Assembly: GCA_963716725.1 (NCBI GenBank) | Contig: CAVQUB010000030.1 | Span: 32,001-96,000, forward strand | Source: an uncultured delta proteobacterium | Lineage (GTDB): Bacteria > Myxococcota_A > Polyangia > Polyangiales > Polyangiaceae | Reading direction: 5' to 3' | Length of the DNA stretch: 64,000 nucleotides | Part shown: piece by piece, positions 1 to 64,000 of the stretch | How the letters are laid out: each line of letters begins with the position of its first letter | Numbering within the stretch: position 1 is the first letter of the stretch | The notes under the pieces: generated by a model | The model's database searches: none | Seen by the model: only the letters and a program-made list of their open reading frames with translations | Told to the model about the DNA's origin: nothing | Made by a program: the position numbers and the translations under genes

Positions 1-357
1 TACCCGCAGCGCGAGATCGCCCGCAGCGCCTACGAGTTCGAGCGCAAGCTGAACCAGCGCGACCGCATCATGGTCGGCATGAACGAGTTTCAGCAGGATG
101 AGCCCGATCGCATCCCCACGCTGAAGATCGACGAAGCGGTGCAAAAGCTTCAGATCGAAGCGCTCGGACAGGTGAAGGCGGGGCGCAGCAAGACCGAGGT
201 CGAGGCGTCGTTGGGCGCCGTGCGCGAGGCCGCACGCGGGAGCGACAACCTGATGCCGCCGATCATCCGCGCGGCTCGTGCTTATGCCACCGAGCAGGAA
301 ATTTGCGACGTGCTGCGCGAGGTCTTCGGGACCTACACGGACCCGGCGGAGTTCTGA
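1..357 (+). CDS. methylmalonyl-CoA mutase family protein, large/N-terminal subunit (3' part; runs off the window)
   Basis: Open frame from base 1: YPQREIARSAY...IMVGMNEF...NLMPPIIRAARAYATEQEICDVLREVFGTY, the typical end of split acyl-CoA mutase large subunits. Confidence 0.88.
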   Translation, partial: YPQREIARSAYEFERKLNQRDRIMVGMNEFQQDEPDRIPTLKIDEAVQKLQIEALGQVKAGRSKTEVEASLGAVREAARGSDNLMPPIIRAARAYATEQEICDVLREVFGTYTDPAEF

Positions 358-403
358 GCGCGAGGCGTTAGGGGCCGGTCACCGAGAGCGGCGGTGACGG
401 CGG

Positions 404-1435
404 TCAGCGCGCCAAGTCGATCACCAGGCGCCCTTCCAGGCCTCCACTCCGCAGTCGCCGCTGCCCGTAGTCCGCGCGTTCGAGCGGCAGTCGCTCCTGA
501 ATGCAGATCGACAGCGGCCATCTCGCGTGCAGTTCCAGCAGCTCCGCCATGTCGTGCCGAGCGGCCCCGGCGCTGCCGCAAATGCGCACACCTCGCGTCA
601 CGACGTAGCCGAGGTTCAACTGGGGTCGGTCGGCCGCGACGTTTCCGACCACGACCACGGTGCCGCCGCTGCGCACGGAGCGCAGCGCGGAGTTGAAGGT
701 GGGAGGGCCGACGCAGTCGAGCGCTACGTCGACGGGCTGAGCGATCTGCTTGTGGAAGCCCGCGCCCGCATCGACGATCACTCGGTCGGCGCCGAGGCGC
801 ATCAGATGAGGTACGTGTTTTTCGTTGCGAACGACCGCGATGACTTCTGCGCCGAGCCGCTTGGCGACTTGTACGGCGGCGTTGCCGACGCCGCCGTTTG
901 CACCCGTGACGAGGACGCTACCCCCCGAGCGTAGCTCGCCGAGCCGGGCGAGCCCGCGATAGGCGGTGCCGAAAGTGCAGTGCAAGATGGCAGCTTCGGG
1001 TGCCGGCAGCGTCGCTGGCAAGGCGTAGAAGGCGCGCTCGGGAGCCACGAGCTCGCTGGCGTATCCGCCGTCGATGGTGAGTCCGAAGAGAGACGCGCCG
1101 AACTCGCACAACGACGGGCTTCCGCTAGCGCAGGCGCGGCAGTGGCCGCAGAACTCTCGGTGCATGCTGGCCACGCGGTCGCCCACGCGGAAGTCCTTGG
1201 CGTCGGGCCCGAGTGCGATGACCCGACCCGCGGCCTCGTGGCCCGGTGTGATAGGGATGCGGATGAACGGAAAGCGCCCGTCTCGATCGATGATGTCGCG
1301 ATAGCAGATACCGCAGGCTTCGACGGCGACGCGGATCTCGCTCCCCGCGGGCGGCGAGGGATCATCCGCCGCGGATTCAATCACGAGATCCGTCTCCCAA
1401 CCCACCGCAGTGAGTCGCGCGCGCCGCGCGGTCAT
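404..1435 (-). CDS. Zn-dependent medium-chain dehydrogenase/reductase (enoyl-CoA reductase/AibC-like subgroup possible)
   Basis: CGICYRD, GHEAAG, structural Zn motif CGHCRACASGSPSLC, VTGANGGVG nucleotide-binding motif; start taken at ATG 1435. Confidence 0.88.
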   Translation of the reverse strand: MTARRARLTAVGWETDLVIESAADDPSPPAGSEIRVAVEACGICYRDIIDRDGRFPFIRIPITPGHEAAGRVIALGPDAKDFRVGDRVASMHREFCGHCRACASGSPSLCEFGASLFGLTIDGGYASELVAPERAFYALPATLPAPEAAILHCTFGTAYRGLARLGELRSGGSVLVTGANGGVGNAAVQVAKRLGAEVIAVVRNEKHVPHLMRLGADRVIVDAGAGFHKQIAQPVDVALDCVGPPTFNSALRSVRSGGTVVVVGNVAADRPQLNLGYVVTRGVRICGSAGAARHDMAELLELHARWPLSICIQERLPLERADYGQRRLRSGGLEGRLVIDLAR

Positions 1436-1501
1436 CGAGGCCTTCGGCCGCCGCTGGAGCTGGCTTCGTCTCTGGCCATGGTGCGCGCGCAACCCGGGGG
1501 T

Positions 1502-2374
1502 TCACCCCGATGACGACGAGGGTTCATCATCGCGGGTGCTGCGGATGCCCGATCGCGGGGTGCTCGGCAAGGTGTCGGTGCGAGCTGGATTGTAGGCTCT
1601 CGGCTCCTCCGCCAGGGTCGCCGGCCGACGACTGCGCACCGCGACGATCTCGTCGGGCCCTGCGGTTGGTGGCGCGACGCTGGCCCGCTGCAAGATGCGA
1701 TCGAGCGCCTCGAGAGTGGGCTTGGTGGTCGCCAGGTGCGGCTGCGAGCCACGGCGCTTGGGGGCGCGCGCCTCTGAAATGGGTAGGGGGGCGGCTGGTG
1801 CGAGAGCGCCGAGCCTCGCTTCGACGCGCGCCCGCTCACCGAGCGACTCAACCGAGATTCGGACCTCTTCGCTCGTGCCCTCCCGTGCGAAGCGCTGACA
1901 GGCACGCACGAGCGCGACCGTGAGGTGTGACAGAAGGCGGGTCGTGCGCGGTCGACCACGCACGCCGATGAACAATACGAAGCCGTCGCGCTTCTTCGAC
2001 AGATCGAAGCCGACGGGGAGTCCCACGAACAGGTGCTCGAGTGGGGCCTGCATGCGCGCTACCGTCCCCATCAGGTCACCCGGAATGCTGAAGCCGTCTT
2101 GGGAGAGCATTCGGCCCAGCTGCTCGGCGGCCATGCGCTCGAGTAGCTGCCCACTGCCGTCGCTCAGCGCCGAGTCGAGCCCGAAGAGCAGCTCCTCGGC
2201 GTCGGCGACGTCGATCGCGTCGGCGTGGGCGGCGCCGCGCAACGTGGCTCGAACCCCGGCTCTCGATAGACGCGGCTCGAGCCGCATCACGGCCCCGATC
2301 ACCGCGTCGGCGCCCGACTCCCGCTCGAACGAGTCGACCAGGTCGCGGACGAAGCGAGCGCGCAGCCCTTGCAT
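1502..2374 (-). CDS. hypothetical protein with disordered C-terminus
   Basis: Long ORF with host-like codon use; ATG 2374 preceded by TATGCT (2384-2389). Confidence 0.6.
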   Translation of the reverse strand: MQGLRARFVRDLVDSFERESGADAVIGAVMRLEPRLSRAGVRATLRGAAHADAIDVADAEELLFGLDSALSDGSGQLLERMAAEQLGRMLSQDGFSIPGDLMGTVARMQAPLEHLFVGLPVGFDLSKKRDGFVLFIGVRGRPRTTRLLSHLTVALVRACQRFAREGTSEEVRISVESLGERARVEARLGALAPAAPLPISEARAPKRRGSQPHLATTKPTLEALDRILQRASVAPPTAGPDEIVAVRSRRPATLAEEPRAYNPARTDTLPSTPRSGIRSTRDDEPSSSSG

Positions 2375-2432
2375 GGTCGGCCAAGCATAAGTAAGTCGCG
2401 CGGACTTGAGAACCGCCCTCGTCGCTCGCTCA

Positions 2433-3899
2433 TCATTCTGGGGCGCGAAGGTGGCAGTCGCGCTCTGCCCCCAGGCGGAGTCGCGGAAAATACATACCAA
2501 TGGCAAACGCGCCCAGCGAGAGCGCGAAGATCACCCAAAACACCGGGGACAGGCTAGCCGCCAGGACGTTGGACAAGTGATCTCGCTGGCTTTGCACGAG
2601 GCCGTCTCCACCGCCGGAACCCGCGAGCAGTCGCGCCGCATCGGCCGCCAGCGACGGATCGCGTCGCAGCGCGCCCGCCAGCACCTCCCCGAGCAGGCCG
2701 ACGGCGAGCGCCCCCCCGATGGTGCGAAAGAGCATGGTGCTTGCCGTCACGACGCCCCGCTCTCTGAAATCGACGCTGCCCTGCACTGCGATCAACGTGA
2801 CCGTGTTGGCGAACCCAAGCCCCACGCCGAAGAGCCCGCTCGCGATGCGAGGCACGAGCCGGCTCGCGCCGGGCTCCAAGAAGAGAGCGAGGCCGAGCGC
2901 CGCCAGGGTGGTCACCGCCAGCCCAGTGCGGATCAAGGGGCGGTATCCGACGCGGCCGACGAGGCGTCCCGCGAGCGCGCTCGAGAGCGGCCAGCCGATG
3001 GCCATCGGCGCGATGGCGGCGCCGGCGTCTGCCGCGGTGCCGCCGTTCACGCCTTGCACGAACAGCGGGACGAAGGTCAGCATGGAGACTAGCGCGGCGC
3101 CGATCAGCGTGCCCAGAGCCGTTGCGATGCGGATCAGCGGACGGGACAGCAGCGCCACGGAGAGCACCGGCTCGGCAGCACGACGCTCGACCCAAATGAA
3201 GGCAGCCAGCAATCCGGCCGCGATGGCGATGGCCCACGCGCCAACGCCGCCGCGCACGCCGAAGAGGATCAGCACGATGATCGCGCCCAGCATGCTCGCG
3301 CCCAGCAGATCCAGCTTGGCGTCTCGGCGCTCGACCCGCTCGCGCAGCGAAGTCGCGAGCAGGATAGCGGACGCCACTCCGAAGGGCACGTTCACGTAGA
3401 ACACCCAGGGCCAACCCACGTGGTGCACGATTGCGCCGCCCACCAGCGGCCCCAGGATCCCCGCCAGCCCCCATACCCCGCCGATCAGCCCCTGCATGCG
3501 TGCGCGCTCGTGCACGGTGAAGATGTCGCCGACGATAGTGAGCGCCATGGCTTGCATCGCTCCGCCGCCGAAGCCCTGGAGCGCGCGGGCAGCGATCAAG
3601 AACGCCATGCTGGGCGCCTGGCCCGCGGCCATGGAGCCGACCAAGAACAGCGCGATGGCGCTGAGCATCACCGGCTTGCGCCCGTAGAGATCGGCGAGCT
3701 TGCCGGCCATCGGCATGCTGACGGTCGAGACCACGATGTAGGCCGTGAAGACCCACGCATAGAGCGAAACGCCTCCGAGATCTCCCACCACCGTCGGCAT
3801 CGCGGTCGAGACCACGGTGATCTCGAGCGCCGACATGAACACGGCGAGCATCACCGCGAGGACCGTCAGCGGCCGGTGCGTCGAGGCGTCGACGGACAC
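2433..3899 (-). CDS. MFS transporter, DHA2/EmrB-QacA-like (14 TM)
   Basis: Motif A GKLADLYGRK, ARALQGFGGG, WPWVFYVNVPFG, many hydrophobic helices. Confidence 0.92.
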   Translation of the reverse strand: MSVDASTHRPLTVLAVMLAVFMSALEITVVSTAMPTVVGDLGGVSLYAWVFTAYIVVSTVSMPMAGKLADLYGRKPVMLSAIALFLVGSMAAGQAPSMAFLIAARALQGFGGGAMQAMALTIVGDIFTVHERARMQGLIGGVWGLAGILGPLVGGAIVHHVGWPWVFYVNVPFGVASAILLATSLRERVERRDAKLDLLGASMLGAIIVLILFGVRGGVGAWAIAIAAGLLAAFIWVERRAAEPVLSVALLSRPLIRIATALGTLIGAALVSMLTFVPLFVQGVNGGTAADAGAAIAPMAIGWPLSSALAGRLVGRVGYRPLIRTGLAVTTLAALGLALFLEPGASRLVPRIASGLFGVGLGFANTVTLIAVQGSVDFRERGVVTASTMLFRTIGGALAVGLLGEVLAGALRRDPSLAADAARLLAGSGGGDGLVQSQRDHLSNVLAASLSPVFWVIFALSLGAFAIGMYFPRLRLGAERDCHLRAPE

Positions 3900-3904
3900 G
3901 GTCC

Positions 3905-5104
3905 TCAGATCGCGCGGAGCGCGTCGTCGATGTCCGCGAGCACGTCGGACGGCTCTTCGATCCCCACCGAAAGCCGGATCAGTGCCGGATCGATGCCGAC
4001 GCGGGCCAACTCTTCGTCGGAGAGTTCGAAGTAGCTCATCAGCGCAGGCTGCTCGATCAAGGTCTCGACGCCGCCCAGCGATGGCGCGATGGCGGCGAGG
4101 CGACAGGCGTCGACGACGCGGCCCGCCGCCGCGCGGCCGCCTTTGACGACGAAGCTCACGACGCCCCCACCGCCGCGCATCTGGCTTGCGGCGACGGAGT
4201 GCGACGGATGACTCGACAGCATCGGGTAGTAGACGCGCTCGATCGCCGGGTGGAACTCGAGCATCTTGGCGACGGCCAGCGCGCTGGCATTCTGCTTTTC
4301 GACGCGCACCGCCAGGGTCTTGAGCCCGCGGCCAATCAAGAACGCCGCGTGGGGGTCCAGGTTGGAGCCCAGTACGCCGCGTAGCTCGCGGATCAGCGAG
4401 ATCAGATGGGTCGGTCCTGCGACGAAGCCCCCCATTACGTCGTTGTGACCTGAGAGGTACTTGGTCGCGGAGTGCACAATCAGATCGATGCCATGATCGC
4501 GCGGCCTGAGGTTCACCGGCGTGGCGAAGGTCGAATCCACCAGCGTGCGTACGCGCCCCTTGCTCTTTGCGATGCGCGACAGTGCCGCGAGATCCGTGCA
4601 GTAAAGGTAGGGGTTCGTCGGCGACTCTCCGATGCAGAGTCGTGTCTCCGGCAAGATGGCTGCCTCCAGCTCATCGAGCGCGGCAGGTCCCACCAGCGTG
4701 TGTCGGACGCCGAAGCGCGCGAGCGTCTGGCTCACGAACTGGCGCGTGCGGCGGTAGCAGTCACGGAACAGCACGACGTGATCGCCGGACTTGGTCAGCG
4801 CCAATATCGACGTGGTCACGGCCGCCATGCCCGTGGCGAAGGCGACGGCGTCGTCGGTGCTCTCGAGCGCCGCGACACGCCGCTCGACCTCCCGCACCGT
4901 CGGGTTGCCGTAGCGGCCGTATTCCTCCCGGTCGGCGTCCCGGTCTTCGCCCCGCATGTAGCGCTCGAGATCCGCCGTGTCCTTGAAGGTGTACGTGGCC
5001 GTTTGGGCGATGCTCGGCGTCAGCGCATGGTGTGGGCGGTGGGCGAGGGCGCCCGCGTGCACCGCGTCCGTGCTGCTGGCGCCCTTGCGCTCGTGCTCGG
5101 ACAT
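3905..5104 (-). CDS. PLP-dependent trans-sulfuration enzyme (cystathionine gamma-synthase family)
   Basis: YGRYGNPT, ATGMAA, ESPTNP, DSTFATP, HSATKYLSGHND (PLP Lys), SLGGVETL, RLSVGIE. Confidence 0.93.
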   Translation of the reverse strand: MSEHERKGASSTDAVHAGALAHRPHHALTPSIAQTATYTFKDTADLERYMRGEDRDADREEYGRYGNPTVREVERRVAALESTDDAVAFATGMAAVTTSILALTKSGDHVVLFRDCYRRTRQFVSQTLARFGVRHTLVGPAALDELEAAILPETRLCIGESPTNPYLYCTDLAALSRIAKSKGRVRTLVDSTFATPVNLRPRDHGIDLIVHSATKYLSGHNDVMGGFVAGPTHLISLIRELRGVLGSNLDPHAAFLIGRGLKTLAVRVEKQNASALAVAKMLEFHPAIERVYYPMLSSHPSHSVAASQMRGGGGVVSFVVKGGRAAAGRVVDACRLAAIAPSLGGVETLIEQPALMSYFELSDEELARVGIDPALIRLSVGIEEPSDVLADIDDALRAI

Positions 5105-5109
5105 GCTGG

Positions 5110-6828
5110 TCAGTGCCCGAGCAGCTGGCGAACGCGCGCGGAGATGGTCTCCGCCGCGTCGGCGAGCGGCACGATCTCGACCTGCTTCGGATCCGGCTCA
5201 CTGCGTGGTTTGAGTTCCACGCCGCCGCTCTTCAGCGCCCTGGCTCCGATGGTGACACGCAGCGGGATGCCGATCAGGTCGGCGTCCTTGAACTTGACCC
5301 CGGGGCGGTCCTCTCGGTCATCGACCAGCACTTCGATGCCCTTGGCTTCGAGCGCTTGCTCGAGCTCAGCCACGGCGGCCTCGACCTCCGGCTCGGCGCC
5401 GAGTTGAACGATGTGCACCTGGTAGGGCGCCAGGGCCATCGGCCAGGTGATGCCGTTTTGGTCGTGGTTCTGCTCCACGGCGGTTGCGACCAAGCGGGAC
5501 ACGCCGATGCCGTAGCAACCCATGACGATGGGCTGCTGCTCTCCTTTGTCGTCGAGGTAGGTCGCGCCCATCTTGCTCGAGTAGTGGGTGCCGAGCAGGA
5601 AGATGTGCCCCGCCTCGATGCCGCGGTAGATGCCCAGCGGAGAGCCGCACTCGGGGCAAAGGTCGCCCTCTTTCACGCTGCGGATGTCGCAGACCTGTCC
5701 GGTGAAGTCGCGGCCGGGCTGGACGTGGTTCAGGTGGTGGTCGGTCTGATTGGCACCGGTGATGCCATCGACCACGCTGGCGGCGCTGCCGTCCACGATC
5801 AGGCGGCCAGAGAAGCCCACCGGCCCTGCGAAACCCACGGCCGCGCCGGTCGCCTTCTGCACGTCCTCGGCGCTGGCCATGAACACCTCTCCCACGCCCA
5901 GGGCGCGGGCGAGCTTGATCTCGTTGACCTCGTGGTCGCCCCGCACGACGGCCATCACGACCTGCTTGTCGGCGACGTAGAGCAAGCTCTTGAGGAACTT
6001 GTGGGGGGCGGCGCCGAGGAAGGCGCTGACCTCTCCGATGCTGCGTTGGCTCGGCGTGTGCACCCGCTCGTGCGCCGGTGTCTGCTCGGGATCCGCGCTC
6101 CGGGGCGCGGGAGGCGAGCTCGCCACCTCGAGGTTGGCCGCGTATTGGCACTTGGTGCACGCAGCCAAGAAGTCCTCTCCGCTCTGGACGAGCACCTGAA
6201 ACTCGGCGCTGCCGGAGCCGCCGATGGCGCCCGAGTCCGCGCTCACCATGCGATAGCTGAGGCCCATGCGATCGAAGATCTGCGTATAGGCGACCCGCAT
6301 GGACTCGTAGCTGGCCCGTGCCCGAGTTTCGTCTGCATCGAACGAGTAGGCGTCCTTCATGCTGAACTCGCGGCAGCGCAAGAGTCCGCCTCGCGGTCGG
6401 GGCTCGTCGCGGAACTTGGTCTGGATCTGGTAGAGGTTCTTCGGCATGTCCCGGTAGCTCTTGATCTCATGCCGGGCGAGATCGGTGATGATCTCCTCGT
6501 GGGTGGGGCCCAGGTGGTAGTCCGTGCCTTTGCGGTCCTTGATTCGGAACAGGACCTCGCCGTACAGGTCCCAACGGCCCGTCTCACGGAAGTACTCGGC
6601 GGGCAGCAGAGCCGGCAAGAGCACCTCTTGGGCGCCTGCTCGGTTCATCTCGTCACGCACGATCTTCTCGACGCGCCGGAGCACCCTCACGCCCAGCGGC
6701 AAGTAGCTGTACACGCCGGCACCGACGCGGCGGATGTATCCTGCGCGAAGCAGGAGCACGTGGCTCGCGCTGGTGGCGTCGGAGGGGGCTTCCTTGAGGG
6801 TCGGCAAGAGCAGGTTGCGGTACCGCAT
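5110..6828 (-). CDS. proS: proline--tRNA ligase with editing (INS) domain
   Basis: LGPTHEE, YQIQTKFRDEPRPRGGLLR.REF.MKDAYSF, GIEAGHIF.LG, MGCYGIGVSR, PGVKFKDADLIGIP. Confidence 0.97.
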   Translation of the reverse strand: MRYRNLLLPTLKEAPSDATSASHVLLLRAGYIRRVGAGVYSYLPLGVRVLRRVEKIVRDEMNRAGAQEVLLPALLPAEYFRETGRWDLYGEVLFRIKDRKGTDYHLGPTHEEIITDLARHEIKSYRDMPKNLYQIQTKFRDEPRPRGGLLRCREFSMKDAYSFDADETRARASYESMRVAYTQIFDRMGLSYRMVSADSGAIGGSGSAEFQVLVQSGEDFLAACTKCQYAANLEVASSPPAPRSADPEQTPAHERVHTPSQRSIGEVSAFLGAAPHKFLKSLLYVADKQVVMAVVRGDHEVNEIKLARALGVGEVFMASAEDVQKATGAAVGFAGPVGFSGRLIVDGSAASVVDGITGANQTDHHLNHVQPGRDFTGQVCDIRSVKEGDLCPECGSPLGIYRGIEAGHIFLLGTHYSSKMGATYLDDKGEQQPIVMGCYGIGVSRLVATAVEQNHDQNGITWPMALAPYQVHIVQLGAEPEVEAAVAELEQALEAKGIEVLVDDREDRPGVKFKDADLIGIPLRVTIGARALKSGGVELKPRSEPDPKQVEIVPLADAAETISARVRQLLGH

Positions 6829-6986
6829 GGCGGTCCGGCTCCTACCACGAACGTCCCCCAGCGCCCTGTTCTTGACCAGTTTAGTGGCCTTTGTTTTAGA
6901 CCAAGACAGCATGTTTTGTGCTGGACCGGGTCGTCGTCGCAATTGCCGAGTTGTCGGACCGGGAATTGCGGATAATACAGCCGCAG

Positions 6987-9257
6987 ATGCCGACGCTGGC
7001 CCCGACCACCTGGAAAGCGCTGCTCGCTGCTCGAACCCGCGAAGACTGGAGCCGCGAGATCGACGTGTTCGAGAGGCAGATCGAGCTGAGACAACTCGGC
7101 AAGATCGAGGAAAAGCTGTTCGCTGAGACCCGGCTGCGGCGCGGAGCCTACGGGCAGCGCTACGACAACGGTCAGCGTCACGACGGGCAGAAGTCTCAGG
7201 CGCTCGCCTTCCCCGCACGTCCGACCAAGGGCCCGGGAACGTTCTGGGACGCGCCGGGCATGATGCGTCTGAAGGTCCCCTACGGGAAGCTCGCGGCCGA
7301 GCAGCTCGAAGCGATGGCCGAGCTCGCCGAGGAGTACTCGGATTCGATCTTGCACGTCACGACCCGACAAGACGTTCAGCTGCACTTCGTTCACATCGAA
7401 GACACACCTGACCTGATGCGCCGACTCGCGGCCGTCGGCATCACCAGCCGCGAAGCCTGTGGCAACTCGGTCCGCAACGTCACGCAGTGCACCAGCGCTG
7501 GTGCTTGTGCGGGAGAAGCCTTCGATACGACGCCCTACGCTCGAGCGCTGACCTTTTTCTTGCTCGGGCACGACGACGTCCAAGACATGGGTCGCAAGTT
7601 CAAGGTTGCGTTTTCGGGCTGCCGGCAGAGCGCCTGCGGGCTAACGAGCTTCCACGACATCGGCGCAATCGCCGCTACGCGCGACGTGGAAGGCAAGACC
7701 GAACGCGGATTTCAGCTCGTCGTCGGCGGCGGCCTCGGCGCGGTGCCCCAGGCCGCGCAGCCCCTCGAAGCGTTCACGCACGAGTCGGAGCTCCTACCGA
7801 TGTCGCAGGCGATCTGCCGCGTCTTCGCCCGCCTCGGTGAGCGCGAGAACCGGCAGCGGGCGCGCCTCAAGTTCCTGGTCAAGCGGCTGGGCATCGAGGA
7901 GTTCCGCCGGCTCGTGCGCGAGGAGCGGGCCGCGCTCCGTCCCGACCCGCGCTGGACCGCGTTCCTGGACGATCTCCACGCGACGGACGAGCAACCGCTC
8001 CGGCCACCGCGCCCTTTGTCCAACCAGGCCGCGGCCGCGGCCGGCGAAGGCTTCGCCCGCTGGCGCACGGACAACGTCCGCGCCCAGAAGCAGCCGGGGT
8101 ACTCGCTGGCCACCATCACTCTCCCGCTCGGAGATCTGACGAGTCACCAGGCGCGCGCGGTGGCGGTCATCGCCCGGCGGTTCACCGGAGACACGATGCG
8201 AACCACCGTGGACCAGAACCTGCTCCTGCGCTGGGTGAGCGACGCCGATCTGCCGGAGGTCCACGCCGCGCTCGCGAGCGTCGGGCTCGACGAAGCGGGC
8301 GCCGGGACCATCGCGGACGTCACGGCGTGCCCGGGCACGGACACCTGCAAGCTGGGCATTTCGGCGTCACGCGGCCTGGCTGGCGAACTCCGCCGTCGCC
8401 TGCGGGTCGTGCAAGCGGCGGCGGCGCGGGAGCTGCACGTCAAATGCAGCGGTTGCTACAATTCGTGCGCGCAGCATCACGTAGCGGACATCGGATTTCT
8501 CGGAGTGAGCCGAGTCGTGGCAGGTCGCCGGGTGCCGCACTTCCAGCTGGTGGTCGGTGGCCAGTGGAGCGAAAACGCCGGCGCGTTCGGTCTTGCGATC
8601 GGCGCGGTTCCGTCCAAGAACGTGCCGATGCTCATCGACGCGCTGGTGGCGCGCTTCGTGGCTGAGCGCGCCGAGGGGGAAGGCTTTCGCGCCTGGGTCC
8701 AGCGGGTGGGCAAGAAGTCGATTCGCGCCATGGTGGACGCTCACGCTCACGTGCCTCCCCGCGACGTCGACCCGTCGTACTACTCGGACTGGGGCGACCC
8801 CCGGGAGTACACCATCGGCGACATCGGAGAAGGCGAGTGTGCAGGGGCCGTGGTGAGCTATCTCGAGATGGGCCTCGCTGCCAGCGAGCGCGAGGTGTTC
8901 GAGGCGCAGCTCATGCTCGACGACGGGGACGCGGCTGCTGCGGCCGCTCGAGCGCTCAGCGCCATGCTTCAGGCCGCCCGCGCCCTCGCTCACGAGAAGA
9001 ACAGCAACGTCTCCGACGATCCGTCGGAGGTCGTGGCGGAGTTCCGGACGCACTTCTACGATACCAAGCTGTTTTTCGATCCCTTCGTGGGTGGCAAGTT
9101 CGCGCACTATCTGTTCAACGCTCAGGCCGAGCGAGCCAAGAGCGCAACGCTGGAGTCTGCGCGTCAGCTGCTCGAAGAGGCGCAGCTCTTCCTGGATGCC
9201 GCGCACGCCTGCCACGCGCGGCTGGTGGCTGTGCAATCACCCACGGCGGCGGAGTGA
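6987..9257 (+). CDS. siroheme nitrite/sulfite reductase with extra C-terminal helical domain
   Basis: HVTTRQDVQLH, ACGNSVRN, RKFKVAFSGC, ACPGTDTCKLG, SGCYNSCAQHH; about 130-aa extension after DWGD...GECAG. Confidence 0.92.
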   Translation: MPTLAPTTWKALLAARTREDWSREIDVFERQIELRQLGKIEEKLFAETRLRRGAYGQRYDNGQRHDGQKSQALAFPARPTKGPGTFWDAPGMMRLKVPYGKLAAEQLEAMAELAEEYSDSILHVTTRQDVQLHFVHIEDTPDLMRRLAAVGITSREACGNSVRNVTQCTSAGACAGEAFDTTPYARALTFFLLGHDDVQDMGRKFKVAFSGCRQSACGLTSFHDIGAIAATRDVEGKTERGFQLVVGGGLGAVPQAAQPLEAFTHESELLPMSQAICRVFARLGERENRQRARLKFLVKRLGIEEFRRLVREERAALRPDPRWTAFLDDLHATDEQPLRPPRPLSNQAAAAAGEGFARWRTDNVRAQKQPGYSLATITLPLGDLTSHQARAVAVIARRFTGDTMRTTVDQNLLLRWVSDADLPEVHAALASVGLDEAGAGTIADVTACPGTDTCKLGISASRGLAGELRRRLRVVQAAAARELHVKCSGCYNSCAQHHVADIGFLGVSRVVAGRRVPHFQLVVGGQWSENAGAFGLAIGAVPSKNVPMLIDALVARFVAERAEGEGFRAWVQRVGKKSIRAMVDAHAHVPPRDVDPSYYSDWGDPREYTIGDIGEGECAGAVVSYLEMGLAASEREVFEAQLMLDDGDAAAAAARALSAMLQAARALAHEKNSNVSDDPSEVVAEFRTHFYDTKLFFDPFVGGKFAHYLFNAQAERAKSATLESARQLLEEAQLFLDAAHACHARLVAVQSPTAAE

Positions 9258-9261
9258 GCGG

Positions 9262-9831
9262 ATGAAGGCCCGACGCGTCGAACTTTCGCTGCCCATCGAG
9301 GCCGGCACGTTGCCGGATCCCGAGGACGCGGTGCCGGTCTTTCACGCGTGGATCGGCGACGAGACGCTGGGGGAGGTTTTGGTGGACGTTGCGCGCTACG
9401 GACACGTGGCCAACGCGCCGGCGGTGATCTTGGTTGGGCTCCTGAGCGATTACGCCATTGAGGTGACACCAGTGGGCCAGCGCTTCGCGGCCGTCAGGAA
9501 GCGCGATGCGGCCACGGAGGAGGACCGCCTCGGGGACGTGGCTGAGAGACTGCTGAGCGCGGCGAGGCTCTTCGGGCTTGCGCTGCCGCAGGTCCGGTTT
9601 CGCACCGACGAGCTGACGCTTCGAGTGCTCGATCGACTCAATGCACCGAATACGCCTGAGACCTTCACACGCATCGCGGAGGAGGTCGGGGTGTTCGCGA
9701 GGGCCTGGCTCGGAGAAGTGAGACTCGAGCACGCAGCGGATCTCGCCGCGCCGCTCGCGATCCGCATCCATCGCTCGTTGAACGAGCCCTTGGACGCCCT
9801 CGCGTCCCGCTTGCCCGGGCGCACGGGCTGA
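9262..9831 (+). CDS. hypothetical protein coupled to the sulfite reductase
   Basis: ATG 4 nt after the reductase stop with GGAG upstream; PVFHAWI...VLVDVARYGHV motif. Confidence 0.7.
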   Translation: MKARRVELSLPIEAGTLPDPEDAVPVFHAWIGDETLGEVLVDVARYGHVANAPAVILVGLLSDYAIEVTPVGQRFAAVRKRDAATEEDRLGDVAERLLSAARLFGLALPQVRFRTDELTLRVLDRLNAPNTPETFTRIAEEVGVFARAWLGEVRLEHAADLAAPLAIRIHRSLNEPLDALASRLPGRTG

Positions 9832-9840
9832 ACGACGCAC

Positions 9841-9871
9841 AAAAAGTGACGGGTCCCTTTCGGGACCCGTC
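9841..9871 (-). terminator. rho-independent terminator of the 9900-10754 gene (may be bidirectional)
   Basis: Perfect 10-bp stem GACGGGTCCC/GGGACCCGTC, GAAA loop on the minus strand, then ACTTTTT; lies between convergent genes. Confidence 0.85.
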
Positions 9872-9899
9872 GTGTCGGGGTTGGGGGGTCCGGGATGAA

Positions 9900-10754
9900 T
9901 CATTCACCAGGTGGCTTGGCGAACTGGCTCGGGAAGGGATCCGCGCCGTGGCGCTTGTCCACTTCTTGTTGGTTCCAGGGGAAGCTCGCGCCGCGCTCTT
10001 CGAACAGTGCGACGCCGATCACGCCCACGTTGCGATCTTCGCCCTTCTTGCCCGCGTACGACTCGCTCACGCGGCCGAACCGGAATGCAGCCACGGTGTC
10101 CGTGCTGCGGCGCCAGCCGTCGATATCGACGGTGGAAAATCCGTTGACGATATAGCCGCGGTTCGAGAACGAGCCCGAGCGGCCGCTGATCACGTCGAGC
10201 CCGTCGACCGTCGTCACGGCTTCGAAGCGGACGCCGGTGTTGTTCTTGATCTGGATGATGTATCGCCCGCCGTGGTCGCCCACGACGTAGGTATTTCCGC
10301 TGGACGTGAAGCCTTCGAGCGGGCGACCGCCGCCGTCCAGGAGTCGCACGGTCAGGGCGCCACGAGTCGAGCGACCCGAGCTGTCACGGAAGTCGCTGAC
10401 GCCGGCCCGACGAGCCATGGCGCGAACGCCTTCGGAGTCGTTGTAGAACATCTTCACGACGTCGAAGGGTTGCTCGGGCCGTTCACGGAAGAAGGTTCCG
10501 GTCGACACGCGGCTCTCGCGGTTCTCACCCCACTCCGTGCCGAGGCCGGGGCGCTCGCTCTTGGCGCTGTCGGCCGCCATCGGCTCGGCCTCGGAGGCCG
10601 GTGCGCCCGGTTGTGCCGCCCGGGACTCGCCATATCCCGCCGATGCGGACTCGGGCGCGCTGGCCGGGGCGTATCCGCCCCGCGAGCCGCCACCCGCGCA
10701 ACCGACTGCCATCAGCCCAACCGCAAATACGCCCAGAATCGTTGACTTTCGCAT
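9900..10754 (-). CDS. conserved hypothetical lipoprotein
   Basis: MRKSTILGVFAVGLMAVGC lipobox; GLGTEWGE, VDGLDVISG, NVGVIGVALFEE; GGGAG SD. Confidence 0.8.
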   Translation of the reverse strand: MRKSTILGVFAVGLMAVGCAGGGSRGGYAPASAPESASAGYGESRAAQPGAPASEAEPMAADSAKSERPGLGTEWGENRESRVSTGTFFRERPEQPFDVVKMFYNDSEGVRAMARRAGVSDFRDSSGRSTRGALTVRLLDGGGRPLEGFTSSGNTYVVGDHGGRYIIQIKNNTGVRFEAVTTVDGLDVISGRSGSFSNRGYIVNGFSTVDIDGWRRSTDTVAAFRFGRVSESYAGKKGEDRNVGVIGVALFEERGASFPWNQQEVDKRHGADPFPSQFAKPPGE

Positions 10755-10862
10755 GACTTGCTCCCGCTTTCGCAACCGACGCTCGAAGAACGCGACGCCC
10801 CCAGATGGGCTTACACCTCTCGGCCGCACCGCGAAAGAGTCGCTGAGGGACACTCAGGGGAC

Positions 10863-11297
10863 ATGCGGCAGAGCGCCATCGTGGCCATCGGCGGCTTCGT
10901 CCCAGTGGGGTGCCTGAACATTGCGGAGGTCGACTCCGCGCAGGACCCCGACGGAGGTGGGAGCGGCGGGACGGGGGTGGCCGACGCGTCCTGGGACACC
11001 AGCGCGACCGGTGGCATTGGCGGCGGAGCCGCCGGGAGCGGGGGATTCGTGGCGGCTGCCTGCACCAGCTGCGGCGCCGGCGGCTGCGAGTGTGTTCCAG
11101 AGGTGGGTCACGGTCGTCCCACGTTCGGATCGCCGAGGGCAAGCTCTCCAAGTGCTCCGGCTGCAAGGCTCGTTGGGGTAAGGCGCCCGGTCGCGTTGGA
11201 CCGCAAGACGCGCATCGCCATGTGTGTGCGGAGCACACATCGTGAGACTCATCTGCCAGAACTTCGAGTTGCGCGAGCACCTCGCGACTTGATGTGA
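10863..11297 (+). pseudogene. probable truncated Gly/Cys-rich lipoprotein (N-terminal remnant)
   Basis: MRQSAIVAIGGFVPVGC, Gly-rich linker and CTSC..GCECVP, after which (~11105) the frame turns Arg-rich and non-protein-like. Confidence 0.45.
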
Positions 11298-11343
11298 CCG
11301 CGACGGACGTGATGCTATCGGGTTTCACGCGGGGAGGTAACAC

Positions 11344-14300
11344 ATGCGACTGAATCGAGTGGCCGCCTTGGCACTTATCGTGCAGGGGGGGGCCTTGGCG
11401 TGTTCTGGCGAGACTTCAACTGAAGCGCTGAGTACGAATCGTTCGGAGGTGTTTCAAGCGGCAGGCGGCGCGAACAACGGCAACTTCGGCGGACCTTGGG
11501 TGTTCAACACCATGGCTGCGACGAATCTACCGGCGGCACCCGTGGGGATGCTCGGCGGCTTGAAAACGTGTTCCGCCACCGCGATCGAACGCGACGTGAT
11601 TCTCACCGCGGCGCATTGTTTCTGTCCCTTTGACAACAATGCTTTGGACGCGACGAAGTACACATTCCAGTTGCCCACCATGGCAGCGCCGGTGGCCGGC
11701 GTAGGAACCGCTGGCTACAAGATCTTTGACAAGGACAACTGCGACGGAGGCGCGAGCCTAGCCACAGACGGAAACGCCGACTTGGCGATCATGAAGCTCT
11801 CGCGCAACCTGACGTTCGCGGAGCTGCCTCAGGTGATGCCTGTCTACACCTTCAGCGATCTTGAAGACCGCTTGTTTAACGCGAAGACCTTGTCGCAGCA
11901 CGGCCCGCTCCAGATGACGGGCTGGGGAGTCCCGAACAGCGTAGCGAGCAGCATCCGGGCGACCGGCTTCATGAGTGCAAGCAACGAAGTAACCTTCACA
12001 GATTTTTGCAACATCTTCGGCAATAACTGCGACCCCAGATACATTCACGCGAAGAACATCGTTTCCTCTGGCGTGAATACGATAAGCGGCGATTCAGGCG
12101 GCCCGCTCACGATCAGACTGGCCGGCGAGCCCAACGAGGCGGTGATTGCTACCTACAAGGGAAGGTACACTGGCTTCACGGGCGCGATCATTCCCGACGA
12201 ATGGCAGCTTTATTCGCCGACCTGGGACAACGGCGGCGGCAATGGCGCGTTTATTCGGCTGCACCTGAATGATGCGGACGGGGACGGTTTCGCGGAGAAC
12301 CAGGACAACTGCCCCGCAACGCAATGCGAGGTGCTGTCGCAGTGCAACAACCCCACCCAGCTGGACACAGATGGTGACGGTTTCGGTGACGCCTGTGACA
12401 ACTGCCCGCTCATTCAGAATGCTGCGCAGGGAGATTTCGACAAAGACGGTGTGGGCGACGCCTGCGATCCGTGTCCGGAAATTGGAGGCGTCGGCTCCGG
12501 CGGAGACGACGATGGCGACGGCGCGCCGAACAGCTGCGATAATTGTCGCAAGGTGGCCAATCCGCCGCTGCCGTGCGGCGCCAGCGGCAACTGTGAGGGC
12601 AATCCGAAGTCCCAATGCCTGGTGGATCTGAACCGCTGCAGTGGCCAGCCGGACGGCGATGGAGACGGCATCGGCAGCGCCTGCGACATCTGCGCGGGCC
12701 TCAAGCAACTTGGGCTTCAGGCCAACTCAAACTCCGTAGCGGAGATGAGAGAGCTTCAGGCCGAACTTGGTGACTTTTGCGAACCCGTGCCCCAGTTCAT
12801 TGCGAGGCAGGTGCGGAAGACTCTGCAGTCGCCTCCCGACCCGCCCGACCCGAATGCGCAGGAAGGTGTGGGCAACACGATTACGCTGGACGCCACCGCC
12901 ACTTTCGGCCGTGTGTCCAGTCCTGGCGTGCCGGCCGGCGTGGCGGCTGCGCCGAGAAGCGGAAAGGTGGGTTTCCGCTTCTGCGATTGTTTCGATGTCG
13001 GAAGCGGCACTTTCCGCGACAAACAATCTTGTCTTGACTCGGGCCTTTGCACGCCCGATCCGTTTCAGTTCGATCTGCCGGCATCGCTATGGAAACCGAT
13101 CACGGTTGCTAGCACCTACCCAGGATGGAATAAGTTCGGTCCGGTTCCGTCCACTCCGGCGGCCCGCGGCGCGGTGTTCGGGCGGAGCAATGCGTTCACG
13201 GGCGACCTGGTCGTGAACAACGAGGTCAGCTACGCCAATCCGGACGAGGCCGAATCAGGTCGCATCGGGCGCAGGGAGATGCTCGCCTGGAGATTCGCCA
13301 AGGACCTAGTCTCGTCGGGCCTGGGTGGCGCGGTGCAGGGACATGTCCTCGCTGGCGTTCAATTCGAGCAGGTCGCGGGGATCTTCTGGAGCCGAGTGTC
13401 GTCGGCGAACTACGAATCGAGCCGGGACGCAACCACCTTTGGCAGATTGCGGCACACTCACACCTACGCGCGCAGCAACGCTTGGACGTTGGCCTTTCCA
13501 GCCGCGGTCGAGCCGCCGGAGTGCGCCCCACCGTGCGGGCTGTTTTTCGATCCGGGTATCGCCGGCTGGCTCGTGCAGCCCAGCATCGACTTCACAACCC
13601 GGCGCGGCTTGGCTGAGCTCTTGCCGCAGCCCGGGTGGTTACTCCCGGGTGCTGCTGGTAGCGTGGTGGCCATCGGTGGCGGCCTCGGCGCGGGCTTGGA
13701 TGTCTCGGGGCTGCTAACACCCACCCTGCGCCAGCTCTTGGCGGCCGGCACGACCCGCTGGGTGGCGCCGGTAGAGACGGGCGCCAGTCTGCGCCAACTG
13801 GGCATCACGACTCAGGCGGTGCTGCTGCCCGCAAACTGGACGCAGGACAGCGTGATTGCCGAAGTTGTCTCCACGCCGGACGGCGCACTGTCCCTGCCAT
13901 CCGCGCCGCCCAGTGTACAGTGCGGCGCCGGGCGGGTGCTGGCGCAATGCTCCGGCGGCTTGCGCTGCGTGATTCCCTGCGACGGCGTCGTTGGGAATTC
14001 GCCAGGCAACGACGATTTGCCTGATCCCGGTTGTGTACTGGTGGCGGGCACCGACTACAACGATGAATCGCCCTTTGTCTGCGAAAGCAATTCCGGGTTT
14101 TGCATGCCAGGTGAAGTGGCGTGTGCCAGCGCCTGTTTCACACCGTGCGACGGCTCCGTGGGCTGCACCCTCAACGGTCGTTTTGGCGACGAAAATCCCT
14201 CGCTGTGCGGAGCGGAGGCGCCCGGCATGGCCGGAGTGCTGCTACAAGCGGCCTTCAGCGAGCCAGTGTTACAACAAGAAGCGACCTCTGAGTTTGTGCC

Positions 14301-14976
14301 GGGAGATCGCGTCGGGGACTCTGCAGTGTTCTCCGCCACAGAAAACAGCGTATTCCTGATTTCTGGCAAGCGCGGGTCTACACACACCAGCGAAGTTTGG
14401 AGTTACAACCTTGCCGCGCGCAGCTGGCAGCACCTGTTCCGAGGTGCGTCGGTGCATCCGCGGCGGGTGCTGGCCGCGACCTATGACTACAGCGCGAGGC
14501 AGCTCCTCGTTCTGGATGAAGTGCAGGTGGAGGACATTTTCATATCCAGTCAAGACGATGCCTACGGCAACGGAAAGGCGAAAAAGAAGACCAAGCTTCC
14601 GCCCGGATTGAATGCCCTGACCAAGCTGCGCCGGGCGCGCCTGATCCGCTACGATCTTGCCACAGGCGCCTCAAGTGTGGTGGCAACCTGGCCGCGCCAC
14701 AAGATCACTGATCGCTTTGCGATGTCGGTGTTGCCCGACGGATCATTCGTCCTGTTCGCAAGTGGGAAGAAGCTTCCCATCACGTTTGCGCTCAAAGGGC
14801 GTGTGACGGACAAGCTTCAGTGGCAGGGCGTGCGCATTCTGCACGGTCGGTTCTTCCTGGAGCCTTCCGCAACAGAGCAAGGCGTCGCCGTGGCGCTCAG
14901 ACGCAACAACCACAACGAGTTCGCGTTGCTCGCGTCTGATGACTTTCACGGGGGAGCCCCGCCCGGAGAGATGTAG
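11344..14976 (+). CDS. large secreted/lipoprotein: trypsin-like (S1) serine protease + thrombospondin type-3 repeats + Cys-rich region + beta-propeller-like C-terminus
   Basis: GGAGG SD; LALIVQGGALAC; triad motifs LTAAHC, ADLAI, GDSGGP; five D.DGDG...C..C repeats; EVWSYNLAARSWQ kelch-like strand. Confidence 0.85.
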   Translation: MRLNRVAALALIVQGGALACSGETSTEALSTNRSEVFQAAGGANNGNFGGPWVFNTMAATNLPAAPVGMLGGLKTCSATAIERDVILTAAHCFCPFDNNALDATKYTFQLPTMAAPVAGVGTAGYKIFDKDNCDGGASLATDGNADLAIMKLSRNLTFAELPQVMPVYTFSDLEDRLFNAKTLSQHGPLQMTGWGVPNSVASSIRATGFMSASNEVTFTDFCNIFGNNCDPRYIHAKNIVSSGVNTISGDSGGPLTIRLAGEPNEAVIATYKGRYTGFTGAIIPDEWQLYSPTWDNGGGNGAFIRLHLNDADGDGFAENQDNCPATQCEVLSQCNNPTQLDTDGDGFGDACDNCPLIQNAAQGDFDKDGVGDACDPCPEIGGVGSGGDDDGDGAPNSCDNCRKVANPPLPCGASGNCEGNPKSQCLVDLNRCSGQPDGDGDGIGSACDICAGLKQLGLQANSNSVAEMRELQAELGDFCEPVPQFIARQVRKTLQSPPDPPDPNAQEGVGNTITLDATATFGRVSSPGVPAGVAAAPRSGKVGFRFCDCFDVGSGTFRDKQSCLDSGLCTPDPFQFDLPASLWKPITVASTYPGWNKFGPVPSTPAARGAVFGRSNAFTGDLVVNNEVSYANPDEAESGRIGRREMLAWRFAKDLVSSGLGGAVQGHVLAGVQFEQVAGIFWSRVSSANYESSRDATTFGRLRHTHTYARSNAWTLAFPAAVEPPECAPPCGLFFDPGIAGWLVQPSIDFTTRRGLAELLPQPGWLLPGAAGSVVAIGGGLGAGLDVSGLLTPTLRQLLAAGTTRWVAPVETGASLRQLGITTQAVLLPANWTQDSVIAEVVSTPDGALSLPSAPPSVQCGAGRVLAQCSGGLRCVIPCDGVVGNSPGNDDLPDPGCVLVAGTDYNDESPFVCESNSGFCMPGEVACASACFTPCDGSVGCTLNGRFGDENPSLCGAEAPGMAGVLLQAAFSEPVLQQEATSEFVPGDRVGDSAVFSATENSVFLISGKRGSTHTSEVWSYNLAARSWQHLFRGASVHPRRVLAATYDYSARQLLVLDEVQVEDIFISSQDDAYGNGKAKKKTKLPPGLNALTKLRRARLIRYDLATGASSVVATWPRHKITDRFAMSVLPDGSFVLFASGKKLPITFALKGRVTDKLQWQGVRILHGRFFLEPSATEQGVAVALRRNNHNEFALLASDDFHGGAPPGEM

Positions 14977-16379
14977 TGAGTGCTCGGCGCGCCAGGGCGC
15001 GTCTCGTCGCGCTGGCGCTCGTTGGCAGCGCAACGGGCGCAGCTTGCTCTTGTGATGACAAGTCCGACCGAGCACGGGCGGACGCGAATGCCTCCGAGTC
15101 CGGTGCTGGCGACTCGGCTCCGGACGGGGTGGCAAAGGACGGTGCGGGCACGGACGCGGCGGACGTGCACGACGGGTTCGCACCGATTGACGCGCCTTAC
15201 GACGTGGATCTGCCCGGCTTCGATTGGCTGGGTGATCCTGCTTGGAAACCGGTATCCACACTGCCGGGCTGCGATGTGCGCGTGGCGGACGGAGGCGTGC
15301 TTCCGCCGTGGCCAGGTTTCTTGTGGAAATCCTGCGGGCCGGGGTGCGAGCACGCGGACGTGGTCGCTGGTCCGGAGGCAATCTTCAAGGGCGCACAGCG
15401 TTTCGGCTCGCGCAGTGTGCTGGTGGGCGGCGAACCCATTCTCACGCTCGCGGCTGCGGTGCGGCAAACCAACCAGCCCGGTGTTGCCTGGGGCATGACC
15501 ATCCATGGCCGCACCGAGTTGCCCATCGCGTTCCTAGGCGAGTTTAGCGCTACCTGTTTGGGCTCTTTCCCTGGACTCTCCACGAATGCCTTTGCGCTGC
15601 GCGTCAACGGAGCCGGCGCAACCGTATTGGTTGGGCATGTTCCTGTCCAACCGGGTGGCACTGTCGTGTGGGCTAGTCCAGTGTTGACGAACAGCAACGG
15701 CGCGTTCCTCGCACGCCCCGCAGGCTGGATGGAGTTGCGCGCTGAGGCTTTGCTTCGAGAATCTCCCGCACTGACGTCCACCGCGTTCACGACCGTGCAC
15801 ACAATCCCGGGCGGAGCCTACCGCGCACTGCCTGTCGGCGAGACGGTCGCATGGGTTGAGTTTGGCAGCCGCATCACCATCGGCGGCTGGTCCGCGAAGC
15901 GTGGTGGGCGCACGCTCGTGCAGGACCCGGCCTATCACGCGGCTCACTTCGCCGCGGGCTCGAACTGGCTGGCCTGGGTCGGCGTCACTGGCAGCCAGGC
16001 GGATCAGGGTTCCTATGACACCGCGCGCCTGTACTGGGCGGCGTTCAATTCAGATCCCGAAAATGTGACCGCGGAACACAGCATTTCCTTGCCCGTGGCC
16101 AACTCCGTAGAACCCATCGTCGGAGGCGGGAACTACGTCGCGATGCAGGCCGGCACCGCGCCATTGCCGTCCCGGATGATCGTGGTCAACGTCACGGACA
16201 AGTCGGCGTGGAGCATTGACGGCAGCCTGGACGGTTACGCTACGCCACTCGCCGTTTTTGACGACACGCTCTTGGTCATGCGGGCCACGCCGGGCCTGCT
16301 GCAGCCCGCTCAATACTACGACGACCTTATTCGTTACGATTTGAAGCAACTCTCGTCTTTCGCGAAAAAACTGCCATGA
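14976..16379 (+). CDS. lipoprotein, beta-rich, partner of the upstream protease gene
   Basis: GTG overlaps upstream TAG; Arg-rich n-region, hydrophobic core, AACSC; Asp/Ala/Gly linker; WKSCGPGC motif. Confidence 0.75.
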   Translation: MSARRARARLVALALVGSATGAACSCDDKSDRARADANASESGAGDSAPDGVAKDGAGTDAADVHDGFAPIDAPYDVDLPGFDWLGDPAWKPVSTLPGCDVRVADGGVLPPWPGFLWKSCGPGCEHADVVAGPEAIFKGAQRFGSRSVLVGGEPILTLAAAVRQTNQPGVAWGMTIHGRTELPIAFLGEFSATCLGSFPGLSTNAFALRVNGAGATVLVGHVPVQPGGTVVWASPVLTNSNGAFLARPAGWMELRAEALLRESPALTSTAFTTVHTIPGGAYRALPVGETVAWVEFGSRITIGGWSAKRGGRTLVQDPAYHAAHFAAGSNWLAWVGVTGSQADQGSYDTARLYWAAFNSDPENVTAEHSISLPVANSVEPIVGGGNYVAMQAGTAPLPSRMIVVNVTDKSAWSIDGSLDGYATPLAVFDDTLLVMRATPGLLQPAQYYDDLIRYDLKQLSSFAKKLP

Positions 16380-16696
16380 AGCTGCGGCAGGTCGCGATCG
16401 TGCTCGCTGTCGTGCGCGGGTCAATTTCGTGTGGCGGTTGTGACGACACAGGAAAGAGCACGAGGCTGATCGTCTTGGACGCGGACAACCTCGATCCGGT
16501 CTGTGCTCTTATTGAGTCGCCCTTTCCTGCCCAGGCCTGTGCCAGTGTCTGGCACATCAACATCGGAAGCTCCAGCAATGAGGTGATGGTGACCGCAGAC
16601 GGGTATCAGGCACGCTCAGTCGTTGTCAGCCCGGTGCGCTTCACATCTTGCGGCGAATCGGGCGGCTGCAACCTCGTCTTCATGGTCAAGCAATGA
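16376..16696 (+). CDS. small Cys-containing lipoprotein (paralog 1)
   Basis: ATGA overlap with upstream gene; signal-like N-terminus ending SCGGC; Cys pattern shared with the next ORF. Confidence 0.6.
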   Translation: MKLRQVAIVLAVVRGSISCGGCDDTGKSTRLIVLDADNLDPVCALIESPFPAQACASVWHINIGSSSNEVMVTADGYQARSVVVSPVRFTSCGESGGCNLVFMVKQ

Positions 16697-17046
16697 CGCG
16701 ATTTGTCACTCGTACTTTGCTGTTCATAGCCCTCGTCGGAGCGTGTTCTTGCGACAACGAAACGGCGTGTCGTACGAGCCGAGTACTCATGGTAGTAGGT
16801 GAACAAGACGTACCCGTCTGCGATGCAACCGTGCGCCGCGAGTCACCAGGACCGCCGGTGGTGTTGGACACAACCGCAACGTGCAAGGCGGTCTACGAAA
16901 TCGCCGTCGATGGAGACGTGGCTATAGAAGTCTCCGCGCCCGGCCGTGCGACGCAGCGCGCGACTCTCGCCCCAGCCGTCGCCACGGATGACCGCCCATG
17001 TCGTTCGCAAGCATGCGCGATTGTGATCCTGGAACGTACGCCGTAG
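16693..17046 (+). CDS. small Cys-containing lipoprotein (paralog 2)
   Basis: ATGA overlap; MTRFVTRTLLFIALVGAC lipobox. Confidence 0.65.
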   Translation: MTRFVTRTLLFIALVGACSCDNETACRTSRVLMVVGEQDVPVCDATVRRESPGPPVVLDTTATCKAVYEIAVDGDVAIEVSAPGRATQRATLAPAVATDDRPCRSQACAIVILERTP

Positions 17047-17077
17047 CCGGGACCCGCTCTCGGTTGTAGTGGGCGAG

Positions 17078-17437
17078 TAGGAGGTCCATCAGCTTCTTGT
17101 CCATGACGAAGTAGAGTCCGACCGGATCGGCGCGCGTTTCTTCCAGCGCCGAACCGTAGTTCTTCAGCGCCTCGCCCGAGACACCCGCTTCCCACTGCCC
17201 CGAGGCGTGCCCGATCAGTTCGTGCATGTCCACCTTGAGGTTCTGCCCCTCGGTGCCGTGTTCATCGGCCAGTTGGACCTCCTCCGGGGAGAACGCGAAC
17301 TCGTTGAGCACGCCGCTGTCTTTCGACGCCTCGTCGTAGGCGTCCACGATGTTGTCCACGGACTCGTGGGTCGCGCGGTAGCCCAGCGGGTCTTCGTAGG
17401 TCTCGATGAAGCCATTGACCACGTCGATGCGCGACGC
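17078..17437 (-). pseudogene. dipeptidyl-peptidase III (M49) internal remnant
   Basis: SRIDVVNGFIETYEDPLG...HELIGHASG...LKNYGSALEETRAD; both M49 zinc motifs in only ~120 codons, N- and C-terminal parts missing. Confidence 0.8.
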
Positions 17438-17453
17438 GCGCGGCCCGAGGTGC

Positions 17454-18302
17454 TCACCGAGCAGGCGCGTGATCTGAGTCCACGATCCGCCCGGCGCCCG
17501 CGTAGACGTTGAAGTTCGGCCCGCGCGAAAAGCCGATCAGGGTGAGCCCCGCGCGCGTCGCGGTGGCCACCGCCATGGAGGTCGGCGCCGAGACGGAAAC
17601 GAGCGCAGCGAAGCCCGCCACGACCGCCTTTTGAACGATCTCGAAGCTGGTGCGCCCGGAGACGACCAGGATCTTGCCTTGGGCGGGCAGCGCGTCGTCG
17701 AGGATCAGGCGTCCGACGGCTTTGTCGACGGCGTTGTGCCGACCCACGTCTTCGCGGACCAGCAGCCACTTGCCTTGCGCGTCGGCGACGCCCGCGGCGT
17801 GCAGCGCGCCGGTTCGAGCAAATACCGGCTGTTCCGCTGCGAGCCGAGTCGTGAGCGCGGCGAGCATTGTCCGCGCGAGTTCCGTACTGTCGTCGATGGG
17901 GGTGACGCGGTCCATCAGATCGTCGATGCTACGTCGCCCACACACCCCACAGCTCGCGTTGGTGAGCGTACCGCGCCTCGCGAGCTCGAAACGCTCTCCG
18001 TCCAGCCGCGTGCCCGGCGCTGCGGTGACTTCGATGGTGTTGCCGAATCCTTCGTCGCCCGCACGACCGCAATGGGCCAGTCCACCGAGATCGTGCTTGC
18101 TCCGGATCAGGCCCTCGCCCAAGAGCAATCCCGCTGTCAGCTCGGCGTCTTGGCCAGGGGTGCGCATGGTGATGGCGAAGGTCTCACCCGCGATGCGGAT
18201 CTCGAGAGGCTCTTCCACCACCACGAAGTCGTCGGTGGGCTCGGACGCCCCGTCTGCTCGGTGGCGCACGGCACGGTGCTTCGCCACCGCCTTGTCGGTC
18301 AT
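17454..18302 (-). CDS. fdhD: formate dehydrogenase accessory sulfurtransferase
   Basis: EEPLEIR, TMRTPG, SCGVCG, FARTGALHAA, REDVGRHNAVDK, SGRTSFEIVQKA, SAPTS. Confidence 0.95.
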   Translation of the reverse strand: MTDKAVAKHRAVRHRADGASEPTDDFVVVEEPLEIRIAGETFAITMRTPGQDAELTAGLLLGEGLIRSKHDLGGLAHCGRAGDEGFGNTIEVTAAPGTRLDGERFELARRGTLTNASCGVCGRRSIDDLMDRVTPIDDSTELARTMLAALTTRLAAEQPVFARTGALHAAGVADAQGKWLLVREDVGRHNAVDKAVGRLILDDALPAQGKILVVSGRTSFEIVQKAVVAGFAALVSVSAPTSMAVATATRAGLTLIGFSRGPNFNVYAGAGRIVDSDHAPAR

Positions 18303-19360
18303 TGGGCCTCGATACGCTCGAGGAAGCGCGCGAGGATGCGCTGACCTTCGACCAAGCCCGAGATCAGCGTCCACTCGTTCTTCTGGTGGGCCTGAGCCTG
18401 GACGCCTGGGCCGAAATTCACCGCGGCCACCCCGAGGGCTGCAAAGCGCGCGACGTCGGTCCATGCCTGCTTTGGCTCCACCGAGTGGACTCCGCTCGCG
18501 GCGAGTGCCTCCGCGAGGGGGTGGTGTCGGTGCGGGTGAGCGGCGGGCGACAAATCGATGAACTCGACATCCGCTTCGCCGGCGACCAGCGCGAGCACCT
18601 CCGCTTGGACTTGATCCAGTCCGCGATCGGGTCCGAATCGGCGATTGAGGTTGAGCTCGAAGAGGTCCGGGATCACGTTGCGTCCGCGACCGCCGCTGGC
18701 CAGCGTTGCGCTGGTGACGTGGACCCACTCGAGCTCGTCCACGCGGACGCGCTCCGGCTCCAGGGCGTTCAGGCGAGAAAGCAACGCCGCGGCTTTCTGG
18801 ATCGCGTTCTCGCCCTGCCAAGGTCGCGCCGAGTGGGCCGTGCGACCGCGGAAAGACAGCTTGGCGTGCACGGAGCCGCCGCATCCCAGCTGCAGCTTGT
18901 TGTCGCTGGGCTCGAGGGCGATGGCGAAGTCCACGTGTGCGAGCTCGGGATCTTCTGCGAGCACCAGCCCGAGCTCGTTCTCGGCAAAGGGACCTTCCTC
19001 CCGCGCGTAGAAGACCAGAGTGAGGTCCACGCGGTGCCGTTCGGTGCGCTCGGCCAACTCGAGCATCAGCGCGAGCCCGCTCTTCATGTCCGCCGCCCCC
19101 GGACCGTAGAGGCGATCGCCCTCTATCCCCGGCGGGTGCTCGTGCTCGGTGCGCACGACGTCGAGATGCCCCAGCAGGGCCAGCTTCGGGCCGCCGCTGC
19201 CCCGCGTCAGTGGCACCACAATGGAGTCGCCGAAGCGGCGGATGGGCGCCGCCAGCGGCACTCCGGCGAGGCGAGCCACGACAGCGTCGCACAGCGCGCG
19301 CTCCTCCCCGATGAACGACGGGGTTTCACACAACCAGAGCAGCGTTTGGGCGAGCTGCAT
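18299..19360 (-). CDS. dapE: succinyl-diaminopimelate desuccinylase (M20)
   Basis: GHLDVV, GAADMKSG, REEG, AHSARPW, WTDVARF, AHQKNE; coupled to dapD. Confidence 0.92.
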   Translation of the reverse strand: MQLAQTLLWLCETPSFIGEERALCDAVVARLAGVPLAAPIRRFGDSIVVPLTRGSGGPKLALLGHLDVVRTEHEHPPGIEGDRLYGPGAADMKSGLALMLELAERTERHRVDLTLVFYAREEGPFAENELGLVLAEDPELAHVDFAIALEPSDNKLQLGCGGSVHAKLSFRGRTAHSARPWQGENAIQKAAALLSRLNALEPERVRVDELEWVHVTSATLASGGRGRNVIPDLFELNLNRRFGPDRGLDQVQAEVLALVAGEADVEFIDLSPAAHPHRHHPLAEALAASGVHSVEPKQAWTDVARFAALGVAAVNFGPGVQAQAHQKNEWTLISGLVEGQRILARFLERIEAQ

Positions 19361-20184
19361 CAGACGGCAACGTTGAACTCTCGGAGCGCCGCGTTCAAGC
19401 TAGTCTTCTTGTCGGTGCTGTCTTTGCGCTGACCGATGATCAGGGCGCAGGGCACCATGTACTCTCCGGCGGGGAATTTCTTGGGGCGCATCCCCGGGAT
19501 CACGACGCTTCGGGCCGGGACCCGGCCGCGGTGCTCTACGGGTTCGCTGCCGGTCACATCGACGATGGGGGTCGACGCGGTGAGCGTGACTCCGGCGCCA
19601 ACCACCGCTTCGCTCTCGACCAACACGCCCTCCACGACGATGGCGCGGGAGCCGATGAAACAGCCGTCTTCGACGATCACCGGCTGAGCCCCCGGCGGCT
19701 CGAGTACGCCGCCGATGCCCACACCGCCCGACAGGTGGCAGTTCCTCCCGATTTGGGCGCAGGAGCCGACGGTGGCCCAGGTGTCCACCATGCTGCCGGC
19801 TCCGACCCGGGCACCAATGTTGACGTAGCCGGGCATCACGATGGCTCCGGCTTCGATGAACGCGCCGTAGCGCACGGTGCCCGGCGGGACGACGCGCACG
19901 CCCGCGGCGGCGAGGCCCTGCTTGAGCGGGATCTTGTCGAAGAACTCGATGGGCCCGGCTCTGAGGCGGCGCATCTCGGCGACGCTGAAATAAAGCAGCA
20001 CGGCTTGCTTCACCCAGGCGTGGGTCTGCCAGCTCCCCGGCCCGAGGGGGGAGGCCACGCGGATCTTGCCTTCGTCCAAGAGCGCGATGGCCGCATGGAC
20101 TGCGGCGCGGTGACGCGGCTCCTCGAGGAGAGCGCGGTTCGCGAAGGCTGCTTCGATCAACGGGCGGACGTCGGAGGCTTCCAC
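19360..20184 (-). CDS. dapD: tetrahydrodipicolinate N-succinyltransferase
   Basis: FFDKIP, RVVPPG, MVDTWATVGSCAQIG, GGVGIGGVLEP, KKTSLN. Confidence 0.97.
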   Translation of the reverse strand: MEASDVRPLIEAAFANRALLEEPRHRAAVHAAIALLDEGKIRVASPLGPGSWQTHAWVKQAVLLYFSVAEMRRLRAGPIEFFDKIPLKQGLAAAGVRVVPPGTVRYGAFIEAGAIVMPGYVNIGARVGAGSMVDTWATVGSCAQIGRNCHLSGGVGIGGVLEPPGAQPVIVEDGCFIGSRAIVVEGVLVESEAVVGAGVTLTASTPIVDVTGSEPVEHRGRVPARSVVIPGMRPKKFPAGEYMVPCALIIGQRKDSTDKKTSLNAALREFNVAV

Positions 20185-20230
20185 GACTGGCGTGGATAGC
20201 CCGAATCGACCGGGAGCAGAACGAAATCCG

Positions 20231-21037
20231 TCAGGCGGACATCAGCAACGAGACCCGAGGAATGCTCTCGTCCCACTCGAGGCGCGCTGAACAGCCATCT
20301 GCCGCGGCCCGGGCGCAGGCCAGCGTGGGCTCGACGAGGGGGAGGGTCGGCAATGAAACTATCTCTGCCAGCGAATCGCCGACCTCGATCACGAGGCAGC
20401 TGTCGGAACCGCGCCGCACGATGGGCGTGCTCTGGGTGTGTCGGTGCACGAGGCTCGCGCCGATCCCCAACACCAGACCACACACGCGTGGGTTGACCGA
20501 GACCTCTCCAGACAGTCCCGGTTCGATGCCCACTTTGATCTGAGCACCGTCGCCGTGAGACATGGCTGCGTTGCGCAGGAAGTCCGACAGTTCGAGGGCC
20601 ACATGGCTCCCGGACACGGCGTCGTCCAAGAGATCGACCAACGCTCGACCCACCTCGAGCTCCAGGCACAGGCGGGCGACCGACTGCTCGAGCGCCAGGC
20701 GAGCCTTGGCGTTGACAGGTTTTCCCGATGCGCCCACCAGCGTCCGCTCGAGCTCGCGAGTGCGTGGCGCGATCCAGTCGAGCAGCTCGTCGACCGCCGC
20801 GCGACCTCCCGGCAGCCGCTTGGCCACCGCTTCGAGAACGATGCGGATGTTTGCCTCGATCGCGGCGCCGGAGTCACCGACTTCGGGCAAGACGCCCTCG
20901 ATGGAGCGGGGCCCGACGCGAACGCTCTGCAGGCCGCGAAGGAGGTTCTTCACGCTCCCGAGGGCGTCACGCAGATTCCCGCGCGCAGCCGCGAGCCGTT
21001 CCCCTTCGGGTGTCGCGTCGGAGGTTCCGCTCGGCAT
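20231..21037 (-). CDS. hypothetical protein (helical N-half)
   Basis: Fills the ndk-dapD gap on the same strand; no motif recognised. Confidence 0.6.
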   Translation of the reverse strand: MPSGTSDATPEGERLAAARGNLRDALGSVKNLLRGLQSVRVGPRSIEGVLPEVGDSGAAIEANIRIVLEAVAKRLPGGRAAVDELLDWIAPRTRELERTLVGASGKPVNAKARLALEQSVARLCLELEVGRALVDLLDDAVSGSHVALELSDFLRNAAMSHGDGAQIKVGIEPGLSGEVSVNPRVCGLVLGIGASLVHRHTQSTPIVRRGSDSCLVIEVGDSLAEIVSLPTLPLVEPTLACARAAADGCSARLEWDESIPRVSLLMSA

Positions 21038-21055
21038 TGGGCGGAATTGTGGGGC

Positions 21056-21475
21056 TCAGAGCAGGTCGTGACCAGGGAAGAAGTAGGCGCACTCTTTCAC
21101 GCCATTTTCCTCGGAGTCCGAGCCGTGACAGGCGTTTTCGCCCACGTTCGTTCCGTAGAGTTTGCGAATCGTGCCCTCGGTAGCCTTGGCCGGGTCCGTC
21201 GCACCGATCACGTCTCGGTAGTGTTGGACGGCGTTGTCGCGCTGGAGGGCGACGAGCACGACCGGCCCGCGGGTCATGAATGTGCACAGCTCGTCGAAGA
21301 ACGGCCGTTCGCGGTGGACCGCGTAAAAGCCCTCGGCCTGCACGCGCGTGAGGTGGGTCTGGCGCATGGCCACCACCCCGAAACCCTCGACCAGCAGTCG
21401 CTGGAGGATGTGTCCTTGGACGCGCTTCTCGACGGCGTCGGGCTTGATGATGCAGAGCGTTCGCTGGGTCGCCAT
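21056..21475 (-). CDS. ndk: nucleoside diphosphate kinase
   Basis: RTLCIIKPDAV, FYAVHRERPFF, GATDP, GTIR, NACHGSDS. Confidence 0.97.
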   Translation of the reverse strand: MATQRTLCIIKPDAVEKRVQGHILQRLLVEGFGVVAMRQTHLTRVQAEGFYAVHRERPFFDELCTFMTRGPVVLVALQRDNAVQHYRDVIGATDPAKATEGTIRKLYGTNVGENACHGSDSEENGVKECAYFFPGHDLL

Positions 21476-21610
21476 GGTAACTCCGATGATTTTCGCTAGG
21501 TTATCCCGCCCGATGGGCGGGCCTCTTACGGCAGGGCCGGGCCCCGATCAACAGAGAACTGCCTGCTGAGCACCCGGTCAGTGGGGGTTTGTGCGGCTCT
21601 TGCCCAGCGA

Positions 21611-23110
21611 TCAACTGGCCGCGCACTGCTGGAGAAAGTGTGAGCGTTCTCGGGAGGTCGTCCAGCGCGTGAGCGTCCGGACCACCTCGGCATCGTCTTG
21701 GAGCAGCTTCTCGAACAGGTAGTCCTGGATGCCCTTGTGCACCTGGCACCAGTCGCTCTCTCGCATGCGCCCGTGCAGCGAGCCCTGGGTCTCGTAGTTG
21801 TGCACCGGACAGATGCCGCAGTAGGCCGCGTAGGTGCAGCTCACGCAGTCGGGTTGAGCGTCGAGGTTGGATGCGGCCAGCATGGCTCTCACCGTGTCGT
21901 GCGTCATCAGCTCGCGGTACTTGGCCTCGCCTGCCGTGCCGAGCATGAAGAGGTCGTCGCCCATCTCGTGCAACATGCGCCCCTCGTCGCAGGTGAACAG
22001 GCTGCCGTCGTAGTTGTAGGCGAGCTGACCGATGCCCGCCCCGCAGGGTGATCGGATGTCCAAGAAGTTCGGATCGTCGTCGGTGAGGATCTTGGTCAGA
22101 AAGATCGCCGCGTAGCGCTCGAGGATCTCAGAGCCCGCGGCGTTCTTCTCGAGCATGTAGTCGACGGCCTCCCGATAGAAGTCCAGGTAGCTCCGGCGCG
22201 CGTACTCGATCTTGTGCGAGGTCTCGCTGGCGAAACCGAATGGATCCAGGGGTCGCAAGAACAGCGCTCGACAGCCGAGCTCGAGGTAGGTGTCCACGAT
22301 CTGCCGCGGATGGTCCAATGCTGCGCGCGTGACCGTGATCAAGGCCTCGACGTGGTACAGGGTCGGGTCGAGACCGAGGTCCACGTAGCGCTGATTGATC
22401 GCGCGGATCCAGTGCGCTGCCTTGTCGAAGGCGCTGCCGCCGGCCAAGATCCGCTGCTTGTCGTGCAGCGCGGGCGGCCCGTCGATGCTGGTGCAAATCT
22501 GCACCTTGTGCCGGACCAGGTAGTCGAGGCGCTCGTCGTCCATGAGCGAGAGGTTCGACACCATGGTGAACTCGAGCTCCTTGCCGTAGGCGCGGTTCTT
22601 TGCCAGCGCGTACTCGATGGCGTGCTGCACCACAGGGAAATTCGCCAGCGGCTCGCCGCCCTGAAACTCCAGAGTGATACGCGGGGCCGTGGAGCGCAGA
22701 GCGAGATCCACACACTTCTCGGCCGTCTCCCGCGACATGTCGGTATCCACACGGTCCATCGGGGCGCGACTGGCGTGGCAATACACGCAGGTCGCGTTGC
22801 AGCGAAGGGTCACCACGAGCACGTGCAGGTTGGGCCCGTAGCGCAAGAAGGACTTCTTGTGCCGCAGGCGCTGGGCCAGCGCGTTCGAATCGAGGGAGTC
22901 GACCAAGAAGCCCTTGTCGCGCAGACGGCGCTCCAGCTCGGAGCCGCTCTCGAGCTGGCCCTGCATGAGGCCGGCGAACTCCTGCTCGCTGACGAAGACC
23001 CAGTCGCCGAAGTGGGTGGTGAGCAGCACCGCGGCACCAACTTTCCGATGCCGCACCGGCACCAGGTTGTCCGGTCGCTTCGGGCGTGTCCCCAACTTCG
23101 CGAGCTGCAT
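21611..23110 (-). CDS. hxsB: His-Xaa-Ser system radical SAM/SPASM maturase, HxsB-like
   Basis: LHVLVVTLRCNATCVYCHAS, EFQGGEP, TSIDGP..LHD, RSPCGAG.GQLAYNYDG...CDEGRM, CVSC...YCGICP SPASM. Confidence 0.85.
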   Translation of the reverse strand: MQLAKLGTRPKRPDNLVPVRHRKVGAAVLLTTHFGDWVFVSEQEFAGLMQGQLESGSELERRLRDKGFLVDSLDSNALAQRLRHKKSFLRYGPNLHVLVVTLRCNATCVYCHASRAPMDRVDTDMSRETAEKCVDLALRSTAPRITLEFQGGEPLANFPVVQHAIEYALAKNRAYGKELEFTMVSNLSLMDDERLDYLVRHKVQICTSIDGPPALHDKQRILAGGSAFDKAAHWIRAINQRYVDLGLDPTLYHVEALITVTRAALDHPRQIVDTYLELGCRALFLRPLDPFGFASETSHKIEYARRSYLDFYREAVDYMLEKNAAGSEILERYAAIFLTKILTDDDPNFLDIRSPCGAGIGQLAYNYDGSLFTCDEGRMLHEMGDDLFMLGTAGEAKYRELMTHDTVRAMLAASNLDAQPDCVSCTYAAYCGICPVHNYETQGSLHGRMRESDWCQVHKGIQDYLFEKLLQDDAEVVRTLTRWTTSRERSHFLQQCAAS

Positions 23111-23117
23111 GGGCACA

Positions 23118-23135
23118 AGCGTAGCGTGCTAGTGT
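23118..23135. promoter_or_regulatory. back-to-back putative -10 elements for two divergent leaderless radical SAM genes
   Basis: TACGCT on minus (23118-23123), 7 nt before ATG 23110; TAGTGT on plus (23130-23135), 6 nt before GTG 23142; no SD on either side. Confidence 0.55.
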
Positions 23136-23141
23136 TCGAAT

Positions 23142-24035
23142 GTGAAAGCCGCGCGACGATTGGATCTCAAGCTCGGCTTCGCCTGCAACAACCGTTGTCT
23201 ATTCTGCGCCCAGGGCGAGAAGCGAACGGAGTGCGCCGCGCGTCCCCCCGAGCAGCTCTTGTCCGAGCTCCGCGCGGCTCGACCTGAGGCCACCGGGCTG
23301 GTGCTCACCGGCGGAGAACCCACGCTCTACAAGAAGCTGGTGCCGCTGGTGCGCGCGGCGAGCCAGCTCGGATTCTCGAGTATCCAACTGCAGACCAACG
23401 GGCGCATGCTGGCGTACCCCGACGTGCTCGCGAGGCTGGTCGAGGCTGGCGTGACCGAGATTTCTCCGTCACTCCACGGACCCACCGCAGAGGTGCACGA
23501 CGCGCTGACCCGAGCTCCGGGCAGCTTCGACGAGACCACCCGCGGCATCGAGAACGCGGTCACGGCCGGGCTTTCCGTCCTCACCAACAGCGTGATCACT
23601 CGAAGCAACGTCGAACTGCTGGGGGAGACCGTCGAGCTGCTGGCGGGCCTCGGCGTACGCTCGGCGCAGCTCGCCTTCGTGCACCCGGTGGGGACGGCGC
23701 TCGAGGAGTTCGACGAGGTCGTGCCGCGCCTCTCGGCGGTGGTGGAGCCGCTTCGGCGTGCGCGCGGCGTTGCTCTCGAGCACGGTGTCCGACTGTGCAC
23801 CGAAGCGATCCCGGTTTGCTTCCTGCGGGGCATGGAGGAGCTCGCAGTGGAGGCGTGCATTCCCCTCACCACCGTCAGCGACCTCGCGGGTCGGCTCGAC
23901 TATTCGGCGTGGCGAGTTGCCGAAGGCAAAGCGCACGGCCCGCCCTGCGAAGCCTGCGCGGCGCGTCCAGGCTGCGAGGGGCCTTGGCGCGAGTATCCGG
24001 AGCGACGTGGGTGGAGCGAGATGCAGCCGCTGTGA
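23142..24035 (+). CDS. radical SAM protein, HxsC-like
   Basis: LGFACNNRCLFC, TGGEPT, LQTNGRML, SLHG...HDALT, C-terminal CEAC....CEG. Confidence 0.85.
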   Translation: MKAARRLDLKLGFACNNRCLFCAQGEKRTECAARPPEQLLSELRAARPEATGLVLTGGEPTLYKKLVPLVRAASQLGFSSIQLQTNGRMLAYPDVLARLVEAGVTEISPSLHGPTAEVHDALTRAPGSFDETTRGIENAVTAGLSVLTNSVITRSNVELLGETVELLAGLGVRSAQLAFVHPVGTALEEFDEVVPRLSAVVEPLRRARGVALEHGVRLCTEAIPVCFLRGMEELAVEACIPLTTVSDLAGRLDYSAWRVAEGKAHGPPCEACAARPGCEGPWREYPERRGWSEMQPL

Positions 24036-24048
24036 CCGGGCCGAGCGA

Positions 24049-24942
24049 TCAGAGCATGCTCTTCAGCGTTGTGCCCATGTCGCTCGGCGTTGGGGCGACC
24101 TTCACGCCCGCCGCAATGAGCGCGGCGATCTTGTCTGCCGCGGTGCCCTTGCCGCCGCTGATGATGGCGCCGGCGTGACCCATGCGCTTGCCCTCGGGTG
24201 CGGTGGTGCCCGCAATGAAGCCCGCCACGGGCTTCTTGAAGTGGGCCTTGATGTACTCGGCCGCGTGCTCTTCGGCGGTTCCACCGATCTCGCCGATCAT
24301 GATCACACCCTCGGTGTTCGGATCTTCGTTGAACAGCTTGAGAACATCCACGAAGTCGGTGCCGTTCACCGGATCGCCACCGATGCCGACGCAGGTGCTC
24401 TGGCCGATGCCCAGCGCCGTGAGCTGACCGACGGCCTCGTAGGTGAGGGTGCCCGAACGGCTGACCACGCCGATCTTGCCGGGCTTGTGGATGTGTCCCG
24501 GCATGATGCCGATCTTGCATTCGCCCGGCGTGATCACTCCGGGGCAGTTCGGGCCGACCAGGCGCACGTTTCGGCCTTCGAGCACGCGACGTGCGCGGAT
24601 CATGTCCATCACCGGGATGCCTTCGGTGATGGCGATGACGAGGCGGCAGCCGGCGTCGGCGGCTTCGAGGATCGAGTCCGCGGCTCCGAGGGCTGGAACG
24701 AAGATGCACGACGAGTCGGCGCCGGTCTGCTTCACGGCGTCGGCCATGGTGTCGAAGACCGGGATCTTCACCTTCTTGCCGTCGGGGCCCTCGGCCTCGA
24801 AGGTCTCTCCGCCTCGGCCCGGCGTGCAGCCGGCGACGACCTGGGTGCCGTAGGCGATGCACTGCTTGGCGTGGAAGGAACCGGCCGAGCCGGTGATGCC
24901 CTGGATGACGAGGCGAGTCTGCTTGTTGACGAGGATTGCCAT
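24049..24942 (-). CDS. sucD: succinyl-CoA synthetase alpha subunit
   Basis: [34 protein letters not shown]. Confidence 0.97.
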
Positions 24943-24959
24943 GGTTCGTGTGCTTTCGC

Positions 24960-26159
<1,200 letters not shown>

Positions 26160-26283
26160 GACAGGTCGAGCGCGTAGATCGGCGCTCGGCCGGGGGCAAG
26201 CGTTGGCTGGAGACGTTCGCGGGCGAGGTGGAACGCTGCCGCCGGAGCCTGCCTGTCGAGCGCTCCGACGCCAGTGGCAGCCT

Positions 26284-27813
26284 TCAGCGGCAATCTGCGA
26301 GGCACGAGACGCTTTTGCTCTTGCAGTCGCCGTTGCAGTAGAGGTTGCACTCGAGCAGGGTGTCGCAGAACTGCACTTTGCCTTCAGCGAAGGTGTCGTC
26401 GCAGACCGCGCCGATCTGCTGATGGGTGGTGCAGCCCGGGATCAGTTTTCCCCGCACCGCGGAGAGGTCGCTCAGGATCTTCGGGTCCAGGGTTCCCTCG
26501 CACTTCTTGCCCTTCCACGACGTGCTCAACTTCTTCCCGAGACAGGCCGCGATGTGACACTCGGTCGGCGAGGTGCCGAAACAGGCGTACTCGCAGGCCT
26601 CGGTCGGATCCGACAGGCGGCGGGCGTCGTCATTGTCCTTCAAGGCCGCCTCCGTATTGGCGTCGTGGGTTCCGTCGAAGTGCAGGAGTTCGTGAAACGC
26701 GGTCCCCAAGGATTCCGCGTGTGTGGGCGATTCTTTGAACATCTTCGTGTGGAACGCCAGACGGAACTTCTTGTTGTTGTACAGGTTGGCAAAGCCGCGG
26801 TCGTTGAAGGCAATGAAGCCCTGGTCGACATCGGTGCACTCGATCTTCTGCAACTTGTGCGTGAAGATGTTGAGCACTTCGTGCCCCTGAGCGTTCCGTC
26901 CCATCGCAGACAGACACTCGGCGCCCTTGGAAGCGGCGGTTCCGAGCGTCTCCATGAGGCTCTCGCGCTCTGCATCTGAGCAGTCGCGCGTCTGGGAGTC
27001 CTTGGCCGGCTGCTTGCTGTTGAGGTCCTTGACCGGGGGCTTGTCTTTGGGGAATTCGCAGACCGCCTGGCTCACGGGGGCCCAGGTCGTCGTGACCTCC
27101 GGCGCGCCGCCGGTATCGAAGCGCTCGACCTTGATGTCGTAGAACCACTGGTCCGCCGTGAGCGTCACCGTTCGCCGCCACTGCACCCCACCCGCAGTCG
27201 CGTGCACCTCGGCCACCGACTGTTTCTCGTACGCTGAAGTAGTGCGGTACTCGAAGAACTGGTCGGCATTCATGTCCGCGTAGAAGCTCTCGCCGGTGGC
27301 CGAGGGGACCCAAGCCGAGAGCGCACCGGTGTAGGGCGACAGCTGGGTCGGATCGGTGGTCGTCACGACCGCGTAGGGCGGCGAGACGATCCAGACGCTC
27401 TTCACGCTCGTTACGTCGCGGTCCACGAACATGCGCGTGCAGCCTGAGGTGGACAGCGGCAGATCCGTTGCACCTTGAGCAAACTTGTCCCGAGCAGCTC
27501 CGAGCAGCTTCGAGTCTACGGGATCGCCGACGTAGTTCACATCCGACGTGATGCAGATCAACGCCAACTCATCGAGCTTCTCCTTGATGTCCGCTGGCGG
27601 CGCCGGGCCTCCGATCGGACCGCCGGCGCTGCCGCCGGTCCCTCCGGCACCGTAGCCGGCCTCGCCACCCACGCCGTAGCCCGCCTCGCCCCCGAGCCCC
27701 GAGTCCGGACCGAGTCCGGAGCCGCCGGAGTTGGAGCTGCCGCAACCTCCCGCCAAGAGCACCGCCGAAGCGCCGCTGGTCACGACCACGCCCAAGAAAG
27801 CAGAGACCTTCAT
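26284..27813 (-). CDS. lipoprotein with C-terminal HExxH (zincin-like) Cys-rich domain
   Basis: VLLAGGC lipobox, Gly linker (GGEAGYG x2), TAFHELLHF, many paired Cys. Confidence 0.7.
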
Positions 27814-27901
27814 CGCGAGAGGCTAACGCGAGATGGATCCGGCGCGTAGGTCATTTTCGAAGTCGTTCGAGCATGTTCGGCCGACCGTCCGGCGCCTCAT
27901 C

Positions 27902-29329
27902 TCAAACGAACGCGCGTGCCACGTTGAACCGCGTCTCTCGCGCCGAGAGCACACGGCGGATCGCGGCCAGCGGGCGACCCTCCGGGCGGGCGCCGAGATC
28001 GAGTTCGGTGGCGGACGAGAGCGGCTGACCGCGCGCATCGGTCACCACCCGCAAGACCGGCTGCGTGGCGGATCGCGGTGACGAGCCGATCACCACGGCC
28101 CACTCGCCGGAGTCGAGTTCGACCACGCTGCCGGCGGGGATCAGTCCCAGCGTGCGCACCAGGAGCTGGAGCAGGAAGCGATCGGTGGTGCGGTCCGCGG
28201 CCATCGCATCCAGCGCTTCTGCTGGAGAGAGCGCGTCGCGTGCGTCGTGCGGTGCGAGATGGTCGACGAGCTTGCGCACGAACACGAGGATCTCGGCTTG
28301 AGGTAGGGGCTCTTCGCGGAGCTTCGCGCCGGGGTGGGACACGCGGCTCTCGAGCCAGGTCGTCTCGTAGGCGGTCACGGCTCGCTCCGCGCTGTGGGGG
28401 TTGATGCCGCCTGTCGCGACGCAAACCAACGCGGTGACGGCAGGCACCAATGCTTCGTCGCTGTCCGACAGGCCGCCAAGCGGGCTCGGTGAACGCGCTT
28501 CGAGTCGTCGCCGCCCGCTGTCGGCCAAGAGCGCGGTGGTCGCGAGGCGCACCAGGTGCTGGCGCTCGGTCGTGATCTCGCGCGCCAAGAGCGCGGCGAG
28601 GATCGCGGTCTGTACCGAACGGGCGGCGGTGTCACGGTGCGCGGACGCGAGAGCGGAGATTCCCAGCAAAGCCGGGTTCTTCTCTTCGACCAGCATGACC
28701 ATGCGTTGAGCGAGGCGCTTGACTCGATGCGGGACGAGACGGCGCCCCGCCGAGACGTCGTCGTAGAAGCGGCGCATGGCCACCAGCGCGGTGGCGTAGA
28801 AGCGCACCACGCGCTCGGAGGGCAAGTTGGTGTCGTCTTGCCGGCGCTGCAGCAGCGCGGGCTCCACGGCTCTGAGCGAAACGCCCGGGATCTTGGCGTT
28901 CACCAGGGCTTGCCGGCGTTCGGGATCGCGCAAGGCCACGGCCAGCGCTTCACCAAAGGCGTACAGTCCCTCGCTCGTGAGGTGGGGCTCGAAGCTCAGC
29001 TCCGAGACGCCCGCTCGTGCCAAGATCTTCCCGAGCTCGGTCGCGGACTCGTACACGCCTCGCGACGCTCGGAGCAGCTGACCGCACACGAAGATGGTGT
29101 CGTCGGCGAAGGTGACGGTCGCCGCGCTGCCCACTTCGCGGGCGAACGCCGTGAGGGTCTCCAGCGCTCTGGCCATGGACTCCGTCACGGCGTCGTTGTC
29201 CATCTGGTGCACCAAGGCGTTCTTGGCGAGCCGGAAGACGGCCAAGGTGACGTCCGCGCCGCGATCTTGGATCTGCTCCGCCAAGGCGTTGGGGGCCAGG
29301 CTCGGCAAGAGCGGAGCGGCCGCGCTCAA
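27902..29329 (-). CDS. degenerate HD-GYP-like protein
   Basis: TTG start overlaps kinase TGA with GGAGGG SD; LLADSG where LLHDxG is expected; tail GLIPAGSVVELDSGEWAVV typical of HD-GYP C-termini. Confidence 0.65.
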   Translation of the reverse strand: MSAAAPLLPSLAPNALAEQIQDRGADVTLAVFRLAKNALVHQMDNDAVTESMARALETLTAFAREVGSAATVTFADDTIFVCGQLLRASRGVYESATELGKILARAGVSELSFEPHLTSEGLYAFGEALAVALRDPERRQALVNAKIPGVSLRAVEPALLQRRQDDTNLPSERVVRFYATALVAMRRFYDDVSAGRRLVPHRVKRLAQRMVMLVEEKNPALLGISALASAHRDTAARSVQTAILAALLAREITTERQHLVRLATTALLADSGRRRLEARSPSPLGGLSDSDEALVPAVTALVCVATGGINPHSAERAVTAYETTWLESRVSHPGAKLREEPLPQAEILVFVRKLVDHLAPHDARDALSPAEALDAMAADRTTDRFLLQLLVRTLGLIPAGSVVELDSGEWAVVIGSSPRSATQPVLRVVTDARGQPLSSATELDLGARPEGRPLAAIRRVLSARETRFNVARAFV

Positions 29330-32259
29330 GAACCCCTCCGGAAAGCCGCTGAGTCCGACGGGTCGGCGACGCCGTTGCTTGGAAGTGGTGTGGAACTGCT
29401 GCGCGGAGCCGCTGGCTGCAGCGAGAGGCGCACGACCGCCAGCTCGCGGGCGGACACGGCGGAGTTTCGCACGCGTTCGCTGTAGCGAAAGCGCCCGGTG
29501 CACGCATCTTCGAGGGCAGCGAGGGAGTCCCGCGAAGACGCGAGCTGCCCCAGTTGCTCGGCGGCGAGCGCGCGGCTGTCCTCATGGGACCCCAGCGTGA
29601 GCAGCCGCGAGTCCTCGAGGATCTCGACGCAGAGCTCCTCCGCCCGCGCCGGGGCCAGCGCCGCCAGTGAGAAAAGGATCTGCCGGCGCTCTTCCAGCGG
29701 CAGCTTGTCGAAGCCGGCGGATTTGACCCTCATGGCGAGGTACGGACCAGCCGCCCGGATCTGGCGTTCGCGAATGGTTCTGAGGGCCACGTTGCGCACC
29801 TCCGGCGCCGGGTCCTCGATCAGGGCGCGGAGCTCGAGGCGCAAGCGCTCGCTGCCGGCGTCCGCGTGGGACAAGGCCTCGATGCGGAGCACCGCGTGAG
29901 GGCTCTCGGCCGCGCGCAGCATGGCCTCACGCGCAGCGGGGGTGGCCAGGCGTCCGAGGATGCGGACGAGCGCGAGGCCGGGGTCCAGATCCGCTTCGGC
30001 GAAGGCAGCTGCCAGGACCTCTTCGTTGTTTTCGGCGGACCGGGTCAGGTAGGCGTGGACCGCATCGCCGAAAGCCGCCGCACTCCCTTGAACGAAGAGC
30101 TCGAGGACAGCGGGAACGAACGAGCCGTCGGCGACGGCCAGCAGCTCCCGCAAGAGACCGACGACGGCGCCATCGGCGTCGGGCGACGAGGCTTCGGCGA
30201 GAAGCGCCCGCAGCGCCTGATCCGAGACCACTTCTCGAGCCAAGCAGCCGCGCAGCGACGCGGCTTCGCCCGGAGCCTCTCGGTCTTCGAAGGCCGCGAA
30301 GAGGGCGCTCACCAGGCGCACCGCTGAGGAGAGGGACGACGTCGCGAGACCGTCCATGGCGGCGCGCAGTGGCACGCTGACCGCGCTCGCACTGCCAAGC
30401 GCTCGGCCGGCGCGGTAGGCATCGGCGAGGACCGGCACGAAGCGGGCGTCGAGCCGCAGCCGATCGCTGAGCTGCGCGCGCACGACCTGCAGCGTCGCCT
30501 CGTCGAGCTCGAGCGCGTGGCGTAGGTCGCCCTCCGAGGCCAGATCGCGCATCTGGAACGACTCCGCCTGGACCAAGGCCGCGCGGTCGCGGGTCTCGCC
30601 GAGCGTGAGCAAATGGCGAAGTCGTTGTTCGCGAGCTGGCGCTGTCTCTTGGGCCGGACCGCCGCGGGCATCTTGCCAGCACTCCTCCAGTTGAAAGCTC
30701 GCGTCGAAGCGCACGAGAGCGCTGACTTCGTTCGCCGCCTTTTCGAACGCGGCGCGACTGGCCTGCTCGCCCTCGCTGAAGGTGTCGATGGCCTGATACA
30801 CGATGTGCTCGAACCCGGCGTCCCAGAGCACCGTCACGAAGTCGTCGTCGGGGGCGAGATCTCGCACCCTGTCCAGCGTGATGATGCGCAACAGCTCCAT
30901 CACCTCTTGGTGGCGCACGCCCCGCACGAAGCCCAAGAGGCGAAGGCCGTCGGCGAAGAGCTGGTAGGGCACGCGATCGAAGGGCGCTCGGGGTTCCCAG
31001 ACGACGCTGCCCGCGAGCGTGAAGGCGTAGGGTGTGACCCGCCAGACCAAGGCGTCGTCGCTCTGCGCGAGCGCGTGCTCGCAGGCGGACAGCGCTCGCT
31101 CGAATTGGCGGCCGGTCTCCGGGTGGCTCGCGCCGTATTGCTGGCGAGTGAAGAGCGCGTTCTCCAGCTGTCGAAATGCCTCTGCCAGCCCGGCCACGTC
31201 GCCGGACCCCGTGAAGCGCTCGTCGAAGGCGTCGAGGGCGTCGCCGCCGCTCTCCCTGGGCCTTTCTTGCGCAGGATCGGGGTTGGGTGGGGGTGCGCCC
31301 GCCGAGTCGAGTTCGAGCTTTGGGACGCGCGCGCCGGGAGCGGCCGCGGGGCCCCCGGCCGTCGGCGCCGGCACCGACTCGCGTGGCAGCTCCGAGAGCA
31401 CCCGCAGCACGTCGCCGTGCATGGTCGCCGCGTCGTCGAAGCGTTTGCTCCGATCGTAGGCCAGCGCGCGATCGATGCAACGGACCACCGCTAGCGGCGC
31501 GTCGGAATGGCGCGCGAGCGATGGAGCCGGGCGAGAGGCCGCGAGGACCAAGGTCTCGTTGCCGCTCGGCGCTTCGTGCACCACGCGCCCCGTGATCAAG
31601 TTGAACGCAATGGCGCCGATGGCCCAGAGATCCGTCCGCCCGTCCACCTGGGACCATCGGCCCAGCGCCTGTTCGGGCGCCATGAAGGTCGGCGTCCCCA
31701 TCAGCAGCCCGGTTCGCGTACGGCTCTGGCCCTCATCCGCCTCGACCAGGCGAGCGATGCCAAAGTCGAGGACCTTGATCTCACCCTCGCGGGTCAGAAA
31801 GATGTTCTCGGGCTTCAGATCGCGATGCACGATGCCGACCGCGTGGGCCTCCTCCATCACGTCGAGCACCCGCTCGACGAGGCGCATGACCTCGCCGGCG
31901 GGCAGCTTGCCGCCTCGGCGAACCCGAACCTGCTCGAGGGATTCGCCATCGAGTAGCTCCATCACCAAGAAGGGCAGCCCGTCTTCGGTGCAGGCGTCGT
32001 CGTCGATGCGCACGACGCCCGGGTGATGGATCTTGTTGGCGATGTAGGCCTCGCGCAGGAAGCGCTCACGCACCTGGGGCGTCGACGAATGCGCGGCGTG
32101 GAGCAGCTTCAGCGCGGCCGAGCGCCCGTTCTTGTGGGTTGCCGCGTACACCGCGGCCATGCCGCCGACGCCGAGCAGGCGATCGATGTCCCACTTGCTC
32201 GCGAGTCGGCTTCCGACCCGCGCCTGGCACTCGGCTTCGACGAGCCCCTCGCTCCCCAT
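29326..32259 (-). CDS. Hanks-type Ser/Thr protein kinase fused to HEAT/ARM-like repeats
   Basis: LGVGGMAAVY, ALKLL, HRDLKPEN, DFG, GTPTFMAPE; C-terminal EDPAPEVRNVAL-type repeats; exact start uncertain. Confidence 0.92.
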   Translation of the reverse strand: MGSEGLVEAECQARVGSRLASKWDIDRLLGVGGMAAVYAATHKNGRSAALKLLHAAHSSTPQVRERFLREAYIANKIHHPGVVRIDDDACTEDGLPFLVMELLDGESLEQVRVRRGGKLPAGEVMRLVERVLDVMEEAHAVGIVHRDLKPENIFLTREGEIKVLDFGIARLVEADEGQSRTRTGLLMGTPTFMAPEQALGRWSQVDGRTDLWAIGAIAFNLITGRVVHEAPSGNETLVLAASRPAPSLARHSDAPLAVVRCIDRALAYDRSKRFDDAATMHGDVLRVLSELPRESVPAPTAGGPAAAPGARVPKLELDSAGAPPPNPDPAQERPRESGGDALDAFDERFTGSGDVAGLAEAFRQLENALFTRQQYGASHPETGRQFERALSACEHALAQSDDALVWRVTPYAFTLAGSVVWEPRAPFDRVPYQLFADGLRLLGFVRGVRHQEVMELLRIITLDRVRDLAPDDDFVTVLWDAGFEHIVYQAIDTFSEGEQASRAAFEKAANEVSALVRFDASFQLEECWQDARGGPAQETAPAREQRLRHLLTLGETRDRAALVQAESFQMRDLASEGDLRHALELDEATLQVVRAQLSDRLRLDARFVPVLADAYRAGRALGSASAVSVPLRAAMDGLATSSLSSAVRLVSALFAAFEDREAPGEAASLRGCLAREVVSDQALRALLAEASSPDADGAVVGLLRELLAVADGSFVPAVLELFVQGSAAAFGDAVHAYLTRSAENNEEVLAAAFAEADLDPGLALVRILGRLATPAAREAMLRAAESPHAVLRIEALSHADAGSERLRLELRALIEDPAPEVRNVALRTIRERQIRAAGPYLAMRVKSAGFDKLPLEERRQILFSLAALAPARAEELCVEILEDSRLLTLGSHEDSRALAAEQLGQLASSRDSLAALEDACTGRFRYSERVRNSAVSARELAVVRLSLQPAAPRSSSTPLPSNGVADPSDSAAFRRGS

Positions 32260-32321
32260 TCTTCTGCCCCAGCAGCCCCGCGAAGCTACGGCGTGGTCCG
32301 CTCGACGGCAAGACCCTGGCG

Positions 32322-32825
32322 TCAGGGGCGCGGTTCGGGCTCGGCCCGGGTTTCGGCCCCGATCTCGAGGCGTTCGACCCGGTACCCGTCTCGATCGCGC
32401 AGCATCTGCGCGGATCCCGCGCGCGGAGCGGCGTGCAGATCCCGCACATGGGAGTCGGATACGAGCACTTCGAACGACACGAGCGATCGCAGGTCGTCGA
32501 TCCGAGATGTGCGAATCTCGCGCAACGTGATCACCGGGGTGCGGGCGCGAACGAATGCGAGGGTCTTGCCGATGACCTCGGCGCGCCCCTGGAGCTCTTC
32601 GCCACTCGGAAGCAGGACGCTCACCTCCGCGGTGAGCAGGGTCGTCAGCTCGACCGTCAGGCGCGCGCTCCGCGCCTCGGGGGTCTCACTCGCCCGGGGA
32701 GCCAGCGCTGTTGCGAGGCGGTCGAAGGCGGCGCGGGCGTCTTCAGTAGCGCTCTTGGGCCGCGCCAGCAGGAGCAGCACGCCCACGGCGACTGCGGCGA
32801 CAAAGGCCCAACGGCCGCGGGTCAC
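32322..32825 (-). CDS. membrane-anchored hypothetical protein (NTF2/SnoaL-like fold possible)
   Basis: N-terminal TM helix; GEELQGRAEV and terminal GYRVERLEI strand pattern. Confidence 0.55.
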   Translation of the reverse strand: MTRGRWAFVAAVAVGVLLLLARPKSATEDARAAFDRLATALAPRASETPEARSARLTVELTTLLTAEVSVLLPSGEELQGRAEVIGKTLAFVRARTPVITLREIRTSRIDDLRSLVSFEVLVSDSHVRDLHAAPRAGSAQMLRDRDGYRVERLEIGAETRAEPEPRP

Positions 32826-33056
32826 GTCGCCCTCCCGGCCGACCTGATCGTCTCGTGGCTCCCAGGCGCTGGCATCGGCTGCGAGCTTAGATCGGACGTG
32901 GCAGCGGCAGCGAGGGTCGCGAGAGCCTGACTCGCGCCGGGAGCCGCAGCGACCTAGTCGCCGTCGGGTCTCATCGTGGAAACGCTGCCTCGGGCCAGCG
33001 CGCGCGAATCCACGAGAGACGTCGGATCGATCAGAAACTTCGGATCGATGATCCGG

Positions 33057-34160
33057 TCATCCGCCGAGAAACCAGCGCACTCGCTCGATCTCCGAGTCGA
33101 GTTCGCGATGGAACGCGCGATCGCGCGGCGGGCGGCCCGTGACGTAGCCGACATCGACCATGAGCGCGCCATCCCGCTCTGCCAGGTTGCCCCAGCCGAC
33201 GACTCGATCGCGAAACAGTAGTGGCAGCGCGTAGTACCCGAGCTTGCGCTTCTTGGCCGGAGTGTAGGCCTCGAATCGGTACGCCCAGCCCCAGAAGAGC
33301 TCGAAACGATGTCGATCCCAGACGACCGGGTCGAAGGGTGCGACGAAGCGGGCCCGTTCGACCGGCGAGTCGGCGACGTCGCGAGGCTCTTCGCCCTCCG
33401 GCCAGTACCAGTCGACGCTTCCGGCCCGGGCACGTGGGAGCGTGGTGCGTGCCCGAGCGAGCGCAGCACGAAGCTCCGTCACGAGCTGCGGCGCCGAGTG
33501 GCGCAATCGGCTGGCGAGCTGCCCGAGCGTCGCGGCGGGCACCGGCGCATACAGCTTCAAGGCCAGCGCGAGCAGCGCCTCGGCCTGTTGCCGGCGCGTC
33601 TCGGCGGAGCAGCGCCCTCGCCAAGGCTTTCGCGCCGCGTACACCCGGATCCCGGCTTCCCGTCGGACCACCCGCAAGAGCCCGCGGTAGTGCATCCCGT
33701 CGAGCAGGTGCGTAGTGGCGTTCGAAGTGCCACCCCAGTAGTTCTGGACCGTGCCGTGCGCGAAGCGCTCGTCGACCTCGCGCGGATGCGCTTCGCCCCG
33801 CTCCCTAACGAACGCGAGCACCCGTGCGGAGAGCCGGCGCGTCGGCGCGTCCCATGTCCGCTGCGGAGTGCGCGGGTGCATCAGCTCCAGGTGCCGGCGC
33901 GGCAAAAACCCGTAGTTGACGAAATGGTCTTCTTCCACGGGAAGCTCCTCGTAGGCGCGATCGAGATCGCCCACGCGGTAGCCTGCCAGCCGGTGCCGAA
34001 GCGTGAGATCCTGCGCCCGAGCCGGCGCGCGGATCGGATCAGCTTGTACGAAACCCAGGCGGTCGATGGCGCGCGCCAAGGTCGTGGACTCCACGAAGCT
34101 CCTTGCCACCGCGAAGCGCCGGAGGTCTGGCAGGCTCAGAGCTCGTGTTCGAGGCGACAT
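33057..34160 (-). CDS. YcaQ/AlkZ-family winged-helix DNA glycosylase (interstrand crosslink repair)
   Basis: VQADPI (QxD), ARAQDL, APFDPVVWDR, YRFEAYTP..KR..GYYALP. Confidence 0.9.
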   Translation of the reverse strand: MSPRTRALSLPDLRRFAVARSFVESTTLARAIDRLGFVQADPIRAPARAQDLTLRHRLAGYRVGDLDRAYEELPVEEDHFVNYGFLPRRHLELMHPRTPQRTWDAPTRRLSARVLAFVRERGEAHPREVDERFAHGTVQNYWGGTSNATTHLLDGMHYRGLLRVVRREAGIRVYAARKPWRGRCSAETRRQQAEALLALALKLYAPVPAATLGQLASRLRHSAPQLVTELRAALARARTTLPRARAGSVDWYWPEGEEPRDVADSPVERARFVAPFDPVVWDRHRFELFWGWAYRFEAYTPAKKRKLGYYALPLLFRDRVVGWGNLAERDGALMVDVGYVTGRPPRDRAFHRELDSEIERVRWFLGG

Positions 34161-34243
34161 GCTGGCGGAAGCGGAACCAAACCGCTCGAAGGCTACGCCC
34201 GCGCGGGGCTAAGGTCGAGGCGGCCCATCGCGCCTGGGTCTGA

Positions 34244-34492
34244 TCCGGTGGAGCGATCGCGCACAAGTACCCCAACAACGGCACAGCGACGGGCACGGGC
34301 GGCGACGCCAAGGGCACGATCACGATCGTGACGACCGGAACCGTCGCCAATCCGGAGTACGTCTACGTCACCGCGACGAAGACGAGCTGCAAGCTCGGGC
34401 TCAACGGCGCCGACAAGCTGTTCCTCACCGGGCGCACACCGGTGGCGATCAACGTCGCGACGACCGGCGGCGGGTTCGAACTCAGCAACTGA
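34244..34492 (+). pseudogene. 5'-truncated C-terminal remnant of a beta-rich (probably secreted) protein
   Basis: 82 stop-free codons with strong GC3 bias (..KYPNNGTATG...TGRTPVAINVATTGGGFELSN*) after an in-frame TGA at 34241, with no usable 5' start. Confidence 0.6.
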
Positions 34493-34542
34493 GCATCTTC
34501 AGCGCCACTCCCGGATAGGCCGCTGGTGAAGGCTCAGTCAGG

Positions 34543-35916
34543 CTAGGCGCCCGCAGCATTCTTGATCGCCGCGGCGACGCTCGCTGGCAGACCCGAGCCA
34601 TCCACAGCACGGAGCAGTTCGTTCGTTCGTTCGGGGTTCGCCGCCGACAGCCGCGCAGCGTTGTCCGCAAACCACGCCGCGTCGTTCTGCACGAGCGCGA
34701 TGAACAACACCTTGCTGGAGCGTTTGGGGTCGAGTGCGAAGGAGTGCGCGAGCTCGCGCAGCGCCGGGTTGACCGGGAACTCAGATCCGGAAACCCGCCA
34801 CACGAGGAACTCGAGCGTCCTCTCGAAGTTCATCACGCCGAGCGGGTTCGGCACGTCGACGAACAGTTCGGGGTGCTGGCCGAGCAAGACGTCCGCGTGC
34901 ATGTGATTGGCGAAGTGCGGCGCGTTGACGAAGAACTGCACCGCGCGCGATCGGATCCTCGCGTCGGGGTGGGTGAGGTGCGCGGCTGCCGCCGCGACCA
35001 CGGGCTCTTGGTGCGGCGTGCCCTCGAGGCGGATCGCGAGCCGGGCAGCCCACACTCCATCGCGCTGGTCGCTCTCGCGCAGGTCCGCCGGCAGCTCGTT
35101 CGCCAGCGCTCGCGCGACGACCCCGGCGAGGTTGTCGGCGGTGACGCTCACACCATCGAACACATGCGGCAGCTCGGCGATGGGATGGCCGACGCAGGTC
35201 CACTGCGTCGCGACTTGTACGCCCTCCTTGTCGTCGAGGGGGCGCTCGCCACCCTCGAGGTGATACGCGCAGTGACACACGTAGAGCCGAAACTGCGTGC
35301 TCGGCACGAGCAGGGTGGAAGCGCCGAGGTCCTCGAACAGCGCCCGGGTGTCGATGCCACCGTGCACCTCCCGCGGGATCACGCCGCCGACGCTGCGCAC
35401 CTTCTGATAGCACAGTCCGCACATCAGGTTCGTGCAGCCGAGCTTGGGCAGGATGGGCGCATCGTGATCGCTGGGATCGGACGCGAGCGTGCGACTGTCG
35501 ACGACCCAACCATCGTTCGAGCATAGGTTTCTCGTGCAGGCCCCGGGCTTTTTCCACGCGGCAGGCCAGTCATCGATCGCGTAGACCCCTTGTCCGTCGA
35601 TGTGCAGCAGGTACATCGCTTCATCGGGGAAGGCACCCAGCCGGATCGTGAGCTCGTGCCCGCCCACGGCGAGTCGATACGGCTCTTCGTTATCGCCGGT
35701 CGATTCCCAGCGCAGCGCTGCGGTCGCGTAGCCCTCGAGGAGCGGCTGCCGAAGTCGATCGAGCAGATTCATGTACGCCGCCCGCTCGACTTGCGGGGCG
35801 GAGACCATCGCTCCGGTGGCCGGATCGAGCGCGAGGACGTCGGCACCTCCGTCCTTCGCCACGACCTTGATGGGGCGACCATCGATGACGAAGTACCAGG
35901 GATAGGGACTCGACAT
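34543..35916 (-). CDS. multi-module hypothetical protein (two small beta modules, Cys/His-rich domain, HEAT-like tail)
   Basis: 457-aa ORF, TAGAGT 6 nt before ATG; CxxxxC, CxxC, CxCxxH, CxGH motifs. Confidence 0.7.
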   Translation of the reverse strand: MSSPYPWYFVIDGRPIKVVAKDGGADVLALDPATGAMVSAPQVERAAYMNLLDRLRQPLLEGYATAALRWESTGDNEEPYRLAVGGHELTIRLGAFPDEAMYLLHIDGQGVYAIDDWPAAWKKPGACTRNLCSNDGWVVDSRTLASDPSDHDAPILPKLGCTNLMCGLCYQKVRSVGGVIPREVHGGIDTRALFEDLGASTLLVPSTQFRLYVCHCAYHLEGGERPLDDKEGVQVATQWTCVGHPIAELPHVFDGVSVTADNLAGVVARALANELPADLRESDQRDGVWAARLAIRLEGTPHQEPVVAAAAAHLTHPDARIRSRAVQFFVNAPHFANHMHADVLLGQHPELFVDVPNPLGVMNFERTLEFLVWRVSGSEFPVNPALRELAHSFALDPKRSSKVLFIALVQNDAAWFADNAARLSAANPERTNELLRAVDGSGLPASVAAAIKNAAGA

Positions 35917-36245
35917 GCGCAGACTCTACCTCTCCGTGACCTCCGTGCCGATCAGCTCGCGGATGGTCGCGATCTCCCGCGCGCGTGCCGACCGTGACGC
36001 GGTTGCGGGCGCGAGTGTCATCACGGTCTGCCGGGGACGCTGGATGCTGGGCGGACTGAGCCTGCGCACGGTCTACGTCAGCTTCGTGCGCGGCGAGGTA
36101 GCCGCCGTGAAGCTGCTGAATCGGCCGCCCACTCGGCCGACGACGCACCGGCACGCTCGGGGCCAAGGGCGGAAAAAGCGATATTCCTGCCGAATCCGCC
36201 CGAGGCTCCGCAGGCCGCCCGCCCCGCTCTATGATCCTTCGTCGA

Positions 36246-38054
36246 GTGCCCCTTCGCATCGCGCTTCTGTACCCGCCGCCGTGGAAGATCACCACGGAGG
36301 GCGAAGCTCCGGCTCCGAGCGGGGAAGGGCCGCCAGCGGACCACGCCCCGGGCGATCTCGACTCGGACTTCTTCCAGACGCCTTACGGTTTGTTCTCCCT
36401 CGGAGCGCAGGCGATCCGCGCGGGTCACCGCGTCAAGGTGCTGAATCTCTCCGGGTTCGCTTGGTCGCGGGTCGAAGAGGTGATCCGCGCTCTTTCTGCC
36501 GACGTCTACGGGTTGTCGTGTTGGACCGCGAATCGCCGGGGCGTGGGCTACGTGGCGCGCTTCATCAAAGAGCACCAGCCCGGCGCGACCGTGGTGGTCG
36601 GTGGCCCGCACGCCACGCCACTGGCGAGCGAAATGCTCGCGCATCACGCCTCCATCGATCTGGTCACGCGGGGCGAGTCGGAGGAGAGCTTCCACGAGAT
36701 CCTCGAGCGAGTCGAGGCGAAGCAGCCCCTCGCGGGCATCGCCGGCACGGTGTTCCGATCCGACGGCAAGCCCGAGATCGGTTCTAAGCGCCCTGCCATC
36801 GCGAACTTGGATCTGCTCGAGTCCCCGCACCGGCATTTTGACACGCACATCGTGATGACGTCGCGGGGCTGTCCTTGGCAGTGCACGTTCTGCGGCGCGG
36901 AGACCAGCTGGGGTCGTGGCTACCGCGCGCAGAGCATCGACTACGTCGTCGACGCCTTGGCCAGCGCGCTCGGGCGGGTGCCGGTCCGGATGATCCAGAT
37001 CAAGGACGACACCTTCACGACCAACCAGAAGCGCGTGAAGCAGCTTTGTCAGGCCATCCGCGCCCGAGGCCTGTCGTTGTTGTGGAGCTGTGACACGCGC
37101 GTGGACGTGCTCAGCGAAGAGCTCTTGACCGAGATGCGTCTGGCCGGTTGCCAGCGATTGAGCCTCGGAGTGGAGAGCGGATCCCAGTCGATCCTCGACG
37201 CCATCAACAAGAAGATCAGCGTGCAAGAGATCGTCGACGCCGCCGCGATGGCGAAGCGCGTCGGTATCCGCGTGCGTTTCTACATGATGCTCGGGAACCG
37301 CGGCGAGACCGCCGCGACCTTTCGCGAGAGCCTCGACTTCCTCGAGCGCGCCGCCCCACACGAGTATCTGTTCTCGTGTCTCTCGATCTACCCGGGCACT
37401 CCGGATTTCGACGCGGCCCAGAGCGCGGGCTGGCTCGATCCAGAAGTCTACTTCAGCGGCGCGTTCCAAGAGCTGAAGACGCCCTTCGACGCCACTCCTG
37501 AGGACGCGAAGCTGATGAGCGAGTGGTTCGCGCAGAACAAGGGCCTGCGCATCGGGTTCCGGGAGAGCGCCGCCGACTTCCGCGAGATCCTGGATCGACT
37601 TGGGGATCACCACGCCGCTCACCTGGATTTGGCCGGCGCGCTCTACGACGAGGGCGACCTCGACGGGGCCGAGGCGCACGTCCGACGCGCCCTCGATCTT
37701 GCTCATCCGTGCCCGGGGCTCTGCCTCAACATTCTCGGCTGCATCGCCTATCGGCGGGGAGACCTGCCGGCGATGCAGGAGTACTTCCTCCGGGCAGCGA
37801 AGACCGATCCACAGCACGCCGTCTTGATCCAAAATGTGCAGCGGACTCGGACCTGGTTCAAGCAGCGCGGCCCCGAGCGCCAGCTCCCGCTCGAGCTCGA
37901 GGCGCACCATGAGTTCGTGTTGCTCGAGCGAAACACGCAGCCCACGTTGCCTGGGCCGTTGGCGGAGGACTTCGCCGTCTGGAAGGACCACGAGCGCGAA
38001 GGCCCCGAGCTGGCGACCGGCGGGCGACTGCGGGTGGTCGGGAGCTCGGGCTAG
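36246..38054 (+). CDS. cobalamin-binding radical SAM enzyme with C-terminal TPR
   Basis: VVGGPHAT, RGESE, TSRGCPWQCTFC, DDTFT, GVESGSQ, YPGT; TPR-like AHLDLAGALYDEGDLDGAEAH. Confidence 0.9.
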   Translation: MPLRIALLYPPPWKITTEGEAPAPSGEGPPADHAPGDLDSDFFQTPYGLFSLGAQAIRAGHRVKVLNLSGFAWSRVEEVIRALSADVYGLSCWTANRRGVGYVARFIKEHQPGATVVVGGPHATPLASEMLAHHASIDLVTRGESEESFHEILERVEAKQPLAGIAGTVFRSDGKPEIGSKRPAIANLDLLESPHRHFDTHIVMTSRGCPWQCTFCGAETSWGRGYRAQSIDYVVDALASALGRVPVRMIQIKDDTFTTNQKRVKQLCQAIRARGLSLLWSCDTRVDVLSEELLTEMRLAGCQRLSLGVESGSQSILDAINKKISVQEIVDAAAMAKRVGIRVRFYMMLGNRGETAATFRESLDFLERAAPHEYLFSCLSIYPGTPDFDAAQSAGWLDPEVYFSGAFQELKTPFDATPEDAKLMSEWFAQNKGLRIGFRESAADFREILDRLGDHHAAHLDLAGALYDEGDLDGAEAHVRRALDLAHPCPGLCLNILGCIAYRRGDLPAMQEYFLRAAKTDPQHAVLIQNVQRTRTWFKQRGPERQLPLELEAHHEFVLLERNTQPTLPGPLAEDFAVWKDHEREGPELATGGRLRVVGSSG

Positions 38055-38160
38055 GGATCTCGCGGCGGGTCCGACGGCCACGCGGGCCGGCGCACCCGGG
38101 GCCGACGACGGCGCCCGCATGCCGCGGCGGGACGAGTTGCCCGCCCCCGGCCGCGCGGGT

Positions 38161-38709
38161 ATGTCCGTCGCGGGAGAGAGGTGCGATTTGGATCCCGGCC
38201 TGCAAGAAGCGCTGGCTGCGCTCGGACTGACGTCACGGAACTACCGGGTGCTGATGCTCCTGCCTCTGGTCTACGTGGCCTGGGCCGACGGCCGCATGGA
38301 GGCCGTCGAGATCGAGCGCATCGACGACATTGCGCGAGAGAAGTTCCGCCTCGACAAGCGCGGCGTCGACATCCTCGACGGCTGGCTCGCCGAGCGCCCC
38401 CCACAGAGTTACTTCGATGACGGGCTTCAGAGCCTGTTCCTCCTGGCCCAAACCGAAGACGGTGAGCCGTTGATTCACCCCGAGGAACTCTCGGATCTAT
38501 TGCTCCACGCCGAATCCATCGCACGGGCGACCGCCCACGCTCTCGACGCGCCCACTACCGTGACGAAAGAGGAGGAGGCTGCGCTTGCCGAGATCGCCAT
38601 GCTGCTCGAAGTCGACAACGGCATCAGCTGGAGGAAGCTGCTCGACGAGCTGGACGCTGGACCGGCGTCGGTCGAGCGCGGGCGCATGCCGCCATCGCGA
38701 CGGCTCTGA
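38161..38709 (+). CDS. TerB-like helical protein
   Basis: LVYVAWADGRMEAVE, VTKEEEAALAEIA; start may instead be TTG 38188. Confidence 0.65.
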   Translation: MSVAGERCDLDPGLQEALAALGLTSRNYRVLMLLPLVYVAWADGRMEAVEIERIDDIAREKFRLDKRGVDILDGWLAERPPQSYFDDGLQSLFLLAQTEDGEPLIHPEELSDLLLHAESIARATAHALDAPTTVTKEEEAALAEIAMLLEVDNGISWRKLLDELDAGPASVERGRMPPSRRL

Positions 38710-38759
38710 AGTTCAGAGGGCGCAGCGTTTGATGCTCGCGCTCTGCCAGAGCTTCGGGC

Positions 38760-39812
38760 CTAGCCGCACAACCCGACTTCTTCGCCTGTGGCGACCTGGC
38801 AGGTCGTTCCGCCGGTGCAATCTGCGCTGACGCCCGCGCGGCAGAACTTGACGCAGGTGAGGCTCGAGCCGCCTGTGGAGTAGCACCCGCCGCGCCAGGC
38901 TTTGCCGTCGCTGCCACAGGGCTCGCCGGCGGTGGAGCCGCTGGAGCAGGTCCCTCCCAGAGCAGCCGAGTCGCCGCTTTCGGCGAAGCAGAGGCTGTTC
39001 ACCGCGCAGTGCTGGCCGCTGAGGCAGCTTGGGCTGGTGGACCAGAATGTGCATTGCTTGCGACATACGCTGGCGCTTTGGTCCGTTGCGCAGAGCAGGC
39101 CCTGGGCGCAGTTGGTGTTGATGTTCGAGGACGAGCAGGTTTGACCTTGGCCCGCGCTGCCCGCGGCCCAACAGAACCCTGACGCGCCCGCGAGACCCGG
39201 CTTGCAGGTCGCTCCTCCAGCGCACGGCGTTCCATTGAAGGTGCACTCGGGGTAGCACGCGCCCACCGTCGCATTGTCTTCTTGCGTGACACAGGTCTTG
39301 CCGGTCGCGCAATCGATGATGTCCGAGCACTGCCCCGCGACGCACTTCGCCGTCGCCGGATCGCACACCATGGTCATCGGGTTGGCGCAGTCGCTCGCGT
39401 CGCTGCAGGTCGTGCCGCCACCTCCGCTCGCACCCGATCCGCCAAAGCCTCCGGTTGCGCCCGAACCCCCGGTTGCGCCCGATCCGCCGAAGCCCCCGGT
39501 TGCACCGGATCCGCCGAAGCCCCCGGTCGCACCGGATCCGCCGAAGCCCCCGGTCGCACCGGATCCGCCGAAGCCTCCGGTGGCGCCCGATCCGCCGCCG
39601 CCTCCGGTAGCGCCGACTCCGCCGCCGCCTCCGGTAGCGCCGACTCCGCCGCCGCCTCCGGTGGCGCCGACTCCGCCGCCGAAGCCCCCGGTCGCACCTG
39701 CGCCCCCGAACCCCGAGCTGCCGTCGGGTCCCGCGTCGCCCACGCCGCCACCGCCGCCGGTGGATGAGCAGGCAACCAACAGCAATGCGAAAAACGGAGT
39801 TCCGGCTTTCAT
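38760..39812 (-). CDS. Gly-rich linker / Cys-rich lipoprotein
   Basis: AGGAGG SD, FFALLLVAC lipobox, GGFGGSGAT repeats, then a Cys-repeat domain. Confidence 0.85.
   Translation of the reverse strand: MKAGTPFFALLLVACSSTGGGGGVGDAGPDGSSGFGGAGATGGFGGGVGATGGGGGVGATGGGGGVGATGGGGGSGATGGFGGSGATGGFGGSGATGGFGGSGATGGFGGSGATGGSGATGGFGGSGASGGGGTTCSDASDCANPMTMVCDPATAKCVAGQCSDIIDCATGKTCVTQEDNATVGACYPECTFNGTPCAGGATCKPGLAGASGFCWAAGSAGQGQTCSSSNINTNCAQGLLCATDQSASVCRKQCTFWSTSPSCLSGQHCAVNSLCFAESGDSAALGGTCSSGSTAGEPCGSDGKAWRGGCYSTGGSSLTCVKFCRAGVSADCTGGTTCQVATGEEVGLCG
39430..39710. repeat. 27-nt coding tandem repeat (about 9-10 units; GGFGGSGAT / GGGGGVGAT)
   Basis: Units such as gatccgccgaagcccccggtcgcaccg repeat near-perfectly. 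Confidence 0.9.
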
Positions 39813-39856
39813 GTGACCTCCTACGAAAAGCACCCCGGAGAGCTTCCTCCCGTCCA

Positions 39857-42316
39857 TCAGCTCTTCACCCTCAGCATCGCCGGATCGTAGAGCGGCTTCA
39901 TCGACGCGACGGCGGGGTACAGCTTGCCGGCGATATCCACCTGCCATGTTCCCTGATCGAGGTACGCCGAGGTCACGGGCTCGCCCGCCTCGATCATCGC
40001 CAAGCCCACCGCGCCGCCGAGGGTGTGCCCATACGAAGCAGCGCGGATGTAGCCGACCGGCTTGCCGTTCCGATGCACGATCTCTGCGTGGTACATCAGC
40101 GGCTCCGGATCCTTCACCAAGATTTGCACGATGCGCCGCGTGAGCGGGCCCTGCGCCTTCTTGGCCGCGACCGCGTCTCTGCCCAGGAAGCCGCCCGGTT
40201 TCTCCAGCGCTACGGCAAATCCTAGACCGGCTTCGAGCACCGAGTCGGTGTTGTCGATGTCGTGACCGTAGTCGCGATAGCCCTTCTCCATGCGCAGGCT
40301 CGCCAGGGCTTTGAGCCCCGCGTGCCGCAAGCCGACCTTGGCGCCGGCCGCGACCAGGCGATCGTAGACATGGGTCGCTTGCTCGGCAGGAACGTACAGC
40401 TCGTAACCCAACTCGCCGAGGTAAGTGATGCGCACGCACAACGCCCGCGCGTAGCCGATGTCGATCTCGCGCGCACAGCGGAAAGGAAACGCCGCGTTGG
40501 CCAGGTCACAGGTCGTCACCAGCTGCATCAACTCGCGGGAGCGCGGGCCTTGCACGTTGATCTGCGCGTAGGCCGAGGTCACGTCGGTGACGAAGGCGTG
40601 CGCGTCGTCCGGCATCTGACGCCGCATCCAGCCGAGCACGTGGCGGTGGGCCGTGTCCGAGGCGACGACCCAATAGCGATCGTCGCCCAGCTTGGTCACG
40701 GTGAGATCGGCCTCCAGCGTGCCGCCTTCGTTCAGCCACTGCGTGTAGGTGATCATTCCGGCCGCACCGTCCACGTCATTGGCCGAGATGAAGTTCAGGA
40801 AGCGTCCCGCGTCCCGGCCTTCGACCCAGAACTTCGCCATGAACGACATGTCCATGAGGATCACGCCTTCCCGCGCCGCGCGGTGCTCGGCCTCCCAGTG
40901 CGGAAACCAGTCCTGTCGTCCCCAGGACAGCGGGCCTGGCGTCGGCTCGGTGCCGGCCGGCGCGTACCAATCAGCGCCTTCCCAGCCGCTCACGTCTCGG
41001 AAGTAGGCGCCTTGGGCCGCGAGCCGGTCATAGATCGCCGACTTCTTCGCGCCGCGCGCCGTCTGCATTGACCGCGTCGGATAGTGGCACTGGTAGACCA
41101 TGCCGAGGGACTCGACGGTTCGGGTTCGGCGGTACTCGGGGTTCGCCTGATAGGTGTGCAGGCGATCGATGTTCATGCCGGTGACGTCCACGTCCGGGCG
41201 GCCGGTGACGATCCAGTGTGCCAGCACGCGCCCGAGGCCGCCGCCGGTGATGATACCGATGGAGTTGAGCCCCGCCGCGACGAAGTAGTTTCGGAGCTCC
41301 GGGGCCTCGCCGATCACGGGCGACAGATCCGGCGTGAAGCTCTCGGGACCACAGAAAAACTTGCGAACTCCAACCTCGAGGGAAATCGGCACGCGCTGCA
41401 TGGCCTTCTCGACGTAAGGACCCATGCGGTCCCAGTCCGGCGTGATCTCACCGAACGAAAAATCTTCGGGCACGCCCTCGACCTTCCAGGGCGCGCACAC
41501 CGGCTCGAAGAGGCCGATCATCAGCCCGCCGACCTCTTCGCGATAGTAGCCGTACGACGCCGGATCTTCGATCACGGGCCATGACTTCGAGAGCCCGGGG
41601 ACCTTGTCGGTGATGAGGTAGTAGTGCTCCGCGGCCTGGAGCGGCACGTTCACGCCGGATTTGTCGGCGAGCTGCCGACCCCACATGCCCGCGCAATTCA
41701 CCACCACCTCGGCCTCGATGTCGCCGAAGGGTGTTCGAACGCCGGTCACAGTGCGGCCACGAGTCGAGAGTCCGGTGACTGCGACGCCTTCGAGCACCGT
41801 CACGCCCTTCAGGCGCGCGCCCTTGGCCAGCGACATGGTCGCGTCCACCGGGTTCACGCGTCCGTCTCCCTGAACGTAGAAGCCCGCGAGCAGGTCGTCG
41901 GTCTTCGCGAGCGGGAACAGTTCCTTGACCTGGGAGGCGGAGATCTCGTGCACGTCCACGCCGCAGTGGCGGTTGAACGCGGCCACGCGGCGGTACTCCT
42001 CCAAGCGATCGCGCTGGGCGGCCAGCTCGATGAAGCCGACGGGCTCGAACCCGGTGGACAGCCCGGTCTCGGCTTCGAGCCGGCTGTAGAGATCGCGCGT
42101 GTACTTGCGCATCTCCGTCGAAGTCTCCGAGGTCGAGCCGAAGGTCACCATGAGGCCGGCGGCGTGCCAGGTGGTGCCCGAGGTCAGTCGATCGCGCTCG
42201 AGCAGCACGATGTCCTTCCAACCCAGGTGAGCCAGGTGATAGGCGACGGAGCAGCCGATCACTCCGCCTCCGATGACGACGACCCGCGCGTGTTTCGGCA
42301 GTACCGGTTCGGACAT
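39857..42316 (-). CDS. GcvT-family FAD oxidoreductase (sarcosine/dimethylglycine dehydrogenase-like)
   Basis: IGGGVIG, SGTTWHAAG, GPESFTPD, YLGELGYEL, SLRMEKGYR. Confidence 0.93.
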   Translation of the reverse strand: MSEPVLPKHARVVVIGGGVIGCSVAYHLAHLGWKDIVLLERDRLTSGTTWHAAGLMVTFGSTSETSTEMRKYTRDLYSRLEAETGLSTGFEPVGFIELAAQRDRLEEYRRVAAFNRHCGVDVHEISASQVKELFPLAKTDDLLAGFYVQGDGRVNPVDATMSLAKGARLKGVTVLEGVAVTGLSTRGRTVTGVRTPFGDIEAEVVVNCAGMWGRQLADKSGVNVPLQAAEHYYLITDKVPGLSKSWPVIEDPASYGYYREEVGGLMIGLFEPVCAPWKVEGVPEDFSFGEITPDWDRMGPYVEKAMQRVPISLEVGVRKFFCGPESFTPDLSPVIGEAPELRNYFVAAGLNSIGIITGGGLGRVLAHWIVTGRPDVDVTGMNIDRLHTYQANPEYRRTRTVESLGMVYQCHYPTRSMQTARGAKKSAIYDRLAAQGAYFRDVSGWEGADWYAPAGTEPTPGPLSWGRQDWFPHWEAEHRAAREGVILMDMSFMAKFWVEGRDAGRFLNFISANDVDGAAGMITYTQWLNEGGTLEADLTVTKLGDDRYWVVASDTAHRHVLGWMRRQMPDDAHAFVTDVTSAYAQINVQGPRSRELMQLVTTCDLANAAFPFRCAREIDIGYARALCVRITYLGELGYELYVPAEQATHVYDRLVAAGAKVGLRHAGLKALASLRMEKGYRDYGHDIDNTDSVLEAGLGFAVALEKPGGFLGRDAVAAKKAQGPLTRRIVQILVKDPEPLMYHAEIVHRNGKPVGYIRAASYGHTLGGAVGLAMIEAGEPVTSAYLDQGTWQVDIAGKLYPAVASMKPLYDPAMLRVKS

Positions 42317-42351
42317 GGCGGGCGAGCATATCAAAGTCCGAACAGCACCGG

Positions 42352-43032
42352 TCACCCGGGACGGATCTTCCCCGCGATGTTGGCGAGCCAGTCGGTGCCT
42401 GCGCGCTCGAGGTGGTCGAAGGTTGCGTCGTCACCGTAGGCGACGGCGGTCCACATGGCGCGGGACAGATTCACCAGCCCAGCGATGCGCGCCGAACGTG
42501 TCACATTTCCGAGAGCGACGGCAGCCGCTTCGGTTTGTGCGAGCGACGACATCAGGAGCGCCCGCGGCGCCGATGCCGAGGTCAGCCCGCACCAGGCTTC
42601 CCAGTCGTCTTGATAGGCCTCCGGAGTCGTGGAGCCGAGACCGAGCTTGCTCGCGAGGTTCGAAAGGAAGTGCCACCTGGGGGAGGGGTCACTCGCATCG
42701 TAGTCGTCGCCCGAAGCGAGCCAGATCTCCGTCGCACTCTCGACGGTCTCAGCGTCCAGCTTCGCGGCCGCCGGGGAAGCGTGTTTCGAGAACGCCTCGA
42801 TCACGCTTGCACCCGTGCTGCGGGAGCCATCGTTCACGGCTTGGGCGAGCCAGACGCGTGCCGCGCGATCGGGCTCCCACCCGAGCAGGGCGAGCCACAG
42901 CTTGTCGGAGCCCGCCTTGGAGAAGCGCTCTGCTGCGGTCTGCCGCTGGAGCGCGTCTCGGCTGGGAGCCGCCCGGGCGGCGGTGTTGGGCGAGTGGCCC
43001 TGGGCTCGGCGGAGCTTCCTTTTGTTGGACAC
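42352..43032 (-). CDS. hypothetical protein
   Basis: GTG 43032 lies 7 nt after a near-consensus TACAAT; plausible helical product. Confidence 0.6.
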   Translation of the reverse strand: MSNKRKLRRAQGHSPNTAARAAPSRDALQRQTAAERFSKAGSDKLWLALLGWEPDRAARVWLAQAVNDGSRSTGASVIEAFSKHASPAAAKLDAETVESATEIWLASGDDYDASDPSPRWHFLSNLASKLGLGSTTPEAYQDDWEAWCGLTSASAPRALLMSSLAQTEAAAVALGNVTRSARIAGLVNLSRAMWTAVAYGDDATFDHLERAGTDWLANIAGKIRPG

Positions 43033-43039
43033 GGGGCGG

Positions 43040-43045
43040 ATTGTA
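43040..43045 (-). promoter_or_regulatory. putative -10 element (TACAAT) of a leaderless transcript
   Basis: One mismatch from TATAAT in GC-rich context, 7 nt from the start codon. Confidence 0.6.
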
Positions 43046-43127
43046 CATGACGCGGCGCTACTGGTCGTTGATCGCCGGGGCCCGCGCGAGTAGTCCTGAT
43101 CGAGCCACGCCTGGCGGGAGGACACCG

Positions 43128-43520
43128 ATGCTCAAGGTCGAAGACATCATGACCCGGAATGTGATGACCGTTTCGCCCACCACCCCGCTCGATGAATTGG
43201 CGTGGGGGCTCACGCAGAAGGGCGTGAGCGGCGCGCCGGTGCAGGACGCAGGCGGGCACCTGCTCGGATTGGTCACCAAGAGCGACCTCGCCGATCCCAA
43301 CCGTCCCAACAAGTTGCACGCAGCGACGGTCGAGGACGTGATGAGCCCCTTCGTCTTCGCCATCCCCGCGACCGATTCGGTGCTCGACGCTGCCAAGCGC
43401 ATGGTCGATACCGGCAGCCACCGGCTCGTGGTGGTCGACGGCCAAGGGCATGTGGCGGGCATCATCTCGACCATGGACGTCGTGCGCGCATTGGTCGACG
43501 GCAAGCTTGGCCGGGCATGA
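43128..43520 (+). CDS. tandem CBS domain protein
   Basis: GGAGG SD; KVEDIMT, SGAPV, GLVTKSDL, TVEDVM, GIISTMDV. Confidence 0.92.
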   Translation: MLKVEDIMTRNVMTVSPTTPLDELAWGLTQKGVSGAPVQDAGGHLLGLVTKSDLADPNRPNKLHAATVEDVMSPFVFAIPATDSVLDAAKRMVDTGSHRLVVVDGQGHVAGIISTMDVVRALVDGKLGRA

Positions 43521-43924
43521 GCCCGAAGGACAAAGGCGATCGCGAAGCTATCCTCTCCCGACGTCGGCTCTTCGTCGCGTCGGCGATGGCGAGCATCGTG
43601 GTTGCGGAGCCGGCCTGCGACACCCTGTTCAGACCCTGTCTGGAGCCGGCGATGCGCCCCGACGCGGAGCCGACGATGTGCCTCGCCGTGCCGCTGAGTC
43701 CCCGCGACGCATCGGTGTCGATCGTCACCGACGCCGGATCGGGCGCGGACGCCGCCGCCGAGCCCTGCCTGAGCGTTGCGCGCCCGCCGCCCGACGCCGG
43801 GCGAGACGCAGCGACCGAGCCGCCCCGTCCGTGTCTGGGGCCGTCGCGTCCGAGGCCCTGCCTATCGCCGCCGCCGCCGCCGCCGCAACCCTGCCTCAAG
43901 CCTTCGGGTGGCGGCTTCCCCTGA
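43517..43924 (+). CDS. small exported Pro-rich protein with six (P/M)CL motifs
   Basis: ATGA-coupled to the CBS gene; ILSRRRLFVASAMASIVV leader; RPCLE, TMCLA, EPCLS, RPCLG, RPCLS, QPCLK. Confidence 0.75.
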   Translation: MSPKDKGDREAILSRRRLFVASAMASIVVAEPACDTLFRPCLEPAMRPDAEPTMCLAVPLSPRDASVSIVTDAGSGADAAAEPCLSVARPPPDAGRDAATEPPRPCLGPSRPRPCLSPPPPPPQPCLKPSGGGFP

Positions 43925-45599
43925 TCCGACGACGGAGTCGCGCCAGCGCGAGCAGGCCGAGGCCGATCAGCGCCGCCGACGAGCCGGGACGTCCGGGAAG
44001 CTGACAGCCACAACCGGAGTCTTCGTCGCTCTCGGCCGCCTTTTTTCCACCACCACCGCTGGCGCCGCCGCTGCTGGCGCCGCCGCTGCTGGCGCCGCCG
44101 CTCCCAGCACCGCCGCCGGCCGATCCGCCGCCGCTGCCGGAGACACCGCCGCCGCCGGACACGCCGCCGCCGCCACCGCTGGAGGAGCCTCCCACGCCGG
44201 GTCCACCGTCCGGGGGCACGACGCTGCCGTCGTGCCACTCGAAGGCGCCGACGTCCACGGCGCTGCCTTGAGGACGTGGAATGCCTTCGATGTCGATCTT
44301 CGGAGCCTGATCGCTGGAGCCCTGGTTGATGGCGGGCGCGGTGGGGATCAGGTGCAGGTCGTTCTTGGCCGCGCTGACGAAGAACTGCGCGTAGTCCTTG
44401 AGCTCGATGTTGTGATCCTCGGTCACCCCCGCCGCGGCCAGGTTCAGATCGGTGGTCAGGTTGTTGCGCACCAAACAGCCCGTGGGCGCGGTGCCGTTCT
44501 TGTGCGCCCCGATCTGGATCCAGGGGGGGCCAGGCTTCTCCGTGTTCGGATCGATCACGGTGTTGTTCACCACCCGGCTGTTCTTGGCGCCCAAGAGCGT
44601 GATGCCGTGCCAGTGATCGGTGATGATCACGTTGTTCTCGATCACCCAGTCGACGAAGGTGCCGTCGAAGCAGCCGATGCCCTGGAGCGGGCCGCGGAGC
44701 GTCTGGTTGGGGTCTTCGTAGTTGATGATCACGTTGCCGCGCAGCATGACGCCGACCACCTGTCCGGTGCCGACCTTGCCGTCCCCGCCCACCGACCACG
44801 ACTGGAAGCCGTCGTCGTGGTTGTCGTTGACGTCGTAGCAGTTCTTGACGGTGTTGTATTGGAAGGTCGTGTAGTCGCCGAGGCCGCGCAGGCCGTCGCC
44901 GGCGAAGGAGTCGACGACGTTCTTCTCGATCAGTGAGTTCTTGGCGGTGACGCTGATGCCGAAGTTCACGTTCTTGATGTCGTTGCCGCGGATGGTGATC
45001 TTGTCGCCCGCGACCTGGAACACGTTGGCCGAGAGCGTGTCCCACTCGCTGGCGGTCCAGGCCGAGACGTCGGCCTTCGATCGGAGCACGCAGCTCTCGA
45101 CCGTGATCTCGCTCACGGGCCCTTGGGAGGCGTGGTTCTCGATGGCGACCATGGTGGCCTTGGCGTAGGTCGGCGCAAAGTCCGGGCTGATGGCCAGGCC
45201 CACCAGCTTCCAGTTGGAGCTCGACCGCACCAGCACCTTGCTCAACTTCGGCGTGTGCCCGGCCTGGGCGGCGACGGTGATGAGGCCCGTGTTGTAGTGG
45301 CTCGTGATGTCCAGTGAGCCGTGGTAGCCGTCGCGCAGCCAGAGGGTGTCTCCGGCTTTGACCACGCCGCTCGCGTTCTTGGCCACGAGCTTCGAGGCGC
45401 TGGTGTGGGGCACGACGTCCCACCCCTGAGTCTGGACCTTGCCGGTGCTGATCACCTCGTTGATGCTCTTCCACGGTTTGGCCGAGCTGCCATCGCCGGC
45501 CGCGCTGCCGTTGACCGGATCGACGTAGAAGTCGGCGGCGAGGGCGGTGGTGGAAAAGCAAACGATGGCGGCGGAGATGCCCAAGGCGACGCTACGCAT
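43896..45599 (-). CDS. secreted right-handed beta-helix (pectin-lyase-like) protein with choice-of-anchor-Q-like region and MYXO-CTERM
   Basis: Signal peptide, FYVDP..G...GDGS...PW, parallel beta-helix repeats, DLHL...PAINQG...DVGAFE, tail DSGCGC..hydrophobic..RLRRR. Confidence 0.85.
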   Translation of the reverse strand: MRSVALGISAAIVCFSTTALAADFYVDPVNGSAAGDGSSAKPWKSINEVISTGKVQTQGWDVVPHTSASKLVAKNASGVVKAGDTLWLRDGYHGSLDITSHYNTGLITVAAQAGHTPKLSKVLVRSSSNWKLVGLAISPDFAPTYAKATMVAIENHASQGPVSEITVESCVLRSKADVSAWTASEWDTLSANVFQVAGDKITIRGNDIKNVNFGISVTAKNSLIEKNVVDSFAGDGLRGLGDYTTFQYNTVKNCYDVNDNHDDGFQSWSVGGDGKVGTGQVVGVMLRGNVIINYEDPNQTLRGPLQGIGCFDGTFVDWVIENNVIITDHWHGITLLGAKNSRVVNNTVIDPNTEKPGPPWIQIGAHKNGTAPTGCLVRNNLTTDLNLAAAGVTEDHNIELKDYAQFFVSAAKNDLHLIPTAPAINQGSSDQAPKIDIEGIPRPQGSAVDVGAFEWHDGSVVPPDGGPGVGGSSSGGGGGVSGGGGVSGSGGGSAGGGAGSGGASSGGASSGGASGGGGKKAAESDEDSGCGCQLPGRPGSSAALIGLGLLALARLRRRIRGSRHPKA

Positions 45600-45616
45600 G
45601 CCGAGAGAGTACTGGC

Positions 45617-47062
45617 CTAGAGCAGCGGCGACAATACCCGCGCTCCGCCTTCGAAGAGGCGCCGCGAGAGCGGCAGACGAAGGCGGCTGGCCACCGTGAC
45701 TTGCTTGGCGTCACTGAGATCCCGCTCGAAGTTCGCGGCCAATTCTTCGGCAATCCGCTTGCTGTAGACCAGGGCGGTGACCTCGAAGTTCAGGCGAAAG
45801 CTGCGGTTGTCGAAGTTCGCCGTTCCGATGCTGCCCATCCAGTCGTCGATCACCAGCGTCTTCGCGTGCAGCATGCGCGTCTGGTACTCGAAGATCCGTA
45901 CCCCCGCGCGCAGCAGCGGGTCGTAGTGCGAGCGCGCCGCGGCACTGACGGTGCGCGAATCGCTCTTGTGGGGCACGAGCACGCGCACGTCCACTCCGCG
46001 CAGCGCCGCAGCCTTGAGCGCAAACGACATGGCCTCGTCCGGGATGAAGTACGGCGTGCAGAGCCAGGCCCGCGACGCGGCCATGTTGATCGCCGCGAAG
46101 AACGCCGCCTTGATGGTCTCGTGCTCCTTGTCGGGGCCCGAATCGAGGATCTGCACCAGGTCGCCCTGGGCGACCGGATCGGTCGCGAAGAGCGAGGGCT
46201 CGCTGGGCGCGGGCTTCTTCGCGTAACACCAGTCTTCGAGGAAGACGAGCTGAAGCTGGGCGACGCAGGGCCCTTCGAGCCGCAGGTGCGTGTCGCGCCA
46301 GGCATCGGGTCGCAGCTGAGTGTTCTCTTCGTCCGTGATGTTGATCCCTCCGGTGAACCCGATACGACCATCGACGACCAAGATCTTGCGGTGGTTGCGG
46401 AAGTTGAGCACTCGCCCCCAGAGCGCTGCGGGTCCGAGCGGGCTGTACACGCCGACCTCAGCGCCGGCTGCCAGTAGCGGGCCAAAGAAGCTGGAGTCGC
46501 GGCGGGCGCGAGCCGAGCCCACGGCGTCGACGAGTACTCGCACTTTCACCCCGGCGCGCGCACGTTCGAGCAGCGCGTCGCGAAACGACCGGCCGGTCTC
46601 GTCGGGTTCGAAGATGTAGTAGAGCACGTGAACGTGATCGCGGGCGCCGGCGATGGCTTCGAGCATGGACGCGTAGGTCGCCGCGCCGTCAATCAAGACC
46701 TCGGCTCGGGTTGCCCGGGCGAGCGGCGCGCGGTTGACCGCCTCGACCAAGTGCGCGAGCTGGGCGGCGTCACGAAAGGTGCCGGGGTCGCGGATCGCGA
46801 GGGCTTCGGCCGCGAGCGCGGGGTGCAAGATCGCGTTCTTCGCCCGCAGGCGGCGTAGGCGGCGGCGCCGCATGCGGCGCGGGCCGAAGAAGAAGTAGAT
46901 CAAGAAGCCGGCACCCGGCAGCGCGACGAGTCCGAAGATCCAGGCCAAGGTCGCGGCTGGACTGCGCTTCTCGAGCAGGATCCAGCCTGCGAGCAGCGGC
47001 ACGTAGATCGCTTCGACGATCGTCAGCGCCGTCCAATAGGACGCGAGGTCGCTCGGTAGCAT
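45617..47062 (-). CDS. cls: cardiolipin synthase
   Basis: Two N-terminal TM helices, two HKD motifs (NHRKILVVDG, LHAKTLVID), WRDTH, NFDNRSF.LNFE. Confidence 0.95.
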   Translation of the reverse strand: MLPSDLASYWTALTIVEAIYVPLLAGWILLEKRSPAATLAWIFGLVALPGAGFLIYFFFGPRRMRRRRLRRLRAKNAILHPALAAEALAIRDPGTFRDAAQLAHLVEAVNRAPLARATRAEVLIDGAATYASMLEAIAGARDHVHVLYYIFEPDETGRSFRDALLERARAGVKVRVLVDAVGSARARRDSSFFGPLLAAGAEVGVYSPLGPAALWGRVLNFRNHRKILVVDGRIGFTGGINITDEENTQLRPDAWRDTHLRLEGPCVAQLQLVFLEDWCYAKKPAPSEPSLFATDPVAQGDLVQILDSGPDKEHETIKAAFFAAINMAASRAWLCTPYFIPDEAMSFALKAAALRGVDVRVLVPHKSDSRTVSAAARSHYDPLLRAGVRIFEYQTRMLHAKTLVIDDWMGSIGTANFDNRSFRLNFEVTALVYSKRIAEELAANFERDLSDAKQVTVASRLRLPLSRRLFEGGARVLSPLL

Positions 47063-47173
47063 CTACTGACGCATCCGTCCGCTGAGCTGATCGGTTGCAG
47101 GTCGTGCCCAGCGCCTCACGGCCCGCACTATATCGCGTTCGGCGACCTCGGTTCCTGCTAGCTTTTGTGCGAA

Positions 47174-49315
47174 ATGCCTCCGCCAGAGCTTCGCCACCGC
47201 ACAGAGAGGCGGGTGACCGCCGGCAGGTTCCATCCGCTTGGCCCGACGCTGCACGCGGACGGCGTGAACTTCGCTCTCTACAGCCGCGAAGCGACCGACG
47301 TCTTCCTCCTGCTCTTTGACGCCGCGGACGGCCCCCCCACCGACGTGATCCGCCTGCCGCGGAGGACGCGCTACGTCTTCCACGGGCTGGTCCACGGCGT
47401 TGGGCCCGGGCAGCTCTACGCGTACAAGGTCCGGGGCGCCTTCGAGCCCGCGCATGGGCTGCGGTTCAACGAGCACAAAGCCTTGCTCGACCCCTACGCC
47501 AGGGCGTTCACGGGCAAGGTGCAGAGCGTAAACGACGTGCTGTTGGCCTACGATCCCTATTCGCCGTCACGCGACCTCTCGCTCGACACTCGCGACTCGA
47601 CCGACGCGCTGCCCAAGTGTGTCGTCGTGGACGACCGCTTCGACTGGCAAGGAGATGTGCCACCGGACGTGCCCTTCGAGCAGCTGTTGATCTACGAGGT
47701 GCACCTGGCGGGTTTCACCGCCCACGAGTCTTCGGGCGTGCGCCAACCGGGCACGTACCTGGGCTTCATCGAGAAGATCCCGCACCTGGTCGAGCTCGGG
47801 GTGAACGCCGTCGAGCTCTTGCCCATCCACGAGCACTACGTCGAGAGCTTCTTGGTGAAGCGGGGGCTGACGAACTACTGGGGGTACAACACGCTCGGCT
47901 ACTTCGCGCCCGAGAGCTCCTACGCCTGGGGCAAGGCGCCCGCGGCATCGGTGGTCGAGATGAAGACGCTGGTTCGTGAGCTTCATCGCGCGAAGATCGA
48001 GGTGATCCTCGACGTGGTTTACAATCACACGGCCGAGGGCGACGAACTCGGGCCGACGCTGTCGTTTCGCGGAATCGACAACCGAACCTACTACCTGCTC
48101 GAAGGGCGAGCGATCGAGCCGCAGCGCCGCTACCTGAACTACAGCGGCTGCGGCAACAGCCTGAATCTGGCGGATCCGGCCGTCATCCGCCTGGTCATGG
48201 ACTCGCTCAGGTACTGGGTCGAGGTGATGCACGTGGACGGCTTTCGCTTCGACCTGGCGTCGGTGCTGGGCCGCGAGGAAGGCGCGTTCCGAGCCGCCGC
48301 GTCCTTCTTCGACGCGATTTCGCAGGATCCAGTGCTGTCGAGGATCAAGCTCATCGCCGAACCCTGGGATCTCGGTACCTATCAGGTCGGCAACTTCCCG
48401 GTGGACTGGGCCGAGTGGAACGGGCGCTTCCGGGACACGTTGCGGCGTTTCGCTCGCGGCGACTCGGAGCAGCTTCGGGAGCTGGGGTTCAGGCTCACCG
48501 GATCGCAGGATCTCTATGGCGATGACGGGCGGACCCCTTACAACAGCGTCAACTTCGTCACCTGCCACGATGGGTTCACGCTCTGGGATCTCGTCTCCTA
48601 CGACCACAAACACAACGCGGCGAACGGCGAGGACAACCGCGATGGCTGCAACGACAATCACTCGTGGAACTGCGGCATCGAAGGCGAAACCGACGATCCG
48701 CGGGTGAACGCCCTTCGCGGGCAGATCGCCAAGAATCACGTCTGTCGCCTGCTGTTTTCTGCGGGGACCCCCATGTTGCTCGGCGGCGACGAATTTTTGC
48801 GAACCCAGCGGGGCAACAACAACGCTTATTGTCAGAACAACGACATCTCGTGGATCGACTGGTCGCTGCGCGACGAGAACGCCGCTTTCTTCCGCTTCGT
48901 GCAGAAGGCGATTCAATTCAAGCGCAAATACCCGGTGCTGGCCCGGAGCAGCCACTTCTCGGGGCGCGACCAGAACATGAATCAGGAGCCCGACATCCGG
49001 TGGTATGGCCAGAATTTGGACGAGCCAGCGTGGTCCGATCCGGAGAGCCGTCTGGTCGCCTATCAGCTCGATGGTACCGAGGCGCAGCTGCGCGCCGGCG
49101 ACTACTTTCTGTTCGTGATCCTGAACGCGGATGCCCAGATGCGGGGCGTGAAGCTCCCCCAAGTCGAGGCGTACCGTTGGCACCGCGTGGTGGACACTAG
49201 CCTGCCGGAGGGTGCCGACTTCGTCGACGACGGGCAGGAGGTCTTGCTGGTTCCGCAAGGCGAGTACCTCGTCTCGGCCCGCAGCACCGTGATCTTGCTC
49301 GGCTCATCGCGCTGA
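47174..49315 (+). CDS. glgX: glycogen debranching enzyme (isoamylase, GH13)
   Basis: NYWGY, LDVVYNHT, DGFRFDLA, IAEPWD, CHDGFTL.D, GNNNAYCQ. Confidence 0.96.
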   Translation: MPPPELRHRTERRVTAGRFHPLGPTLHADGVNFALYSREATDVFLLLFDAADGPPTDVIRLPRRTRYVFHGLVHGVGPGQLYAYKVRGAFEPAHGLRFNEHKALLDPYARAFTGKVQSVNDVLLAYDPYSPSRDLSLDTRDSTDALPKCVVVDDRFDWQGDVPPDVPFEQLLIYEVHLAGFTAHESSGVRQPGTYLGFIEKIPHLVELGVNAVELLPIHEHYVESFLVKRGLTNYWGYNTLGYFAPESSYAWGKAPAASVVEMKTLVRELHRAKIEVILDVVYNHTAEGDELGPTLSFRGIDNRTYYLLEGRAIEPQRRYLNYSGCGNSLNLADPAVIRLVMDSLRYWVEVMHVDGFRFDLASVLGREEGAFRAAASFFDAISQDPVLSRIKLIAEPWDLGTYQVGNFPVDWAEWNGRFRDTLRRFARGDSEQLRELGFRLTGSQDLYGDDGRTPYNSVNFVTCHDGFTLWDLVSYDHKHNAANGEDNRDGCNDNHSWNCGIEGETDDPRVNALRGQIAKNHVCRLLFSAGTPMLLGGDEFLRTQRGNNNAYCQNNDISWIDWSLRDENAAFFRFVQKAIQFKRKYPVLARSSHFSGRDQNMNQEPDIRWYGQNLDEPAWSDPESRLVAYQLDGTEAQLRAGDYFLFVILNADAQMRGVKLPQVEAYRWHRVVDTSLPEGADFVDDGQEVLLVPQGEYLVSARSTVILLGSSR

Positions 49316-49355
49316 AGGCTGGCAGCGGCGCGGAAGTCGTGGTGGAATGGCCCCT

Positions 49356-49697
49356 ATGAAGCGCGCTTTCTCGTTCGTGGTCCTTGGCTCGTGTGTCGCG
49401 GTCGCCCTCGCTTGCTCGAAGAAATCCGATCCGCCGCCACAGGAGCCACAACCCTACTACCAGCAGCAGCCCCAGCCGTACCCGCAGCAGCAACCCCAGC
49501 CGTATCCGACCGCGCAGCCCCAGCCGTATCCGACCGCGCAGCCCCAGCCCGCGCCCACCGCCGCTCCGGCGGCGACGGGATCGGCCGGCACGCCGACGGC
49601 GATCCCCGGGGTGACCAAGAACGCCGACGGCACGTGCGCCATCATGGTGCCGGGTGGTACCGCGCCGATGGTGATGCCCTGCCCGCCAGGGATCTGA
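49356..49697 (+). CDS. small Gln/Pro-rich lipoprotein
   Basis: VAVALAC lipobox; QPQPYP repeats; terminal C...C mini-domain. Confidence 0.75.
   Translation: MKRAFSFVVLGSCVAVALACSKKSDPPPQEPQPYYQQQPQPYPQQQPQPYPTAQPQPYPTAQPQPAPTAAPAATGSAGTPTAIPGVTKNADGTCAIMVPGGTAPMVMPCPPGI
49467..49562. repeat. 24-nt coding tandem repeat x4 (QPQPYPTA-like)
   Basis: cagccccagccgtatccgaccgcg and variants in tandem. Confidence 0.85.
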
Positions 49698-49698
49698 T

Positions 49699-50928
49699 TC
49701 ACCCCCGGAGCACGTCGGCGAGTCTCTCGACGGCGTGCACGGCGGTGTCGGTGGGAACGCCGGCGAAACACAGGCGCATGAAGCCGGGCTCGCCGATGTG
49801 GCAGGCCGAGCCCGGCGTCAGGTTCACGTTTGCCAAGTCGAGCAGGCGTCGCCAGAGCGCTGCTTCGCGCTCCCAAGTGGGAGCCGAGAGGAACTGGCGC
49901 AGGTCGAGCAATAGAAAGAAGCCCGCGTCCGAGGGCAGGTAGGGCACGCCCTTGTCGGTGAGGGCAGCGGTGACGCGTCGATATGCTTCGCCGAGGCGAG
50001 CCCGCATGGTCGTGACGTAGCGGTCGACCCAGGCGTCGTCGGAGATCATCTGCCCCAACACGAACTGGGTGTGACCGGAGCAGCACGCCCAGTAAGCGAG
50101 TCCGTCGATGGCCTGGAGCACCGCGGCGTTCTCGCTGACCAAGACCCCGGCGCGCAGGCCGCTGGCGGCAAAGTCCTTCGAGAACGCCCAGACCAAGTGC
50201 AGGCGTTGGCCAAGGGTGGGGACGAGGCGGGCAGCGCTGGTGAAGGGCAGCGAGCCGAAGACGGAGAGCGCGTACACCTCGTCCATCACCAGATGCACCC
50301 CCGCGCTCGCGGCCCACTCCATCACTTGGCTGATCTCGGCTGGGGTGTACACGCGGCCCATGGGGTTGTCCGGAGACGTGAAGAGCAGCGCCCGGACCTT
50401 GCAGCCTGCGTTTGCGACGGCGCGGTCGAGCAAGGTCGGTGACAAGCGAAAACCATCGCTCGCGGAGCTGTGGACCGGAACGATGCGCAGCTCGTCCCGG
50501 GTCTCGAGATCCGGCCAGAAGCCCGCGTAGCTCGGGGTCGGGACCAGAACGCCATCTCCCGAGTCGGCGATGACGTGGAACAAGAGCTCCAGCACGCTGC
50601 CCGCTCCGTTGAGCACCGCGATTTGATCGGGTCGGACCTGGCGCCCCAGGAAGCTGCGCCCCATGAAGTGGGCGACCCTTTCGCGGAAGTCGAGGGATCC
50701 GGTCATCGCGTCGTAGCCGAGGACGCGCGGCGGGATCTCCCGAGCCTTGCCGAGCTCGGGGGAGAGCAGGTCGTGGACCAAGGTGTTCTCTGCGACGCAG
50801 AGCGGGATGTAGCCGTCGGGTCGGCTCGGATCGTGGCTCGCCGCCAAACGCGAGAAGTGCTCGCGCAGATATTCGGCCGCCGGCGGGCTCTCGACGAGGT
50901 GCCGGCCGCGGCGAGAGAGGTCGGACAT
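49699..50928 (-). CDS. class I/II PLP aminotransferase, ACC-synthase-like
   Basis: YIPLCVAEN, PTPSYAGF, PDNPMG, DEVYALSVF, FSKDFAASGLRAG, GFMRLCFA. Confidence 0.88.
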   Translation of the reverse strand: MSDLSRRGRHLVESPPAAEYLREHFSRLAASHDPSRPDGYIPLCVAENTLVHDLLSPELGKAREIPPRVLGYDAMTGSLDFRERVAHFMGRSFLGRQVRPDQIAVLNGAGSVLELLFHVIADSGDGVLVPTPSYAGFWPDLETRDELRIVPVHSSASDGFRLSPTLLDRAVANAGCKVRALLFTSPDNPMGRVYTPAEISQVMEWAASAGVHLVMDEVYALSVFGSLPFTSAARLVPTLGQRLHLVWAFSKDFAASGLRAGVLVSENAAVLQAIDGLAYWACCSGHTQFVLGQMISDDAWVDRYVTTMRARLGEAYRRVTAALTDKGVPYLPSDAGFFLLLDLRQFLSAPTWEREAALWRRLLDLANVNLTPGSACHIGEPGFMRLCFAGVPTDTAVHAVERLADVLRG

Positions 50929-50971
50929 GAGCGGAGAATAGAACAACGATTCGGACTATGCTCGCGGAGCG

Positions 50972-51454
50972 ATGTCGAATCGATTCGCCTTGCTGGCGAT
51001 TGCAGGCGCCATGTTTGCTTGTGGGGCTGCTCCGCCGCCGGCGTCGGCCCCCACGAGTTCGCCGCCGGCTCCGGCTTCGGCGGGCGAGCGATGCCTCGCG
51101 GAAGCGAGCGCGCCCCGCACACCGCGCAAAGATGCACCCGAGAAGATCACCGTGGCTCATGTGCTGGTGCGCCACCGGGAGCTGAAGCGTGCCGAGGGTG
51201 CGACCCGCACGCGCGCTGAGGCGTGTTTGCATGCGCAGAAGGCTCGCGAGAAGCTGCTCGCCGGTGCGGACTTTTCCGAGGTTGTCGCCGAATACTCGGA
51301 CAGCGGCGATGCGACTGGCGGCAAGCTCGGCAGCGTGTCGAAGTCCGACCTCGACGAGACCTTCGCGAGCGCGGCGTTTGCCCTCGACGTTGGCGAGCTC
51401 GGTCACGTCGTGGAGACGCCCCGGGGCTTTCACGTGATCGCGCGCAGCGAGTGA
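50972..51454 (+). CDS. parvulin-type peptidyl-prolyl isomerase lipoprotein
   Basis: AMFAC lipobox; AHVLV, YSD, GGKLG, FASAAFAL, VETPRGFHVI. Confidence 0.92.
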   Translation: MSNRFALLAIAGAMFACGAAPPPASAPTSSPPAPASAGERCLAEASAPRTPRKDAPEKITVAHVLVRHRELKRAEGATRTRAEACLHAQKAREKLLAGADFSEVVAEYSDSGDATGGKLGSVSKSDLDETFASAAFALDVGELGHVVETPRGFHVIARSE

Positions 51455-51461
51455 GCGGAGT

Positions 51462-54400
51462 TCAGAGCGCCGGCGGGAACAGCTTCGTGTCGATCTTGGG
51501 CTTGGTGAGCGAAGCGCTGACGGCCTTCCACGCGCCGCCGCCTTGTGAGAGCTCCAGGTCGCGATCCACGAGCGGGTCGTTGCAGCGGAGGATCATGGCT
51601 TCGATGGGCAGGTCCTGCGTCGGGAAGGTGGCGCTTGGGGCGTCGGCGGTCAGATCCGCCGTGGCGTGGCCGTGCACTTCGAGGAAGAGATCGTTGGCGT
51701 TGGCGCTGCCCACCGCGGGGCCGAGCCAGGCCCAGAGCCCGTCGCCGACGGCGTCGTCCTTCTCGCGCAGGGAGATGGAGCCCGCCGGGTGATTGAGGGT
51801 GCCCAGGTAGAGCACGACGAAGTTGAATTGATCCGAGAGTTCGGTACCGCCGAGCTGATCCAAGCCCGGCACGTTGGTGATGGCGAACTGGTTGAGCCCC
51901 GTGGGATCCGTCCACTTGGTCGGCGCGGCTCCCGCCACGATGTCTTCGCCCAGGTGGGCTTCGCTGGACTTGCCCCGGGCAAACTCCCAGATCACGGCGC
52001 GGTTCGGCGCGGTCAGGCTGCTGGCTTCGCAATAAGCGTTGGCCATGGCGCCGGTCGACGAGAACGCCCGCACGATGGCGGTCAGCCCGGTCGCCGGCGC
52101 GGGCCAGGGCCCTTCGTCGAAGACCTCGGCCTTGCCGTCCTTGGTCACTCGCAGTTGTTTGGGAGGACCAGCCAGGAGCTCGACCGTGGACGATTCTTTC
52201 TTTCCATTCTCGATGTCCGACGGCCAACCGCCTGGGACCGTGATCGTGGTGTTGACCGTCTTGCCGTCGGTCTGCACTTGCATGATGCGAAGCTGACGTT
52301 TGCGGGCCGGGCCATAGGGGTTGCGCGTCTCTGCCCAGAACAAGTTGAGGGCGTCGAACTCGAGTTGATAGGCGCGCTGCTTGCCAGCCCGCGTTTGCTT
52401 GCCATGCCAGACGGTCTTGCCGAGCGCGGCCAGAAGCTCCGCCGCGGGGCTGCCTCCACTGCCTCCGCTGCCTCCGCTGCCTCCGCTGCCGCCTCCCGTG
52501 CCGGCGAGCCCGCCGGATCCACTCGCGCCGCCCGTGCCGCCCGTGCCGCCCGAGACCACGCCGCCGCTCCCGGCGACCGCGCCTCCGCTGCCGCCAGGGC
52601 TGCCGCCGCTGCCTCCGCTGCCCCCAGCACCGCCGCCCGCCGCGCTGCTGCCGCCGTCATCTGCGCTGCACCCGGGGAGCACCAGCAAGAGAGCGAGGGC
52701 CGCGGCCCCGCGATTGCGTCGTCGGCGAGCCATCACCAGCGCGGCGAGGGCGAGCAAGGAGAGATGAGAGCCGGTGCTGCGTGCGGGGCCCGGCACCCGA
52801 CAACCACAGCCACCGTCGTCGCCGCTGCTCGACGGTCCAGTCGATGAGATGCCGCCGCCCGTCGATGCCCCGCCGTTGCCCCCGCTGCCGGTTCCTCCCG
52901 AGCCGGCGCCGCCGACACCGACTGGAGGGTCCGGCAGCCCTTGGATGGTCAGGCCAGTGCATTCCACCGACGGCGTTCCGGGCAGCGGGGGGTGTGCCCG
53001 GCTCAGACTGCCGCGATGCGCCGAGTCGCTCACCAGATCTTCGAGGGCCGTGAGCTTGCAGACGCCGGCGCTGGGCGCTGGCGTGAACGCGAAGAGCGAC
53101 CCGTCGTGGCACTCGACCGGAGCGTCGTCGTTCACCTGGGCCGACAGTACGGTCCCGGCCTTCCACAGGCTCATCAGTCCCTTCACGTCGAGGCCCAAGG
53201 GAAAGATGGCCTGACGCAGGTATTCGCAGACTCCCGCCTGCATCCAACTCGGTGTGTGTGAGGCGTCGAAGCTCGCCGGACCCACCAGTGGATCGGTGCC
53301 GGCAGGCAGCACGGAGCGGTGATCGGCGATGGCCGTCGCCGCGATGTTGAACGAGTGGCCGTAGAGCCCGCTGTCGAAGAGCTGATCGAGGAAGGTTCCG
53401 CTCTGTCCCACGGGCGCCGCCTGGGCGAGCCGCTGCAAGTACTCGGGCCGAATCTGGGCATACTGCGCCTTGTACTCGTCCACCAGATCCTGGACGTACT
53501 TGCTCGCTTCGTCGATGACGTAGGTCTTGATCGCGTCCTTGATGGGGGTCACGACCGGATCGAGCAATGCCGCGATCAAGCTCGGAATGGAGATATTCAC
53601 GCCGACGACCTGGAGCGCGCTCTGGAGATCTTGGAGCCACTGCGGGGCCACCGCCGTGGTCAGCGCCTGGTAGTCGATGGTGGTCAGATCATCGGCCCAC
53701 TTGTTGAGGGGCTGAAATAGCTGAACGACCTTCGACTTCTCCAGGGAGAGCCCGTCGCTGCCCGGGATGAGGGGGGTGTTCAGCTCGTTGGACAGGCTCT
53801 CGACCACTTGCAGGTAAGCCGGCGTGAACTTGAACAGGTCGTCGTGAAGCTTGTCGCTGATCTTGTCGAAAGCCGAGGGCAGCGGCTGGTTGGCTGCGTC
53901 GAAGCGGGGAGCGAGCAGAGCGACGTACACCTTGTACTTCCCGTACAGGCTGGCGCAACTCGCTGAGCAGGCCGTCGTGTCGTCGTTGGTGCCGAGTTTG
54001 CCGTCGGCGCCCGGCTTCACGCCCAGCGTCTTTCCATCCGCAGTGCCTGCGTTTTGCAGGTCGGCGATGCTCTTCTCGATCAGTGTCCGGATGCCTTTTC
54101 GCTCGTCGTCCAAGAAGCGCAGGTAGCGGGGGGTCAGCGCCAACGACTCGGCCGTTGCGAGCTTCGCCTGGGGGATGAGCAGCGTCAGCAGCGCGCCAGG
54201 GTTCGATGCCTTGGTGGACTCGAATTTCTCGAGGGCGGTTCCGGCCATGACCTTCCAGAGCGGGCTCTGCTCGTTGAAGTAGGCGCGCTCGACGAAGCTC
54301 TTGGGGATGGAGTGGGCGAGCTCGGTGTTCGTGAACGACTCTGGCGACAGGTTGAATGCCCCCTCTTGCACCATGTTCTCGGCGATGATGTGCCGGACCA

Positions 54401-54887
54401 CGTTACTCCAGGTCTGCTGGCGCCCGCTGGTGACCGGCGCCAAGGTGAACGTCTCCCCGGTCATCCAGTTGACGTAGTGGTGGGCAACGGCGTCCGTCGA
54501 CCCGTGCAAGAAACAACCGAGCGCGTAGGCGCGCTCCCCAGGCAAGATCGCCTCCTTGTACAAAAGCTCGCACTGCTCGTAGGGGCGCTGCCCGATGGCG
54601 TGGGAGGGGTCGGTCATGCCGGGGAAGGCCATGTTGTCCGGGCCCACTGCCCCCGCGCGGAACTCGAGGGGGTGATTGGTCAAAGCGTCTACGTCCTCTG
54701 CCTTCAGCACCACAGTGTGATTGCCGAAGCGAAGTGGAACGCCGGCGCCGCCGTGCTGGATCAGCGATTTACGCACGTCGTTGGCCAGCTTGATGTGGAA
54801 GCGGGTGGTGAACGCCGGCGCGCTCCGCGCCGCTGACAAGGTCGCGCACAGCGCCAGCGCCCCCAACCCGACGGCGAGCCTTCGCAT
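51462..54887 (-). CDS. Zn-dependent phospholipase C/P1-nuclease-fold secreted protein with internal MYXO-CTERM and a second lipoprotein module
   Basis: Signal ending APA|FTTRFH, GAVGPD, GCFLHGSTDAVAHH, HIIAE; DDGGCGC..TM..RRRR at about 52715-52820, then LALLLVLPGC. Confidence 0.8.
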   Translation of the reverse strand: MRRLAVGLGALALCATLSAARSAPAFTTRFHIKLANDVRKSLIQHGGAGVPLRFGNHTVVLKAEDVDALTNHPLEFRAGAVGPDNMAFPGMTDPSHAIGQRPYEQCELLYKEAILPGERAYALGCFLHGSTDAVAHHYVNWMTGETFTLAPVTSGRQQTWSNVVRHIIAENMVQEGAFNLSPESFTNTELAHSIPKSFVERAYFNEQSPLWKVMAGTALEKFESTKASNPGALLTLLIPQAKLATAESLALTPRYLRFLDDERKGIRTLIEKSIADLQNAGTADGKTLGVKPGADGKLGTNDDTTACSASCASLYGKYKVYVALLAPRFDAANQPLPSAFDKISDKLHDDLFKFTPAYLQVVESLSNELNTPLIPGSDGLSLEKSKVVQLFQPLNKWADDLTTIDYQALTTAVAPQWLQDLQSALQVVGVNISIPSLIAALLDPVVTPIKDAIKTYVIDEASKYVQDLVDEYKAQYAQIRPEYLQRLAQAAPVGQSGTFLDQLFDSGLYGHSFNIAATAIADHRSVLPAGTDPLVGPASFDASHTPSWMQAGVCEYLRQAIFPLGLDVKGLMSLWKAGTVLSAQVNDDAPVECHDGSLFAFTPAPSAGVCKLTALEDLVSDSAHRGSLSRAHPPLPGTPSVECTGLTIQGLPDPPVGVGGAGSGGTGSGGNGGASTGGGISSTGPSSSGDDGGCGCRVPGPARSTGSHLSLLALAALVMARRRRNRGAAALALLLVLPGCSADDGGSSAAGGGAGGSGGSGGSPGGSGGAVAGSGGVVSGGTGGTGGASGSGGLAGTGGGSGGSGGSGGSGGSPAAELLAALGKTVWHGKQTRAGKQRAYQLEFDALNLFWAETRNPYGPARKRQLRIMQVQTDGKTVNTTITVPGGWPSDIENGKKESSTVELLAGPPKQLRVTKDGKAEVFDEGPWPAPATGLTAIVRAFSSTGAMANAYCEASSLTAPNRAVIWEFARGKSSEAHLGEDIVAGAAPTKWTDPTGLNQFAITNVPGLDQLGGTELSDQFNFVVLYLGTLNHPAGSISLREKDDAVGDGLWAWLGPAVGSANANDLFLEVHGHATADLTADAPSATFPTQDLPIEAMILRCNDPLVDRDLELSQGGGAWKAVSASLTKPKIDTKLFPPAL

Positions 54888-54893
54888 TCGACG

Positions 54894-54899
54894 AGTATA
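54894..54899 (-). promoter_or_regulatory. putative -10 element (TATACT), leaderless
   Basis: 6 nt before ATG 54887, no SD. Confidence 0.6.
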
Positions 54900-54949
54900 C
54901 ACCCCTTCGGAGCCGGCCCCCCCGCTGCCGTTCGTGGTATTCGGCGGAC

Positions 54950-56719
54950 ATGACCGTGCTGGTGCTCAACGCAGGCTCGTCGTCCCTGAAGGCTCAGTTG
55001 CTCGATCCAGAGTCAGGCGCCCTGGTCGAGAAGACCATGGTCGAGCGCATCGGCGAAGCCGGGCGCACGCACGAGCTGGCCGTGACGGAGGTGCTCGAGC
55101 ACCTGAAGGGACCCGCCCTCCGCGCCGTTGGCCATCGGGTCGTGCACGGGGGCGCGGACTTCACCAGCGCCGTCGTGATCGACGACGCCGTCGAGGCCGC
55201 CATCGAGCGCTGCATTCCCCTGGCTCCGCTCCACAATCCGGCCAACCTCGCCGGCATTCGCGCCGCGCGCCGGGCGCTGCCCGGGGTGCCCCACGTGGCG
55301 GTGTTCGACACGGCGTTTCACGCGCGCATGCCGCGCCGAGCCTCGACCTATGCCATCGATCAGGAGGTCGCGCTTCAGAACGGTATCCGCCGCTTCGGCT
55401 TCCACGGGACCTCCCACGCCTATGTGGCGGATCTCGCCGCTCAGACCCTGGGGCGGCCGCTGTCCGAGCTGCGGGTGATCAGCCTGCACCTCGGCAACGG
55501 AGCCAGCGCCTGCGCCGTCGAGCACGGACATTCGACGGAGACCAGCATGGGCATGACGCCGCTCGAGGGGCTGGTGATGGGGACCCGCTCGGGTGATATC
55601 GACGCTGGAGCGGTGCTCATGCTCGTCCGCGCCGGCTGGGACGCCGAGCGGCTCGATCGGCTGCTCAACCAGGAGAGCGGTCTCAAGGGGTTGTCGGGCG
55701 TGGGCAACGACCTCAGAGACATCGAGGCGCGGGCCGAGGCCGGCGACGATCGCTGCCGGCTGGCCATCACGGTCTTCTCGCACCGCGTGCGCAAGTACAT
55801 CGGGGCCTATGCTGCGGCCATGGGCGGCCTCGACGCGGTGGTATTCACGGCGGGCATCGGCGAGAACGCCGCGACGATGCGGCGGCGCGTCCTGCAGCGC
55901 TTCGATTTTCTCGGCATCGTCTTCGACGAAGACAAGAACGCCGATGCTCGCGTGACCGCACAGTCGCCGGTCGCGTTCGTGACGGCGGAGCACTCGCGTG
56001 TGGCCGCCCTGGTGGTCAAGACCAACGAAGAGCTGTCCATCGCCCGGCAGGCCGTCGCCGTGGTCCGGGAGCGCGAGCGCGCGGCGCCGGCGACGCCGAT
56101 CCCCATCGCCATCAGCGCCCGGCACCTGCACCTGACAGCCGAGACCTTCGCGGCGCTGTTCGGCGCGGACGCCACGCCGACCCACTACCGGGACATTTCC
56201 CAGCCGGGCCAGTTCGCCTGCAAGGAGCTGGTGAACATCATCGGGCCGCGCGGTCGGATCGACGGCGTACGGCTCCTCGGCCCGCTGCGACGGTCGAACC
56301 AAGTCGAGGTCTCACGGACCGACGAGTTCAAGCTCGGGGTCGATGCGCCGATCCGCGATTCGGGCAAGACCGAAGGCTCCGCGCCCATCGTGATCGAGGG
56401 GCCCAAGGGCAGCGTCAACCTCGCGGAGGGCCTGATCTGCGCCAAGCGGCACATCCACATGGCGCCGGCAGATGCCGAACGCTTTGCTGTGCGCGACGGC
56501 GACGAGGTGGAGGTGGCGATCACCAACGGGCCACGCGACCTGGTCTTTGGCGACGTGCTCGTGCGAGTGAGCCCCAAGTACAAGCTCGAGATGCACATCG
56601 ACACCGACGAGGGCAACGCGGCAGAGCTGAACCCGGACGCGGTCGGCGAGCTCACGTACACGGACGTCCTCGGCGCCCAGGCCGTGCTGAGCACCCGACG
56701 CGTGCGACTGCCGGGTTGA
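54950..56719 (+). CDS. ackA: acetate/propionate kinase fused to PduL-type phosphate acyltransferase
   Basis: LNAGSSSLK, GHRVVHGG, APLHNP, FDTAFH, GFHGTSH, HLGNG, TNEE; then ISARHLHL, ICAKRHIHM, MHIDTDEGNA (PduL). Confidence 0.93.
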   Translation: MTVLVLNAGSSSLKAQLLDPESGALVEKTMVERIGEAGRTHELAVTEVLEHLKGPALRAVGHRVVHGGADFTSAVVIDDAVEAAIERCIPLAPLHNPANLAGIRAARRALPGVPHVAVFDTAFHARMPRRASTYAIDQEVALQNGIRRFGFHGTSHAYVADLAAQTLGRPLSELRVISLHLGNGASACAVEHGHSTETSMGMTPLEGLVMGTRSGDIDAGAVLMLVRAGWDAERLDRLLNQESGLKGLSGVGNDLRDIEARAEAGDDRCRLAITVFSHRVRKYIGAYAAAMGGLDAVVFTAGIGENAATMRRRVLQRFDFLGIVFDEDKNADARVTAQSPVAFVTAEHSRVAALVVKTNEELSIARQAVAVVRERERAAPATPIPIAISARHLHLTAETFAALFGADATPTHYRDISQPGQFACKELVNIIGPRGRIDGVRLLGPLRRSNQVEVSRTDEFKLGVDAPIRDSGKTEGSAPIVIEGPKGSVNLAEGLICAKRHIHMAPADAERFAVRDGDEVEVAITNGPRDLVFGDVLVRVSPKYKLEMHIDTDEGNAAELNPDAVGELTYTDVLGAQAVLSTRRVRLPG

Positions 56720-56764
56720 AGGTTCCGGCAGCCGCAGCCCGGGGTTCAGCGGCGAAGGGCGGGT

Positions 56765-57706
56765 TCAGCCCGCCGACTTCTTGACGACGTCGACGACGCC
56801 TTGAACGCTGGCCGCGCTCTTGGCGAGCATGCCCTTCTCTTCGTCGTTCAGCGGGATCTCGAGGATCTTCTCCACGCCGCCGGCGCCGATCACCACCGGC
56901 ACGCCCATGTAGAGATCCTTGTAGCCATACTCGCCGTTCAAGTAGGCGGCGCAGGGCAAGAGGCGCTTCTGGTCGCCCAGGTACGCCTCGGCCATGGCGA
57001 TGGCGGCTGCGGCCGGCGCGTAGTAGGCGCTGGTCCCCATCAGGCCGACGATCTCGCCGCCACCCTTGCGAGTGCGGTCGATAATCGAGGCCAGCTTGTC
57101 TTTGGCGATCAGCTGGGGCACGGGCACTCCGCTGATGGTGCAATGCGAGAGCACCGGCACCATGTCGTCGCCGTGGCCTCCAAGGACCATGGCGCGGATG
57201 TCTTTGATGCTCGCGTTCATCTCACGCGCCAAGAACAGCGTGAATCGCGCGCTGTCGAGTACGCCGGCCATTCCGGCGACCTTCTCGGCGGCGAAGCCCG
57301 TGCGGCGCTTGAATTCGTAGACCATCGCGTCGAGCGGGTTCGAGATCACGATCACGAACGCGTTGGGGCAGTGTTTCTTGGCGTTGTCGGCCACGTCCCG
57401 GATGATCGGCAGGTTGACGCCCACCAGGTCGTCACGGCTCTGCCCGGGCTTGCGAGGGATGCCCGCGGTGATGATCATGACGTCGGCGCCGGCGCAGTCT
57501 TCCCACTTGCCGGTGCCCACGACGCGGACGTCGCCGCCATTCATCGACGAACTCTGCTCGAGATCCAGGGCCTTGCCCTTGGCAAAGCTCTCTTTGGCCG
57601 GGATGTCGAAGAGCACGACGTCGCCGAGTTGTTTCGTGACGCACAGGTTGGCGAGTTCGCCGCCGATGTTGCCTGCGCCGATGAGCGCAATCTTCTTCCT
57701 TGCCAT
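56765..57706 (-). CDS. mdh: malate dehydrogenase (LDH-like)
   Basis: IGAGNIG, TAGIPRKPGQSRDDL, SNPLD, LDSARF, GGHGD, RKGGGEIV. Confidence 0.96.
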   Translation of the reverse strand: MARKKIALIGAGNIGGELANLCVTKQLGDVVLFDIPAKESFAKGKALDLEQSSSMNGGDVRVVGTGKWEDCAGADVMIITAGIPRKPGQSRDDLVGVNLPIIRDVADNAKKHCPNAFVIVISNPLDAMVYEFKRRTGFAAEKVAGMAGVLDSARFTLFLAREMNASIKDIRAMVLGGHGDDMVPVLSHCTISGVPVPQLIAKDKLASIIDRTRKGGGEIVGLMGTSAYYAPAAAAIAMAEAYLGDQKRLLPCAAYLNGEYGYKDLYMGVPVVIGAGGVEKILEIPLNDEEKGMLAKSAASVQGVVDVVKKSAG

Positions 57707-57853
57707 GTGACGTGACCTTTCTAGTTGACGAGTGGCGGCTCCCACCCCCGGCGAGCGCGGCGCGGCAGACTTAGCTCGACGCTTCGCCGGCCGCAATCGC
57801 GGCAGAACGCGCCAGCTTTGCGTGACATTGCCGAGACGGGTACTCTTTCGTGG

Positions 57854-59488
57854 ATGCGGCGCTGCTCGGCGATCTTTGCCTGCCTGATCGCGGCCTTCAC
57901 CGCAGCTCTGGCGTGCAGCATCGAGCAGACCGGCGCGAGCCGACCCGACGCCGGCACTGCCAGCGGCGGCAGCGACGGCGGCCAGGTCATCAGCACCGGG
58001 ACCTGCTTCCCGGGCGCCAAGGCCTGCCCGGACACCACGGGCGAGTTGGTGTGCGAGGACGCGAACGACCCGGCGAGCGGGTGCAAGGGCTCGACCGCGT
58101 GCGCGCCCTGCGTGCTGCCCCACGCCCAGGCCAAGTGTTCCGACCCGCTGGGCTGCGACATTGGCGCTTGCGATTCAGGGTGGAACGACTGCAATACCGA
58201 CCCCAGCGACGGCTGCGAGACGAGTCTGCAGAACGATCCACTGAACTGTGGCGCATGCGGCACGGATTGCTCGGCGGGACCGATCCCCGGCGCCGTGTGC
58301 ATCGAGGGCGCCTGCGTCGAGAACCCCTGCTCCCCTCCCACCACGGGCAACTGCGACAAGAACCCGGCAAACGGCTGCGAGGTCGATCTGACCTCGGACC
58401 TGAACAACTGCTCGTTCTGCGGCAACAACTGCGTGCTGCCTCACGCGACGAGCAAATGCGAAGCGGAGCCGAGCGGTTCTCCCGTCGCGCGCTGCGCGGT
58501 GGACAAGTGCGACGCGGGTTGGTTCGACTGCGACGGCAAGGCCGCGAATGGCTGCGAGAGCAGCGCGAGCACGGATCCCTCGAGCTGCGGCGGCTGCGGC
58601 AAGAAGTGCAACTCGACCAACGGTACCGCCGGCTGCGTCAACGGCGTGTGCGACCTGCTCTGCAACACGGGATTTGGCAACTGCGACAATGACAAGGACA
58701 ACGGCTGCGAGACGGATCTGAGCGCGCACGTCTCCCACTGTGGCGCCTGCGGGAACGCCTGCTCGGCGACGAATGGAACGCCGACCTGCGTGGGCGGCAA
58801 GTGCGCCACGGGTGGCTGCACCGCGGGATGGGCCGACTGCGACGCGGTGCCCGGCTGCGAGACGGACACAAACACCGATCCCAAGCACTGCGGCGCTTGC
58901 GGCAAGAACTGCCCAGGGACGGCCAACGGCTTTGCGACCTGCGCGGCTGGTGCCTGCGGGCTCGGTTGTTCGGCGGGATTCTCGACCTGCGGGACGGGGA
59001 CCACGTGTTTCGACACCACCACCGATGCCACCCACTGCGGAGCCAGCTGCACCGCCTGTCCGGGACCGGCCAGCGGCAGTGGTGCCGCGGCGTGTCAGGG
59101 TGGCAGTTGCAGCATCACGTGCGCCAGCGGCCTCACCAAATGCGGCACGCGCTGCGTCGACCTTCAGACGACTGCCGACAGCTGCGGAGTCTGCGGCAAG
59201 GTGTGCACGGCGGCCCTCGGTGGGACCGCCAGCTGCGTCGCCGGTCAATGTGTCGCATCGTGTCCGACCAATGTCGCGGTGTGCAACGACCAGTGTGTGG
59301 ACGTCTATACGAACTCGAGCCACTGCGGCCAGTGCAACAAGAAGTGCGGGACGAACCAGAAGTGCGAGAGTGGGAGCTGCGCGTGCCAGTGGTCCTCGGC
59401 GAAGAACTGCGGCACTTACTGCGCGCTTTGCTGCAAGAACCAGGACTGCGGCGGCAACAGCAAGTGCTACTTCGGGCTTTGCGTGTAG
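57854..59488 (+). CDS. Cys-rich repeat lipoprotein (Stig1-like 'D..NCG.CG..C' repeats)
   Basis: AALAC lipobox; repeated DGCE...D..(N/H)CG.CG..C units. Confidence 0.88.
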   Translation: MRRCSAIFACLIAAFTAALACSIEQTGASRPDAGTASGGSDGGQVISTGTCFPGAKACPDTTGELVCEDANDPASGCKGSTACAPCVLPHAQAKCSDPLGCDIGACDSGWNDCNTDPSDGCETSLQNDPLNCGACGTDCSAGPIPGAVCIEGACVENPCSPPTTGNCDKNPANGCEVDLTSDLNNCSFCGNNCVLPHATSKCEAEPSGSPVARCAVDKCDAGWFDCDGKAANGCESSASTDPSSCGGCGKKCNSTNGTAGCVNGVCDLLCNTGFGNCDNDKDNGCETDLSAHVSHCGACGNACSATNGTPTCVGGKCATGGCTAGWADCDAVPGCETDTNTDPKHCGACGKNCPGTANGFATCAAGACGLGCSAGFSTCGTGTTCFDTTTDATHCGASCTACPGPASGSGAAACQGGSCSITCASGLTKCGTRCVDLQTTADSCGVCGKVCTAALGGTASCVAGQCVASCPTNVAVCNDQCVDVYTNSSHCGQCNKKCGTNQKCESGSCACQWSSAKNCGTYCALCCKNQDCGGNSKCYFGLCV

Positions 59489-59497
59489 CCGCGGCGT

Positions 59498-60784
59498 TCA
59501 GCGCCGGTACGTCGCAGGGTCGATCCCGAAGCGCTTGAAGGACTCGTAGACGGTGGCCCGGCGCATGCCAAGGGCGCTGGCGACGTGGGTGACGTTGCCG
59601 GCGTGCTGGGTCAAAGCGTCGCGCAGTCGGGCTTCCTCGGACCCGGGGCTCTCGGCCGCGGTCCCCCCGCGGCTGCCGATCAGGATGTCCTCAGCGTCGA
59701 TGCGCAGCGACTGGCGCGCCTCGACCCGGGCCGTCGCGGCGGCGATGACGTTGCGGAGCTCGCGCACGTTGCCGGGCCAGCCGTGCAGCATCAGCTTCTC
59801 GATGGCGCGGGCGGTGAAACACTGATCGGAGCGAATGAAGCGCTGGGCGAGCGGCGCGATGTCCTCGCGGCGCGCGCAGAGCGGGGGGAGCGACACGCGC
59901 CCGGTTGCGATGCGGTGAAACAGATCGGCTCGGAACTCGCCTTGCTCGATCATGCGATCGAGATCGCGGTTGGTCGCCGCGATCACCCGCACGTCGACCC
60001 GGGTCGGCTGGTCTTCACCGACCGCGCGGACCTCGCCGGTCTCGAGCACGCGCAGGAGCTTGGCCTGGGCCGCCAGCGGCAGGTCGCCGATCTCGTCCAG
60101 GAAGAGCGTACCGCCATCAGCGGTCCGGAACAGGCCCCTGCGGGGGCCGGCGGACGAAGAAAACGCTCCGCGCGAGTGGCCGAAGAGCTCGGACTCGACG
60201 AGCTCGCTGGGCAGGGCCGCGCAGTTGATCGCGCACAGCTCGCCCCGGCGACTGCTGCCGCGGTGGATGGCCTGCGCCACCAGCTCCTTGCCAGTGCCAG
60301 TCTCGCCCTCGACCAGCACCGGGACGCGGCTCGGACCGACCACGGCGATCACCTGCCTCGTCTCGTCGAGAGAGGGCCCGCCGACCAGCAGCGGGTCGTC
60401 GTTCGCTTCGCGCAGGTACGGATGCACGTTGGCCACGACGATGAGCACGGTGCGGCCCACCCGGACGATCGAGCCGACCTTGGCAAGGGCACCGGCTGAG
60501 CTCAGCGGCGCGCCGTCCAAGAACGTGCCGTTGCGGCTGTCGAGATCGGTCACCAACACGCCGGCGCCTCCCGGCAGGAACTCGGCGTGACAGCGCGAGG
60601 CCTTGCCGTCGTCCACTGAAAGCTCGAGGGCGGGCTCGCGGCCGATCCGCACTCGCGCCTCGACCGCGACCGCACGGAGGGCCGGCACGCCTTCGCTGAA
60701 TGCAACGACGACCCCAACCGCGGGTCTAGCATTGGAGAGCTCGGGCAAGTCGAGCGCCGTGTGAGTGTCGGTCCGTTCGCTCAT
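59498..60784 (-). CDS. FHA-domain sigma54-dependent enhancer-binding protein
   Basis: FHA GR...SR.H...DLDSRNGT; GETGTGKE, LFLDEIG, FRADLFHR, WPGNVREL; Fis-type HTH; GAFTGA loop reads GAFSSS. Confidence 0.93.
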   Translation of the reverse strand: MSERTDTHTALDLPELSNARPAVGVVVAFSEGVPALRAVAVEARVRIGREPALELSVDDGKASRCHAEFLPGGAGVLVTDLDSRNGTFLDGAPLSSAGALAKVGSIVRVGRTVLIVVANVHPYLREANDDPLLVGGPSLDETRQVIAVVGPSRVPVLVEGETGTGKELVAQAIHRGSSRRGELCAINCAALPSELVESELFGHSRGAFSSSAGPRRGLFRTADGGTLFLDEIGDLPLAAQAKLLRVLETGEVRAVGEDQPTRVDVRVIAATNRDLDRMIEQGEFRADLFHRIATGRVSLPPLCARREDIAPLAQRFIRSDQCFTARAIEKLMLHGWPGNVRELRNVIAAATARVEARQSLRIDAEDILIGSRGGTAAESPGSEEARLRDALTQHAGNVTHVASALGMRRATVYESFKRFGIDPATYRR

Positions 60785-60916
60785 TCGCTGTCCGAGTGTA
60801 CGGACAGTGTTCGTACACCAAAACCTCCAGGAAAACCGGGCATTGCTCCGCCCTGGGCGCGAAGCGGGCGGACGGCTGTCCGCCAGAAAGCTCGGAAAAC
60901 CTCCGGTCACGGGCGA

Positions 60917-60932
60917 TGGCACGCCGGTTGCT
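60917..60932 (+). promoter_or_regulatory. sigma54 -24/-12 promoter of the 60968 gene
   Basis: TGGCACGCCGGTTGCT matches TGGCACG-N4-TTGC(A/T); GGAGG SD and ATG follow. Confidence 0.9.
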
Positions 60933-60967
60933 CTTGGTGAGTCACCCGCTCGCCTTGGAGGAAACAG

Positions 60968-62299
60968 ATGATCGCTCGCGTCTTCTCGTTCGCTACCCTC
61001 GCTGTGTTGTCAGGCCTCGCGCTCGCCGTGGGTTGCGCCGCTGCCAGCTCCGGCGACGGGGTCGCGACCAACGAGAGCAGTACGATGTCGCCGCTGAACG
61101 ACAGCTGCACGCCGGGCGCCAGCGCCGCATGCACCGTTCCGGATGCGGAGGGCTGCGGGGCCGGCGAGCGATACTGTAACTCCCAGGGCAAGTGGGGCGC
61201 CTGCCAGCCCGCACTGCCCGCCGAGGAGCAGTGCGGCGACGGAGTGGACAACGACTGCGACGGCGTGATCGACAACGCCTGCCTGCAGGGCGGCGGAGGC
61301 GAAGGAGGCAGCGCGTCGGACGGCGGTGGGGGCTACGGCGGCGGGGGACCGTGTCCTCCGAATCAGGTGGTTTCGTGCACCACCGAGTGCGGCTCGACTG
61401 GCGACACCTTCTGCCGACCGGACGGCAAACCCGAGAAGTGCGCGCCTCCCGAGGAGCTGTGTGGCAACGGGAAGGACGATGACTGCGACGGCGTGGCCGA
61501 CGAAGACTGCGGCGACACCTTCGATTGCAGCGATCTCGAGCCGCACAACTGCAACGGCAATCTCGGCTACGGCGACAAATGCAGCGTGAAAGACAACGTC
61601 AACGGCTGCGCCTGGGACTGGTTCCAGGCGTGGTGTCACCGTCGGGACGAAGCCAACAGCGGCCCGCAAAACTGGGACGACGCCGTCAAGAAGTGGGTCG
61701 AGTCCAAATGTGACGGCAAGGTCAGCATGAGCGGAAACACGTTCCAGTGCACCGACTCCAAGGGGAGGACATGGAAGTGCTCGACTCCCCTGGTGTTGTC
61801 TTTCGACGGAGCACCGGCGGACTTCGCGCCCGCGGCGGGCAGCTTCGACCTGGATCGCTCCGAGGCCAGCATCCAGAGCGATTGGCCCACGGCCCGGACG
61901 CCTTGGCTCGCCCTGGACCGCAACGGCAACGGTCGCGTCGACGATGGCGGCGAGCTCTTCGGCTCCGGTACCACGCTCTTGGACGGGACTCGGGCCGACA
62001 ACGGCTTCTTCGCTCTGCGGGAGCTCGATGCCAACCGCGACGGCGCCATCACGGCGGACGACCCAGCCTACGCTTCGCTCGTGCTCTGGGCGGACTCGAA
62101 TCGCGACCGTGAGTCGCAGCCGACCGAACTCGCGTCGCTCGCGTCTAGGGGTGTTCACCGCATCGAACTCGGCTACCGACAGCAACCGCGCTGCGACGCC
62201 CGTGGTAACTGCGAGATCGAGCGCTCCGTGATGGTGTTCGAGGAGCGAGGAGCTCCTCGCATGGGCCAGGTCGTCGACCTGCACTTGATGCAACGTTGA
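60968..62299 (+). CDS. lipoprotein with Cys-rich (E.C.G.D.DCDG..D) repeats and C-terminal FrpC self-processing-module-like Ca-binding domain
   Basis: LAVGC lipobox; CGDGVDNDCDG, CGNGKDDDCDG; TPLVL, WLALDRNGNG..DDG.ELFG, NGF.AL..LDAN.DG.I. Confidence 0.82.
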   Translation: MIARVFSFATLAVLSGLALAVGCAAASSGDGVATNESSTMSPLNDSCTPGASAACTVPDAEGCGAGERYCNSQGKWGACQPALPAEEQCGDGVDNDCDGVIDNACLQGGGGEGGSASDGGGGYGGGGPCPPNQVVSCTTECGSTGDTFCRPDGKPEKCAPPEELCGNGKDDDCDGVADEDCGDTFDCSDLEPHNCNGNLGYGDKCSVKDNVNGCAWDWFQAWCHRRDEANSGPQNWDDAVKKWVESKCDGKVSMSGNTFQCTDSKGRTWKCSTPLVLSFDGAPADFAPAAGSFDLDRSEASIQSDWPTARTPWLALDRNGNGRVDDGGELFGSGTTLLDGTRADNGFFALRELDANRDGAITADDPAYASLVLWADSNRDRESQPTELASLASRGVHRIELGYRQQPRCDARGNCEIERSVMVFEERGAPRMGQVVDLHLMQR

Positions 62300-62320
62300 C
62301 GGCCGTCGCGTTCGGCTGAC

Positions 62321-62821
62321 CTACCGCACGAGGGTTGCGAGCTCGGTGCTCGCTTCGTCGATACTGAAGGACAGCGCCGCCGGATCTCCCGTACGCAGCC
62401 CGCGCGCGGGCACCGAACAGAGCGCCGGCTCTTGGAGCGCTTCGAGCCGCGCAAAAGCGTCCGGCGGACCGCTGTGGTGACCGTTCGCGTCGAGGAGCGA
62501 CACGCCGAGGTCGATGGGCAGCTCCGGAGTCGGACCGCCGCGCTTGAGCAACAGAGTGAGCTGCAAGGTCGGTCCCGCTCGGCGAACCGTCACGTCGAGG
62601 GCGCGCACCAGGCGGTCCAGTCGCTCCTGGCGGTTGGCGCCCGCCAAGGGCGTGCCGACGATGGCGGGGTTCTCCACCGGCTCGGGCCAAGTCGGATCCG
62701 AGTCCTCGGGCTCACGCACCACCGACTTTCCGCACGCGGCGCAGGTGTCCCGCTTCAGGTCCAAACGCTGACCGCAGCCCACGCAAACGACGCTGGGTGG
62801 AGGGAGTGCCCCGTGACTCAC
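62321..62821 (-). CDS. hypothetical protein with N-terminal zinc ribbon
   Basis: CVGC...CAAC. Confidence 0.6.
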   Translation of the reverse strand: MSHGALPPPSVVCVGCGQRLDLKRDTCAACGKSVVREPEDSDPTWPEPVENPAIVGTPLAGANRQERLDRLVRALDVTVRRAGPTLQLTLLLKRGGPTPELPIDLGVSLLDANGHHSGPPDAFARLEALQEPALCSVPARGLRTGDPAALSFSIDEASTELATLVR

Positions 62822-62954
62822 GTGCCGGGGACCCTAGAGCAACTTCAGACGCGATGGAACCGTGGCAGCCCAGGAGCCCAGCGCCGGTGAGGCGCCGGAA
62901 CTCCCGAACAATCTCTGGGAGCCGGTGTGCGCGAAGGTGCGCGACGCCGCTCGC

Positions 62955-63056
62955 TCACATGTGCTCGATCATCGCGCCGGCGAACTCCGAGCACTTCACT
63001 TCCTTCGCGCCTTCCAGTAGGCGCGCGAAGTCGTAGGTGACCGTCTTGGCGCCGAA
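62955..63056 (-). pseudogene. icd: orphan 3' end of isocitrate dehydrogenase (icd remnant)
   Basis: [33 protein letters not shown], preceded by an in-frame TGA (63057-63059); matches the C-terminus of E. coli-type NADP-IDH. Confidence 0.88.
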
Positions 63057-63140
63057 TCAGCCGGTCGGTCGCGGCAAGAACGCTGACCCCGAGCCGATCC
63101 GAATCGGCTCATCGAGCGACGAACGGGGCAGGAGGCGCGC

Positions 63141-64000
63141 ATGGCAGCGATGGCTGAACGGTATGGGTGTGCACGGCGTGCGGGGTCGGTGGCAGCGGCG
63201 GGGCTCGCCCTGGTGGGGGTCTCCGGCTGTCTCGACCGGCCTCTTTCCACCACCGAGCCCCAGACCAGCAACGTCGTCGTGAGACAGCTCGCGCAGCAGC
63301 CGCCGAGCAAGATCGACGTGCTGTTCATGATCGACAATTCGCAGTCGATGGCCGACAAACAGGCGCTGCTCGCCGGCGCCGTGCCGGCGTTGGTGCGCCG
63401 GCTCGTGGCGCCGCGCTGCGTGGATGAAAAGGGCAATTCGCTCGGCAGCAGCCACCCATGCCCAGCGGGTGAGCCCGAGTTCCGGCCGGTCGACGACATT
63501 CACGTGGGAGTGCTGAGCTCGAGCTTGGGCGGGCACGGATCTGCGATCTGCACTCCGAGCTGGAGCGAGTGGCACCCGTCGCAGGATCAGTCGGCGCGCT
63601 TGCTCGCGCCGCACCTCGAATGGAGCCCCGCCCAGAGCTCCGACGACCCGAGCGCGTTCATCGGCAGCTTCGCCAGTCAGGTGCACGCCGCAGGCGACGA
63701 CGGATGCGGCTACGAGGCATCGCTCGAGTCCTGGTATCGGTTCTTGATCGATCCAGAGCCGCCGGCGAAGATCAGCGTCAAAGATGGCGTCACCGTCGCC
63801 GAGGGTGTCGACGAGGTGCTCATGGCGCAGCGCAGGGACTTCCTGCGCCCCGACTCTTTGCTCCTGATTGTCATGCTGAGTGACGAAAACGACTGCTCCA
63901 TCGTCGACCACGGCCAGTCCTGGTACGTGGCCCAGCAAGAACTCGACCTGTACCGTGGGACGCAGACCTGCGCGACCGATCCCCACAGCCCGTGCTGCCG
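63141..64000 (+). CDS. myxobacterial vWA-like lipoprotein (partial, runs off the window)
   Basis: GGAGG SD; LVGVSGC lipobox; KIDVLFMIDNSQSM (DxSxS), GCGYEASLE, FLRPD.LL..V.LSDENDCS. Confidence 0.82.
   Translation, partial: MAAMAERYGCARRAGSVAAAGLALVGVSGCLDRPLSTTEPQTSNVVVRQLAQQPPSKIDVLFMIDNSQSMADKQALLAGAVPALVRRLVAPRCVDEKGNSLGSSHPCPAGEPEFRPVDDIHVGVLSSSLGGHGSAICTPSWSEWHPSQDQSARLLAPHLEWSPAQSSDDPSAFIGSFASQVHAAGDDGCGYEASLESWYRFLIDPEPPAKISVKDGVTVAEGVDEVLMAQRRDFLRPDSLLLIVMLSDENDCSIVDHGQSWYVAQQELDLYRGTQTCATDPHSPCC

Follow-up and report, generated by a model that had tools for sequence, protein, structure and literature searches.

Single bacterial genes that yield two membrane-associated proteins are exemplified by FbcH, the cytochrome b/c1 precursor of Bradyrhizobium japonicum, in which signal peptidase I makes one cut, at an internal signal peptide, and which is not known to have lipid anchors or a C-terminal sorting tag. 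With regard to proteins bearing such tags, Abdul Halim et al. reportedly studied HVO_0405 as an ArtA substrate in 2017, and Sah et al. reportedly dealt with MYXO-CTERM and the type II secretion system in 2020. HVO_0405 of Haloferax volcanii is described as a substrate of the archaeosortase ArtA that has a central tripartite signal and arose when two once separate genes were joined; in vivo the protein has been shown to be cut at this signal, a step that requires lipidation enzymes, the uncleaved form is reported to be unstable, and the fusion is called strain-specific (PMC7157517). In the available parts of their account, Guo, Haft and Wall (mBio 2025) state that MYXO-CTERM motifs occur internally in open reading frames "in rare cases", and present MXAN_5598 of Myxococcus xanthus, a probable two-gene fusion with an internal MYXO-CTERM, whose N-terminal part they propose to be processed and anchored at the surface (PMC11980579). 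The same account, which made use of E. coli co-expressing MrtX, indicates that the myxosortase MrtX cleaves MYXO-CTERM in a manner dependent on its cysteines, that Lgt is the authors' leading candidate for the enzyme lipidating it, and that in the TraA/TraB system of M. xanthus the gene for a MYXO-CTERM surface protein adjoins and overlaps that for its envelope partner (PMC11980579).

The gene described here lies on the minus strand of the window, that is, the whole 64,000-nucleotide stretch of DNA analyzed (the original prediction gave no strand), and its GC3 of 0.84 is the same as that of the neighboring genes. Its parts, in window coordinates, are as follows:

51462..54902, minus strand: whole open reading frame (P0001), 1146 aa, with a probable start ATG at 54887 and the stop at 51462-51464
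54813..54887, minus strand: N-terminal Sec signal peptide of type I with an A-x-A site, MRRLAVGLGALALCATLSAARSAPA followed by F, read from the sequence
52923..54812, minus strand: all-alpha N-domain, aa 31-660 (PF00882 in relatives, invariant His/Asp/Glu columns, AF2 model)
52821..52922, minus strand: Gly/Ser-rich linker 1, aa 661-694 (sequence)
52710..52820, minus strand: internal MYXO-CTERM, aa 695-731, with DDGGCGC, the helix HLSLLALAALVMA and the Arg cluster RRRRNR (TIGR03901)
52668..52709, minus strand: lipoprotein-type h-region and lipobox, aa 732-745, GAAALALLLVLPG-C (hydropathy, homology to split-form signals)
52452..52667, minus strand: Gly/Ser-rich linker 2, aa 746-817 (sequence)
51465..52451, minus strand: C-domain, aa 818-1146 (329 aa), with a beta-rich N-terminal half and then a PA14-like (lectin-type) half (AF2, Foldseek)

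The N-terminal signal has a hydropathy peak of 2.04 at aa 9-23, and its consensus among relatives reads AxA followed by FSTRVH. The junction between the two domains comprises aa 695-731, reading DDGGCGCRVPG..HLSLLALAALVMARRRRNR (window 52820..52710), and, directly after it, GAAALALLLVLPG with the lipobox cysteine, Cys745, whose codon is at 52670..52668 on the minus strand. The NCBIfam model TIGR03901 matches aa 696-729 with 26.4 bits (curated cut-off 20; E 6.5e-6) and matches the true C-terminus (aa 527-558 of 567) of the comparison protein encoded at 43896-45599 on the minus strand with 26.1 bits, in agreement with the original prediction that the two tails share one pattern. The tripartite build of a MYXO-CTERM is present in the form of the cysteine motif GCGC, the hydrophobic helix and the Arg-rich RRRRNR, at an internal position with 415 residues beyond the Arg cluster. 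The segment that follows has the build of a lipoprotein signal, with RRRRNR as n-region, an h-region of 13 residues and LPGC, and it too is internal, starting at aa 726 of 1146. In hydropathy profiles (15-aa windows) the two segments peak at 711-725 (1.81) and 733-747 (2.13) and are the strongest when the N-terminal signal and one N-domain segment are left aside, the second being the top peak of the whole protein. The lipobox consensus is [LVI][ASTVI][GAS]C; the Pro at -2 in the LPGC of the window protein is atypical, and its nearest relatives have ISGC, LSGC and LVGC. The boundaries originally predicted for the junction (52668-52820) proved exact, and the elements expected beyond the tail are all there: no stop codon precedes the second domain, and the 401 residues after Cys745 contain a Gly-rich linker and the 329-aa C-domain, predicted at about 330 aa.

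Examination of 80 related genome loci revealed 46 in which the N-domain, the junction and the C-domain form a single open frame, along with six further loci in which the junction is seen in genes that are frameshifted elsewhere (L039, L042, L051 and L076) or cut by a contig end (L014 and L049). The 46 fused loci are independent and reach down to 34% best-segment identity, and the three closest genome relatives of the window (L001-L003), independent MAGs from different assemblies, share the junction. Among the best 120 protein-cluster matches 96 are at least 1000 aa long, and a script detected an internal MYXO-CTERM-like motif with a lipobox in 86 of these. The order of elements, namely Sec signal, Zn-hydrolase-like N-domain, Gly/Ser linker, MYXO-CTERM, lipobox segment, Gly/Ser linker and PA14-like C-domain, is kept across Polyangiaceae, Nannocystaceae and Sandaracinaceae; the record titles of the 80 loci name mostly Myxococcota or Deltaproteobacteria, with a few Proteobacteria, Rhodobacterales or "bacterium".

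Within the junction, the CxC motif, which in P0001 consists of Cys699 and Cys701, is constant (G693, C694 and C696 of alignment A1, in 35/35 sequences), and 46 of the 47 fused forms have a cysteine equivalent to that of the lipobox, 40 of them identified by script and six more by eye. A regular expression caught 48 of the 53 junctions and picked an earlier Cys inside the h-region in L027, L029, L043, L053, L055 and L065; junctions that it missed or mis-picked were read by eye. Across the 48 matched junctions, position -1 relative to the lipobox Cys holds G 29 times and A 17 times, and position -3 holds L 22 times. The Arg cluster directly abuts the second h-region in 29 of the 48, and can thus serve both as cytoplasmic tail and as n-region, as had been anticipated. 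The second hydrophobic segment spans 10-17 residues across the junctions, which resembles the h-region of a signal peptide and is unlike a membrane span. Of the 46 fused junction segments, 29 reach or exceed the cut-off of TIGR03901, six more match it below the threshold (E<=0.01) and 11 give no match, and of the 16 terminal forms two are sub-threshold and none is without a match. Some of this weakening in the fused forms comes from the cutting of segments and low complexity, and a relaxed constraint on the tag could also contribute.

A mark of fusions with a mid-protein signal, of the HVO_0405 and MXAN_5598 kind, is that their halves occur separately in relatives, and 11 of the 80 loci are indeed split into a gene that ends just past the Arg tail of its MYXO-CTERM and a tightly coupled lipoprotein gene, which opens with Met and a classical lipoprotein signal (e.g. 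MKRLCVLAVSVLLAAC). The gap from stop to start is -4 nt (ATGA) in five of the 11, -11, -1 or +2 nt in three, and 57-84 nt in three. In the last of these (L021, L045 and L052) both reading frames coincide, with one stop codon and 57-84 nt between them, so that a single change could fuse such a pair. The MYXO-CTERM is thus terminal in the 11 split loci and in five relatives with the N-domain only, and the lipoprotein signal stands at the N-terminus both in the second products of the 11 split loci and in seven stand-alone C-domain proteins. The lipobox segment of the fused form and the N-terminal lipoprotein signals found in the split forms are homologous. Given that the split products end in MYXO-CTERM and begin with a lipoprotein signal, respectively, the fused form encodes two proteins that are elsewhere separately made and anchored. 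The distribution of the fused and split states on the tree takes 7 changes in total; going by the starred branches, no fewer than 3 are needed for the split state, and the fused clade of the window is sister to a split clade with a support of 98. By comparison, the fusion is genuine, old and conserved, and in evolution it interconverts with the two-gene form, the tree showing three or more such exchanges.

Since the join is kept in many relatives and two coupled genes are found in some, the outcome is most likely two separately anchored envelope proteins. We consider it probable that the gene specifies a precursor in which a helical hairpin in the membrane connects two envelope proteins, and that this hairpin is cut on both arms. 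The N-domain would be exported via Sec until transfer is halted by the MYXO-CTERM helix, with the Arg cluster remaining on the cytoplasmic side, where it would act as the n-region of the next segment; this segment would re-insert N-in/C-out and carry the C-domain across the membrane. Lgt and LspA would then lipidate and cut at Cys745 to release a lipoprotein, and the myxosortase (MrtX) would cut at the lipidated CxC motif to free the N-domain for surface display, with a hairpin peptide of about 45 aa remaining. Both products would reach the locations of their split-gene counterparts in equal amounts, and the repeated switching between fused and two-gene forms argues for equivalent products. 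One fused locus, L067, lacks the second hydrophobic segment; in the hairpin model its C-domain would remain cytoplasmic. The instability reported for uncleaved HVO_0405, which implies that such fusions can be costly, also counts against the model.

It is unlikely, in our estimate, that the fusion is real and its product stays uncut or is cut at a single site only. Such a protein would either sit in the inner membrane on a two-helix hairpin with both domains periplasmic, or be cut by myxosortase to release the N-domain alone, leaving the C-domain anchored by the remnant. The loss or sub-threshold score of the MYXO-CTERM in 17 of the 46 fused junction segments and the atypical Pro of the window lipobox would suit either variant, and the literature searched, outside which most subscription journals fall, yielded no case of Lgt or LspA acting on an internal signal. 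However, a protein left uncut or cut once accords poorly with a lipobox Cys kept by 46 of the 47 fused forms and preceded by G or A in 46 of 48 matched junctions, with the invariance of the CxC cysteines, with a second segment that is h-region-like rather than a membrane span, and with repeated switching to a two-gene form whose products must be separate.

It is considerably less probable still that the second protein comes mainly from an internal start at Met724 (52733), with the read-through fusion being minor or irrelevant. The window does have this in-frame ATG, two codons ahead of the Arg cluster and, as originally noted, with no Shine-Dalgarno-like 4-mer upstream, and its product, MARRRRNRGAAALALLLVLPGC, would be a textbook lipoprotein signal; yet in the 43 fused junctions, out of 47, that our script was able to evaluate, an ATG is found in the 14 codons preceding the Arg cluster in 8, at differing positions, any of ATG, GTG or TTG in 29, and a Shine-Dalgarno-like 4-mer in one, as against five of the 11 second genes in split loci (by eye). 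Moreover, with no stop codon in between, translation from the upstream start would still add the entire second protein to the first product. A conserved internal start is rejected on these counts (ATG in 8/43, Shine-Dalgarno-like 4-mer in 1/43), and the suggestion in the original prediction that such a start makes the partner alone is not supported; its reading of the gene as a source of two products is supported in part, by the conserved fusion and the split counterparts (11/80 loci). An artefact, in which a one-off stop-codon loss, frameshift or assembly error joined two neighbors, might be suspected from the existence of split forms, including the same-frame pairs L021, L045 and L052. Against this, the in-frame junction recurs in 46 independent loci and in 86 of 96 long protein clusters (among the best 120 matches), as well as in the three nearest relatives of the window from different assemblies, so that a one-off stop loss or assembly error is refuted for practical purposes. 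A comparison of fused and split homologs, proposed at the outset as a check on stop loss, thus gave 46 of 80 loci in one frame, six more with the junction and 11 split, and did not bear it out.

The proposed precursor resembles FbcH in that one bacterial gene gives two membrane-associated products, and differs from it in that FbcH is cut once, by signal peptidase I. MXAN_5598 is alike in having an internal MYXO-CTERM in a presumed two-gene fusion, but its domains are different (an adhesin followed by an outer-membrane beta-barrel and an OmpA domain), and the available part of its account mentions neither a further signal peptide or lipobox after the tag nor conservation across a family, and does not compare split with fused forms (PMC11980579). 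In the window family, by contrast, a lipoprotein signal comes immediately after the Arg tail, and the second of the two products would be a lipoprotein. The original claim that no such arrangement had been described therefore does not hold for the internal MYXO-CTERM as such, which is in print for MXAN_5598 (PMC11980579), but stands for the hairpin leading from tail to lipobox, which was not found in the literature searched (again with most subscription journals outside its scope). HVO_0405 is likewise a two-gene fusion with a C-terminal-type sorting signal in mid-protein, but it is archaeal, has a PGF-type signal and an unrelated protease, and its fusion is strain-specific whereas that of the window family is conserved in many lineages; the accessible portion of its account describes no second export or lipidation signal past the tag (PMC7157517). 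The layout of TraA/TraB is like that of the 11 split loci, five of which have the ATGA overlap, though it consists of two genes and the partner is of the OmpA type and no lipoprotein (PMC11980579).

With regard to the domains themselves, Pfam gave no match over the entire protein at E<=0.1. The first ~160 aa of the N-domain resemble the Zn-dependent phospholipase C/P1-nuclease type: PF00882 scores 17 bits in the window protein, below its gathering score of 26.8, and at E<=0.01 is found in 46 of 52 relatives, the best value being 2.5e-7. The columns invariant in 52 N-domain sequences are H9, D62, H74, H106, D110, H114, H115, H144 and E148, which may correspond to the known metal ligands of phospholipase C and P1-nuclease structures. 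The AF2 model of the N-domain has a pLDDT of 88.8, and a fold search with the whole 633-aa model gave no match at E<=0.001; profile searches of PDB sequences with the N-domain and the C-domain gave nothing significant. For the C-domain (AF2 model, pLDDT 93.8), Foldseek against the PDB recovered PA14 domains, e.g. 6m8m (target-normalized TM 0.70, E 1.9e-5), including many Flo, Epa and Cea1 adhesin domains with a probability of 1.00. The match spans about 200-250 of the 329 residues, and the modeled C-domain has a PA14 fold. Pfam matched none of the C-domains of 47 members at E<=0.01, and the ESM Atlas gave no usable match for the C-domain.

If cut as proposed, the product would be a bacterial envelope "polyprotein", with two differently lipid-anchored proteins in a fixed 1:1 ratio per translation product, and a natural myxosortase substrate with a large size shift, the property that made HVO_0405 useful for the study of archaeosortase (PMC7157517). 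As a MYXO-CTERM lipidation step would stand beside a classical Lgt site in one molecule, it would also make the Lgt hypothesis of Guo et al. directly testable. In annotation, this junction should be taken to mark a protein with two mature products, and a mid-protein MYXO-CTERM match should not be dismissed as spurious.

We suggest, more tentatively, that Myxococcota may use a MYXO-CTERM tail, together with the signal peptide that follows it, as a membrane linker of general use that removes itself, a cassette through which unrelated pairs of envelope proteins could be fused and later set free, each arm of the single hairpin being cut within the membrane in a lipid-dependent step. The hairpin would bring the CxC and lipobox cysteines next to each other on the periplasmic side of the membrane, so that a single Lgt-type enzyme could lipidate both; this, if true, would answer who lipidates MYXO-CTERM. 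Beyond the window family, in about 1 Mb of DNA and one follow-up family, the junction recurs in an unrelated family, in which an S8 protease is joined to an HExxH metalloprotease, and further fusions with the same junction combine two HExxH proteins, or an HExxH protein and a TonB-dependent receptor.

Examination of P0001, the protein under study, reveals a single open frame that runs through an internal MYXO-CTERM tag into a second hydrophobic segment ending in a lipobox cysteine. The probable start codon is the ATG at position 54887. The gene stands alone, with a divergent upstream and a convergent downstream neighbor.

51462..54902, minus strand: P0001 ORF, 1146 aa
N-terminal end: type I signal peptide, MRRLAV...SAPA followed by F, read in the sequence
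After the signal peptide and before the Gly/Ser linker: N-domain, ~630 aa
52820-52710, minus strand: internal tag DDGGCGCRVPGPARSTGSHLSLLALAALVMARRRRNR, aa 695-731, after the Gly/Ser linker
52670-52668, minus strand: Cys745, ending the second segment GAAALALLLVLPG-C, which adjoins DDGGCGCRVPGPARSTGSHLSLLALAALVMARRRRNR directly
aa 746-817: second Gly/Ser linker
To the stop codon: C-domain, 329 aa
54950-56719, plus strand: acetate kinase and PduL-type phosphotransacylase fusion ORF, upstream and divergent
50972-51454, plus strand: small PpiC-type peptidyl-prolyl isomerase (rotamase), downstream and convergent

The NCBIfam MYXO-CTERM model TIGR03901 matches aa 696-729 of P0001 with 26.4 bits (cut-off 20), and the same model scores 26.1 bits at the true C-terminus of the 43896-45599 (minus strand) protein, which is an ordinary terminal form of the tag within the window. 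The sequence and this match bear out the original prediction in its coordinates and description of the junction, with the strand (minus) merely unstated. The 43896-45599 protein combines a right-handed β-helix (PF13229) and a choice-of-anchor Q domain. The single upstream ORF would be a fused acetate kinase/phosphotransacylase (PF00871 acetate kinase, E 1.6e-129; PF06130 PduL-type phosphate propanoyltransferase, E 2.2e-72), and the rotamase gene, which carries a lipoprotein-like signal (MSNRFALLAIAGAMFAC), converges on the 3' end of P0001 and ends 8 nt from its stop.

A search of protein clusters with the N-terminal 723 aa of P0001 (E<=0.001) recovered 187 clusters. Among the best 120 of these, 96 are at least 1000 aa long and 19 measure 690-810 aa, with the other 5 being fragment-like and of other lengths; a script located an internal MYXO-CTERM-like motif with a lipobox after it in 86 of the 96 long clusters, and a MYXO-CTERM-like terminal tail in 16 of the 19 shorter ones. 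Furthermore, a genome search with A1, the alignment of P0001 relatives, in one-genome-per-species contigs yielded 80 loci (L001-L080), whose record titles are mostly Myxococcota or Deltaproteobacteria; most loci come from MAGs, and one of them belongs to Paraliomyxa miuraensis. The loci were sorted into classes using stop-to-stop ORFs of the matched strand together with BLASTP searches for the N- and C-domains: 46 of the 80 have the N-domain, junction and C-domain in a single open frame, 15 have two ORFs, 11 are truncated at a contig end and 8 have the N-domain only. A one-off fusion in P0001 is ruled out by these fused loci and long clusters. Eleven of the 15 two-ORF loci are truly split, so that the comparison of fused and split homologs suggested in the original prediction found both layouts; the other four (L039, L042, L051 and L076) keep the fused junction and have a frameshift elsewhere. 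The fused junction is also visible in two loci cut by the contig end (L014 and L049). In five of the N-only loci (L072 and L077-L080), a downstream stretch of over 5 kb lacks a C-domain on the matched strand; the other three are uninformative. In L042 (5932-9114, plus strand), where the frameshift sits before the C-domain, extra Cys-rich inserts of ~60 aa flank the junction on either side (..CSPGQPCTAG..CFLTCRC.. and ..CGPGRKCTPG..CFLVCAC..) and resemble a duplicated small module.

Each of the 11 split loci has a first ORF that stops a few residues past the Arg cluster and a second ORF whose initial Met leads into a basic n-region and a classical lipoprotein signal, as in MKRLCVLAVSVLLAAC followed by GSD and MKTRPMRRQTWLVVGALGALIALSGC followed by GDD. 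The stop-to-start gap is -4 nt (ATGA overlap) in five loci, -11, -1 or +2 nt in three, and 57-84 nt in three. An exhaustive search with the C-domain returned only 68 representatives within E<=0.001, and 45 of these also pass E<=1e-30. Eighteen of the 45 are at least 1000 aa long, with the C-domain match at the C-terminal end; another 11 are of stand-alone size (330-450 aa); six (584-927 aa) start inside the N-domain and are therefore fragments; and ten are shorter pieces. A lipoprotein signal opens seven of the 11 stand-alone-sized proteins; two others retain pieces of the fused junction, and the remaining two lack a starting signal. Given these split loci and stand-alone proteins, the single fused ORF codes for a pair of proteins made separately elsewhere from tightly coupled genes, one sorted by MYXO-CTERM and the other a lipoprotein.

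A quick IQ-TREE search (LG+G4) on 77 N-domains, with loci whose N-domain match fell below 560 query residues excluded and the root assumed at the 29%-identical N-only pair L079/L080, gave a tree that requires seven switches between fused, split and N-only layouts; its starred branches force at least five changes for fused and at least three for split. P0001 and L001-L003 form one clade, all fused (support 100), which is joined by the split clade L004/L005/L006/L048 as its sister, the eight rows together having support 98. Since this interchange is repeated on the tree, selection treats the fused and split layouts as equivalent.

The junction itself is constrained. All 35 aligned full-length sequences keep both CxC cysteines, and the second segment, 10-17 residues long and signal-peptide-like, ends in a lipobox Cys in 40 of the 47 fused junctions by script (window plus 46 loci) and in six more by eye (L015, L017, L044, L065, L068 and L071). 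Among 48 regex-matched junctions, this Cys is preceded by G in 29 cases and by A in 17, and in 29 the Arg cluster runs directly into the second h-region. TIGR03901 reaches its cut-off in 29 of 46 fused junction segments (6 sub-threshold at E<=0.01, 11 without a match) versus 14 of 16 terminal forms (2 sub-threshold, none without a match), a shortfall that is partly technical because some segments had been trimmed within the motif and the flanks are of low complexity; the tag may also be somewhat relaxed in fused forms. In about 15 fused loci the helix, Arg cluster and second segment are also matched below threshold (16-27 bits; cut-off 37) by the NCBIfam model NF058595, named 'lipo-invert putative C-terminal anchoring domain'; a literature search found no paper on this model. 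The sole fused member without the second hydrophobic segment, L067 (8020-8238, plus strand), has GCGGC, a single helix ending AGAC-TRRG and then an acidic linker straight to the C-domain.

The original prediction had also entertained an internal start that makes the partner alone. Among the 43 of 47 fused junctions that could be evaluated by script, any of ATG, GTG or TTG occurs within the 14 codons before the Arg cluster in 29; ATG itself occurs there in only eight, at varying positions, and a Shine-Dalgarno-like 4-mer in one. These counts speak against the internal start, and Met724, the in-frame ATG near the Arg cluster of P0001, is no conserved feature; judged from sequence, the second domain must normally be produced within the long chain.

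From the anatomy and comparative pattern, which are observed, we infer the processing of that long chain. Sec would export the N-domain, the MYXO-CTERM helix would stop transfer, and the Arg cluster would, by the positive-inside rule, remain cytoplasmic and double as the n-region of the second segment. This segment would re-insert, with export of the C-domain; Lgt and LspA would act at Cys745 and the myxosortase MrtX would cut at the lipidated CxC motif. PMC11980579 describes cysteine-dependent cleavage of MYXO-CTERM by MrtX and proposes a lipidation step, with Lgt the leading candidate for the enzyme. [quoted passage not shown] The original prediction knew of no description of such an arrangement: an internal MYXO-CTERM, together with the idea of a gene fusion, is in fact published for one protein, MXAN_5598, and the tail-to-lipobox hairpin was not found in our searches. 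The words 'internal', 'fusion' and 'lipoprotein' are absent from the Haft 2023 preprint on myxosortases. As far as our searches go (subscription journals lie mostly outside them), four aspects are new: the direct tail-to-lipobox hairpin, its retention within one protein family across more than 50 species-level genomes, the switching of that family between fused genes and split pairs with a coupled lipoprotein gene, and the recurrence of the junction in other families.

With regard to the two domains, PF00882 (Zn-dependent phospholipase C) matches the N-domain of 46 out of 52 relatives (E<=0.01; best E 2.5e-7) and scores 17 bits against that of P0001, under its cut-off of 26.8; some database sources name the relatives 'zinc dependent phospholipase C family protein'. 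The N-domain has invariant His/Asp/Glu columns and a predicted mature N-terminus F-x-x-x-x-H, which we take to fit the PLC/P1-nuclease type. Its AF2 model is all-α (pLDDT 88.8), and a fold search of the whole model against the PDB gave no match. The C-domain contains no Pfam family in any of 47 members; about 200-250 residues of its AF2 model (pLDDT 93.8) match PA14-type lectin domains, among them 6m8m (target-normalised TM 0.70) and the Flo5, Epa1 and Cea1A adhesin domains. It is a reasonable guess that a putative surface hydrolase and a glycan-binding lipoprotein partner act together.

A regex scan of 1543 long ORFs from the window and the 80 loci gave 41 internal junctions, 40 of them in the P0001 family (P0001 included). 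The sole other match is an unrelated protein, P0186 (L071:472-3954, minus strand), in which an S8 subtilase (PF00082, E 1.5e-36) is followed by a junction of MYXO-CTERM-like tag and lipobox (CAC...helix...RRRR, then ASRLALALALGGC and AGDP), a putative HExxH metalloprotease of the MXAN_6640 family (NF045524, 202 bits; cut-off 140) and a second, terminal MYXO-CTERM-like tail. The second protein released from it would have a lipobox at its N-terminus as well as a sorting tag at its C-terminus. Among 47 clusters of longer proteins matching the C-terminal part of P0186, 31 have the internal MYXO-CTERM-like motif and lipobox by script and six more by eye (P0188, P0191, P0196, P0200, P0210 and P0223), and 33 have a terminal MYXO-CTERM-like tail too. 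Together, P0186 and these clusters make the tag and signal cassette a recurrent way to fuse envelope proteins in Myxococcota. Five of the 47 (P0229-P0233) are tandems of HExxH, tag, lipobox and HExxH, and in P0220, P0227 and P0228 the HExxH domain and tag are followed by an apparent type I signal and a TonB-dependent receptor, an architecture that resembles MXAN_5598.
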